DNA of 64,000 bases. Origin: Octopus vulgaris (Eukaryota). Each line of letters begins with the position of its first letter. The stretch's first letter is position 1. The translations under genes and the position numbers were made by a program. This document shows positions 1 to 64,000 of the stretch, piece after piece. A model generated the notes under the pieces. The model was not told the origin of the DNA and did not search any database. It saw only the letters and a list, made by a program, of their open reading frames with translations. The DNA lies in contig OX597826.1 in the NCBI GenBank assembly GCA_951406725.2, positions 33,604,001 through 33,668,000 on the forward strand, in the 5' to 3' direction.

Positions 1-15
1 ATGTGTGTGTCTATA

Positions 16-213
16 TATTTCTTTACTACCCACAAGGGGCTAAACACAGAGGGGACAAACAAGGACAGAAAAGGTATTAAGTCGATTACATCAATCCTCA
101 GTGCATAACTGGTACTTAATTTATCGACCCTGAAAGGATGAAAGGCAAAGTCGACCTTGGCGGAATTTGAACTCAGAATGTAACGGCAGACGAAATACGG
201 CTACGCATTTTGC
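16..213 (-). mobile_element. tRNA-headed SINE family A (Meta/MESC-like core), 5'-truncated
   Basis: Reverse complement has box B GAGTTCAAATTCC, core GTCGACTTTGCCTTTCATCCTTTCAGGGTCGATAAA and tail GTGGGTAGTAAAGAAATA; flanked by a TGTGTGTCTATATA duplication. Confidence 0.85.
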
Positions 214-289
214 ATGTGTGTCTATATATGTATATATATATATGCATGTGTGTGTGTATATATATATATATAAATATAAATATATATAT

Positions 290-860
290 AATTAGAAAGT
301 AACTTAATAAAATAAAACATTACAGAGGATATATTATAAATAATTAAGATTATTTATGAATATATCAATGGCCAAACATATTATCATAAAATACAAATAA
401 TTATGAACAAATCACAATTATAACTAAGAGGGTTACAAACTCTTACATGTTAAAAATAATTATAAACATTCTTCTTATTTGTATTTCATGATAACATGTT
501 CGGCCAATGATAAATTTATAAATAATCTTAATTATTTATAATATATCTTCTGTTCTGCTTTATTACATTACTTTCTAATTATTTAAATTTTCCTAACTCA
601 TATCTTTTCACATAAATGCTGTGCATGACATTAGAATTCAAAACTTGATTGCATAGATAGAGGTCGAAACATTTCACTTGCCAGTCGGGATTCATGTTTG
701 CCCTAAGTTGAAGTCTTGTTTTGATTTCTATCTATAGGAATATTTCCTCTGATGAGACAAATGGGCCCCTTAAGAGGTTCCTGATGTCGAAATTGTGATA
801 GTGAATTAACCAGTTATTTTTAACATGTAAGGGTTTTGAAACCCTCTTTAGTTATAATTA
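290..860. mobile_element. Fold-back, Penelope-like terminal-repeat remnant between (TA)n tracts
   Basis: 290-400 is the reverse complement of 475-580; 418-460 is the reverse complement of 812-856; decayed HHR motif at 744-805. Confidence 0.55.
744..805 (+). ncRNA. Decayed hammerhead ribozyme motif
   Basis: CTGATGA-GACA...TGTC-GAAA; stem III ATTGTGAT could be palindromic ATCGCGAT after two CpG decays; stem I imperfect. Confidence 0.45.
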
Positions 861-990
861 TAATTATAAAAGTTCTTCTTCTATATATATTAAGCAATAA
901 TAAATCTCTGAGCAAGGTATAAACAGTAGCCACATGACATCGTGTTACATACATATGTATGTGTCTATATATGTGTATGTGTATATACAT

Positions 991-1049
<59 letters not shown>

Positions 1050-1050
1050 A

Positions 1051-1272
1051 CGGGAAGCTTTATGAAAATAAACAAAAGACGAAGGCAGGTGGAATACAAA
1101 CAAACAATTGTATTAGTATGGCGCTCAGGAATATAAATAAAACAAGTCTTTTACGTTTCGAGCCTACGCTCTTCAACAGAAAGATACACAGAAAAGAAAC
1201 ATGGAGAGAAACAAGGAGAGAAAAAAATGCGTGCAGAAGCTAGCAAATCAACATGGCGATCTGATTCCGAAC
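1051..1272 (-). mobile_element. Short HHR-bearing element, family E1, in (TA)n (copies ~1784-1950, ~45065-45240)
   Basis: Three homologous copies, each bounded by (TA)n-rich tracts; non-coding. Confidence 0.75.
1147..1184 (-). ncRNA. Minimal type-I hammerhead motif, variant core CUGUUGA
   Basis: Minus strand TCTTT-CTGTTGA-A-GAGC-GTAG-GCTC-GAAAC-GTA-AAAGA: stems I and II pair, stem III is the ACGT palindrome, GUA site. Confidence 0.65.
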
Positions 1273-1273
1273 A

Positions 1274-1311
<38 letters not shown>

Positions 1312-1348
1312 TATATATATGCATATGCACACACGTGTATAAAGATAG

Positions 1349-1503
1349 GGCACCACTTTTAGCTGAACAGATCAACCCCAGGGCTTATTATTTGTAAGCC
1401 TAGTACTGGTCTCTTTTTCCAAACCACTAAGTTACGGGGACATAAACACACCAACATTAGTTGTCAAGCAATAGTGGTAGACACACAAACACAGACACAC
1501 AAG

Positions 1504-1563
<60 letters not shown>

Positions 1564-1726
1564 CGATGGGCTTCTTTCAGTTTCTGTCTACTAAATCCAT
1601 TCACAAGGCTATGGTTGGCCTGGGGCTATAATAGAAGACACTTGCCCAAGTTGCCATGTACTGGGACTGAACCTTAAACCATATGGCTGGTAAGCAAGCT
1701 ACTTACCACACAGCCACTCCTGCACC

Positions 1727-1728
<2 letters not shown>
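1349..1728 (-). mobile_element. SINE family B (tRNA head, CORE-like segment, internal microsatellite)
   Basis: Homologous to the best copy at 23819-24228. Confidence 0.85.
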
Positions 1729-1757
<29 letters not shown>

Positions 1758-2036
1758 GTGTATATACACATACACATATATATAGGGAGAGTTTACGAAA
1801 AAACAAAAGACGATGACAGGTGATGTACAAAACAAACAGATGTATTAGTATAACACTCAGGAATAGAAAAGTCTTTTATATTTTGACCCAAGGCTCTTCT
1901 ACAGAAAGGGACACAGAAAAAACAAGGAGAGAAAAAAAAGGAGAGGAAAAATATATATAATATATATATATATATATAATATATATATATATAATATATA
2001 TACATATATGATATATATATACATATATATATATAT

Positions 2037-2183
2037 GGTTGGCGTTAGGAAGGGCATCCAGCCATAGAAACACTGCCAAATTTGACTGGGCCTGATGAAG
2101 CCTTCTGGCTTCACAGACCCCAGTAGAACCGTCCAACCCATGCTACCATGGAAAACGGACGCTAAACGATGATGATGATGATG
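2037..2183 (+). mobile_element. RTE LINE 3' UTR fragment with (GAT)n tail
   Basis: GGTTGGCGTTAGGAAGGGCATCCAGC...CCAACCCATGC...AAACGATGATGATG. Confidence 0.8.
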
Positions 2184-2718
2184 ATATATATATGTATACA
2201 TGTGTATTTCTATAATTTCCTTGTAACTATATATATTATTGCACATGTATGTCAAATACAAGATTCTTGTATTTGCAATGATTTTCAATAGATCAGCTGG
2301 TTTCTCATGAAACATTAACAGAACAGATTAATGAAATTAACTTAATCCAACAAAAGCATGAATAAAAACATTCCTAAGGTTTAAGAAGAAACGAAACTTA
2401 AAGATTCCTTCTCAAAATTATTTCATTGTTTTTTATTATTTGCCTATTTATTTGTTGTTGGAATGAAAATGGGTTCAATTCTTGATTTGAAGTTCAAAGG
2501 ATTTTTAGATTTCAATCTGAGTAATAGGAGGGAACTTATTAAAAGCAGATATTGTTCTCAAGAAATGGTACAATGGTAATGAGAATTACAACTGTTTAAG
2601 TTCCTTGAATTCTACAGCTTTTCACTTGTTATTTTTTTTGTCATTTTGTTTTACTGTATATATTTTATTTTGTTTTGGTTTTATTCCAGTCTTATCTCTC
2701 TCACTCTTTCTCTTTATT

Positions 2719-2759
<41 letters not shown>

Positions 2760-3666
2760 TGCTTGGTGTTTATCTTTCATTATCACTTCATTTTTCTGTC
2801 TGTTCCTCTTAGAGTAGGACAAAGAGAGAGAGAGAGAGAGAAAGGGAGACAGAGGCAGAGAGACAGAAAGGAAAACTATCTCTCTCTCTCTCTCTCTCTG
2901 TCCTACTCTCTCTCTCTATCTCTCTCTCTGTCCTACTCTCTCTCTCTCTCTCTCTCTCTTGTTCTTATGTTACATAATAAAAGAAGTTGTGATCCCTATT
3001 AATTCCATGCTGCCCGCCTATCCCCTCCACCTCCGCCGCCACCTCCATCTGCCGCCAATGAAGTGTGAAGAAAGAGAGGAAGCATTGATCTCTGTCTTTG
3101 AGAAAGATGGAAGATTATTAAGGAATGGTAAAAGAAGACAATACTAGAAATGATTCTGAGAAAGTGAGAATTCTTGTTCTGACTGATATCTCTTGTCTGA
3201 GAATTAGAGCGTGTGCATGTGTATGTGTGTGTGTGTGTGTGTGAGAAAGAAGTGTTGATGTCTAAGTGCATATGTACAAGAGTATTATGTGTGAGTATGT
3301 AAGTGCATTTGTGTCATGAAATGTACTTTGTATGTGCCTCTGTGTGTGTGTATCTTTGAGTATGTATGAGTGTCTATGTCTGTGTGCATGTGCAAGAGAA
3401 AAGTGTGAGTGTGTGTGCGTGTGTGTGTGTTTATGCATATGTGTGAGTGACAGACAGAAAGGAAATATATGTAGTAGCTAGAGAGAGAGAGAGAAAGAAA
3501 GACAGAGATGGAGGGAAAGAGAAAAGTGAGAGAGAGAGAGAAAGAAAGAGAAAGAGAGAAAGAAATGAAGTGCAAATGTAAGTTAGATTGATAGACAGAG
3601 AGGTAGATAAAGAGAAAAAGAATTGAGTAAAACAAAATGAATAAATAAACAAAGTGCAGTGGGGGG

Positions 3667-4033
3667 GACTGTGTGGTAAGTAGCTTGCTTACCAACCACA
3701 TGGTTCCGGGTCCAGTCCCACTGCATGGCACCTTGGACAAGTGTCTTTTGCTATAGCACCAGGCTGACCAAAGCCTTGTGAGTAGATTTGGTAGATGGTA
3801 ACTGAAAGAAGCTCGTCATATATATATATATATATCTGTGTGTGTTTGTGTGTCTGTATTTGACCCCCCCCCCCGCCAACATCGTTTGACAACCAATGCT
3901 GGTGTGTTTACTTCCCTGTAACTTAGTGGTTCAGCAAAAGAGACCAATACAATAAGTACTAGGCTTACAAAGAATAAGCCCTGGTGCTCCAGCATGGCCA
4001 CAGTCAAGTGACTGAAACAAGTAAAAGAGTAAG
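3667..4033 (+). mobile_element. SINE family B
   Basis: CTGTGTGGTAAGTAGCTTGCTTACC head, CACCTTGGACAAGTGTC CORE-like segment, GACTGAAACAAGTAAAAGAG tail. Confidence 0.85.
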
Positions 4034-4384
4034 GGAAAGAAAGAAAGTAGAAAAGAAAGAAAGAAGGAAAGAAAGAAAGAAAGAGAGGACATTGCGTGAG
4101 GATGGTTGCATATGCAAGAATAAGTGGGTGTTGGAAGGAGGGGTAATGAGAGGAAGAGAGGGGGTGTGTGACTCGGAAAGGAAAAGGGTGAGAAAAAGAG
4201 AGAATCTATCTGCGAAAACATGTGATAGAGAATGTTTTGAAGTAAGGAAGTGTGACAAGGTGTGTATGTGTATGACATTGAGATATTGTGACAATTATAT
4301 TATGTGACAGGGTGACATGCAAAAGAGAGAGAGAATATGTGACAGAAAGCAAACACATTGAAATGAGTGTACGGTAGAGGAGTG

Positions 4385-4632
4385 TGGGTTAGAGGTTAGG
4401 GAGTTGGATTCATGATTGTAAGATTAGGGTTTCAATTCCTGGACCAGGCAATGCATAGTGTTCTTTAGCAAAACCCTTCATTTCACATTGTTCCTGTCCA
4501 CTCAAATGGCAAAAATGAGTTATCCTACAAGGGATTGGCGTCCTATCCAGGTGGAATATATACACCATGGGAACAAGGAAGCTGGGTGTTACGAGTCAGT
4601 ATGACTCACAAAGGTAACTTTACCTTTACCTT
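4385..4632 (+). mobile_element. CORE-like SINE family G, diverged
   Basis: 5' part matches the reverse complement of 31920-32050; (TTTACC)n tail. Confidence 0.6.
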
Positions 4633-6223
4633 AACCTAATGAGAGAATGTAACATTGAAGGTATGTAAAATGTAACATTCAAGGTATGTAAAATGGAAAG
4701 TAAGTTACAATGTATGAATGGGACAGTAAAATGTTAGTGACAAAATAGCTGTTACATTGGGTATGGGTGAACACACACAGACACAAACAGCCAGTCACAC
4801 TGAGAGGCTGTGACAGCAGAGTGTATGTGTGTGTTACATTGACAGGATGTCATTGATGTGTTAGTTACGTGTGAACAAATAAAAACAGGTTGAGAGCAAG
4901 TCTCAATGAAAGTATGTAACAGTAGAGTGTGTTACAATGACTAAATTCCAGTCACATTGAGTATGAGCGAAGACACACAAACAGCCAGTTATACAGTGTG
5001 TGAGTGTGTGTGTGTGTGTGTGTTACAGTGTTGAAATGTTTCTGATACACACTGAATAAATGTAAATGCATGAAACCATGGAAATGTGATATTTATTAAA
5101 TACTGATATCAACAAAATTGCTGGCCTTGTGTCTGAATCGGAAAATATTAACATCTTGTAACAAAGTGTTCATGGGAAGAGCAAGAATGATGTAAATACA
5201 AATACTAGGGTGGCTACTACTACTACTACTACTAATGCTGCTGCTGCTGCCACTGCTGTTCCTGTTCATGCTCCTCCTCCTCTATCTCTTCCTTTTTCTT
5301 GTTGCTGTTATTCTTCTTTTTTTCTTTTCTTCTTCTTCTTCTTCTTGTTCAGTTCATCCAATTCTCATGCAATAGTTACTTCTATATCTTTCCTCTCTTC
5401 CACCTCAAGGAATCTTTCGCATGAAGAATTAATGAGTCAAGTCAGAAGGGGAAAAAAATAAATGGCAAATAGATATTTTTTGCGAAGAACAGATCCATAA
5501 AAGTTACCATGTTAATAATTGCTTGACCTAAAGAATTCCAGCTTGGTGATCATTATATGACAGACATTTGTCTCAAGAAAATATGTAATCGGTTTTGTCA
5601 TCATCGTCATCATCATCATCATCATTGTCATCGTCCTCATTGCCATCATTATCATCATCATCATCATTATCATCACCACCATCTTCCTCTGCACCACCAC
5701 CATTACCCCTTACCTTCTCCATTATCCATCTTCCCCTTCCTCCTCATCCTCACCACCATCATTAAGTGTTGTCATCATTGTCATCATCATCATCATCATC
5801 ACCATCACCATAATCAACGTTTTCATCATTATCATCGTCATTATCATCACCACACAGCTTACACTCAGTTATAGAATGGGAGTAACCAAAGTAGAGTTGA
5901 GAAAAGAAATAAAAAAAAAAAGAAGAGGAGACGAAATGTCAGAGTGGACCCTGTTGATTTGAGAGGAGCTGAAGTGAATGGAAATAGAAGAACAGTGGGT
6001 GTAGATCTATAGATGTCACACGAGTGTAACGGAAAATGAAAGATGACTAGAGATAGGGATGGATAGCCCTTACTTTAAAATAAGCAAGGGATTCACATGA
6101 TCCCTAAAATGTGACCACAAATATGGCCTTTTGTTCATTTCATGCCAAAACCCAGATGTGGAACAAATACAAAACAAAACAGATATATAGGATCCTTCAG
6201 ATCTCCTAAAAATTTTCCACCAC

Positions 6224-6265
<42 letters not shown>

Positions 6266-6304
6266 GTGGGGAAAATAAAAAGAGACAAAATTCCTGTAAA
6301 AGGT

Positions 6305-6345
6305 CACTCTGACGATTCCACTAGAGTGGACGCAAGCGGTAATGT
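6305..6345 (+). ncRNA. Decayed hammerhead motif in a (TA)n-bounded insert (6263-6465)
   Basis: CTGACGA-TTCCAC-TAGA-GTGGAC-GCAA-GCGGTA is two substitutions from CTGACGA-GTCCAC..GTGGAC-GAAA; stem III and stem I are also degraded. Confidence 0.45.
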
Positions 6346-6459
6346 TTGATTTATAAAAAACATGTAACATATTAATAAATATCTGTAAATATAAAACCAT
6401 GCAGAGTTCTAAGTACCTCATTTCTTCTAATATATAGTACCTGTACATCATCTCCAAAC

Positions 6460-6490
<31 letters not shown>

Positions 6491-6759
6491 CATACATACA
6501 TACATACATACAACTATGATGTTGTTGGTACAACATATTCTTTGTCTATCTCTTTAACCTCTTGGAGATTTTAGGTAAAATTATACTAATGTGTCCCGTT
6601 CTAATTTAATTAAATTCTATGTTTTTGTGCAGCTGAAGATTGCTCTACATTTTAAACTGATGTAATGAAATGATTGCATTGTTCAATTAAAATGATCATA
6701 CTGCATTACCTCTGGATATCCTTGTCGCTTATTTTGATATATATATATATATATATATA

Positions 6760-6823
<64 letters not shown>

Positions 6824-6891
6824 TTTATTTAAAAGCAGCAAAAATTTGAGTACTTTTTTTCCACCTTGTTTCACATTTATGTGTTTACTCC

Positions 6892-6939
<48 letters not shown>

Positions 6940-7099
6940 TATACATATTCATATATATATATGTATGTATGTATATAAATATATATATAAATAAAGGTAT
7001 CTTGTAGCTGAAAACTCCAGTATTTACAAGAGGCTTTAGAATTAATAATTCCTTTATCTCGAGCTAATATCTTAATTCCAGTAAAGCAGTGCACTGACT

Positions 7100-7510
7100 G
7101 AATTGATAACATGCTGGATAAAATGTTTGGTGATATTCATCTGTCTTTACACTCAAATTCTGCCAAGGTCAACTTTGTTTTTCATGCTTTCAGGGTCAAT
7201 AAATTAGGTACCAGTTACACACTGGCGTTGATGTAATTGACTTAACCCTTTAGTGTTCAGATTGTCCTGTCAAATGTGATGTTTGTTTATTTAAAATGGT
7301 TTGAATTAATCATGCATTATCTTGTAGTTTAGAGATTTCAGTGATGTGATTTTTTAGTTTTAGAATGACATGGTAGGGCTGAGGTGAGAGGCAAGATCTC
7401 GTCAGTTTCAATATAAAACAGGTTAAATATTTTGGCCAGATATGGTCGGTTTGAATGCTAAATGGTTAACCCACCCCTTCAAATTGCTGGCCTTGTTCCA
7501 AAAGATGAAA
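7100..7510 (+). mobile_element. SINE family A interrupted by a MITE
   Basis: Core at 7165-7215; the SINE resumes after 7469 (CCCACCCCTTCAAATTGCTGGCCTTG). Confidence 0.7.
7246..7465. mobile_element. piggyBac-type MITE
   Basis: TTAA duplication (7242-7245, 7466-7469); imperfect TIRs CCCTTTAGTGTTCAGA / TTTGAATGCTAAATGG. Confidence 0.7.
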
Positions 7511-7699
7511 CCAATATTTCGTTTCTCCCTCTCTTTTGTTATGGGAGTAGCTGTGCAACTCGTCTACAGCAAGAAACCTGTTTTGCCTGGCTTCTTCTCT
7601 CACACTTTAATACTCTGATCTCATCCATAATATGGAACCACCTCCTTTTCTCCCGTAACCCCACTCAGTCAAAGAGGATCTTAATCTTGCAGGACCACA

Positions 7700-7885
7700 T
7701 GGTGATCTCTCTAGTGCTGGCACCAAGGAAAAAGCACCCAGTGTACACTGTAAAGTGAGTGGATTTAGGAAAGGTATCCAACAGAAGAAATCATTCCAAA
7801 ACAGAGACAGGAGCTGGATGCAGATATCTGACCTGTCAACTCCTGTCATATCATCCAACCAACTCCAGTATGGAACATGGATGTT
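7700..7885 (+). mobile_element. RTE LINE 3' UTR fragment, diverged
   Basis: AAAAGCACCC, TTAGGAAAGGTATCCA and TCCAACCAACTCCAGTATGG motifs. Confidence 0.6.
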
Positions 7886-8265
7886 ACCAGCTAATTCATA
7901 AAATTCATTGTCCCTTGTGTCTTCACAAATTTCCTCTGTATTTTATCATATTCAGAACTTTTCTTCTCCCTTGTCTCAAGTATTTTATTTTTCCCTATCG
8001 ATGATATATGATAGACAGTTACACCAGACTCTTTCAACTTTAGCGTTATCACACTTGTCATTATCTTTCATGTGTTGCATATATAATTCGGAAGATTCCA
8101 GAATTTTTCTTACCATTTTAGAAATGAATAATTTCTTGGTTTCTTCTAATTTTAGTGTCTAGCACTCATCGTAATTAGCATGACAACACTTGGAAACTCT
8201 CTAACACAACACACACTTACATTGTATATATACATATATATATTAGTATATAGTGGTATATACAT

Positions 8266-8296
<31 letters not shown>

Positions 8297-8377
8297 ATAT
8301 ACATACATATATATATACATGTATATATGTATATATATATGTATACATATATATGCATGAACATATGTGTGCATGTA

Positions 8378-8423
<46 letters not shown>

Positions 8424-8754
8424 TACACACACATGCACACACTTATACATGAATGTAATAAGTATGAATTTATAAATATAATTATATGATTATGCATGAA
8501 TATATACCAAATTTTCGTTTTTATGTTATCATTCCATGTGTGTTGTGTGTGTGTGTGTGTGTGTGTGTGTCTATGTGTGTGTGTATGTGTGTGTATTTGC
8601 ATACATACACATGAATATCCATCATGAGTATGCATAGAAATATGCTTATGTGACTCTTGGCTGCAAACACACACACATGTATATACGTGTGTGTTTATAT
8701 ATGTATAGATATAAATATACGTATACATACATATGTGTGTGTTGTACATATAAT

Positions 8755-8787
<33 letters not shown>

Positions 8788-8956
8788 TATAAATATATAT
8801 ATATATATATGTATACGTGTGTGTATGTACGGGCTATATAATATTTCATTCTTTACATCAACAACGCTACCATGTCAAGAGCAATTTATCAGCAAGTTGA
8901 TATTTTTCTGATGTTTTGATTGAATTTATATGGTAAGTTGAACAGAGAGGTGTTGC

Positions 8957-8987
<31 letters not shown>

Positions 8988-9510
8988 GGTGCTGGCAGGG
9001 ATGATGATGATGTTGATGATGACAACGACGGCGATGATAATGGCGATAATGGTGATGATGATGGTGATGATGACGATGGTGATGATGGTGGTGGGGTGGG
9101 TCGCATTGGCGGTGGTTGTCGTAATGCAGAATATACTGAATATGTTGGTTAAGGTGATGAATATAGTTCCAGTCATTCAGTGCATCATAACCGGAACTCG
9201 ACATGCAGGCAGACAGTCGAAGGGCTGGAAGATGCTTGCCTTCTTCCTTATAAGGCAGCTCCAAATTCCCTTCTGCTAGACAAACTACATTCCATGCATT
9301 CTTGTTGCCACACAAGAACGGCCAAACTGGGATAAGTCTAAAAGTTTTATTCTCAAGTCCTCTAAACATCTGCATTCCTCCTCAGAATCCAGTTTGGAAC
9401 CATCCAATAGTTCTAACCCCTGCTTCTTTAGGTATTCTAAAGCAAGCAGGAGCAAATTCCATTATTGTCACATCTCCTCTGGTTTGGTGGAGATTTCTCT
9501 TTTTGCAATA

Positions 9511-9780
9511 TTCTTTTACTTGTTTCAGTCATTTGACTGTGGCCATGCTAGAGCACCACCTTCTTTTAGTCAAGCAAGTCAACTCCAGGACTTATTCTTT
9601 GCAAGCCTAGTACTTATTCTATCAGTCTTTTTTTTTTATGCTGCACCGCTAAGTTATGGAGACATAAACACACCAGCATCGGATGTCAAGCGATGTTGAG
9701 GGGACAAACACAGACACACACACAAACACACACACACACACACACAACAAACACACACACATACACACACACACACACAT

Positions 9781-9831
<51 letters not shown>

Positions 9832-9987
9832 TATATGACGAGCTTCTTTCAGTTTCCGTCTACCAAATCCATTTACAAGGTCAGCCTGAAGCTATATTAG
9901 AAGACACTTGCCTAAGGTGCCACACAGTGTGACTGAACCCGGAACCATGTGGTTGGTAAGCAAGCTACTTACCACACAGCCACTCCT
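9511..9987 (-). mobile_element. SINE family B, near full length
   Basis: Head and tail both match 23819-24228. Confidence 0.85.
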
Positions 9988-10380
9988 ATTGATAAATGGA
10001 ATATGTGATGGAACAGGAACCAGTCATTATTGTAAAACAACCCAAGAAACCTTCAATGAATATATGCTACCTGGCTAACTGAAACAGTTACTGTTATATA
10101 ATTTTGTTTTAAAGTGATAATGTTTCTTTGAGGCAATAATACTGGTAGTGGAGATAAAATTGGTAAAGATTATAATATTGATTTGAGAGGATAATGTTGA
10201 TAGTGGTGAAAATACTGATAGTAGTTAAAACAATAGTAAAGGTGATAATATTGATAGAAGTACTAATATTTGTAGAGTTGATAATGTTGGTAGATGTGAC
10301 TGTATATGTAGAAATAATAATATTATCATCTCTACCAATATAATAATATTATCATCTCTACCTCAAACCAATAATATCAT

Positions 10381-10872
10381 TCAGCCCGCAAGGTCAGTTC
10401 ACTTGGCCTGCGGCTGCATTGTACCTTTTGTGTTAAGTACCTGCAGTGTAAGTTCATTTGCCTTTGGTATGGCATCAATGCTTGGAACAACTTATGTCTG
10501 TGAGCAAGCATTTTTCAAAAATGAAGAACGTGAAGTCAGCACATCGGACGAGATTGACTGATGAACATTTGAAAGCAAATCTCTTGGTTGGATGCAGCAA
10601 TTCCAAATCAAATATTGATGATATCTTCAAAGCTAAACAACAATACTTTTTTACTGTTTAGTTTGTGAGATTCGGATATGTGCATACTGGGAGTGATATA
10701 ACTATCTTCTTGCTAACATAACCAACATTTTTATTTACCAAAAGGTTATGAAAGAGGCAGTTTTTATTTTTTGAGTATTCACTGTATTGTAGTGAACAAA
10801 ATGGTTATGCAGTCTGTGCTCATAATACTCTCAGTTATCTGGCCTGCCATGAAAAAAGTTTGGTGACCCCTG
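10381..10872 (+). mobile_element. hAT (Charlie/SPIN-like) transposon remnant with a frameshifted dimerization-domain fragment
   Basis: Translates FAFGMASMLGTTYVCEQAF/SKMKNVKSAHRTRLTDEHL (hAT C-terminal motif TYxCEQxFSxMK..R.RLTD.HL); 3' end GTTTGGTGACCCCTG is a CAGGG-type TIR. Confidence 0.85.
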
Positions 10873-13199
10873 CTTTAAGCTAATGATGATGGTTTGAAGT
10901 GATAATATTTGTGGAACTGATAATGTTGGTAAGAAGTAATAACATTAGTAGTGGTGATAATATTTAAGGTGATAATTTTGGTAGGTGGTTTAATGTTGTT
11001 AATGCATATGTTGATGACAATAAAAATGCAAGCTTTTGAAGGAATCTCTTTGAAGTTATTCAATCTGCTAAGCGGTGCAACCAAATCACTTTCAGATTAT
11101 GCCTAACAATTTTCAAAAACGAAGGATACATTGGATGATGTATTTTGCAAAGCATATTTAATAACCACACATACATATGTGTCCAAAATGGCTGTGTGTG
11201 TGTGTGCGTGCATAAAGCTATATAAAGAAAGTGGTAAACATCTGGCTTTTCAACTCTTTAACATGGGTTCAATTCCAACTTCTCTGACAATGTTTACATT
11301 CCCGAACAATGAAATAAACATCATAAAGATGTATCTCTCCCCATACATATCCAGAGAGAGAGAGAGACATTTTAGATATATGGTAGAGCTCCTAATATTG
11401 TTTTAGCTAAAATCCATAATTCAAAACACAATTGGTTTCTTGAAGAAGAAAATTCCTTAATCTATTTGTTTTCTTTCTCCCCATTCTGTTATGAGAATTT
11501 GGCCACAAAATTCCTCAACCTGGCTTGTTCTTTTTCTTAATAATTTTCTATTTTATTTAGATTTATGTTTAATTATTCTTTATTTTCCAGATGTAAACAT
11601 AGCTATATTTTGTGTGTATGTGAAGTTTGTGTTTTCAATGTAAAAATCTCAAGTTAATGAGAGAATGTGATCAGGAAATTGACATTACTCATTAATTTGG
11701 GTTTTAAGCCAAAACAATCTGCACAGCCAAACTAATTATGTTTGCATAAACAAAATAAATTACATGGTACAATGCCAGGAAAAATTATAAGTAATAATTT
11801 GTGTCTTTCCACAACAATGTAACGATGTCTTTTACAAGACCATCTTAAATAATGATTACTGTTTTGTGTTTGGACTTCACTGCTTCAGTTTCTTTATAAA
11901 TATAAAAGTGTCAGACGTTGGAAGACATGAAAATGTTGCTGCTGTTGTTGTTGTTATAGTACTTTTCTCCTACATCAGATTTCATTGAATAGATTTGTAA
12001 TCAAAGGGATTCCAAACATGACTTTCCTGCCTCTTTGCAGTTGTCTAGAATTGTATTGCGTAATACACCCTTTTCTTATTTAAGATAGTAAAGGGTAACT
12101 TTGAGAGAGATTTATCTTCTAACAGCCAAATCTCTCTCAAACCACACCCATACTATCTCTAAAACAAAAATTGACATTTTGGATTTTGTACTCCAAGGTA
12201 AACAGTACACTATAGAAAATACCTCAGAATGAATAAGGTTTGAATATGTTTGCCTAATTGTTGTTTTCATCAAACATATCTACGATCAAACATTTCAGGT
12301 GATGGAGAAGAGAGCTCGGTCGGTGTCCACAAGGGAATTCAGCATAATCAGATATTGTCTTTTCTCTGGAAGTTCAATACCATGGATTGCTTTAATAGTA
12401 TATATGGTAGCTAGTAGAGTAAAGTGGGATTTCAATTCAGAATACAAAGAGCTAGGAAAATACCACAAGGTACCACTTTCAGGGCTGTAACAAACCTGTC
12501 ATTCCACTGCCCTTTGCATGTATTTCATTTATTGATCCTGAAAGAAAAGAAAAAAAAAAGCTGAGCTCAGCAGGATTTGAACGCAGAATACAAAGAGGTA
12601 AAAAGAAGTTAGTTTTTGAATTAAAACTAAAATAAATTTTCTGAATATTTTTTGTTTGTTGGATATTAATTGTCTCATGAAATTAATTAATGACAACAGG
12701 TAACACTATTTACCTGAGGCTCTAATAATTCAACCAATAAACCAAAGATTACTACTGGTATCTATTTTAAAAACAGCAAAATTACAGAACACCAAAATGG
12801 GAAAAGCAAAGTTTAAATAGAAAAATATTGTGTTTTCATAAAAGGATTCTGGTACTATCCACACAGACCATGTTTGTTCAAAACACATAAGTATCACAGA
12901 TCTGTTTGGTAATAACCATATTTGATGCCCAACCAGGCATGTTCTCACATTTCCATCTAGGTTAACTTTATGCGTTCAATACATCAGAGCCACCATATTT
13001 TTCTCTAGCCTCTGATGACCTTCCATACTTAATGTCCATGCCTAGCTACAATGCAACATTGCACTTCTTACACACACAACCTCTACTTTGCATTTGTTTC
13101 CTTTTTTTTTTGCAGTATGAGAGAGCAAGAATACATTACTTACGTTTATGGTTAAAAAGTAATGCGTTTATACTTGTAGTGTAAAATTTGTGGGCACAA

Positions 13200-13329
13200 T
13201 GTAGGCATGTAAGTGTGTAAGAATATATAACATTGACGTGTCTGTTTGATATTTTTTGTGCTTAAGTATATAGTATATATACATGTGTTTTCTCTATGTA
13301 TATGTACACATAATGTGTGTGTATATGCA

Positions 13330-13380
<51 letters not shown>

Positions 13381-13439
13381 CAAAATATATATAAATATAT
13401 ATATATTTATTTATCTATCTATATATAGATATAGATATC

Positions 13440-13516
<77 letters not shown>

Positions 13517-14105
13517 TTATCTATCTATACATACATATATATAGCTACATATATCTATTTATATATATGTATACATATATATATATAGATATATATGTTT
13601 GTATATATTTATGTAATATATATATGTATATATATATATGTGTGTATGTGTGTGTTTATGTGCATATATAGATAGAGAGGTATATACATACGTGTGTGTG
13701 TGTATGCAAGTATCGATATAATTCTGTGAGTATATGCTAATTCAAACAAACAATCATACAAATGATGATACAATTTTTTTATATTTGTTTCTGCAAAAGG
13801 GTGCAGTTGCATTATTGTATGTGTGTGCAATGGGTTGCACGTATGTACATAACTGCATATATCGATGCATATACATATGTATGTGTATCTGTGTATGTGT
13901 AGGTGTATGTGTGCATGCATATCTGTGCATGTGTTTATGCATATGTATTTATGTGTATAGAAATATATATATGTATATATATATGTATGATCACATATAA
14001 GTATATATGTATATACAAGGTATAAATATAAACACTTGCATGTGTTTATGTATATATATGTATATATGCATATATATATATATATATACATTCATATATA
14101 CATAC

Positions 14106-14154
<49 letters not shown>

Positions 14155-14195
14155 TATACACACAACACACACACATATATATATGTGTATAATTT

Positions 14196-14235
<40 letters not shown>

Positions 14236-14820
14236 ACATTATATATATGCATTATATATATATATATATATATACATTATATATATATGTGTATATATAT
14301 ATACACACACATATATATATATCTTTGTATGAATTGATGTACTTCTACGTATATTACAAGGTATTATAAAGCAAATGTATATGTAATGAAGTTAGGGTGT
14401 CTTTGATCTTGTATGAAACTTTATTTTCTTGAAAATATTCACATTTTGATCAGAGTAAAAACAGGGAGACCTACACACATATATGTACACATAAATACAG
14501 AGGTGCATATACACATATACATATATATGTTACGTGTGTGTGTGTGTATTTATATGCATATAAGCACATACATCTGTATGTATTTGTATATGTGTATATA
14601 GATATATATTCATATATATAAACATATAGATGCTTGTGTATGTAAATATATACATACATATATCTGTATATATATACATACATGCAGACATGTGCATATA
14701 TTCATACACACACACATATATATATATATATATGTATACATATATACATACATATATATATGTATATATATATACATATGTGTGTGTGTGTGCATTTACA
14801 TATATACACACACACATAGG
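13200..14820. repeat. Large compound (TA)n/(TG)n/(CA)n microsatellite field
   Basis: Directly visible; similar fields at ~8220-8830, 22500-22900, 26000-26520, 40160-40790, 48730-49960 and 61330-61830. Confidence 0.95.
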
Positions 14821-15075
14821 GAGAGAGAGTTGGGGAAAGAGGAAAGGGGGAAAGACACACGCACACACTATGGCAACGATTGTCTCAAAAGTCAAATGCC
14901 ATCACCACATCCACTCGTTCACTCCTTGTTCAGTCACTTCAACTCCCGACATTTTCTAACAAACAGATTATCCCATGAGAGACAACAATGTAAACAAGCT
15001 TATAGAAAAATGTTATTCGATTCTACATATAAATATTTGAGCTTATAATGCTTTACAGAGGTGGTGCAAGAGAAG

Positions 15076-15107
<32 letters not shown>

Positions 15108-15395
15108 GTTAGAGGAAGAGGAAGAGGAGAAGAAGAAGAAGAAGAAGAAGAAGAAGAAGAAGAAGAAGAAGAAGAAGACGAAGAAGAAGAAGCAGTAGGA
15201 GGAGAAGGGGAAAAAACTGATTTCTGTTCTAACGTATTGTTACTACAAAATGGATAAAAATAAAACCATTTAGGTAACATTCCTTCCACAAATTACAGCT
15301 TTCATACTTTTATATCAAATTACATATTGTACATCATTATTATTGCTATTGTTATTATATTATTATCATTATCATCATTATTCTTATTTTTATTG

Positions 15396-15850
15396 AGGTA
15401 AAGAGCTGGCGGAATTGTTAGCACACTGGGTAAAATGCTTAATGGTATTTCATCTATAAGGCGGCGAGCTGGCAGAAACGTTAGCACGCCGGGCGAAATG
15501 CTTAGCGGTATTTCGTCTGCCGTTACATTGTGAGATCAAATTCTGCCGAGGTTGACTTGCCTTTCATCTATTCAGGGTCGATTAAATAAGTACCAGTTAC
15601 GCACTGGGGTCGATATAATCGACTTAATCCATTTGTCTGTCCTTGTTTGTCCCTTCTGTGTTTAGCCCCTTGTGGGTAATAAAGAAATAGGTATTTCACC
15701 TATCACTACATTCTGAATTCAAATTCTGCCAAGGTCAACTTTGTCTTTCATCTTTTCGGTGTTGATTAAATAAGTACCAGTTATTCTCTGGAGTCTATGT
15801 AATTGACTTAATCCCTTCCCCCAAATTTGAGGCCATGTGCTTCCAGTAAA
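15396..15850 (+). mobile_element. SINE family A nested in an older family A copy
   Basis: Inner full copy ~15458-15689 flanked by duplication GGTATTTCA(T/C)CTAT at 15444-15457 and 15690-15703. Confidence 0.85.
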
Positions 15851-15983
15851 AATAAAGAATATTATTATTAAGAAATAAATAGAAGAGAGCCATAGCTGTC
15901 ATGTGAAATTGGTTGACCGATATTTCGGCATTTAGCATGCCTTCCACAGGTTCAAAAATTACATGTCAGTTAACTTCATTGTT

Positions 15984-16153
<170 letters not shown>

Positions 16154-16529
16154 CATTTTTCTCTTTTGTAGGTATTTGTTCATTTTGATATTGATGTTAT
16201 TGCTGTCGTGCTTGTTTGTTTTTTTATTAAATATTTTTTCTTCATTTTTTTTCTTTTCTTTTCTTCAGCATAATTTTTTTAATTCTTATCCATACTGTGT
16301 TTCTTTTCTTTTTCTTTCATAGCTATTTGTATTATCACACCTTCACGCATCCTACTTGAAAATATTTATTCTGGAATAATTTATTTTGTAGAAAGTTACC
16401 TGTTAACATCCCACCATGTATACATATATTCTCCAACAAAGAAAAATCAACCCCTTAACTATGCTACCACTACTACTGAGCTCCTTTTGAGCATTGTACC
16501 CCATGGGGCCAAAGTGGCTGAGTTCCTCT

Positions 16530-16845
16530 TGAGTGCTGGGCCTTACAGAGGCAATGACCAAGACCTTTGGTATTATGTCATGATTGAGAAGAAGACCCAT
16601 CAAGCCGAGCAACATCGCAGTCATGGCAGATACCAGTGTCATGCAAATGGAACCCATGCAGGTAGCACGTAAATGCACCCATTACACTCTCAGAGTGGTT
16701 GGCATTAGGAAGGGCATTGCGTTGTAGAGAACCATGCCAAATCAGTCTGGAGTCTGATGCAGCCTTCCAGCGTGCCAGCCCCAGTCAAACTGCCTAACCC
16801 ATGCCAGCATGGACAATAGACGTTAAATGACGATAATGATGACAA
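16530..16845 (+). mobile_element. RTE LINE 3' end (ORF end, UTR and tail)
   Basis: LGLTEAMT..DLWYYVMIEKKTH precedes the shared 3' UTR and (GAT)-like tail. Confidence 0.75.
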
Positions 16846-17977
16846 CTACTACTACTACAGAATCATCAGTGCCAGGTATTTCATCAGTGTTCATGCTCTG
16901 AGTTCAAGTTCTGTTGACTTTGCTTTCCATCTTTGAAGGGGTAACAAATTAAGTATCAATCAAACATTAGGTCACTTGGGATTGGTGTGGTTCCTTCGTT
17001 GGCCTCTATTGAGATTTCTTATTTTTCTTATGAATATTTGCAAATTGTTATTGTTTTATTGTTTATATGTTTCTTTGTAAATTTCCCCCATTCTCTCTTT
17101 TCATATTGTCATATTGTCCTAAATGTTTTCGAAACTCTCGTGGCCAATAAAGGAAGAATCCTTATTCTCTTTATTATTATGGCAACAGGTTGGTAGAATC
17201 ATAAGCATGCTAAACAGAATGCTTAGTTACATTTTTTTGTGGCCTTACTTTGAGAGTTCAATTACTGCCTTTCATCCTTTTGGGGTTGATAAATAAGAAC
17301 CAGCTGGATATTGGGGGCTGGTGTAATTGACTGGATTCTCTCCTGAAATTCCAGGTATTGTGCCTATGGAAGAAAAGATAATTATTATTGTTGTTATGTG
17401 TTTCCAGAATGAGTTACAGTAATTTTTTTCTTTTAAAAAATGTGAAAAAGTCAGAGTTAGGGTTGGATATATCTGCAAATTTATATTCATATTTTTACAC
17501 GACCCTGCATGTTGGAAGAGGTGACTTGACTATTTGGTGGCAAGAAGGGCATCCAGCCTAAAAACACTGCATCAGAATATCTTTCAACCAATACCAACAT
17601 TGGTAAAATGGATGTAAGATGCTGATGATGAAGATTGTGAAGATGATGCCTTTTAGTAGATGAATCCTCTTTCAGCACGACACATCCAACTGGGAAAAAA
17701 TTGAAAGTAAAGAGAAATTCTTATATTTTGTCAAAGGTATGGTAGCCTATGGTTAAACGGATAGAAATGATCCTGATAAATGTGGTGGTGGTGCTGGAAT
17801 ATATATTCCGGGGCTGCTAGGTAAGTGCTGTACCTGTACATATGTACATATACGTACACACACACACATGCACATGCACACGCACACACATACACATGTA
17901 TGCATATATGTACATGTATATATGTACACACACACACATGCACACACACATACACACACGCACACACACACACACAG

Positions 17978-18235
17978 AAGGTAAAGGGTAAAGAACCCCT
18001 TCAGTCATGAATTGCCATGGGATTGCACCTAGAAAAGTCTGGGCAAGGTTGTTCATGGAAGACCAGCAGTCACCCATGCATACCAGCTTCCCTTCTCCAC
18101 ACCACTGATGTTATCCAAGGGAAAGGCAAAGGCCAATACAGTTTGGCACCAGTAACATCATAACTCATTTCTACAGCTGAGTAAACTGGCGCAACATGAA
18201 ATAAAGTTCTTGCTCAACAACCAGCACAGCTCGCC
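17978..18235 (-). mobile_element. CORE-like SINE related to family G
   Basis: AACTCATTTCTACAGCTGAGTAAACTGG..AAATAAAGTTCTTGCTCAA shared with 31925-31985; GGTAAA tail. Confidence 0.6.
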
Positions 18236-18260
18236 CTGGAATATGATATGCATATATGTA

Positions 18261-18303
<43 letters not shown>

Positions 18304-18307
<4 letters not shown>

Positions 18308-18503
18308 AATCCAAATAAGAACAAGCAAGAAAAATCAACAGCACGGGGATGTGGAACAAGTACTGTGTTATTGGACGCCCAGCAAAGGAAAGGAAAGAAA
18401 GAGGATTTCACATTTCGAGTGGAGCTCTTCATCAGAAATATAGAAAAAGTCCAAAGGAGGGAAGATGGAGAAAGAAAATCGCCAATGATACACAAGTGGT
18501 CAC
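18304..18503 (-). mobile_element. Short HHR-bearing element, family E2, in (TA)n (copy ~55088-55290)
   Basis: Two homologous TA-bounded copies; HHR motif at 18405-18439. Confidence 0.75.
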
Positions 18504-18820
18504 ATATATATATATAAGTTCAGCAAAATTTAGATCTAAATAACTAAAGGAAAAAATCTATAGTCAGAAGGTAAATTTTAATACTATCACGTTCTTAACA
18601 ATCAAATCAACCTCTTTGTCAGTATATCTACCCTCTTCATAATGTTGGCAAATGAAATGGAAATAAGGATATGTATTGTCCGTTTGATGGAAGACTTCTA
18701 TAAATGGCTGAAGATTGCTCAACATTTTAAAAGTAATGTAATACTTACAATGTTTAATAAAATGAAGTAGCATGAAATGATCGTACCAAATTACCGAAGA
18801 TATACTTGTTGCTTATTTTG

Positions 18821-18890
<70 letters not shown>

Positions 18891-18893
<3 letters not shown>

Positions 18894-19165
18894 TCATCAT
18901 CATCATCATCATCGTTTAACGTCCGTTCTCCATGCTAGCATGGGTTGGACGGTTCGACCGGGGATCTGGGAAGCAGAAGGCTGCACCAGGCTCCGGTCTT
19001 ATCTGGCAATGTTTCTACAGCTGGATGCCCTTCCTAACGCCAACCACTCCATGAGTGTAGTGGGTGCTTTTTACGTGCCACCTGCACTGGTGCCAGGTGA
19101 GGCTGGCATCGGCCACAGTCGGATTGGTGCATTTTACGTGCCACCTGCACGGAAGCCAGTCGAGG

Positions 19166-19167
<2 letters not shown>
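18891..19167 (-). mobile_element. RTE LINE 3' UTR, young copy
   Basis: Nearly identical to 44813-45052; (CAT)n tail abuts (TA)n. Confidence 0.85.
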
Positions 19168-19196
<29 letters not shown>

Positions 19197-19725
19197 CAAA
19201 CTTTCTTCGGAATGGATGTGTGGTGTTCAGTCATATAATAATGTAAATATATATATAAATATATAAATGCATATATATACTCACATATATATGTATATAC
19301 ACATGCATATATGGGTACAGGGCATCAAAAAACATACACAACATGGAAAACAAGAACATGAAATACAAAAACACGGAAAACAATCCTTTTTTGCGAACAA
19401 TGAAAGAAACAAATAGTGAAACGAGATAGGCAACATAAAGAACAATCCCTTCATCAGTTGTCCCATGTTCTATTTACTCTGTATTTCGAAAGTAGGGACA
19501 AGATGCATCTTCGTCAAAACAGTTGCTCCCGCAAAGCAAATTAAATAAAATTTGGGATTTGCGGAGGGTCAAAGCTGGTAACAAACACAGGACAGTGAAA
19601 ACAAACAGTAAGGGTTGTTAAGCCATAACGAGGTGAAGTGGTGAATGCTGGAGAAATAAGCTTTACACACACACACACATACACATATATATTCATATAG
19701 ATGTTTCTTTATATATATATATATA

Positions 19726-19901
19726 TTGGTAAAAACAGTAAGATAACAAAAGAAAGAAAGAGACCGCAATATTATGTAAATAGAGGAAATTTATCTGTAA
19801 AATAATATGTGACAATTATTCAATAGCCAAGATAAAACTCTGAGTTTCAGATGCCGAGGTGGAAATCCACAACACCATCTCTTCGGTTATCTGGCCATCT
19901 G
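19726..19901 (-). mobile_element. Short HHR-bearing element, family F (copies ~46205-46430, ~56284-56455)
   Basis: Three highly similar copies adjoining (TA)n. Confidence 0.8.
19826..19895 (-). ncRNA. Type-I hammerhead motif, variant core CCGAAGA
   Basis: GCCAGATAA-CCGAAGA-GATG...CATC-T-GAAACTCAGAGTT-TTATCTTGGC. Confidence 0.65.
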
Positions 19902-20749
19902 TCACCCTCTCTCTCTCACTCTCTTTCTGTAGATATATGTGTGTGTGTGTGTGAAAGAGAGAGAGAATATATACATTGTCCAGCCAGCATAGAAAACAGA
20001 TATTACATAATGATGAGAAAGAGAAAGATATATACACATCTATATTTCAGTGGTATAAATTCTCGGATGGGCTGTGGGTAAGACGAGTGCCACACACCTA
20101 CCAAACATACTAAATTTTCTACAAATTTTTCTACTTTTAAAATACCACAACACAATCAGCTTTTATGATTTACATTTAACTTTAATAACACAAGCGAAGA
20201 AACAAATTTAAATTCATATTTTTTAGAAACCGTCTAAAATTTCTCTGTTTATATATTCCACTTACACGGTACTACTAAGTTCACCATTGTAACATACCAC
20301 GAGACAACAACTACCATACGCTAGTGTCACTAAATCAATAATCTTGATAATACCAGCAGCAGTTGTAGTCAGAATAAACTAAAATGATATTTCCTCTTAT
20401 TTTGGGTGATTGAACATTTCGTTATCATTTTGTGAAATAGTGTACAAAAGTTGAAAGCAGTATCAGTCTTGGAGGAATAACAAAACTCATAATTCTTTAT
20501 AAGAAAGTTCTACATGGATGCATTCCATAAATGAAAGTATTTCACCTCACAATCCCTCATTACAATACATGATATACTATTAGAATTGGCTTAAATCATT
20601 AGTCCAAGATGTTTGCTTCATATTCTGCTGCCATACTGATCTGCCATTTTACTCTTAGTCATTCTACTTTACTTGTAGTTCAGCCACATCATTTATTTAT
20701 CTATTCATCATTATTGTTTGTCTTTGTTGTTGTTTTTGTTGTTGTCATT

Positions 20750-21015
20750 TTCTTCTTCTTCTTCTTCTTCTTCTTCTTCTTCTTCTTCTTCTTCTTCTTC
20801 TTCTTCTTCTTCTTCTTCTTCTTCTTCTTCATCTTCTTCTTCTTCTTCATCTTCTTCTTCTTCTTCATCTTCTTCTTCATCTTCTTCTTCTTCTTCTTCT
20901 TCTTCTTCTTCTTCTTCTTCTTCTTCTTCTTCTTCTTCTTCTCCTCCTCCTCCTCCTCCTCCTCCTCCTCTTCTTCTTCTTCTTCTTCTTCTTCTTCTTC
21001 TTCTTCTTCTTCTCC

Positions 21016-21046
<31 letters not shown>

Positions 21047-21048
21047 CA
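20750..21048. repeat. Compound (TTC)n/(CTC)n/(TAT)n microsatellite
   Basis: Directly visible; similar block at 33994-34312. Confidence 0.95.
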
Positions 21049-21697
21049 CTACTTTTTGTTTCTGCAGTCCTGTCTGTCTTCTGTCCGTACCATTCTTCTA
21101 TCATTTGTGATTCATGTCATAGTTACCATCTTTATTAGCTCTGACTTAAGAGATTACTGTAGACACACACACACACATGCAAAACACACACAACGATATA
21201 GGCATTATCATTAGTGTCATTGTTTAATGGCCACTTGTGTGCATGGGGTCAGATTTTCTACATACTGATGGTTGTTATGTCACCAATCCTCACCAATTTC
21301 CAAACAAGGAAATATTTCTCCGTGGCCAGACATGTTTTCATGGAAGACTGGAAATGAACAACACTGCCTGTATGACAGGATGGCCGCAGTCTAAATGACT
21401 GAAACAAATAAAAGAATAAAAGAATTGTTGTTGTTGTTGTTGTTATTTATGTTATTGTTTGCTTTGTTTTATTCATGTTGTTCCGAGTTTCGCCCAGAGT
21501 TGGACGTTTTACTATGGCTGCTATTTATGTTTAGCAATGACATATTGCTTGGGAAAGAAACCGGATTCCAAGAACCAAAATTCTATTAAATTTGTGATTC
21601 TTCAATTTTAAAAGAGTTTTAAGTGAACCAGGTATTTTCAGGTTGACAAAGTTATTTTTAGGACTTGTTGATCATCGTCATCATCATCATCATCATC

Positions 21698-22070
21698 AAG
21701 GTGGTGAGCTGGCTGAGTCATTAGCGCACAGGACAAAATGGTCAGTTGCATTCTGTTTGTCTCTACATTCTGAGTTCAAATTTCACTGAGGTCGACTTTG
21801 CCTTTCATCCTTTCGGGGTCAATAAATTAAGTACCAGTTTGCATTATTAGTGTTGTTGTTGCTGTAAGGAAGCAAGATGGCAGAAACAATAACACACCAG
21901 GCAAAATGCTTAGTGCTATTTCGTCTGCCACTACGTTCTGAGTTCAAATTCTGCCGAGGTCGACTTTGCTTTTCACACTTTTGGAATTGCGGGAACCTTG
22001 CATTTTGGTCGATGTAATTGACTAGACCTCTTCCCCAAAATTTCAGGCCTTGTGCTTATAGTAGAAAGGA
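21698..22070 (+). mobile_element. Two tandem SINE family A copies
   Basis: Box B plus core at ~21771-21838 and ~21940-21982. Confidence 0.8.
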
Positions 22071-23053
22071 TTATTATTGTTGTTGTTGTTGTTGATAATG
22101 TCAATGGTGTTGTTATATTTACTTACTATTCTGGCATTTATTAAACACCTATCAAGATAAAAGCATATTTCAACTAGAAAAAAAATGTAATAATAAATCC
22201 ATAAATAAAAACGAAAAGAGATAAAAAAGAAAACCAAAATGTAATCCATCATTAAAGATTTCAAACACATTCTGAAGATTCCATCGTTCAAAGTGTTTGA
22301 CGCCAAATCGAAATTCCTCGTTGGAAATTAGTTCCATAATTCTATTTGAAAGGAATGTTTAGAAATACCAATGTATCTAAGCTAATATTCATTGATTCCA
22401 TTTAAAATTGTAAGAAGAAGGTGAATTCTAAATCAGGCTTTCTGGCATTTTTGATATTTCCAGAGCCACAGGAAATATTTCACCTTTTGATAGACGATGA
22501 GTAAAGGTGTGTATGTATGCATGGAATTATGCATGTGTATGTGTATGCATACATGCATACACACACGTATATGTGTGTATATATATATATATGCGTGTGT
22601 GTGTGTGTGTGCATGTGTGTGTGTATATACACACAAACACATATGTATATGTATACATACATGTGTGTGTGTTTGTATGTGTATATATATATATGTATAT
22701 ATATATATATAATGTATATATATATATATGTATACTTATAAAGTGTATATATACATATGTATATATATAATGTATATCTATATCTATACATATATATATA
22801 TGCACATATGTATATTTGCACATCTGTGTGTGTGTATGTATGTACCTCTCTATATCTAAGTAGAAGTATATGCATATTACTATTCTATATGTATGCACAA
22901 GAGATATACTTATTTCTCTGTGTTTGTTATTTATGGAGATGTGAAATTCATTTAAAAACTTAACTGAACTTTCCAAACACAAGACCATCCAGTGCAAGCA
23001 CTTTGCTTGTGACTGCAACTAATAGTTTGTATTATTAGCATTGCTGTTGCTGT

Positions 23054-23360
23054 AAGGAAGTGAGATGGCAGAAACATTAACACATTAGGCAAAATGCTTA
23101 GTGCTATTTCGTCTGTCTTTACATTCTGAGTTCAAATTCCGCCGTGGTCGACTTTGCCTTTCATCCTTTCGGGGTCGATTAAATAAGTACCAGTTATGCA
23201 CTGGGGTAGATGTAATCGACTTAATCCATTTATCTGTCCTTGTTTGTCCCCTCTGTTTTTAGCCCCTTGTGGGTAGTAAAGAAATAAGTATTTCGTCTGT
23301 CTTTACGTTCCGAGTTCAAATTCTGCCAAGGTCAACTTTGCTTTTCATCCTTTCAGAATT
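23054..23360 (+). mobile_element. SINE family A full copy followed by a partial copy
   Basis: Tail AAAGAAATAA runs directly into GTATTTCGTCTG of a second unit. Confidence 0.85.
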
Positions 23361-23818
23361 GTGGGAACCTTGCCAAAGCTGACACTGGAACTTGGCACCA
23401 TGCTGTGGATTACCAGATCCTGTTAAACCCATGGAAAATGGAGATTAAATAAAGATGATGACACATAAATTACTATTACTTGCACACAAACAAGCAATCT
23501 GTGTTCTCTTATCTTTTGTAATACACCTCCTCAACTGCTGTCTGAGATCTGTTCCAACTGACAGGTCGTAAGTCGATCTGGTTGCATGTTGGATTTAGAT
23601 TTTTCAATACAATTTCCATTCAAACACAACTGATGCTTGAAAGCGACTGAGTGAGAGACAGTGGCAGGCAATGGATGCCTGGGTCTGAGGGAGGCTGCGT
23701 TGCTAGATGCCATCATAGTTATCATACATGCAATGTCTGAAAATTTTTGTGGCCGTAAGTGTAGATGGTTATAAGTCGAAGAGAAGGTGTAGTAACAGCC
23801 TGTTGTTTATACCGTGAT

Positions 23819-23988
23819 AGGTGTAGGAGTGGCTGTGTTAAGTAGCTTGCTTACCAACCACATAGTTCCAGGTTCAGTCCCACTGCATGGCACCTTGGGT
23901 AAGTGTCTTCTACTATAGCCTTGGGCTGACCAAAGTCTTGTGCATGGATTTGGTAGACAGAAACTGAAAGAAGCCCGTCGTATATATG

Positions 23989-24019
<31 letters not shown>

Positions 24020-24228
24020 TTGTGTGTCTGTGTTTGTCCCCCTAACATCGCTTGACAACCGATGCTGGTGTGTTTACATCCCCGGAACTTAGTGGTTCGG
24101 CAAAAGAGATCGATAGAATAAGTACTAGGCTTACAAAGAATAAGTCCCGGGGTCGATTTGGTCGACTAAAGGCGATGCTCCAGCATGGCTGCAGTCAAAT
24201 GACTGAAACAAGTAAAAGAGTAAAGAGT
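23819..24228 (+). mobile_element. SINE family B, best-preserved copy
   Basis: A-box-like TGGCTGTGTTAAG, B-box-like GGTTCAGTCCC, CORE-like CACCTTGGGTAAGTGTCTT, internal (TA)n(TG)n, AAAGAGT tail. Confidence 0.9.
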
Positions 24229-24600
24229 ATGTGATACATTCATTAGACTTACACAGCTTTAACTTTTGGCTGAATAATTTTTCATGTGCTCATGTGGCTC
24301 TAATACATGGTTGTAGTAAAGAATTAATGAAAAACTATGCCTGACCACATGACCATCTTCAACTTTGTATCGATAGGGCTATAAACAGTAATCTCATGAT
24401 AGAAAGGAGTGAATTTTTTAACTTTGGTCAGAGTTGCCGACATTTAAAGTATAGCTGCTCATCTCTTCCTTTCACCTTTTGGATATCAAGAAATTGTGAA
24501 ACTGGTTAATCAAACACAAATAAAGACTCGAGTACATTTTCAATTCCATTTCATTATACTTTTATTCATCTAAAAAACTTGTTTCGTTGCTCCCACACAT

Positions 24601-24686
<86 letters not shown>

Positions 24687-26112
24687 ACACACACACACAA
24701 ACAAATAAACAGATAGATAGAGATACTTACCTACATGCATACAGATAAAAATGTTCTGTATGCATAAAAGCAAATAAAATTAACTGTAACATATATGCAT
24801 GTATGTATCTATATATATATTGTACGTATGCACAAATGAAAGTATATATTTGTGTGCATACTTATCTGTAAATATACCAAGGGATACAGGTTGTGACAAA
24901 AATGTAATCAAAATCACATTCTTAAAACGCACAATCACACACACACACACACACAAAAAAAGTGAACATTTCTCTGTAGTTTAGAAGTGAGTGCGGAAAT
25001 AACATCATTTACCTCTTGTTAATGGAAGGAAGTGAAAGTTAGCTTTCCCAAAAGTTACTTCAGTACAACTACCAACATCTTTAGAAAATGTCATTAGAGA
25101 CAATTTCAAGTTCATTTTCACACCCTTAAACTATGTTCTTAACCATTTTCTAAACACTTTTTTTTTGTTGTTAATTTTCTTTTTCTTTTTTTGTTTTTGT
25201 TTTCATGTTCTTATTCCTAATGTTGGTTCTGAGACGATAAGTAAATTCTGAATTCAGCGCCATCAACATAATTGTCTGTATGCCTTCAATTCAATTTGGA
25301 ACATTAGAAACTAGAAGAATTTCAACATGAAACCACGACACCTCGAGCATCACTTAAAGAATTAGAATGACGACATAGAAGCTTACTCAAAGAGATGAGA
25401 GAGCGTCTCCTGGAATTCATAAAATGTTCATATATATCATCATGTTTAATTACTACCATTGGAATGTCTCTCAACAAAGAATTATTCACTAATTTCTTCC
25501 CCAACCGAGTCCCAGAATTTCATAGATGCCAACATTTCAATGTTTTGCTCAGCTTAACCTATTTGGATATTTATTAAGTTTGATACAGGCTTGTATTTGC
25601 AAGAGATACACAACTGGCATGAAGCACAAATAGATGAGGTGGGAAATAATTCTGAGAGCTTCATATAATAAACGATTCTGGTTGTGAATGCAGATCGCAA
25701 TTTAATGATTGGTCAGCGATCGGGGAATATGTTGTGATAAAAAGAGACATTTAAGAAAATTTAGTTTGGACTTCTATGCCTTGACTCGTGGACTCATTGG
25801 TTGCAGATATCTATCATGGGTCTATACATTACAGAGTAATTATGATCACAGGAAATATTCAAATGCGTTTTGAATTATGGAATAGCTTAGCATTCTCATT
25901 TATTAGATGTATATTATGGAAAATAAAGGATTCTTTATTGAAATTAAGCATTCAGTTCTATCGGAACAGTGATTATTTATCAAACGTGTACGTGCACAGA
26001 TGCTCTCATATAAACATGCATACATATGATCATACATACATGTGTGTGTATTGGTATATACATGTACACATGCACAATATATGAGCATGTGTGCATCTGT
26101 ATATGTAGACAT

Positions 26113-26164
<52 letters not shown>

Positions 26165-26267
26165 AATACTTATGAGCTTGTGTGTGTGCATATACATGAC
26201 ATATATGTATATATATATATGCATACATATACATATACAACATATATATATATACACACACACACAC

Positions 26268-26298
<31 letters not shown>

Positions 26299-26330
26299 CA
26301 CACACACAAACATACACATATATATGTATT

Positions 26331-26370
<40 letters not shown>

Positions 26371-27181
26371 TATACATATACATATATATAAGTGCATGTA
26401 TATATAAATATATATGTATATATACATATAAATATAGACATAGATACGCATAGAGAGAGAGAGAGAGAGAGAGATAAACATACATGTATAGACTCTGTGT
26501 GTATGTGTGTGTGTTTGTGCATGCACTGTTATTTTGTAATATTGTAAATAGTGGTTATATCAGATCACTAAAGTTAAGCATCCATTTACCAAAACTTGAT
26601 TGATGCCAAAATGGATGACTTTCACAGACACCCAACTTATTATCAGCTAGGATCTGTAACAACCAACACCCGATCGGAGCAAAGCCGGTAGCTAAGCTTT
26701 GATAGTTTAGACACCAAATTGCACTGGGGACATTTTGATATGAAGAATAAGATGGATGTCCACTTCAGTCTGAATAGGAAATAGCCGTAGCAATTAATCT
26801 ATTCTAGGCCAGGGGATCAAAACATTTGTTTCTTTATGTTATGCAGCTCTGGGTGATATTATTTGTATTCAAAATTCCTATTTAGCTTTAATGTTTAAGG
26901 TTGTGTACTGAAGAGAACCATAAATTATGTAGTTGTTACGTACTGGATAAAGATCTGCTTATTAGCGACCATAAATACACAAGGCCATTAAGACAATGGT
27001 GAAATATTTATGCTGTGTATCTGTATGTATATATGTATATATGTATGTACGTATATATTTATGTGTGTGTATGTATGTATATATATATATATATATGTAC
27101 TTACACACCCACACATACACATCTATACACCCACCCACATACAGATACAAATATTCATCTATATGTGTGGATTTATGTGTA

Positions 27182-27224
<43 letters not shown>

Positions 27225-27235
27225 GTATGTATACA

Positions 27236-27276
<41 letters not shown>

Positions 27277-27845
27277 TATATATGTATTGAAATTTATAGG
27301 ATGTCAAAAATGATTCATTTTTCTCAGTTACAAAAGCCTGAGGAAGATCTTGTTACCTTTTGATCAGATGGCTAAAATGAAAATACTCATGTTTCAAATA
27401 TTGTTCACAGATCCAAAATATCAAAGAAAAAAAAAAAAAACAAAAAAACTAAAGCAAAAAAGAGGGAAAAAAAGGGGAAAAACAGTATTTCCACTCAGAA
27501 TTGACATCAGATTAATCCTTCTTGTCTATACTTCACTGTCTATAATAGCATCCTTTAATATCATATATTATGTTATGGCATGATGCAGCAGCTGATATCT
27601 CATAAGAGTTGATGTCACTGAACTTTCCATTGCTACAAATTAAGTTTCTGCATAAAAATCATGAAACAGGAAGTAAAAATATAGTGAAAAGCTTCACCCT
27701 CCTCTCATGGAAAGTGATGTGACTGTACTTTTCCTAACCACAGATTGAGTTTTTTTGTACAAAAATTATAAAACAGGAAATAGAAATTAGTGAAAAATAA
27801 CCCCTTTTATTAAGTGGAATTTCTTTTATATCCGTTAGGCTTTAT

Positions 27846-27930
27846 TATTATTCAGGTCCCTGCCTGCAATTGAACTTGGAATCTTAGGGTTAGTAGCCCG
27901 CGCTCTCCTCCACTATGCCATATGTCCGTG
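27846..27930 (-). mobile_element. tRNA-derived head of family D SINE
   Basis: Homologous to 38482-38558. Confidence 0.7.
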
Positions 27931-27931
27931 G

Positions 27932-28310
27932 TTTTACTTATTTCAGTCAGTAGACTGTGCCCATGCTAGAGCATGGCCTTGAAAAATTTTTTGTTGAATG
28001 AATCAGCAACCCCACTGTACATATTTTATTTTATGTTTTTAAAGCCTGGTATTTATTCTATTGTCTCTTTTGCTGAACTGCTAAGTTACAGGGATGTAAA
28101 CACACCAACACCGGTTGTCAAGACACAAACAAAGACACATACACATACATGACAGGCTTCTTTCAGTTTTGGTCTTCAAAATCCACTCACAAGGTTTTGG
28201 TCAATCTGACTCTTATAGTAGGAGATACCTTCCCAAGATGCCACAGTGGAAGGGACTGAACCTGAAACCATGTGGTTGGGAAGCAAACTTCTTACCACAC
28301 AGCCACACCA
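27932..28310 (-). mobile_element. SINE family B, diverged
   Basis: Head and tail motifs on the minus strand. Confidence 0.75.
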
Positions 28311-28919
28311 GCATCTATTATAAGAGGAATCTCTCAAAAGATAAATTATAAAGCATCTGTTTTTCCATGCTAGTATGGGTTGGAGGAGGTTACATTTTAG
28401 GCAGAATTTTATAGCCAGATTTTCTTCACTTTAGAAACTATTACCTGTTTTTAAAAGTAAAAGAACTTTTTTATTTGGTAGGTCTTCAAAAACACAGAGG
28501 AACCAATCCCAAATTGGAAACCTGGATCAAAAGCTTTCAACAGAAGCTATTCAAGACACCCAAAGTACCAATATGGTAATATAAAACAAAAGATTAGCAA
28601 AGCCACTCAAATAGGCCTTGGTAGGATTGGAACCCAGAATGCAAAAAGCTGGAATGAATGCTACAAATGCATCATCCCTCCTCAATATTCTTACATTTCT
28701 GCTAATTCACCACCTTGGATTTGTACTTTTTTGACAACACCAAAAGAAAGAAAAAACAAAAACAATCTAAGTTGGTCATTGCAGGACTTGAACTCAGAAT
28801 GCACAGATTTGGAAGAAATCCTGAAGAGAATTTTTACCTGACACTTTAACGATTCTGCCACATCACCAATTGCTTTATATTGATTTAAATTTTGGCACAA
28901 CGCCGGCAGTTTCGTGGGA

Positions 28920-29090
28920 GTCAGTTACACTGACCCCAGTGCCCAAATAGTATTTCTTTTATTGACCCTGAAAGAATGGAAGGCAAAGATGACCTTGGTG
29001 GAATTTGAACTCAGTGTGTACAGATGAATGAAATGTCACTAAGCACTTTGCCTGGTGTGTTAACGATCCTACCAGCTCGCTACCCTACCA
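28920..29090 (-). mobile_element. SINE family A
   Basis: GGAATTTGAACTCAG and core on the minus strand. Confidence 0.7.
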
Positions 29091-30514
29091 ACTGTATAAT
29101 ATTGGTTAATAGACTGTATACTTGTGTGTTTAACGAATTGCTCAAGTACACACCTGTGTGTTTGTATGTGTGTGTAGGTTTGCCTCTGTGCATGTGTGTG
29201 TTTGTGTGCATGTGCACATATATGTGTAATAGTCAATGAAATTATTTGGTTGTGATTTCTAAGACACTAAATAAGCAAAACAGAAGAAAGTAAGGAAAGT
29301 TTTATCGAATTAGAAAATCTGATTTGAAGATTCTGTCCAAAAGCTTGGCATCAGACCATGTCAGATCAAACTCTGAAAGCTGTGCACCTGACCAATTCTT
29401 TCATTCAGTTAAAGAGAGATGCAGGAGACTGGCAGAAAGTTGTGTGTGCCTATCAGGAGGAATAAATATTTGGTAGAGAATTTTTTGGTTTTCTGCATTT
29501 TGTATTTTTCTTTTGTCATTCTTTTATTTTATTTATTTATTTTTGTTTTTGCATGAAAGGTGTTGTTATAGAAGCAATAGTGTTCTGGTAGTTGAACACA
29601 GAAGCGTTCTAGGAATTGGTGGAGCAGCCGCAAGTGTGGCATGATAATCAATCAATCTATATAAGATATCATTAACTAAGATAGTGAATATTGACTCAGC
29701 TTTCGAGTTCGCTGCTGGAATGTTGAGAAGAACCTTGTTGCTGCTACACAGTTTCTTGATCACAATGCCTGGCACAGAATTCTTTCTATTTACCAAAATA
29801 AATAAACTCTTTCTGGCTATTACTGAAGATGGCTTAGATTAAATTTGCTTTTTACTTTTTATTTCTTTAAAGAGAAAGAAGTGAGGAAAAAAAGATGTGA
29901 TATATCACTTCATTTAAGAGCAGGGAATGGTTTACTTTTTCTAAATTTTTTTTTTATCATTTCTATTTATTAATTCCTTTATCTATTTTAATCTTGTTTT
30001 CATTCGATCTCTTATAATTTGCCTTCTGCCAGATTCTTTAACAAACTATCAACATCAACTAAAGGGAGAAATTTACACAGGGATATTTTTCTCCTCTTAT
30101 AAAAACTTTCATTTTATTCTATTTTATTTTTATCATTGTTATTCTTCTTTTTATTTTTTCAGGACACCACAATGGCAAAGAAGCTACTCCATGAACAAAC
30201 ACCTTTCTTTTTTTTTTAAGTGATAACTTATTGATCCTATTTATTTTAAGGAATAGTGATTGCTGTGATTTTTAGTCGTAAAGCAAATGAACGCTATTTT
30301 TTTTAAGTTAGAAGAAGTGTGTTGAAATAAATTTGGTTTCAAATTGGAGTTTAAGCAACAAAGCAGAAATTATCCAAATTATTAGAATTATATTTACCAA
30401 TCCACATAATGGTGCCACCATTCCTTGTTTCATCTCATCCATAATAATCTCTTGCCCAATAAAAATAAATATTTTCAATTGCAACACATGCACACACGCA
30501 CACACACACATATA

Positions 30515-31075
30515 TCATCATCATCATCATCATCATCATCATTTTCATCATTCAATGCTTATTGTCTTGGATGGTGTAACCAGAACTGGGAAGCTAGAAA
30601 GCTGCACCAGACTCCAGTTTGCTTTTGCATGTTTTCTACAGCTGGATACCCTTCTTAACACCAACCACTCTACATATGTGTATGTATGTATTTGTATCTG
30701 TGTGTGTGTTTGTATATATATATATGGAAAACGGATGCTAAACGATGATGATGATGATATATATATATATGTATATATATACATACATACTTACATGCAT
30801 ACATACATACATACATACATACATACAGATATACATACATCATCATTATCATCATCATCGTTTAACGTCCGCTTTCCCTGCTGGCATGGGTTGGACGGTT
30901 TGACTGAGAACTGTTGAGCCAGAAGGCTGCACCAAGCTCCAATCTGATTGGGAAAAGTTTCTACAGCTGGATGCCCTTCTTAATGCAAACCACTCTGAAA
31001 GTGTAGTGGGTACTTTTACATTCCACTGGCATGAATGCCAATCATGTAGTACTGTCAATGGACACGTCAGCGATT
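30515..31075 (-). mobile_element. Cluster of RTE 3' UTR fragments
   Basis: Copies at ~30515-30670 and ~30838-31075 with (CAT)n tails. Confidence 0.75.
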
Positions 31076-31185
31076 TTGATTATATATATATATATATATA
31101 TATATAATAATAAATATTAGGGAATAAATCCAAATTTACAGGGAAAATCAGATTTAGGATTGAATCCAATTTTATAGTAAAATAT

Positions 31186-31398
31186 TATATAATATTAATT
31201 AGAGACAAAACCACTATTTTGCAAATCAAACAAAGAAAGACTTAATCCAATATATAAAAATTTTAATATAAATTAAATAAAATTATATTATAAATATAAT
31301 TTTATTTAATTTATATTAAAATTTTTTTATGTATTGGATTAAGTCTTTCTTTGTTTGATTTGCAAAATAGTGGTTTTGTCTCTAATTAATATTATATA
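31186..31398. repeat. Near-perfect palindrome, arms ~105 bp, 3-nt spacer at 31290-31292
   Basis: TAATTAGAGACAAAACCACTATTTTGCAAATC... mirrored by ...GATTTGCAAAATAGTGGTTTTGTCTCTAATTA. Confidence 0.9.
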
Positions 31399-31410
31399 TA
31401 TATATATATA

Positions 31411-31685
31411 TTGTAAGCTCTGATATGGCTATTTTTCGCAACAGAACATGTGCAGTCTGTGAAAAGGTCTGCTTCTAGTTGGAGGATTGGAAACGCATGT
31501 CAAAAGAGTTCATACTGTGACACCTGTCCCCTCTGCCAGCCAGCACAGCTGTGCATTGTGCAATAGAACGTGCAAATCTTTGGCCAGGCTCAAGAGTCAT
31601 ACAAGGGCCTCACATTGCATCAACATTGACTTATTTCAGTGATTCTTTCTAGCAATGGCTTTGCTCCTGTACAAGAAAGCAGCTG

Positions 31686-31688
<3 letters not shown>
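31411..31688 (+). mobile_element. LINE (probably RTE-group) 3' end with two decayed C2H2 zinc fingers
   Basis: CAVCEKVC/..GGLETHVKRVH (frameshift) and CALCNRTCKSLARLKSHTRASH; bounded by (TA)n. Confidence 0.7.
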
Positions 31689-31722
<34 letters not shown>

Positions 31723-31741
31723 GAGAGAGAGAGAGAGAAAG

Positions 31742-32050
31742 AGGAGCACTCCATCGGTTATGACGACGAGGGTCCCAGCTGATACGATCAACAGAACAGC
31801 CTGCTCATGAAATTAGCGTGCAAGTGGCTGAGCACTCCACAGACACATTTACCCCTAACGTAGTTCTCAGGGAGATTCAGTGTGACACAGAGTGTGACAA
31901 GGTTGTCCCTTTGAAATACAAGTACAACTCATTTTTGCCAGCAGAGTGGACTGGAGCAACATAAAATAAAGTGTCTTGCTCAAGGACACAACACATCACT
32001 GGGAATCGAACTCATGACCTTACAATCATGAGCCAAATGCCCTAACCACA
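31742..32050 (-). mobile_element. CORE-SINE family G
   Basis: Minus strand GTGGTTAGGGC..GAGTTCGATTCCC..GTGTCCTTGAGCAAGACACTT. Confidence 0.8.
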
Positions 32051-32053
32051 AAA

Positions 32054-32112
<59 letters not shown>

Positions 32113-32272
32113 AATATATATGTCCAAATCATTTATTATATATATAATAAATAATTTGGACAAAATAAGTCTAAGTTGATTAGTGTGTTTAATTGTTGAG
32201 CAGAGCACTTGATGATCATATAACAACAAGCCAGCCAACACTAAAAATCTCTAGTGAGACTTCTTTCTCAAT

Positions 32273-32311
32273 GTACCTGAAGAGACTGATGGGTCGAAAC
32301 ATATGTTGTAC
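32273..32311 (+). ncRNA. Minimal type-I hammerhead ribozyme with canonical core
   Basis: GTAC-CTGAAGA-GACT-GATG-GGTC-GAAAC-ATAT-GTT-GTAC; palindromic stem III ACATATGT; GUU site; AATAAA at 32314. Confidence 0.8.
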
Positions 32312-32596
32312 TTAATAAAGGTCTGATGCAAAATCCATCTCTTATTAATTAATACCATATATATATATATATAGAGAGAGAGATAGATAGATATTTAAGA
32401 AAGAAAAATATGTAAAAAATGCTCCAGAGATTTGTATAATAAAATTTATGCTAATATTAAGATCATAATGGAACAAAGAGATGTATTACAACATTATATA
32501 ATAAACTGGGGGTACCGGTTTCGTGTCTTATGCTTATCAAACTTCCTAGGTAAGTCATGGGAGAGGGCACCATTTTTGGTGTTGACATATATTATA

Positions 32597-32803
32597 TGCC
32601 TCGTCTGGCACCTGTGTCGGTGGCACATAAAATCACCCACTACACTCTCGGAGTGGTTGGCGTTAGGAAGGGCATCCAGCTGTAGAAACACTGCCAGATC
32701 TGACTGGCCTGGTGCAGCCTTCGGGCTCCCCAGACTCCAGTTGAACCGTCCAACCCATGCTAGCATGGAAAGCGGACGTTAAATGAAGATGATGATGATG
32801 ATG
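32597..32803 (+). mobile_element. RTE LINE 3' UTR with (GAT)n tail
   Basis: Shared family motifs. Confidence 0.85.
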
Positions 32804-35113
32804 ATATATATACCAAATGAAGAGGATTGACCAGTAAAAGTGGACAGCCTGTATGCTAGATATAGACGTTAAAATCACCATTTTCCACGGAGAATGTCCT
32901 CTCAAGAAAAATTTCAGCAAAAAACCAAAGCGTAAAAATAGGTAAGACAAATGAAAATATATGAAATAAAAAACGGTTACCTATGTACTAATTAGTTTCA
33001 CTTGTTAATAATTTACATATATGAATACATAAACATCTGCAAGATCATCAGCTTAGTCTGTCATTTACGAAACACAATTTCTAGAACTAGATACAGGGCG
33101 TTCGACCAAAATCCAGCATTATATAAAGTTCCACAAATTATATTTACGTGTATCTTTCAAATGCCTTCACTTCTATATATATACAGAAAGATAGATAGAT
33201 ATACATACATACATATACACACATACACACACACACACACATACACATACACACACTTAAAATTAGATATATATATAAGCACGCATAAAATTCAAGAGGA
33301 TTTGTAGATTAGTAAAACATTTGTTTAGCATAACAAACGAAAGAATCTGATCTTTCAGAGACTATTTTTTCATAATCTATTACCATTGTCACGTTAAGAA
33401 CCTCCACAAATTGTCTTAGATTCTGCCAATGTACTTCGTTTTTACTTTCTTTGTTCAGCTTGGCATTTATGAGCTTCGTATGATATAGGATCGCGTATAT
33501 AAATGTGTTTGTGTATACATGTGTGTATGGTTTGTATGTGTAATGTGTACTTACACACCCATATATATATATGTATTTACATACCCGTATACATGTTCTC
33601 ATGGATACACACATCTATCTATATACCTGTCCGTCTGTTTTTCTGTCTCTCTGTCAGTCTCTCTCACCTTCTCTTGTCATATAAATATATATGTGTGTGT
33701 GTGCGTGTGTGTGTGTGTGTGTGTGTATGTGTGTGTGTGTGAATAACTAGCTTTTATTTTTTTACTTTTTCAGACATTGATATATCTATCACGAGGTGTA
33801 ATTAATTAAAAGTACTTTATTTCTCTTCAGATTTCTTTTTTTGTATTTCAGCTCATAATGCACAAGTGAACCGTCATAATTTCTCTTCCAAATATGACAC
33901 CATTTTGATTTCTTGTCTGCAAAGAAGACATCTGAATGGAAATTGTAGCATACATAAGTGGAAACACTTCTGCTTACAATATTATTATCGTTCTTTCTTC
34001 TTCTTCTTCTTCTTCTTCTTCTTCTTCTTCTTCTTCTTCTTCTTCTTCTTCTTCTTCTTCTTCATCTCCTTCTTCTTCTTCATCTCCTTCTTCTTCATCT
34101 CCTTCTTCTCCTCCTTCTTCTTCTTCTTCTTCTTCATCGTCTCCTTCTCCTTCTCCTTCTCCTCCTCCTCCTCCTCCTCCTTCTTCTTCTTCCTCCTCCT
34201 CCACCTTCTCCTCCTCCCCACCACCTCCACCACCACCACCACTCCACCACTACCACCACAACAACAACAACAACAACCATCATCATTATCATCATCATCA
34301 TCACCATCATCATCCTTTTGTTTTACTCCCATTATGTAACAATGTCATTTTTACTTCTTTCCAGATATGATTTATTTAACTATTACCAAACAACGTTTCC
34401 TTCAGACTACTTGAGAAATAGGATTATAATTACTTCAAGAATGCTTACCCTCAACACTTGGAATGAAGAAAAAAAACAAGTTTGTTTTACAAAGTTTTAA
34501 AATTTTCTTTGCACACATTATTGTTTGACATTCAAAATGGCTACTGTACAGACATGACACAAATAAACGCTACAAAGGCTGCAGAACATACAACTACACG
34601 TACAAAAATGCTGTAAATGAAAGTTTTTTAGTGAATAATTAATTGATAAAAACATCTATAAAGTTCTTTGGAAACTGATGGCTACAGCAACAACAACAAA
34701 AGTTGTGACAACTCTTGTTCAGAATCTTCCTGTAACATGAAGTAAACAAACAGAATTTTGAGATCTGTTATAGTTATATTAAAACAAAACAAAAACAACT
34801 GTGGTGGGAATTTTATAAAATTAAAAAAAATTTCTTTGTCAAAGGAATCAAGAGGTAAAAATTACATCCTTCTAGTTCTGGCAGGATGGTAGTGTTCAAA
34901 CTTTGCCCTCATGTTGAGTGGTACAACTGGGAACTCGGCTGATCTTTAGAGAAATTCACTTAACTGTATAAACGTGGCCCTTATAGCTGTACCTTCAAAA
35001 CTGTGGACACAGCCAAAATGCAAACTGAAATAGTAAGGCTCACCCATAACTATTTCATATACATATAACTATATAGGGGTTATAGGGAATTTCACTTTAA
35101 GCCTATTTGCTTT

Positions 35114-35320
35114 AAAAAATTTTGGCAGAGAAAAGAGAGCTGTTTTCTTAAATTTTGGCAGAGAAAAAGAGAGTTGTTTTCTTAAAATTTGGCTGAGAAA
35201 AGAGAGCTGTTTTCTTAAAATTTGGCAGAGAGAAGAGAGCTGTTTTCTTAAAATCTGGCAGAGAAAAGAGAGCTGTTCCCTTAAAATTTGGCAGGGAAAA
35301 GAGAGCTGTTTTCTTAAAAT
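35114..35320. repeat. Minisatellite, ~33-34 bp unit, about 6 copies
   Basis: Unit AAAATTTGGCAGAGAAAAGAGAGCTGTTTTCTT. Confidence 0.9.
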
Positions 35321-35707
35321 GGTAACTTCATCAACTAACCTACCAATTAGAGAAAGGTAATTTCTTTAAGATGCGTTATCATGTTTACAGTCTGCCTATG
35401 TGACTCCTTTACAATAAAATTTCAAATGGCAAATTTTCCCATGGCAAAAGCGTTTACAACAAATTTTTCTGGACATGTTACATATGGATCAAAGAAACTT
35501 AATCCTAAATAATGTAGATCTGTGACTAGCTATAATTTTTATAATTCAGTATTGGGGAATGGACAAAGTTAGACTAAAAGAGGGGTGATGTGTGGTCAGG
35601 AAGCATCAAAATGAACTTGCAAGTCCTTATGACGACTAAAAGCTACAATGTCATATATACATATATGTATATGTATATATGTATATTTATGTATATATAT
35701 ATAGATG

Positions 35708-35738
<31 letters not shown>

Positions 35739-35769
35739 ATACACATACATGTATGTATATGTCATGTAA

Positions 35770-36185
35770 AAAAACATCCAGTCCACACTGTAAAGTGGTT
35801 GGCACTTAGAAGGGCATCCAACTCTAAAAACCATGCCAAAACTGACCCCACCACTGCTGGTGCCACATAAAAAGCACTCTGTGGTTAGTGTTAGGAAGGG
35901 CATCCAGCCATAAAAAAACCATACCAAAACAAACACAGAAGTCTGGTACAGTCTCCTGCCTGGCCAACTCCAGTCAAACTGTCCAACCCATGCCAACATG
36001 GAAAGCGGACATTAACCAATGATGATGATGATGCACACACACACACACATATACACGATGGACTTCTTTCAGTTTTTGTCTACCAAATTCACTCGCAAGG
36101 CTTTGGTTAGCTCGAAGTACCTAAGACACCACTCATTGGGACTGAACCCAGAAACACGTGGTTGGAAAGCAAGCTTCTTACCACA
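35770..36185. mobile_element. RTE 3' UTR (+) abutting a SINE family B fragment (-)
   Basis: Duplicated AGGAAGGGCATCCA segment and (GAT)n, then the B head on the minus strand. Confidence 0.7.
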
Positions 36186-36905
36186 TGCTCTGCTTTTGAC
36201 CATTTTCTCATGAACTCTGGACAAATAACAAATTTTTATCGTCCATGCAAGGACTTCAACTGAAATATTAGGGATGCTCCAGCCAACGGCCTGTCAACTT
36301 AAGAAACATCATACTTCAAACCTCTCTTTCTCTCTCTCTTACTCTCCTTTATATGTGTGTGTGTGTGTGTCTGTATTTCACTGTGTGCATATGAGTGTAT
36401 GCAGGTGGTGGGAGTGTGTGTGACTTCTAAAGAATGATCAATTTTTTCTGTTGCTACAAATAAAATTCTCTTTTATATCAAAAGGACAAAACTTTTATTC
36501 ATATTTCTATGTTCGTAGTTTCCATATGTGTGTGTGTGTGTGTGTATATGACCCCCCACACATAATGCCTGTGTCATCATCATGTCTATATATGTATATA
36601 TATATATACACATATGTGTGTGTTTATATTTATACTATATATGCACATATACACACATACATAGACATTTATAGAAACATGTGTGTTTGTACGTGTGTGT
36701 GTGTGTAAGTATACATATACATTTAATTACTTTAGCTTTATTAAACAAGATCAGTCATGGATTTCCCTCCCTTTGAGTTCTTTGAAATAATCGGCAATTG
36801 TTCAAAATTTGATTCTGTTATTTCTGATCTCCCATGACTTGTAAACAAGAGAGTAAGCAAACATAGACATCGAGATAAATAAAAAAACCCACAAAATGAA
36901 AATAA

Positions 36906-36987
<82 letters not shown>

Positions 36988-37270
36988 GTAATAATGAACA
37001 TACAAACAAAATATTTTGTCTTTGTAAATGTAAAAACCGAAACTGGAAATGAAAATGAATGACAGAACATGAAGTTGTCTATAGCATTTATGAACCAGGT
37101 TATTTCTACAAACTCCAGTTCTTCTGCAGTTCCACTACCACCAGCCTTTTTCCAAAATTCTGGCACATGGACAGAGAGAGCGAGTGAGAGAGAGAGAGTG
37201 AGTGAGAGAGAGAGAGCGAGTAAGAGGGAGTGAGTAAGAGGGAGCAAAAGAGCGAGCAAGAGAGAGATAG

Positions 37271-37341
<71 letters not shown>

Positions 37342-37903
37342 ATATATTATGTGTTTGAAGATTTTTACCAATTACTGTCAGTGTACATTGGTGTTGCATC
37401 TTCAATTCATTTGGACATCAGACACAGATCTTTTCATTATATTTGTTCTGCTAACGTCTACTGTAGCTATTCTATCTTTGATGTTTATTTATCTGTTTGT
37501 TCGTTCTTTTTTGTTTTTTTTTGCAGTACTTATTTATGTATTTATTCCTTTTCTTCCTAAACAGTCAGCTGATATAAACAACTCCATATGTCGAAGACTT
37601 TATGTTTCTTTGTTTTGTGTTTATTCTTCACAATTTTTTTTTTGTGTGTGTTTATTCATTAAAAAAAAAATTTCCATATTTTTTATTTTATTTTGCTGGC
37701 AAGAATTAACAAAGATTTTTTTTTATTTTTATCTATTTATTTCCAAATGGGAAGATATATATAATAAAGGTTAAATTTTTCAAGAGAATGCCCTTCCTAC
37801 AACAGAAAACCAAACAGCAAATGAAGAATAGAACATATTTGGAAGCTGGGAGACAAACTGAGGCAGGTGTATTAGATTATTATGCAAATATAAATTAGAT
37901 GTA

Positions 37904-38340
37904 AGGTGGGAGAACCGTTAGCATGCTGGGCAAAATGCTTAGTTATTTCTTTACTACCCACAAGGGGCTAAACATAGAGGGGACAAACAAGGACAGACTA
38001 ACGGATTAAGTCGATTACATCGACCCCAGTACATAACTGGTACTTGTTTAATCGACCCTGAAAGGATGAAAGGCGAAGTCGACCTTGGCGGAATTTGAAC
38101 TCAGAATGTAACGGCAGACGAAATACAGCTACACATTTCGCCCGGCATGCTAACGGTTCTGCCAGCTCACCACCTTTAAAATGCTTAGTGGCATTTTCTC
38201 CATATTTGCATTCTGAATTCAAATTCCATCCTTTCAGGGTTGGTATCATAGGTACCAGTTGGTTACTGTGGTGGATGTAGTCAACTTACCCCCTACTCTG
38301 AATTTGCTGCTTTTGTGCCAAAACTTGGAACCAATAGAAA
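37904..38340. mobile_element. SINE family A (-) nested in SINE family A (+)
   Basis: Duplication AAAATGCTTAGT at ~37932-37943 and ~38178-38189. Confidence 0.85.
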
Positions 38341-38358
38341 TTACATTATTTATCTTTG

Positions 38359-38786
38359 ACAACATTTTGGCTGATATACCCTTCAGGCTTTATCAGGTGT
38401 CTTGGGGAAATTTCAAACCTGGGTTCTCATTCCTAAGATATTTTACGATGTTATTATTATTTTTATTATTATTATTATTTTTCAGGTCACTGCTTGTAAT
38501 CGAACTCAGAATCTTGGGGTTAGTAGCCCATGCACTTAACCACTACACAATATGCCCATGTGACCTGAATAACAACAACAACAACAATGATAATAATAAT
38601 AACATCGAAAAATACCTTAGGAATGAGAACCCAAGTTCGAAATTTCCCCAAGACACCTGATGAAGGCTGGAGGGTATATCAGCCGAAACATTGTGTTAAC
38701 AACAAACAAGATGAGGACAAATATCCATCAAATATAAATAATGTAAATAATGTAGATAATTCCTGATCTCTTAAATATAGAACTGC
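38359..38786. mobile_element. Head-to-head pair of family D elements (tRNA head, (TAA)n spacer, HHR tail)
   Basis: 38359-38490 is the reverse complement of ~38560-38695; tRNA-like head 38482-38558 on the minus strand. Confidence 0.75.
38652..38697 (+). ncRNA. Minimal type-I hammerhead motif (one CpG-type change)
   Basis: GACAC-CTGATGA-A-GGCTG-loop-CAGCC-GAAAC-ATT-GTGTT; ACAT in place of the ACGT palindrome. Confidence 0.7.
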
Positions 38787-38863
38787 AATAGAAATTAGTT
38801 GTCACAATTAGTTGATCTCATAAATGTCTAGATTTTTGGTGTACTACTAGAGTCTCTGTTGTA

Positions 38864-39270
38864 TTCTTTTACTTGTTGCAGTCATTTTGACTGTGGCCAT
38901 GCTGGAACACCGCCTTTAGTCGAACAAATCGACCCCAGGATTTATTCTTTGTAAGCCTGGTACTTATTCTATTGGTCTGTTTTGCCAAACTGCTAAGTTT
39001 CAGGGACATAAACACTCCAACATCGGTGATACTGGTGTCACACAAATGGCACCCATACCAGTGGCACATAAAAGCACCCATTACATTCTCAGAGTGGTTG
39101 GCATTAGGAAGGGCATCCAGCTGTAGAATACCATGCTAAATCAGGTTAGAGTCTGGTGCAGCCTTCCAGCTTACCAGCCTTGGTCAAGCCGTCCAACCCA
39201 TGCCAGCATGGACAATGGATATTAAATGGTGGTGGTGGTGGTGGGGGTGATGATGATGATGATGATGTTG
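38864..39270. mobile_element. SINE B 3' half (-) joined to RTE 3' UTR (+)
   Basis: Family motifs; junction near 39028. Confidence 0.75.
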
Positions 39271-40187
39271 ATATTTATAAAAAATTCAAATAATACAAGA
39301 AAACAGAAAATAGATGCTGAAATGAAGATCCCAATTTAAATAATTTTGATGAAGATTCTAATAAAAGAATCATCAATGTTTCTTAAAACAATTCTTTCAC
39401 TATTTGCTTGTGGTTAAAGAAATTATATATTTACCATTTTCTTCACAGTGTAAGAACCAATATCCATGATAATATTTGGAATGACTACAAAGAACACGTG
39501 TAAACCTATTTCCATACATATTTGTCTGTTGAATATCGGTCACATATCTATTGATTAATAACAGTCGCATTTAAAGACAACGCTTTATAGAATATTTAGC
39601 AGATTGTTGAAGCAAAGTGATCACCTTGAATATTTCTCTTCATTTCTATTCCACTTTCTTCCTTTCTCTCCCTTCTCACCATATCTGTCTTTCTTTATTT
39701 TTCTTGGAGAAAATTGCTGATGATGAAGAAATGGGTGACTGAATGAGACAAAAAATGTTGTGACACATTTACATATTTTGGAATGGTGTTGTTCTAACTG
39801 TTAATTAGCCAGGTAATGTATGTGCCAGCATGGACTTCATACATACATGTACTTTTACATACATAAACACACATACATACATATATATACACACACTAAT
39901 ACAGATATATATCTAAACATACATATACATATACAATATATGCATACACATGTACACTTATACAAAGGCGTAATTCTACATCTATTTGAATGTATGTATG
40001 TATATGTGTGTGTATACATGTGCTTATACATATGCATCTGAGTGTGTCACATTCAGTTCAATCATATGAATACTGGGCAAGCATTTTCTACTTTAGCCAT
40101 GGGCTCACTAAATCTTCGTGAAAGGATTTGCTAGATAGAAACAGAAAGAAGCTCATCATATATATACATATGCATACATATATATAG

Positions 40188-40313
<126 letters not shown>

Positions 40314-40470
40314 TTAAATATATTTATATATCTATATATATAATATATACACACATATATATGTGTGGAGCCTGGCACAACCTTCTGGCTTGCCAGTCCT
40401 TAGTCATACCATCCAATCCTTGCCAACATAGAAAGCGGACGTCAAATAATGATGACAAAAGATGATGATG

Positions 40471-40509
<39 letters not shown>

Positions 40510-40519
40510 TATCTATATA

Positions 40520-40662
<143 letters not shown>

Positions 40663-40665
40663 GTT

Positions 40666-40722
<57 letters not shown>

Positions 40723-41061
40723 CATCATCTGTGTCTATATATATATATATAGACACAGATAGACAGATAGATATGAATATATATATTGTATATTTGTGTG
40801 CACCATTGTCTTAATTTTATGATGTTCGTAAACGACTCATCATTATCCTATAAGTAATGCTTCATTTCTCATTTTCTGCCTTTTGAGAGAAGCATGACTG
40901 TCCCTGAGGAAATATTAGCTTGTTTGGAAACAGGTGAGTTTTAGCAACAAGAAGGGCATCCTGCAAACAACAAATTTGCCTCATAAAATTCTGACCCATG
41001 CAATCATGGAAAAGTGGATGGTTAAATGATGATGATGATGATAATGATCTGCATATCTATT

Positions 41062-41134
<73 letters not shown>

Positions 41135-41155
41135 GTCTATCTGTCTGTCTATCTA

Positions 41156-41190
<35 letters not shown>

Positions 41191-41262
41191 CTATCTATCA
41201 ATCTTATCTATCTATATATATATTGATAAAGAGAGAGAGTGAAAGAGAGAGAGAGAGTGAGT

Positions 41263-41318
<56 letters not shown>

Positions 41319-42395
41319 CAGGACTAGTGTGATGAAGAAATTATCATTTAAGTTTAAATTTTCCTTCATCCTGTGTCTCATTAAAACCAAATATATTTCG
41401 AAAGGCTTGTAAATTTTCTTCTCTCTGCTCTCTTAAACATATAACTATGCTAACAAGAAGGGATTTTTAAGCAATCCTCAGTCAATCTGGTGTAGTCATT
41501 CAGTATGCTTTTATCTGATGTGACCTTAATGCAATAAAACAGATTTTTTGAAATATGTTTTCCATTAACGAGGCAACCACTTGTGACAATGGAATTACAA
41601 TTAAGAGGAGAAACCTTATTATTGTTGGAAAAATTTTTGGAATTAAAATGCTTTTTGAGATTGCAAAGTTTTTACAGATCTAGCATCCCTTAATAATATT
41701 TCTATGAAACTATTAAGCTGTCGATGATTCATCAGAAAATAAAAAGTGATTATACGTATGAGGTATTTGGTAGTATGTGTTATTACATTTAAACTAACAG
41801 GTGTATTATATCGTGAATTATTTCTTGGTCTATATTTACACCTAAGGGTAGTAGAGCATTCTGTCATTCCTGTATGGCCACTATTATGATGGGCCTCATT
41901 TTAATTATGGAAAGCACCAAAGTTGTCTCACTGCAAGACAATGAATAAATTTTGATTAAGAGTAGGTTGGAATTCAAATTCTTATTTATCTAAAAAAATA
42001 TTCTGTTTGTTTTGGGGGAGGGCATAAATGCATTTGTATCAAAGTTAATATCCAGGATTTATCATCTTCAGCATAGCTCTATCTGTATTTCATAAGTTTA
42101 TTTTTACTAAGTATATTTTTGCGAATTTTTAAAAATCCATTTACTTCATACAAGCTCTTATTGTGTGAGTCCATAATCTCTGTATATGTTATCTTACTGG
42201 TTAAAAAATTGCTTATCATCTATGAAAAATGTCCAAAATATAGCTGCAAATATGGAACAATATAGGTTTCTGCACCTCTATTTTGAACGATTTAAAATAC
42301 TCTTATATAAATCAAAATATTACCCTTACACTGTACACACATAGACACAGATACACACACAGACACATGCACACTAACCTACATATATGCATATA

Positions 42396-42437
<42 letters not shown>

Positions 42438-42600
42438 CAAAAATTAGTAGGGTGTTAGAACACCACTTGCTATAAACAGAGATATCACTCTAAAACCAGA
42501 AATATTTCTCACTATTAAAATACACACAGTGAATGCAGCAAACATAACAAAAATAGGCTTACCTCATATGAACTACAGAAGTAAGGAATACAGATATTCC

Positions 42601-42656
42601 AGGATCAACTGATTTCACTTTTAGTATGATTACATACTTAAAGCTCTTCAGCCAGA
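42601..42656 (-). ncRNA. Decayed hammerhead motif in a TA-adjacent insert
   Basis: CTGAAGA-GCTTTAAGTATG-TAAT-CATACTAAAAGT-GAAATCAGTT; stem I not paired. Confidence 0.45.
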
Positions 42657-42760
42657 CTTACTACAAATCATCTGTTTTTGAGATATTCATCACATTACAC
42701 CATCTGCATTCTTTCATTTGAATGCTCCTGCAACATTCAAAAACAAATAAAATGTTAGCC

Positions 42761-43575
42761 ATCATCATCATCATCATCGTTTAACGTCCGTTTTTCATGC
42801 TAGCATGGGTTGGACAGTTTAACAGGGGTCTGGGAAGCCAGGAGGCTGCACCAGGCTCCAGTCTGATCTGGCAGTGTTACTACAGCTAGATGCCCTTCCT
42901 AACACCAACTGCTCCGTGAGTGTAGTGGGTGCTTTTTACATGTCACCGGCACAGGGGCCAGGGGAGGCTGGCAACAGCCACGATTGGTTGGTGCCTTTTA
43001 CATGCCACCAGCATGGAAGACAGTCAAGATGGCACTGGCATCGGCTACATTTAGATAGTGCTTTTTACATGCCACCGGCACGGGTATCACAACTACAATT
43101 TCTATTTGATTTATATTTTGATGTTGTTGATATTCTTGACTTAATAGGTCTCCTCAAGCACAGTAGGTCGCCCTACCATCCAAGGTAAGCACAGCAGGTC
43201 GTCCTACGATCCAAAGTACTTTGAATGGGCTGGGGCTGGTTACGTGAAGCTGGTGTAGGATACACTGTGGACTCACTTTATTTGTCAGGTCTTCACAGTC
43301 ATAGCATATCCCCAGAGGACTTGGTCTTTTGTCATTGCCTCTGTGAAGCCCAACGTTCAAAGGACATGCTTGACCCCCTCATCCCAGGTCTTCCTGGGTC
43401 TACCTCTACCTCAGATTCCTTCAACTGTTTGGGAGTGGCACTTCTTCACACATCTCTCCTCATCCATCTGCAGTACACAACCATACCAGCACAAACGTCT
43501 CTCTTGCACGCCACATCCAATGCTTCTTGTGCCCAAAATTTCTCTCAGGGCATTTACACTCTATCATATGCACAC
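42761..43575 (-). mobile_element. 5'-truncated RTE LINE (ORF C-terminus, 3' UTR and tail)
   Basis: LREILGTRSIGCGVQERRLCWYGCVLQMDEERCVKKC..GRGRPRKTWDE with stops, contiguous with the shared UTR. Confidence 0.9.
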
Positions 43576-44777
43576 TTATATAATCTTATGTCCAGTATAG
43601 TTTGATGTAATTTTATGATTTCTGTCCTATTGCTTCTTTGAAATAATCGTTATTTTGGTAAATAACAAGTTTCTTCAGTTACTTTCATGTAGTAAGCTCC
43701 ATTTAGGATACACAATCTGTTTTACCCTGTGTTTATTATATATCAAATTTCTTGCTCCATTTGGAAATCATCTGACAATCAGCAGCAAGACACCTTGAAC
43801 GCATCAATTTGTAAAATGTCTGCTTTAAATATTACATATACTCTACTTTTAGTATTGAGCACTCTTTATTGCACCTCTTGTTTAGATATAATGATTAATC
43901 TGTCATTTTTCCTCAATCCCTCTCTCTGTATGTGTATATGTGTGTATATACCTCTTTGTAAATATATGTATATGATTCTATAAAACGTGTGTGTGTGTGT
44001 GTGTGTGTATGTGTGTGTGTAGTGCTTAGCATGCATTGTATGTGTTTGGCTGTACACACAATTATACATCTGAAAATATGAGTCCCTAGACATCACATTC
44101 TACATACATGTTTAAATAAGCTTAAATTCATTTAAACATTCAAAGATCAACCAAATCCCAAACCACTCACTTTCACACACACACACTCACACTCACACAC
44201 ACACACTCTCTCACACACACATGCGCAAACTTATACACTTATGTGTGCGTGTTTTTTGTACGTGTGAATACATATATAGTATGCGTGTTCCTATTTACAA
44301 TTGCACACATACATCCATTTACACAGACACTCTGGTACAATTATATGCTTACCTATAGACACAAATATCTATGCATATACACACCTAATTTCATTTACCA
44401 TATCATAATATTTAATAGCTAAAATAGTCCATAATTCAAGATAATATTCTTGGAAATATCTTATTCCTGTAATTCTTTGATAATTCTAATTAAATTTCAA
44501 AGATAGAATATAAATATGAACGATATAATAGTTAAAGGAAACTACGTCACAGACAATAGACTTTAATTTGCATTCCTTAGCTATCTAAGAGTTATAAATG
44601 GTATTTTTTCAAACTTGAAATAAGGTTACAGGCTGAGGTGTATAACAAAGAAGCTCACTATACAAGTGTGCAGTCTCGGGTTCAAATCTATTGCATAGTA
44701 ACTTGGATAATATTACAACTTCAGGTTGATAAATCATGCATTTTTTTCAGGAATTTAGTAAATTGAAATTGTAGAAA

Positions 44778-44812
<35 letters not shown>

Positions 44813-44813
<1 letters not shown>

Positions 44814-45052
44814 CATCATCATCATCATCATCGTTTAACGTCCGTTCTCCATGCTAGCATGGGTTGGACGGTTCGACCGGGGATCTGGGAAGCCAGAAGG
44901 CTGCACCAGGCTCCAGTCTTATCTGGTAATGTTTCTACAGCTGGATGCCCTTCCTAACGCCAACCACTCCGTGAGTGTAGTGGGTGCTTTTTACGTGCCA
45001 CCCGCACAGGTGCCAGGCGAGGCTGGCAACGGCCACGGTCGGATTGGTGCAT
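44813..45052 (-). mobile_element. RTE LINE 3' UTR, young copy
   Basis: Nearly identical to 18891-19140. Confidence 0.85.
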
Positions 45053-45401
45053 TTATATATATATAGGGAGAGTTTACAAAAAAAACAAAAGACGAAGACA
45101 GGTGGTGTACAAAACAATCAGATGTATTAGTATAATGCTCAGGAATAGAAAAATCTTTTACATTTCGAGCCTATGCTCTTCTACAGAAAGGGAGACAGAA
45201 AAAACAAGGAGAGAAAAAATGTGTGTAGTGGCTAACGATCTATATATATATATATGTATGTATGTAGGTGTAGCTGTGTAAATTTGTATTCTAATGTGTT
45301 TTCTACTGTAGCCTCCGGCCAACCAATACCTTGTCAGTTAATTTAGTAGATGGAACTAAAGAAGCCTGTTGTGCATATATGTGTGTGTGTGTATGTATGT
45401 C

Positions 45402-45458
<57 letters not shown>

Positions 45459-45900
45459 TAGCCTTACGTGATGCACAAAGACTCGAGTTTCTGTGTGGTT
45501 TTCTCACACAGAGAATCATCAAAAGAGAACAATCTACCTGCATCGTTTATTAGCTCTCAGAACAATAAATCTTTCAAAAATTCCATGCTTCCTGAAATTC
45601 ACCCATTCTACTGCTTACACACCTATGCTCCATTTCCTCTTTTTGATTCTTTTCCTGTACACTTTTTCTATCTTTTTATATTTTATTCTGTGTACTTAGA
45701 TCTGTACTTTTAATCTTTTGACATACATCTGCTGTCTGTTCTCTCTTTTTACATTATCTAGCTAGTGATGAAAGCTCATTCCACTCTCAAATTATGACAT
45801 ACTTTTCTAGCGACGTTACTGATGTTGTGAAAGACAGAGATATGTTATATTAAAATCTCTGAATGAGATATAAACAGTAGCGGTACGGAATCATAACAAA
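45459..45900 (+). mobile_element. Penelope-like element 3' remnant, family H (copy ~48095-48380)
   Basis: Both copies translate SHRESSKxNNLxxxFISSxNNxSFKNSMLPEIHxFY, resembling a GIY-YIG ORF C-terminus; (C/G)TGATGA downstream. Confidence 0.5.
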
Positions 45901-45906
45901 TATTTG

Positions 45907-46189
45907 CAGCTATGTATGGCATCCCATACAGTACAGTGCTACCGTTGTTTATAGCCCCAGGAAGACATCTCCTGCAGCTGGCTAATGACACACTATCTGT
46001 GTCCAATTAGTATTTGTGAGGGGAGGTCATCGCTCCCTTCTTTCGGCTTAAAGGATACACATGGACTCAACTCCCCTCACAAATACTTATTGGACACAGA
46101 CTGTGTGTCATTAACCAGCTGGAGGAGATGTCTTCCTGGGGCTATAAACAACTGCAGCACTGTCCTGTATAGGACGCCACACTTAGTTG
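45907..46189. repeat. Fold-back hairpin, arms ~115 bp, 45-bp spacer
   Basis: 45914-46025 is the reverse complement of 46071-46182 with scattered mismatches. Confidence 0.9.
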
Positions 46190-46234
46190 GCATATATATA
46201 TATATCTGTAAAATAATGTGACAATTATTCAATA

Positions 46235-46304
46235 GCCAAGATAAAACTCTGAGTTTCGGATGCCGAGGTGGAAATCCACAACAGCATCTCTTCGGTTATC
46301 TGGC
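46235..46304 (-). ncRNA. Type-I hammerhead motif, family F, best copy
   Basis: Stem I GCCAGATAA/TTATC(T)TGGC; core CCGAAGA; stem II GATGCTG/CGGCATC with inner GTGG/CCAC; GAAACTCAGAGTT. Confidence 0.7.
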
Positions 46305-46450
46305 CATCTGAAAAACGTTTTTTAGATGAATATTGAATAATTGTCACATATTATTTTACAGATAAATTTTCTCTATTTACATAATATTGAGGTATCTTTC
46401 TTTCTTTTGTTATCTTACCGTTTTTACCAATATATATATATATATATACA

Positions 46451-46668
46451 TATGAGGGGATGCTGAAAAGTTCCTGGCTTTAAGGGTTTTGTGAAAGGCC
46501 TGGTTGGAGGCCTAACCTTCTAAGTTCTTTTCAAGGGCTTAAACTGAAGGACTGCTGCAATGAGTGTATGAAACTGAGAAGAGAAATATGCTGAATAAAA
46601 TCATAATTAACTCATTTTCTTGTATATTCATTTATTCAAAGAAAGTAATTTTTCAGTCCCCCCTCGTA
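46451..46668 (+). mobile_element. Mariner-derived MITE (second copy ~54732-54935)
   Basis: TIRs TATGAGGGGATGCTGAAAA / TTTTCAGTCCCCCCTCGTA with TA ends; internal remnant resembles the mariner C-terminus (54732 copy: CNKFVNLRGKYVE*). Confidence 0.75.
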
Positions 46669-47507
46669 TATACATGTATTTATCTATGTGTGTGTCTTTG
46701 TGTCTGCGTTTGTTCTCCACCAATGCTTTACAACCAGTGTTGGTATGTTTATGTCCCCATAATTTAGCAGTTCAGCAAGAGAGACTGATAGAATAAATAA
46801 CAGGCTTTTAAATGGAAACATACTTGGGTCGATCCAATTGACTAAAAACTCTTCAAGGTGTTGCTCCAGCTTGGTTGCATTCTAATGACAGAAGCAAGAA
46901 AAAGATATAAAATCACTATGCAGTTTTACCGACTAATATAGATTGATTAATCTTGGATTGAGGAAAATTTTTATTTAGTCTTAATTTTTGGGGTTAATAT
47001 TTTAGAATCTGGCTGCTAGGGTGTTAAAACTGTCTTACAAAAACAAGCGCTAAAAGCCAGTATTATCTTGGGAGACTCCACACATAACACTTTTGGGTGA
47101 TTGGGAGATGCTGTTTGACAAACACTGGTATTAGAATATACATATATGTGTGTGTGTATATGTGTGTGTGTGTGTGCACATGTGTGTATGTGTGTGTTTG
47201 TGCATTTGCGTGTGTGTTTGTGTGTGTGTATGTGTATGCGTGTTTATGTTTGAGCGCCACTGTTTGCATGTGTGTAAACATACATGCACGTACACACACA
47301 AAACACACACACATACACACACACACACACAAAATACATACATATATCGTCTGTAGTTTATATATCTGCAAAAGAATCATACTTTCAGACATTAGGGCAG
47401 TAATATATTTCTTTTTCGAGTAAGTTGACTGTTATGGTTGGTCAGAGAGTGGCTATTGGTTTCACACCTATAAAACACTTGATATATAATAATGAATAAT
47501 ATATAAT

Positions 47508-47558
<51 letters not shown>

Positions 47559-47719
47559 TGCATTTATATACATGTATATATGGGCACAAGACATCACTAA
47601 TGGTACAAATAACATGAAATACGTACTATATATAATATATTATTTATTATTTATTATTTCATAGAATGTGAGGCATCAATTTCCAAGTACGTTTATATAG
47701 ATATATATGTATGCATTGA

Positions 47720-48085
47720 CTTACAACCTGTGTTGCCTTACTTGACTTGCGTCGACTTACTGGCACTTGTGCTGGTAGCACATGAAAAAACATTTGAGAG
47801 AGGTTGTTGTCAGTGCCACTGGACTGGCTCCTGTACAGATGACACATAAAAAGGATCATTTGAGCGTGGCCATTGCCAGTACCGCCTGACTGGCCCTCAT
47901 GCCGGTGGCACGTAAAAGCACCCATTACACTCTTGGAGTGGTTGGCATTAGGAAGGGCATCCAGCTGTAGAAACTCTGCCTGATCAGATTGGAGCCTGGT
48001 GCAGTCATCTGGTTCTCCATACCTCAGTCAAAGCGTCCAACCCATGCTAGCATGGAAAGCAGACGTTAAGTTATGATGATGAGGA
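47720..48085 (+). mobile_element. RTE LINE 3' UTR
   Basis: Repeated GGCACGTAAAAGCACC units and tail. Confidence 0.8.
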
Positions 48086-48781
48086 TGTGTATATATGCAA
48101 TTTTGTCACACAGAGAATCATCAAAAGCGAATAATCTACTCACAGCTTTTATTAGTAGTGAGAACAATGTATCTTTCAAAAATTCCATGCTTCCTGAAAT
48201 TCACCAGTTCTACAGCTTATACACCTATGCTCCCTTTCTTCATTTTGGCTCTTTTCCTGTGCACTTTTTCTATCTTTTTATATTTTATTCTATGTACTTA
48301 GATCTCTGCTTTTAGCTATCATTGCTAAATCTTTTAACATATATCTACCGTCTGTCCTCTCTTTTTACATCCTCTGATGACTTGCAGTAAACTTGAGCAC
48401 TATATATTATAAGCACATTGTTGGCAGAATCATTAGCACACTGTGTAAAATGCATAGTGGCACTTCATGCATCTTCATGCTCTGAGTTCAAATTCTGCTG
48501 TGGACAACTTTTTCTTTTATCCTTTCGGACTTGATTAAATAAGTACCAGTTATGCACTGGAGTTGATGTAATCAACATACCCCCTCCCTCAACTTTGTGC
48601 CAAAATTTAAAATCATTTTTGTTGTTGCTGTTGTTGTTATATACGAATAACAGTAGCCAAGAGACTGAGAGAACCGAAGTTATTGACTAGAGGGCAGTTG
48701 GTCAGTAGGTCAATGCCTATTTTTACCATATGTATATAGACATAAATCTATCCATCCATCTGTCTATGCATCAATCAATCA

Positions 48782-48881
<100 letters not shown>

Positions 48882-48902
48882 GTCTGTCTGTCTATATCTA
48901 TA

Positions 48903-48980
<78 letters not shown>

Positions 48981-49433
48981 TATCATCATATATATATATA
49001 TATATATACACATGTGTGTGTGTGTGCATAGCTTTTAAAATTGGTTTGTATGTGTGCGTTTATATACTATGGAACATTACTTAACTGCAAAGAAAATGCA
49101 TTGTGGAATAATGTTCGGTAAATAATGAAAATGTGAAACACTTCTTTGATGGCCAAATATAGTTGAGTGTGTATCAATATGTATCGATCAAATGACTGCA
49201 TAGGTGGTAAGATGTATGTGTATAAAAACCATATGAATAACCTATTTGCACACACACACAAGTGTGTGCATGTGTGATTGCATGTATATGTCAATATATA
49301 AATAAATATTTATTTATACACACACACACATACACATATATGTTTATATGTATATACATATATACATATATATATACATGTATATGTATATATATATATA
49401 CATATATATATACATATATATATATATATACAT

Positions 49434-49499
<66 letters not shown>

Positions 49500-50300
49500 A
49501 CATATATATATACATACACACACACACACATATATATATATATACATATGGACATATAAACGTATTTATAGTTTGCTTTTTTTGAGTTGTTGTTTAGTTT
49601 GCTTGAGGCATGGTAGCAAAGGCCATACTGGAGCAAAGCCTTTTATAAACTCAAATACCCAGATGCATTAATTCATGAGCAATATGCATTGCTGGATCTA
49701 TAAAATATTCACATATGATAATCTAAATGTTTTATGCATAAACCACAATATACACAACACCAAACATGGATATACATACGTACATATATGTATGCATGCA
49801 TGCACAATTATATATATTTACATATACACACACATATGTACATTTATATATGCATACATGTATACATAGATATATAGCTATATATATATATATATATATG
49901 TGTGTGCGTGTGTGTGTGTGTGTGTGTATGTATGCATACACATACTATAATGATTTTTATACACACATACAATCATGCTGAATATTAGCCAGTAAAGGCT
50001 TTATTGATTGGGGACGAATATAAATTTATGAATATGTATGTATAAGACTTATATATAGCTGCACTATGTTTAGCATTGGCCATTACCTAAAATGTCACAT
50101 TAATTATAAGCCAGCCACACATATTACGCTGTGTAGAGGGAAGAGAAAGCAAACACACTGCATTCCGGTTATATGCCAGTCTTCATGCCAGATAGAGTTA
50201 ATCAAATATCGGACAATTTAAAAGTCATATACATGTGTGTGTGTGTGTGTGTGTGTGGTGTCTGTAGGCATATATGTGTGTGTGTATTTGTATTTAAAGG

Positions 50301-50337
<37 letters not shown>

Positions 50338-50338
<1 letters not shown>

Positions 50339-50493
50339 GGCACAGGCATGGCTGTGTGGTAAGAAGCTTGCTTTCCAACCACATGGTCCCGAGTTCAGTC
50401 TCACTGTATGGCACCTCATTCTTCTACTATAGTCTCAGGCTGATCAAAGCCTTGTGAGGGGGTTTGGTAGATGGAAGCTGAAAGAAGCCCGTC

Positions 50494-50537
<44 letters not shown>

Positions 50538-50732
50538 ATGTATATGTGTCTGCGTTTGTCCCCACACCATTGCTTGGCAACTGATGTTGGTATGTTTATG
50601 ACCCCATAAATACAAGGCTTTCGATGGCCCAAAGCTATAATAGAAGACGCCTGTGCAAGGTGCCATGCAGTGGGACTGAGCTCAGAACCATGTTGTTGGG
50701 ACACAAAAATCTTACCATACAGCCACTCCTGC
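50338..50732. mobile_element. SINE family B (+) followed by an inverted B head (-)
   Basis: 50615-50732 is the reverse complement of the head region 50340-50455. Confidence 0.75.
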
Positions 50733-51167
50733 ATTTATGAATATATCATCATATATATATATATGAAAGCATAAGAATGTTGTTGCCGGTGTGCAAAGCA
50801 GCTGAGATAAGTTTTATCAAAATCAGTTCACAGAAAACCAAGAAATCCTAAATTTCACTCCTATATACATGTATATATATGTTAGTGAAGTAGTGAGCTG
50901 TAGTGAGTATTCAAGCCACCTGGTCTCTGGTTTGAGGATATCTTTCTCCCTCACTACCCCTAGTCTCACTAGTCTTGGAGGCCCCTGCAAATGGTGGTTG
51001 GCATTGTATGCTATCCTAACTAAAATATTAAATACAAAATAGCATTAATGTACATAGGGGAGCTGTGGTGACATACAGTGAGCCTTGGGTATTTTAAGCT
51101 TTGAGGAACCAATTGTTTTTTGGGTTCAAACATAGCCAGTTTCTTTTAGAGAGGAAGTGTGTGTGAG

Positions 51168-51224
<57 letters not shown>

Positions 51225-51289
51225 AAATGAAGAATGAAACCTGGTATTTGGCTGATGCTCTTGGAGGGAGGAAAGACATTAAATCCAAA

Positions 51290-51400
51290 TATTAAATTTG
51301 TTACTCAATCCTTTCTCCCCAGTGCAGTAATCCCCTGGAATTCACTTCCTATTGATGTCTTCATAACAAGCCTTCAGTATATAGAAGGAGATAAATACTA
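51290..51400 (+). mobile_element. CR1/L2-like LINE ORF2 C-terminal fragment
   Basis: QSFLPSAVIPWNSLP matches the SF.P.....WN.LP motif. Confidence 0.5.
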
Positions 51401-53274
51401 TGTATTTTGTTACTAGTATGGGAGTGTCTGAAAGTCTGAAGAAAGTGAGAGCTACCTCTTTTTCCTCTTCAAAATAACTTCTTGAAATAAAGATTTCATG
51501 AATTTTTCCAATGTTGCAATAACTATGGTAAATTAAGCTCCCTCTTAAACAGACATCAATGAACTGGATGGATATAAATGTGATATGTAAAAGAGAAACA
51601 TTCACACACACACACACACACACAGTGGTAAAGATTAGGAGAGAGCAATTAGCAAGGAGATAAGATAACGAAATGAAAAATAATATACTAAATTGTAACT
51701 TATAGCTATAACATTTCATCCCTAGAGAAAGATCTAAAGTGGAAAATGTCAGCAATATTAGGCATATTTTAATTAATTCTCACAGATGGCATAGCGTAAA
51801 TGACAACTTAATGATTCTAGTTTTTTAACATTCTTATTTGTAAATAAAGATGTAAAGCAGGTTTGATGGAACTGGAATGAAAATTTCGTAAAAAATTGGT
51901 AAAAAGAAACAGAAAAGAAAAAGAAGCAGAAAATTCTAAAAAAAAATTACTCATATTAACTATCTAGTTTATTGCTGAGTGTATGTTATATCTGTTAATG
52001 GTATTAACGATTGCAGTGTGGATGGACTGAAGGCTTGATGTTGTAGTCACTAGAGCGGTTTAATGCTTTAATAGTTTGTGGTAGTGATGTCTCTCAACAG
52101 AGGGTGTACGTGGTGCAGTGGATGACAACCGAGAAAGCTGCAGCGGTTAACAGCAGGAGATGTAAATAGATGATAACTGCAGGTAATCAAGTAGCAATCA
52201 AAAGCAATTGCCTGATTAAAACATAAAAGTTCAAATGAATAGCTCATTCATTTGGAATTTTTGCAATTGGTTATATAAAACTAATTCAACTCTACTTTAA
52301 TAGATTGCACAACTCAGCAGTGGCCAATCAAACTGATGATATTTCTCTGCAAGCATTAACACTTTCTGCATATCAGCAATTTATCAACAATTATTTCTGT
52401 AGTCAAAACAACCTTATCTACATTACATCTTTATAGGTCTTTACATGTGCGGGTGCAAGGTTACCAAATGCATATATACACACACACATACGCATGCACA
52501 CACACACACATATGCATGTACATACACACGCACACACTCACACACATATATATATACTACTACAAAAATTTTATATCTTGGACATCCAAGGTTTCAAATC
52601 CACAAAGCAAAGCCTTGTGGACAATTTGTCAGACTCTATATAGAGACAAAATTTTAAATACCTACGTTTTGTCTACAGTAACTCTATATCCAAGATATAA
52701 AATTGTTGCTGTAATAATTACTGCTCTATTCTTTAAAATGTGTTTCTTTCTGATTCTTTCTGAGTGTTTTTTTTTATTAATTATATATACACAGACATGC
52801 AGGAAGTAAATAGTCACCTTTAATTTTCAAAATCTTTTATTTCATATTAATTGGTTGAAGGAGAGGTTTTCTTCTAGCTGCTCGTCCATAATACCCAAAC
52901 TTATGCAGATATGTAACACACGTTCTTAGACTAACTTCCAGCTGTTTTGCAATGTCAGAAGCCTTCGAACGGGGTTATTAGGGTTATTAAAAAGAATCTC
53001 AGTTAATTGCTCAAGTCAATGGTATCAACAAATTTCTGGCCTTCTGCATACATCAAAAACAATTATCATAGTTAGATACTCTAATGTTTTGTTAACAGAG
53101 TGTAGGAAAAATTGTATCTATTGTCACAATATGATTCTATAACAAACACCTTTAACCATTGTGTTCTGTGTGTTGTCTGCAATTAGAAAATGTAAATGTT
53201 TTTAATGTACTGCACTGTTCTATGAATTACTCTTTTGTAGAAAATTGCAATGATTTTTAATATAATAAGATGCT

Positions 53275-53435
53275 TTTTCATCTGTTTTTATGTTCTGGGT
53301 TCAAATTCTACCGAGGTCGACTTTGTCTTTCATCCTTTCAGGGTTGATAAATTAAGTACCAGTTGCATACTGAGATCGATCTAATTGATTGGCCCCACCA
53401 CCCAAAAATTTCTGGTCTTGTGCCTAGAGCAGAAA
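53275..53435 (+). mobile_element. SINE family A, 3' part
   Basis: Box B and core. Confidence 0.75.
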
Positions 53436-54637
53436 ATAATATAATAAAGCATTTTAAAAGCTTATGATGTTGAATTATGTTTTAAGTGGCTTATTTAATC
53501 CACTGTTAGTTTTAAAAATGGGTTGAAAATCACTCTTATAGTAGTAATATTTTAACTTGTGACTATGTGATGTGATCAGTTGTTCACCTTAAACTTACAG
53601 CTATTCTTCTATGATTGTATATGTGTGCATGTGTATATGTAAGCATTTGCATATGTGTACCAGTGTGTGTGAGCTGCAGATTTCAGTTTATAAAACTTGG
53701 TTCACTGAAAATCTGTTGATCTAAACAGGACTGCATGTAACCCATCCACCTTTCACTGCACTCTCACACCCAACAGTTGCCATCACAACTGCTACACTAT
53801 TCACCCCAACCAATACCATCACCACAACCAACACAACTACACACAACCACCACCTTCAAAACTGTTGCCCTACACACCACAGCCACCACCACCATCACCA
53901 CCACCACTACCAGCGCCAATACCCTACTATTGTAAATACAAAGATGTACCAAGTAGCACCTGAAGGGGTTTAATGAAACAAAGAAAACGATTGGCTGAGG
54001 AAGAAAGGGAAAAGGATTTTAAAGTAGAATCAATACAACCGTTTCCCAGGAAGTCCTCAACAATATCCTGTAAATATTGATTGATTTATGCACTTTCTGC
54101 TCTTATCACACCTATTCAACATGTTTGCAAATGTTATGTATGTCTGGTTCTCCCTCTCTACAACCTTCTCTCTCCCTCCCTCTATCTTGACTTCTCTCTC
54201 ACCTTCTGCCTCTCTCCCTCACACTCTCTCTCTCTCCCTCTTCTTCTCTATACCTTACTTGCCTGCACTTATAGAATGGTCCGGTTCCATATGAAATACG
54301 GTTCTTGGTACACTGATTTATCAATAAATATAGCTGTTTTTATTAATAATTTAACTGTTGTCATTGTATTAGAGATAATCTAGTCTCTATCATGTATACA
54401 TAGACCTGATTAGAAATGCATCTGTACAGGCATGTACAGGTTTATAGACACACACACACACACACACACGCACACACACACTCACACACACACATACACA
54501 CATACATGCACACATACACATGCACATGTAGATGCGCTCATGCACATGCATACATACAGATATGCATAAATACATATTTGTGCATTGCGAATATGTATGT
54601 GTGTGTGTATATATATATATATTTATATACATATATT

Positions 54638-54712
<75 letters not shown>

Positions 54713-54953
54713 ATTAATATTTCTATATATACATGAGAGGGTACTGAAAAGTTCCTGGCTTTAAGAGTATCGCAAAAGGCCTGGCTGGAGGCCCAACCAT
54801 TTCAGTTCTTTTGCTGTGCTTAGAAGAACTGAAGGGTTTCTGCAATAAGTTTGTGAATCTGAGAGGGAAATATGTTGAATAAAATCATAATTAACTGATC
54901 TTCCTGTATTTTCTTTTATCCAAAGCCAAGAACTTGTATATGTATATATATAT

Positions 54954-55013
<60 letters not shown>

Positions 55014-55186
55014 ATGTGTGTGTGTGTCTATATATAAATATATGTGCACATATACATACATATATTTATATATTTATATATATATAAAGTTAATCCAAAC
55101 AAGAAAGCACAAAAAAACACAACAACGCGAGGACGTGGAACAAATATAGTATTATTGGATACTCAGGAAAGAAGGAAAGAAGGAAG

Positions 55187-55221
55187 GTTTAACGTTTCGA
55201 GTGGAGCTCTTCATCGGAAAC
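55187..55221 (-). ncRNA. Minimal hammerhead motif, family E2, core CCGAUGA
   Basis: GTTT-CCGATGA-A-GAG-CTCCA-CTC-GAAAC-GTT-AAAC. Confidence 0.65.
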
Positions 55222-55753
55222 GTAGGAGAAGGAAAGATCCAGAGAAGGGAAGACAAGAAAAAAAATCGCCAATGGTACACATGAGGTCACATATATATAT
55301 GTATGTCTATCTATCTACCTATTTATCTATCTATACATCATTATCATCATTGTTGAACGTCTCCTTTCCATGCTGGCATGGGTTGGAAGGTTTGACTGAG
55401 GACTGGCAAGCTAGGAGGCAGCACCAGGCTCCAAAGTGATCTGTCAACCACCCCGAGAGTGTAGCAGGTGCTTTTTACATGCCACTGGCACGGGGCCAGT
55501 CACGGGGTTGCATTGGCATTGACCATGATCATATGGTGCCTTTTACATACTACCGGCATGGAAGCCAGTCTGGTGGGACTGGCATGATTCAAGGATTGAG
55601 AACAATCCATAATAAAGTATTGTTCAGGGACAATTGTGGTTTATTGAGACAGAAGGCCGTGGCTTTTTTTCATATCATAATAGGATAAACTGGAAAAATT
55701 TCCTTTTATATTTCATGGAAGGCGATCAGGATTGCTGAGTATACAAATAAGAC

Positions 55754-56239
55754 TACATGAGTTAAGGAATGGAACAGATAAGATCTGGGCTACACATGTT
55801 TCATAGTAAGTGGAACCTTGGAATTGGTAAATATCCAAGTGCCGTGTATACTGCAGGCTAATCATCAGGATACCTTGATTAAATGGAAGTTTACATTATC
55901 ACAAGGAGGTACGTGTTAACACATGAAAGATTTAATCAGAATGTCCAAGCTATGCTAGCATGGAAAACGGACGCCAAACGATGATGATGATGATGATGAT
56001 GTTTAGAGAGCACAGCAAGAGTGGAGAATATTACTGTGCTCTGTAAACATTCTGATCGATTCATCCATGTTAACATGTACATTCTTGCTGCAATTGTAAA
56101 CTTTCATTTAATCAAGATACCCTTGGCCTGATGATTAAGCCTGCAGCATACACCTCGCTTAGTAATTTACCACTTCCAAGGTTCCGCTCGCTATGAAACA
56201 TATGTGGCCCAGGTCTTATCTGCTCCATTCCTTAACTCT

Positions 56240-56243
<4 letters not shown>
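55754..56243. mobile_element. Palindromic element with an HHR motif in each arm; RTE tail inserted at 55943-56000
   Basis: Arms are reverse complements; right arm GGC-CTGATGA...GAAAC-ATAT-GTG-GCC at 56125-56209. Confidence 0.7.
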
Positions 56244-56287
<44 letters not shown>

Positions 56288-56569
56288 TAAAAACAGTAAG
56301 ATAACAAAAGAAAGAAAGAGACCTCAATATTATGTAAATAGAGGAAATTTATCTGTAAAATAGTATGTGACAATTATTCGGTAGCCAAGATAAAACTCTG
56401 AGTTTCGGATGCCGAGGTGGAAATCCTCAACACCATCGCTTCGGTTATCTGGCCATATATATATATTTATATTTATATTATACACACACACACACACTCA
56501 GACACACATGCACGCACACACACTTACACACATGTAAAAGTGTGCTTTTTTTGTGTGTCTGCAGGCATG

Positions 56570-56603
<34 letters not shown>

Positions 56604-57519
56604 CCGGTGTGTGTTTGTGTCTCCTTGTCTCGACACCATGTGATAGTTGTAAACAAGCATCACCGTCATACAAGAGGTATTCTTTGATTCCAGTCTTCTG
56701 TGGAAACATGTCTGGCCTTGAGGAAATATTGCCTTGCTCGGAAACAAGTGAGTGTTGGGTACAGGAAGAGCATCCAGCTGAGAATGTCTGCCTCAGCTGT
56801 TCCTGTTGAGTACTCTTTTACTCCATTTTCCTCAGAACTTTCAAAAACTGGATATTCTACGTGCTTAATTCAAGTTGCTAAAACAAGTGAGTTTTTATTC
56901 AATTAATTATCATTCCTTTTAAAAGGAAGAAATTCTATTGAATGTTTTAGTTTTTTTTTATTGTTTTTGTTGACATCATTGGATGTTAACACCATCTTTA
57001 AGAGTTGGATTAATATTTTTACAGGCATTGGATTAAAATTCTGACATGCACAACTGTTTTACAAGGCAACTAAAATTCTATTAAATTGTTTTCTTTTTTT
57101 GCAAAAACAGAAATTTATTAGAATTTCATTTGAAATTTTTGGTCCATATTTGGTTCAACACATTTTCGAAATTGTGTCAGGTCAACCATGAAACGCCCAC
57201 CAACAAAGGAAAAACAACATCATTTCTATGAATACAAGGTGGAAAAAGAAAAAAAATAACGGAAACAAAATTGCAGACAGATACATTTTTCAAACATGGC
57301 GACTTTAACATTTCCTAGAAAGACAAATTATTGATTGATTCTGAGAGCTCACTCAATTGCAACAACAACAACAACAACAACAACAAAGCAGTGTTCCTGA
57401 CATAAATGTTGCTGAACAAGAAAGGCATAAAACAGAGCCATTTTGGTAAATTCTGCCAGTTTTGCCTGAAGTACCTCTAACATTCTTCCAATAAACATGG
57501 AATATACATTTCTATATCG

Positions 57520-57896
57520 CTAAACATAGAGGGGATAAACAAGGGCAGACAAAGGGATTAAGTCAATTACATCAACTCCAGTGCATAAATAGTACTTATT
57601 TAATCAACCCCAAAAGAATGAAAGGCAAAGTTGACCTCGGCAGAATTTGAACTCAGAAATACCTATTTCTTTACTACCCACAAGGGGCTACACACAGAGG
57701 GGACAAACAAGGACAGACAAACGGATTAAGTCAATTATATCGACCACAGTGCATAACTGGTACTTATTTAATCGACCCCGAAAGGATGAAAGGCAAAGTC
57801 GACCTCGGTGGAATTTGAACTCAGAACGTAGCGGCAGACGAAATACCACTAAGCATTTCGCCCGGCGTGCTAACGGTTTTGCCAGCTCGCCGCCCT
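57520..57896 (-). mobile_element. SINE family A full copy plus tandem partial copy
   Basis: Tail GAAATAGGTATTT runs into box B of a second unit. Confidence 0.85.
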
Positions 57897-60479
57897 TACA
57901 TGGAATATACACAAATCCAAAATGAAACAATGACAAAGTTGCTTTTCTGAAGATTCTATCTTCATGCTTGGAAAATGAATTGAGAAGCAAGCAAAGCAAG
58001 AATTAATCTACCTCATAAAAGAGGGGGAGTTTCAATATGCCCACCATGAGTAAAGAAGGCTCTCCATAGTGAGGAGTAAACCTTATGGCACCATCTTCCT
58101 GAGTTTTAAATCTAAGCTAGAGGTTCAGAAATCAGTAGATGTAATTCACAAGACATTTGCTCATCTTTATTACACTGTCTCATGTATTCATGTCCAAGTA
58201 TGTAGGGCAATGTAGTAGAAGGTTAACAGTCAAGGACAAAACAAATGATATGAACCATGAATTATCTACCTTTGTAGCTCCGTATAGACAGGTAATAAGC
58301 GCATAGATCCAAAGATATGATTTTTGGTCAAGAAAAGATCAGTCGACCAAATAACACAAGAATGGGTTGAGCTTGTCTAGTGTCAAGGGTCACTCTAAAA
58401 GTTCTTCATGTTTTATATTAAATATCATACATTGTTTAAAATTTTTGAATTAAAAGACGTTCCAATACAGTAAACATAGTATGTGTGTTTGTTTATATGT
58501 CCATTAACTGTGAGATAACATCCCAGGAGATGTCTCTTCATGATGCCAAACATTAAAGAACACTGAATATCTGAGAGCAGGTGAGACAATTTGCTCCAAA
58601 TGTGAGTTGATATTTTTTCATGTTTTAATTAAATTTTTCTATTTTAAAACTACTCATTGCATCTCACCAATCACTCTTTTTGCCTTGTTTTGTTTGTACG
58701 GTCTTACACACAACTTCTGTGATTATAACACTTATATTATATTTGCAAACCCTTGAGGCTAATAATGGAAACCACTGTTGTTGCTTCTGGTCTTTCTTGT
58801 CCTTGCAACACTTGTTTATTGTGTAACTGTTTATGGATTTCATTTTGTAAATTTTTATTCAAAAAACAGCATCAAATATTATTTATTTGCCGCATCACAC
58901 AGAATTATTACAAAGAGACATAAGAAGTTTGTTTTTATTCTTCTGCCATGTGTAGGTAAAAATGTAAAAAAAAGTAAATGCCTTGAGAATTTTTCAAAAT
59001 TTTGTTATTGTTGTTTAGCCATATTTCAAAGTGGTGTAACAGAATGAAGAGCTTGAGATAGTTGTAATACTGATATAAACAAATACATCCCACAGACAAG
59101 CGTGTGTGAAAAACAAAACATTTGCAGAAATTTAAAAAGAGAAACCCAACAGATATGAAGAAGACTAACAAAACAGGAAAGATACAAACACAAGGAATGA
59201 AAAATAATAACTTTCTGACAAATAACTGTCATAATGTTATTGAATATTTGCTGTGAAAAAGCAAGCAAAAACTTTTACACGCATATATGCACTCATGTAA
59301 ACTTCGTCAAATAAGAACAAGGAGGAAAACTTGAGGGCTAGCTTAGTTTTTTTGCAAATATAACCTCCAAGAAATGAATTCCAGGCATAGACACTTATAT
59401 CAAAGAAAGACCCATTTTTCAGTAGCATGAGACCAAAATCAGGTGGATGTTTACCTGAAGCTGTTACACAGGTGCTTGAAGAGACCAAGAGTATTTATCC
59501 ATGCTTTGTTAAAACTATAATGGGCTTTCTTGTATCCTCCATATAAAGTTGGAAGTACTCTTAGCTGCTAAATGCACCGAAATCTCTTGCTTCAAATGAG
59601 TGAAGGCATATGTTACAATAAATGTTGATTTTAAAACCAGGGTAGGTTTTAGTAGATAAGATCAATTCGTGTTCCACATGTGTGCTCAAAAAATGAATCT
59701 CACATTATTAGGGGTGAAGGAACACAAAGGTCACTGTAAAGGATATCAGTAATAGCACTGTCATCTGGCTCACGGTTGTCTTTGAGCTTCTAACACAATG
59801 GGCTGGTGGTCGACATTGATGTAGCTTTTAGTGATATGAAGTTAGGTGAGAATCTCTTTGGACATACAAGTACTCATGGTTTCACAAGTCTACAACATAA
59901 TCTCAGAATTGTACCCTAGAGAGAATTCAAAAAGAGGAAATTTTAGAATTGATGGTTTAGGGTAGAAAATCAAGATGCTACACATGCAAGAATATAGTTA
60001 AGGAATTTTTGCTCAAACAAAATAGCTGTAATATAAAACTATAAATAAAAAGTGTAAAAAGTAAAAATAAAAATTTACAGTAGGCTTCAGAACCAATGTC
60101 GTCTTTTGGTGTGGAACTAAAATCATCAAAGGAGATCACTTAACCTCATTCCAAGAACTAAGAAGCAAATAGAAACCTCCAATTTGGCAGCACCACTCCA
60201 TTGTCTTGAGACAATAAAGAGGACAAGGTAAGTGAGAAACAGTAAACAAGAAACGGTAAGCAAAAGTTGAGTTCATTGACTCCAAGCTGAAATGAAGTTT
60301 AGTTTTTCACCCAACAAATAAAGGACAGACAAGAAAATTAGAAGAGAGTGGAAGGGGAGGGGCCTGCAGTGAGTGTTGGGAAGATGGGGGAGGTTTGACA
60401 AAGGACAGATAATGTGTATGTAGACATGAGTGGAGAATGACTATAAAGAATATGCCTGTATGTGTGGATGGCCATGATT

Positions 60480-61200
60480 TCAACTTAGCTTGAAGTGTCA
60501 TATCAAGCGCAGCAAATCACCAGAAGTTGCGATCTCTTGTCATCTCCTCTGTGAGGTTCATCACCTGAAGATCATTTCTCACTAGTTTGTCATCCCATGT
60601 CTTCTTGGGTCTATCTCTTCCACTTGTTCTCTTCACAGTTACAGATCAATACTCCATACCAGTACAATGTTCTCTCTTGCATACACCCCATGTACCCAGT
60701 TTTTCTCTCAAGCCAGTTACACTATGCCGTATAGGCACACTGACATTGCCCATCCAGTGGAGCAAAGCTTCGTTTCTTTCCAGTCTTTGCATGTTCTCTC
60801 TAGTCACAGGCCGCATTTCACTGCCATATAATGCCATATAATATACCTGTTCGGACACAGCAATCATACAGAGAGTCTTTCACTCAGAGGGATAAGCCCT
60901 TTGTTACCAACAAAGGTAATTGCTCTCTGAACTTTGCCTAGCCTGTTCTTATTCTGGCAACTAGGCTCCCTGAACATCCTCCTCCATGACTAACTTGGTC
61001 GCCAAGGTGACAGAAGCTATCTACTACTTCTGGGGATCCCTCTGGACATTTGAGGAAGTCTATTTCCTGTACATGCTTAGTGTTTATTATCCCTGCACAT
61101 CTGCCATACATAAAGACTACTTTTCTCTGTTAACCTTCCTATTATTATCATTAATCAGTATTGATGTTGTTGTTGGTTCATCAGTGTTTACATCCATTCA
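60480..61200 (-). mobile_element. Decayed RTE LINE ORF fragment
   Basis: KFREQLPLLVTKGLS, LYGSE..QRLERNEA..LREKLG, GRDRPKKTWD with stops and frameshifts. Confidence 0.85.
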
Positions 61201-61616
61201 TTTGCTCCACTATAAAACATGGCATCTTGATATGTTTATTGACACACACCTATATATGCACACCTGGCTTCATTGCAACAAATATAAAGTATATGCAGGT
61301 ATGCTTCATATATACACAACTTACTAATTTATACACACACACACACACACACACATTTATAAGTGTACAAATATATATGCACACATGTGTACATAATATC
61401 ACATTAGCTGCATATTCATGGCATATAAATAAATAAATATATATATACATACATACATTCATATATATATATATACACTTATATACATACACACACACAC
61501 TCACACACATACACGCAGATACACACATGCACACAGATACATGCACAAATATATATATATATGTATATATATATGTATATATATATATATACATACACAC
61601 ATACACACATATATAC

Positions 61617-61669
<53 letters not shown>

Positions 61670-62419
61670 TATATATATTTCCATGTAGGTATAAACGTAT
61701 CAACATCAGCAGCACTTCTTTCCATGTATTTGGTTTAGACATACAAACTTACAAACACACACACATACATGCAATTATCTTATGCATAAATCATTACACC
61801 TATACACACACACACACAAACACACACACAGGGAAGGGATACATGCGTATACATTATTTTCCAGTTAATTCAAACTAAACTGTTCTCCTCCCAACTCATT
61901 TTTCAATTATATTTCATATATTCAGTTTCCTGTTATCTGTTTTCTGCTTAGACAATTTCCTCTATTATTTTCACAATAACTTAAATTCACATTTTAATGG
62001 TATTTTCTTGGTGACGACAATGATGATAATAAGAGTAATAAATTATTATTATTATTATCATCTTTCTTCTTCTTCTTCTTCTTCTTCTTATTATTATTAT
62101 CATCATTCTTCTTCTTCTTCTTATTATTATTATTACCATCATAATCGTCATCATCATCATTATTGTTGTTGTCTTTCTATAATCGTGTTTTCAACAGTTT
62201 TATGAGAGTTTCCACTGCATCGACGCTGCCGCCACCACCACCACCACCTGCAGCTCCCCCCCCCCACCATGTGTGCAGCATTGTTCTTTGGAGACGTGGA
62301 ATTATGTTTGTTTTTTCGCATCAATTCTGTATTATTTTGGTTGTATGGTTTCATTGTTTTTGACTTTAGTTTTTTTGTTTGCGTCTATTTTGTTGACAAC
62401 GTGTTGTGTGAATCTGTTA

Positions 62420-62740
62420 TTTTCTATTTGTTTCAGGCGCTAGACTGTGGACATGCTGGGGCACCACCTTAAACAATTTTTAGCTGAATGAATTGACCCC
62501 AGGACTTATGGATTTTGTCAAGCTTGGTACTTATTCCAGTGATCTTTTTTGTCAAACTGCTAAGTTATAGGGAATATAAACACACCAACACTGGTTGTAA
62601 AGAAGTGGTAGAGGACAAACACTGACACACACACACACACACCACACATAAATGTACGATGGGCTGCTTTCAATTTCTATCTGTCAGTTCCACTCACAAG
62701 ACTTTGGTCAGCCCAAGGCTATAGTAGTAGACACTTGCCT
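62420..62740 (-). mobile_element. SINE family B
   Basis: Family motifs. Confidence 0.75.
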
Positions 62741-62839
62741 AAGTTAAGATCAGAAGCCACGAGAGCCACTGCCTGGTACTGCATCAGGGCATTTATTATC
62801 ATTATTATTATTATAATTATTATTATTATTATTATTATT

Positions 62840-63120
62840 ATTCTATGCTTGACTTTTGCTTTACATTTGTACAAGTTGGCTCCAAGTCTCACCCAGAGAC
62901 CTCAAGAGACAACAGGCTGGAAGTTCATGTTGTTGTTATGCCTAGTGTGTCATATATTTGGTTTTGTATTTAGTGTTGTACTAGTGAATGTCTAAAAAAA
63001 ACCATACGAAAATTATATTTGTTTTAAAACTTGAGATTACATAGAAAGTATTTTGCATAGGATATGAGCAGTTCCCATGAGCACTATCTTTTGAATTTCT
63101 GCCATTTTTGGGTTTCTTTT
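62840..63120 (-). mobile_element. R4/Dong-like non-LTR element 3' end in (TAA)n
   Basis: AEIQKIVLMGTAHILCKILSM* matches the end of the restriction-like-endonuclease ORF; the UTR ends in (TAA)n. Confidence 0.75.
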
Positions 63121-63141
63121 TTTTTGGTGGGGGGTCCTTTC

Positions 63142-63213
<72 letters not shown>

Positions 63214-63217
63214 TGTG

Positions 63218-63970
63218 GTGGTGGTGAGCTGGCAGAGTACAACAGGCAAAATGTTTAGTGGCATTTTGTCTGTCTTTACATTCCAAGTTCAAATTCTGCT
63301 GAGGTCGACTTTGCCTTTCATCCTTTTGGAATCGATAAATTAAGAACCAGTGAAACACCGGGGTCAATGTAATCAACTAGTCCCCTCATCCAAATTACAG
63401 GCCTTGTGCCTATTGTAGAAAGGATTATCATTTTTATTATGAGGGTGAGCTGGTAAAATCGTTAGCATGCTGGACAAAATGCAGCATATGTCTGTCTTTA
63501 CGTTTTGAGTTCAAATTCAGGGTCCATAAAAGATATACCAGTTGAACATTGGGATCGATGTAATTAACTTACCCCCTCCCCTCAAATTTCGGGCTTTGTT
63601 CCTCTAGTAGAAAGGATTATTATTATTATAATTATTAGACTTTGCCTTTCATCCTTTCAGGGTTGATAAAATAAATACCAGTCATGTATTGGTGTCAATG
63701 TAATCAACTTCGCCTTCTTCTTACAAAAAAAAAAAAAACGAATAAAAAACCCGCTGGCTCAATGCCAAAAATCTGGAAAACATTATTAAAGGAGGTTAAG
63801 TTGACAGAATTATTTGAGTTGTCTGTAAAACATGGTTTGTGGTATTCGTTTTAGATCTTTACAGTCTAAGTTCGCATCCGCCCCGCTTTCAAGGTCAATG
63901 AAATAAAGCACCCAACAAGAAATGGGGTCAACGTGATTGTCTAAAATTGCTGGTCTTGTGTCAAAACTTG
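63218..63970 (+). mobile_element. Cluster of about four SINE family A copies/fragments
   Basis: Repeated heads, box B and core, separated by (TAT)n. Confidence 0.75.
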
Positions 63971-64000
63971 CAAGAATTCTTACTCTTGTTATGATTCTCT

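What the first reader, a model, noticed from the sequence alone, without database searches (positions are those of the whole stretch)
32121..32357. Canonical minimal hammerhead followed by AATAAA in a hairpin-capped insert
Every core nucleotide is canonical, and the predicted cut is after T32307. Both stem I (GTAC) and stem III (ACATATGT) are palindromic, favouring dimeric folding. AATAAA starts 3 nt after stem I, and a terminal hairpin lies at 32121-32162. If this region is transcribed, it could cut or terminate host RNA. A second partial motif (GAAACCGGTA, minus strand) lies at ~32512-32523.
Basis: partly seen in the sequence, partly recalled or inferred. Interest (0 to 1): 0.75.

Follow-up and report, generated by a model that had tools for sequence, protein, structure and literature searches.

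The report
Decayed Hydra-clade Penelope end with hammerhead
This 237-base insert is a broken, folded-back end piece of a Penelope-like jumping gene with a few hundred copies in this animal genome; its hammerhead ribozyme motif is real, but this copy has lost part of one stem and is likely an inert leftover, not a switch for host RNA.

Summary
The type I hammerhead at 32273-32311 is real. The insert is the 3' end of a dispersed Penelope-like retrotransposon family: related copies sit downstream of a decayed RT/GIY-YIG frame with the Hydra-clade marks. The window copy is two pieces joined head to head in a (TA)n tract: a direct arm ending at the family's near 3' end and an inverted arm ending at its far end, the known inverted-copy, one-sided-tail layout (11 of 17 pairs). 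The 'terminal hairpin' is a 19-nt inverted duplicate of that far end. The ribozyme is not natively minimal: the family has a 6-bp stem II and a likely extension of helix I that pairs with AATAAA; this copy alone has a 6-nt deletion in stem II (1 exact match genome-wide). The second motif is a whole, damaged U3-A8 hammerhead of another Penelope family on the opposite strand. Copies are about 10% diverged and decaying. I found no host exon nearby. The scan has reported the same kind of stub in other genomes. Ordinary; only the roughly 155-nt tail is slightly unusual.

The parts
32053..32120 (.). (CA)n then (TA)n tract, left flank; (TA)n is the inferred target, no target duplication can be read
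   Evidence: (TA)n preference of Hydra elements in PMC8557442 File S1
32121..32139 (+). 19-nt copy of the family's far 3' terminus; left arm of the 'terminal hairpin'
   Evidence: matches the far ends of 6 other copies; fold
32143..32209 (-). Inverted arm: family positions 443-508 of a 512-position profile, running to the far 3' end (end of the tail); its last 19 nt are the right arm of the hairpin
   Evidence: nhmmer E 1e-10
32207..32209 (.). 3-nt overlap (ACT) at the head-to-head junction of the two arms
   Evidence: gap -3; a contig of run X15 spans 32128-32248 with no difference (X15 may be the source sample)
32207..32357 (+). Direct arm: family positions 193-352, 5'-truncated, ending at the near 3' end
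   Evidence: nhmmer E 1e-39
32264..32268 (+). 5' strand of the inferred distal extension of helix I (family TTTAT, here TTTCT: C32267 breaks one pair)
   Evidence: (27 contigs of X15 read A here, depth 4909 of 4941)
32273..32311 (+). Type I hammerhead ribozyme motif, predicted cut after T32307 (GUU triplet)
32284..32295 (+). Stem-loop II shortened by a 6-nt deletion private to this copy (family: 6 bp plus 6-nt loop, -9.1 kcal/mol; here -2.2)
32314..32319 (+). AATAAA; family sequence, complementary to the family's upstream TTTAT
32357..32387 (.). (TA)n/(GA)n tract between the two elements, which face it tail to tail
32388..32587 (-). 5'-truncated 3' end of a second, unrelated Penelope-like family (family B)
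   Evidence: GIY-YIG or RT remnants upstream in the same orientation in 5 of the 6 family B loci with a hit
32507..32546 (-). Family B hammerhead with U3-A8 core (core from 32540, predicted cut after 32513); stem II has 2 of 4 pairs broken in this copy
   Evidence: core TTGATAA in 15 of 16 copies parsed; same core variant described in PMC4209133

Best explanation
The insert is a decayed, two-armed 3'-end insertion of a Penelope-like retrotransposon family with Hydra-clade protein motifs, and its hammerhead is likely an inert passenger weakened by a deletion found only in this copy. How it likely arose: the parent's RT/GIY-YIG protein nicked both strands of a (TA)n tract and copied uncut element RNA from two fixed internal start sites about 155 nt apart (inferred from the two sharp 3' ends, by analogy with PMC11167929); both cDNAs stopped early and were joined head to head through 3 matching bases, leaving the tail on one arm only. 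A 19-nt fold-back duplicate of the far end made the hairpin (inferred). Later a slip between two AGAC repeats removed 6 nt of stem II and neutral decay added about 8% substitutions (shown as differences; the order of events is inferred). In the parent RNA the ribozyme would have cut after the GUU triplet, as a dimer through the palindromic stem III or helped by the element's protein (inferred from the literature, untested here).
For: Family: 40 of 606 candidates scored gave 54 matches at 76-88% apart from self; 42 exact copies of the family's 18-nt stem II, 0 in the control; about 240 ribozyme-bearing copies estimated. Link to a PLE frame: 7 of 20 extended loci share the same upstream coding remnant in the same orientation across a variable microsatellite; 12 of 30 loci found with that remnant have the ribozyme unit downstream in the same orientation within 1.5 kb; locus L206 shows inverted end + YRDD RT/thumb + linker + EN + unit. 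The remnant's thumb matches clusters with PF26215 at 0.97 (family on 15-33% of members) and 700-800-aa proteins with DKT, Y(R/K)DD, CxC..C linker, CxxC and CxH, the Hydra marks of PMC8557442. Two 3' ends: 47 near, 44 far, 17 other of 108. Head-to-head pairs: 11 of 17 near+far, 1 near+near, 5 with another end. Deletion unique: 1 exact match in the genome. Decay: changes in stems are almost all one-sided; 13 of 83 copies keep core, stem I and stem II whole; median divergence 10%. No pile of copies starting at the cut: 1 of 77 inner starts at profile 295-305 by nhmmer; by eye one locus (L146, both arms) of 84 pieces starts at the cut.
Against: Inactivity is not shown. Predicted share of the active monomer fold does not separate it cleanly: 2e-5 here, 1e-3, 2.5e-3 and 8e-7 in the three exact family copies. 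No intact or full-length parent frame was found; DKT and RW(R/K) were seen only in relatives, not in this family's own copies. Pfam did not recognise the remnants (0 of 5 fragments over cut-off; best GIY-YIG E 0.012 in 1 of 7 relatives). The 11 of 17 count is inflated by searching with the window's own layout. No target-site duplication or empty site could be read.
Confidence: 0.88

Rival explanations
1. The copy has been kept or can act as a cis element that cuts or ends a host transcript running on the plus strand: the ribozyme cuts after 32307 or AATAAA is used as a poly(A) signal, freed here because C32267 weakens its pairing partner.
For: Intact core and stems with no substitution in 39 sites; AATAAA intact; the deletion still leaves a 4-bp hairpin.
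Against: No host exon recognised in 64 kb; no cis partner for dimer; stem II destabilised by 7 kcal/mol and loop II lost; metazoan PLE hammerheads showed no monomer activity and low dimer activity in vitro (PMC4209133) and the Anolis one needed the element's protein, with no RNA-seq reads ending at its cut (PMC11167929); about 5 copies this clean are expected by chance.
Confidence: 0.05
2. The insert belongs to a self-standing non-autonomous family (retrozyme or SINE-like unit of about 515 nt) that spreads through ribozyme-cut or circular RNA.
For: Many copies span the same 515-nt unit with an apparent fixed 5' start (23 of the pieces; 32 of 112).
Against: The apparent start is the edge of an internal microsatellite; coding remnants continue upstream. 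No tandem arrays; unit ends do not coincide with the cut. Retrozymes are defined by tandem repeats (PMC7229834).
Confidence: 0.05
3. The motif is a chance arrangement in AT-rich DNA.
For: Rfam score is under the gathering threshold; region folds no better than shuffles.
Against: 0 compact hits in 60 shuffles; same motif with a longer stem II in 83 aligned copies at the place where Hydra elements carry theirs.
Confidence: 0.01

Closest known systems
Hydra clade of C-terminal EN+ Penelope-like elements, including Hydra-1_Obim (Craig et al. 2021, PMC8557442; passages, and part 2 of the supplementary file with File S1 Hydra sheet and File S2)
   Same: C-terminal GIY-YIG without the CCHH finger, CxCX5C linker, CxxC and CxH near the end, (TA)n targets, canonical sense-strand type I hammerhead near the 3' end, often with U at the cleavage position.
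   Different: A different family: its hammerhead differs in all three stems from the one listed for Hydra-1_oBim. It has an internal microsatellite in the 3' UTR, an Asn-rich insert in the frame, two clear 3' ends about 155 nt apart, and only decayed copies were found.
Complex insertions of EN+ PLEs: 5'-truncated copy plus adjacent inverted copy plus one-sided tail (PMC8557442 Fig. 2 legend; PMC3846280 passages; PMC11167929 parts 1-2)
   Same: Head-to-head arms, short overlap at the junction, tail on one arm only, AT-rich target.
   Different: Tail is about 155 nt instead of the 30-40 bp given in these papers; the inverted arm here holds only tail sequence; an extra 19-nt duplicate of the far end makes a tail-to-tail hairpin.
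PLE hammerheads with a small palindromic helix III (Cervera and de la Pena 2014, PMC4209133, parts 1-2 of 4); Rfam RF00163
   Same: Type I topology, canonical core, 4-bp proximal helix I, palindromic helix III predicted to favour dimers; U3-A8 core variant of family B is described there.
   Different: No extra base between positions 9 and 10.1; the family seems to have a distal helix I closing an internal loop; the window copy has a private stem II deletion.
Metazoan non-LTR retrozymes (PMC7229834 passages; bioRxiv 10.64898/2026.07.22.740005 part 1 of 5)
   Same: Type I hammerhead in a short non-coding stretch related to PLE ends.
   Different: Not tandem, not bounded by the cut, linked to a PLE coding remnant.

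Membership tests
Type I hammerhead ribozyme | Conserved core CUGANGA / GAAA / NUH with three helices in type I order | tested here: met
   (RF00163, E 0.0016, under gathering score)
Type I hammerhead ribozyme | Site-specific self-cleavage | not testable with these tools
   needs in vitro assay; predicted active-fold share 2e-5 as monomer
Type I hammerhead ribozyme | Covariation in helices | tested here: inconclusive
   stems I-III nearly invariant with one-sided decay; one A-U/G-C exchange in the distal helix I (7 G-C, 54 A-T, 11 A-C, 4 G-T of 83; Fisher p 0.012) that follows subfamily lines
EN+ Penelope-like element | Linked frame with RT and C-terminal GIY-YIG endonuclease | tested here: met
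   in related copies, not in the window; decayed, Pfam below cut-off
EN+ Penelope-like element | Hammerhead near the 3' end, sense strand | tested here: met
EN+ Penelope-like element | 5' truncation, adjacent inverted copy, optional one-sided tail | tested here: met
EN+ Penelope-like element | Direct pLTR-ORF-pLTR partial tandem | tested here: inconclusive
   none among the loci fetched; no full-length copy found; Hydra-1_Obim is also listed as 'no pLTR'
Hydra clade | CxCX5C linker | tested here: met
   stop-free frame of L215 and others
Hydra clade | No CCHH finger between GIY and YIG; CxxC and CxH flanking the conserved E and N | tested here: met
   frames of L155, L164, L205, L215 read by eye against PMC8557442
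Hydra clade | DKT and RWK motifs in the N-terminal part | tested here: inconclusive
   DKT in 6 of 6 full-length relatives; N-terminal part of this family not recovered
Hydra clade | Insertion into (TA)n | tested here: met
   flanks printed
Hydra clade | RT phylogeny inside the Hydra clade | not tested
   no reference PLE set at hand and only the C-terminal RT part was found
Non-LTR retrozyme | Tandem 150-450-nt repeats each with a hammerhead | tested here: not met
Non-LTR retrozyme | Circular RNA of the monomer | not testable with these tools
   no RNA holder listed

The most novel reading that the evidence does not exclude
In the parent element the hammerhead's helix I is extended by a distal stem that buries AATAAA, so folding or cutting of the ribozyme would switch the element's poly(A) signal and choose between two RNA forms, and the two AU-rich reverse-transcription start sites 155 nt apart would prime by pairing to the nicked (TA)n target, one per strand. 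That would give PLE hammerheads a testable role and extend the tail model well beyond 30-40 bp. One search for hammerhead + Penelope + polyadenylation signal found only a review (listing seen).
Probability: 0.1. Interest if true: 0.5.

Novelty: new member of a known kind. Interest (0 to 1): 0.15.

Why it matters
As found, little: it is one decayed stub among hundreds, and both the ribozyme and the layout are described for Penelope-like elements. It adds a second Hydra-type family to an octopus-like genome and a clean example of the one-sided tail at an unusual length. If the buried-AATAAA or two-site priming ideas held, they would bear on the open question of what PLE hammerheads do and how PLE inverted ends form.

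Tried and rejected
Rfam at gathering level: no match in the window. First reading as a free-standing 515-nt non-autonomous unit was dropped when 10-kb stretches showed shared coding remnants upstream of the microsatellite. Search of the genome with PF01541 found abundant other PLEs (148 matches; several 781-aa open frames, U3-A8 hammerheads) but none of the 30 loci matched family A; these proteins also failed to detect the family A frame. PF26215 is not in the library. Pfam on the remnants and on relatives gave nothing over cut-off. The search for homologous proteins returned one relative, an Octopus bimaculoides protein with an uninformative name. Expression: no RNA holder listed; the one guessed-RNA run laid gave only contigs dominated by neighbouring repeats, so nothing is concluded. 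Whether the stem II deletion is present in other individuals or species stayed open. Cleavage footprint in copies: not found. Covariation of the distal helix I: weak and confounded by subfamilies. Folding energies do not decide activity. Host gene: 150 of 245 filtered frames scanned, none over cut-off; shorter exons would be missed. Lunse et al. 2017 on dimeric PLE hammerheads could not be read; it is cited only through the review PMC6765202 (passages). Rows dropped before counts: duplicates of the same locus, pieces cut by a locus edge, pieces under 40 nt, and for the 83-copy alignment pieces not spanning the ribozyme; a few segmentally duplicated loci on contig C18 remain counted.

Full report
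Observation. The motif is present as described and is not chance: it is the only compact type I hammerhead among 4 descriptor hits in the window, while 60 shuffles gave 0 compact hits. Rfam RF00163 matches at 24.9 bits, E 0.0016, under its gathering score. The hairpin at 32121-32162 is real (z -6.3). The window lies in a 2.8-Gb genome that is octopus-like by its one named protein relative; this is an inference at taxon level.

The insert is a repeat fragment. Searching the genome with 32121-32357 gave 54 matches from 40 scored of 606 candidates. Aligned copies define a unit of about 515 nt. On a 512-position profile of 10 natural copies the window has two pieces: positions 193-352 on the plus strand at 32207-32357 and positions 443-508 on the minus strand at 32209-32143, overlapping by 3 bases. 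The family has two sharp 3' ends, near (about 353) and far (about 508): 47 near, 44 far and 17 other of 108 ends. Of 17 head-to-head pairs, 11 combine one near and one far end, 1 has two near ends, 5 involve another end; part of this sample was found with the window's own layout as query, so the share is inflated. This is the inverted-copy, one-sided-tail layout described for Penelope-like elements (PMC8557442 passages; PMC3846280 passages), with a tail of about 155 nt instead of 30-40. The left arm of the 'terminal hairpin' is a 19-nt copy of the far end; one other fetched locus (L016) has a similar fold-back of the far end.

The parent. Many copies seemed to start at a fixed point, which first suggested a free-standing short element. 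Ten-kilobase stretches showed otherwise: 7 of 20 loci share an upstream coding remnant in the same orientation beyond a microsatellite of variable length. Searching with that remnant, 12 of 30 loci have the ribozyme unit downstream in the same orientation within 1.5 kb, and 5 have an inverted piece of the unit abutting the remnant's 5' end (two of the five are duplicated loci). Locus L206 shows the whole order: inverted end, YRDD motif and thumb, linker, endonuclease, microsatellite, unit. Its thumb finds 3169 proteins at E up to 0.001; six full-length ones of 702-806 aa carry DKT, Y(R/K)DD, a CxC linker and C-terminal CxxC and match the remnants along thumb, linker and endonuclease. The remnants have the CxCX5C linker, no cysteine pair between GIY and YIG, and CxxC and CxH near the end, the features given for the Hydra clade (PMC8557442). 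That paper's supplement lists an octopus Hydra family with (TA)n targets and a canonical hammerhead whose stems differ from this one. Pfam did not recognise the remnants, no full-length copy was found and no tree was built, so 'Hydra clade' rests on motifs and similarity.

The ribozyme. In 83 distinct copies spanning it stem II has 6 bp and a 6-nt loop. The window copy lacks 6 nt there; its 24-nt version occurs once in the genome, the family's 18-nt stem II 42 times and the full 45-nt family ribozyme 3 times, which gives about 240 copies at 0.91 identity per site. The deletion cuts the hairpin from -9.1 to -2.2 kcal/mol and removes loop II. One other copy has an independent 7-nt deletion at the same short repeat. 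The family also has TTTAT upstream placed to pair with ATAAA of the AATAAA (70-77 of 82-83 copies pair at each of five positions), and an older subfamily extends this to 7-10 bp; covariation is limited to one exchange that tracks subfamilies, so the distal helix is likely, not shown. Internally looped helix I extensions that need a matching loop II allow monomer cleavage in newt hammerheads (PMC6155905 passage). The window copy has a C at 32267 in that strand. Copies decay: median 10% from the majority, 33 of 83 with an intact core, 13 of 83 with core and stems I and II whole, stem changes nearly all one-sided. Ribozyme sites are somewhat better kept (0.89-0.95) than flanks (0.85-0.87), but the searches selected on these sites. 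Against inactivity: the window copy has no substitution in its 39 remaining ribozyme sites and keeps a 4-bp stem II; about 5 such copies are expected by chance. Predicted active-monomer shares (2e-5 here; 1e-3, 2.5e-3, 8e-7 in the three exact copies) do not decide the matter.

Dimer, AATAAA and host RNA. The palindromic stem III could pair between molecules (-7.0 kcal/mol), as described for PLE hammerheads (PMC4209133 parts 1-2; review PMC6765202 passages). But the window has no second family copy and the second motif is on the other strand. Published PLE hammerheads were inactive as monomers and weak as dimers; the Anolis one needed the element's protein, was dispensable for insertion, and left no RNA ends at its cut (PMC11167929 parts 1-2). 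In line with that, copies here do not pile up at the cut (one locus has both arms starting there). AATAAA is in 56 of 83 copies, and ends carry (TA)n-like repeats, not poly(A). No host exon was recognised. Expression could not be judged.

The second motif. 32388-32587 on the minus strand is the 3' end of another PLE family, with GIY-YIG or RT remnants upstream in the same orientation in 5 of 6 loci with hits. Its core is U3-A8 in 15 of 16 parsed copies, a variant already described. In the window copy 2 of 4 stem II pairs are broken. The two elements face each other across one (TA)n tract, most simply two insertions into a shared preferred target (inferred).

Mechanism, shown and inferred. Shown: family membership, two arms and their ends, junction overlap, private deletion, link to an RT/EN remnant, (TA)n flanks. 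Inferred: both-strand nicking of (TA)n, copying from two internal start sites on uncut RNA, joining by microhomology, fold-back origin of the hairpin, slippage deletion, present inertness. Age: about 10% divergence would be roughly 25-30 million years if the octopus calibration in PMC13282606 (passages) applies; that paper has 0 occurrences of hammerhead, ribozyme or Hydra.

Literature coverage. Seven searches found no paper on this family; Repbase and subscription journals were not searched, so it may be catalogued. Supplements were seen only for PMC8557442 (a term search and part 2 of 59). Earlier notes of this scan describe the same kind of fold-back PLE stub in other genomes; one prompted the look for a parent frame. 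Notes on permuted hammerheads in this genome concern other elements.

Verdict. Real hammerhead motif, ordinary origin, probably inert copy. New member of a known kind; interest 0.15.

Noticed in passing
window 38657-38700 (+): Another PLE-type hammerhead core (CTGATGA, extra base, 6-bp stem II, GAAA) on the same strand 6.4 kb downstream; different family and different stem III.
   Followed up: no
window 42651 (-) and 18435 (-): Further hammerhead-like cores with 5-bp and 3-bp stem II; 42651 lies about 1 kb upstream, on the same strand, of a Hydra-like linker/EN remnant at 41599-41369 (-) (E 1e-5).
   Followed up: no
loci L096-L119 (e.g. L096, L101): A PLE family with CxxC linker and CCHH-type GIY-YIG has many 781-aa open frames, so it looks young; its 3' UTR hammerhead has a U3-A8 core, palindromic ACATGT stem III and often AATAAA or ATTAAA just after the cut.
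   Followed up: partly
family A copies, profile positions 175-210: 5' truncation points cluster here (30 of 77 inner starts), often next to (TA)n; may mark a transcription start or pairing of an ATATA patch with the target. Partly an effect of the search query.
   Followed up: partly
family B hammerhead (window 32540-32546, minus; loci L002-L030): An extra U sits between stem I and U3 in most copies and stem I has an A-C mismatch; family tail is about 40 nt.
   Followed up: no
L155, L164, L206, L215 (family A frame): The frame has an Asn-rich, (AAT)n-expanding insert between thumb and linker, like the N-rich inserts reported in rotifer Penelope elements (PMC3846280).
   Followed up: no
L146: Both arms of this locus begin at the first base after the predicted cut; the only such locus among 84 pieces.
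   Followed up: partly
window 31067-31353: A long AT-rich fold-back (arms about 31085-31240 and 31340-31410 by eye), probably a MITE-like or other inverted insertion.
   Followed up: no
window 31730-32040 and 32583-32810: Very high-copy SINE-like repeats flank the locus (contig depth 1000-fold above the insert).
   Followed up: no
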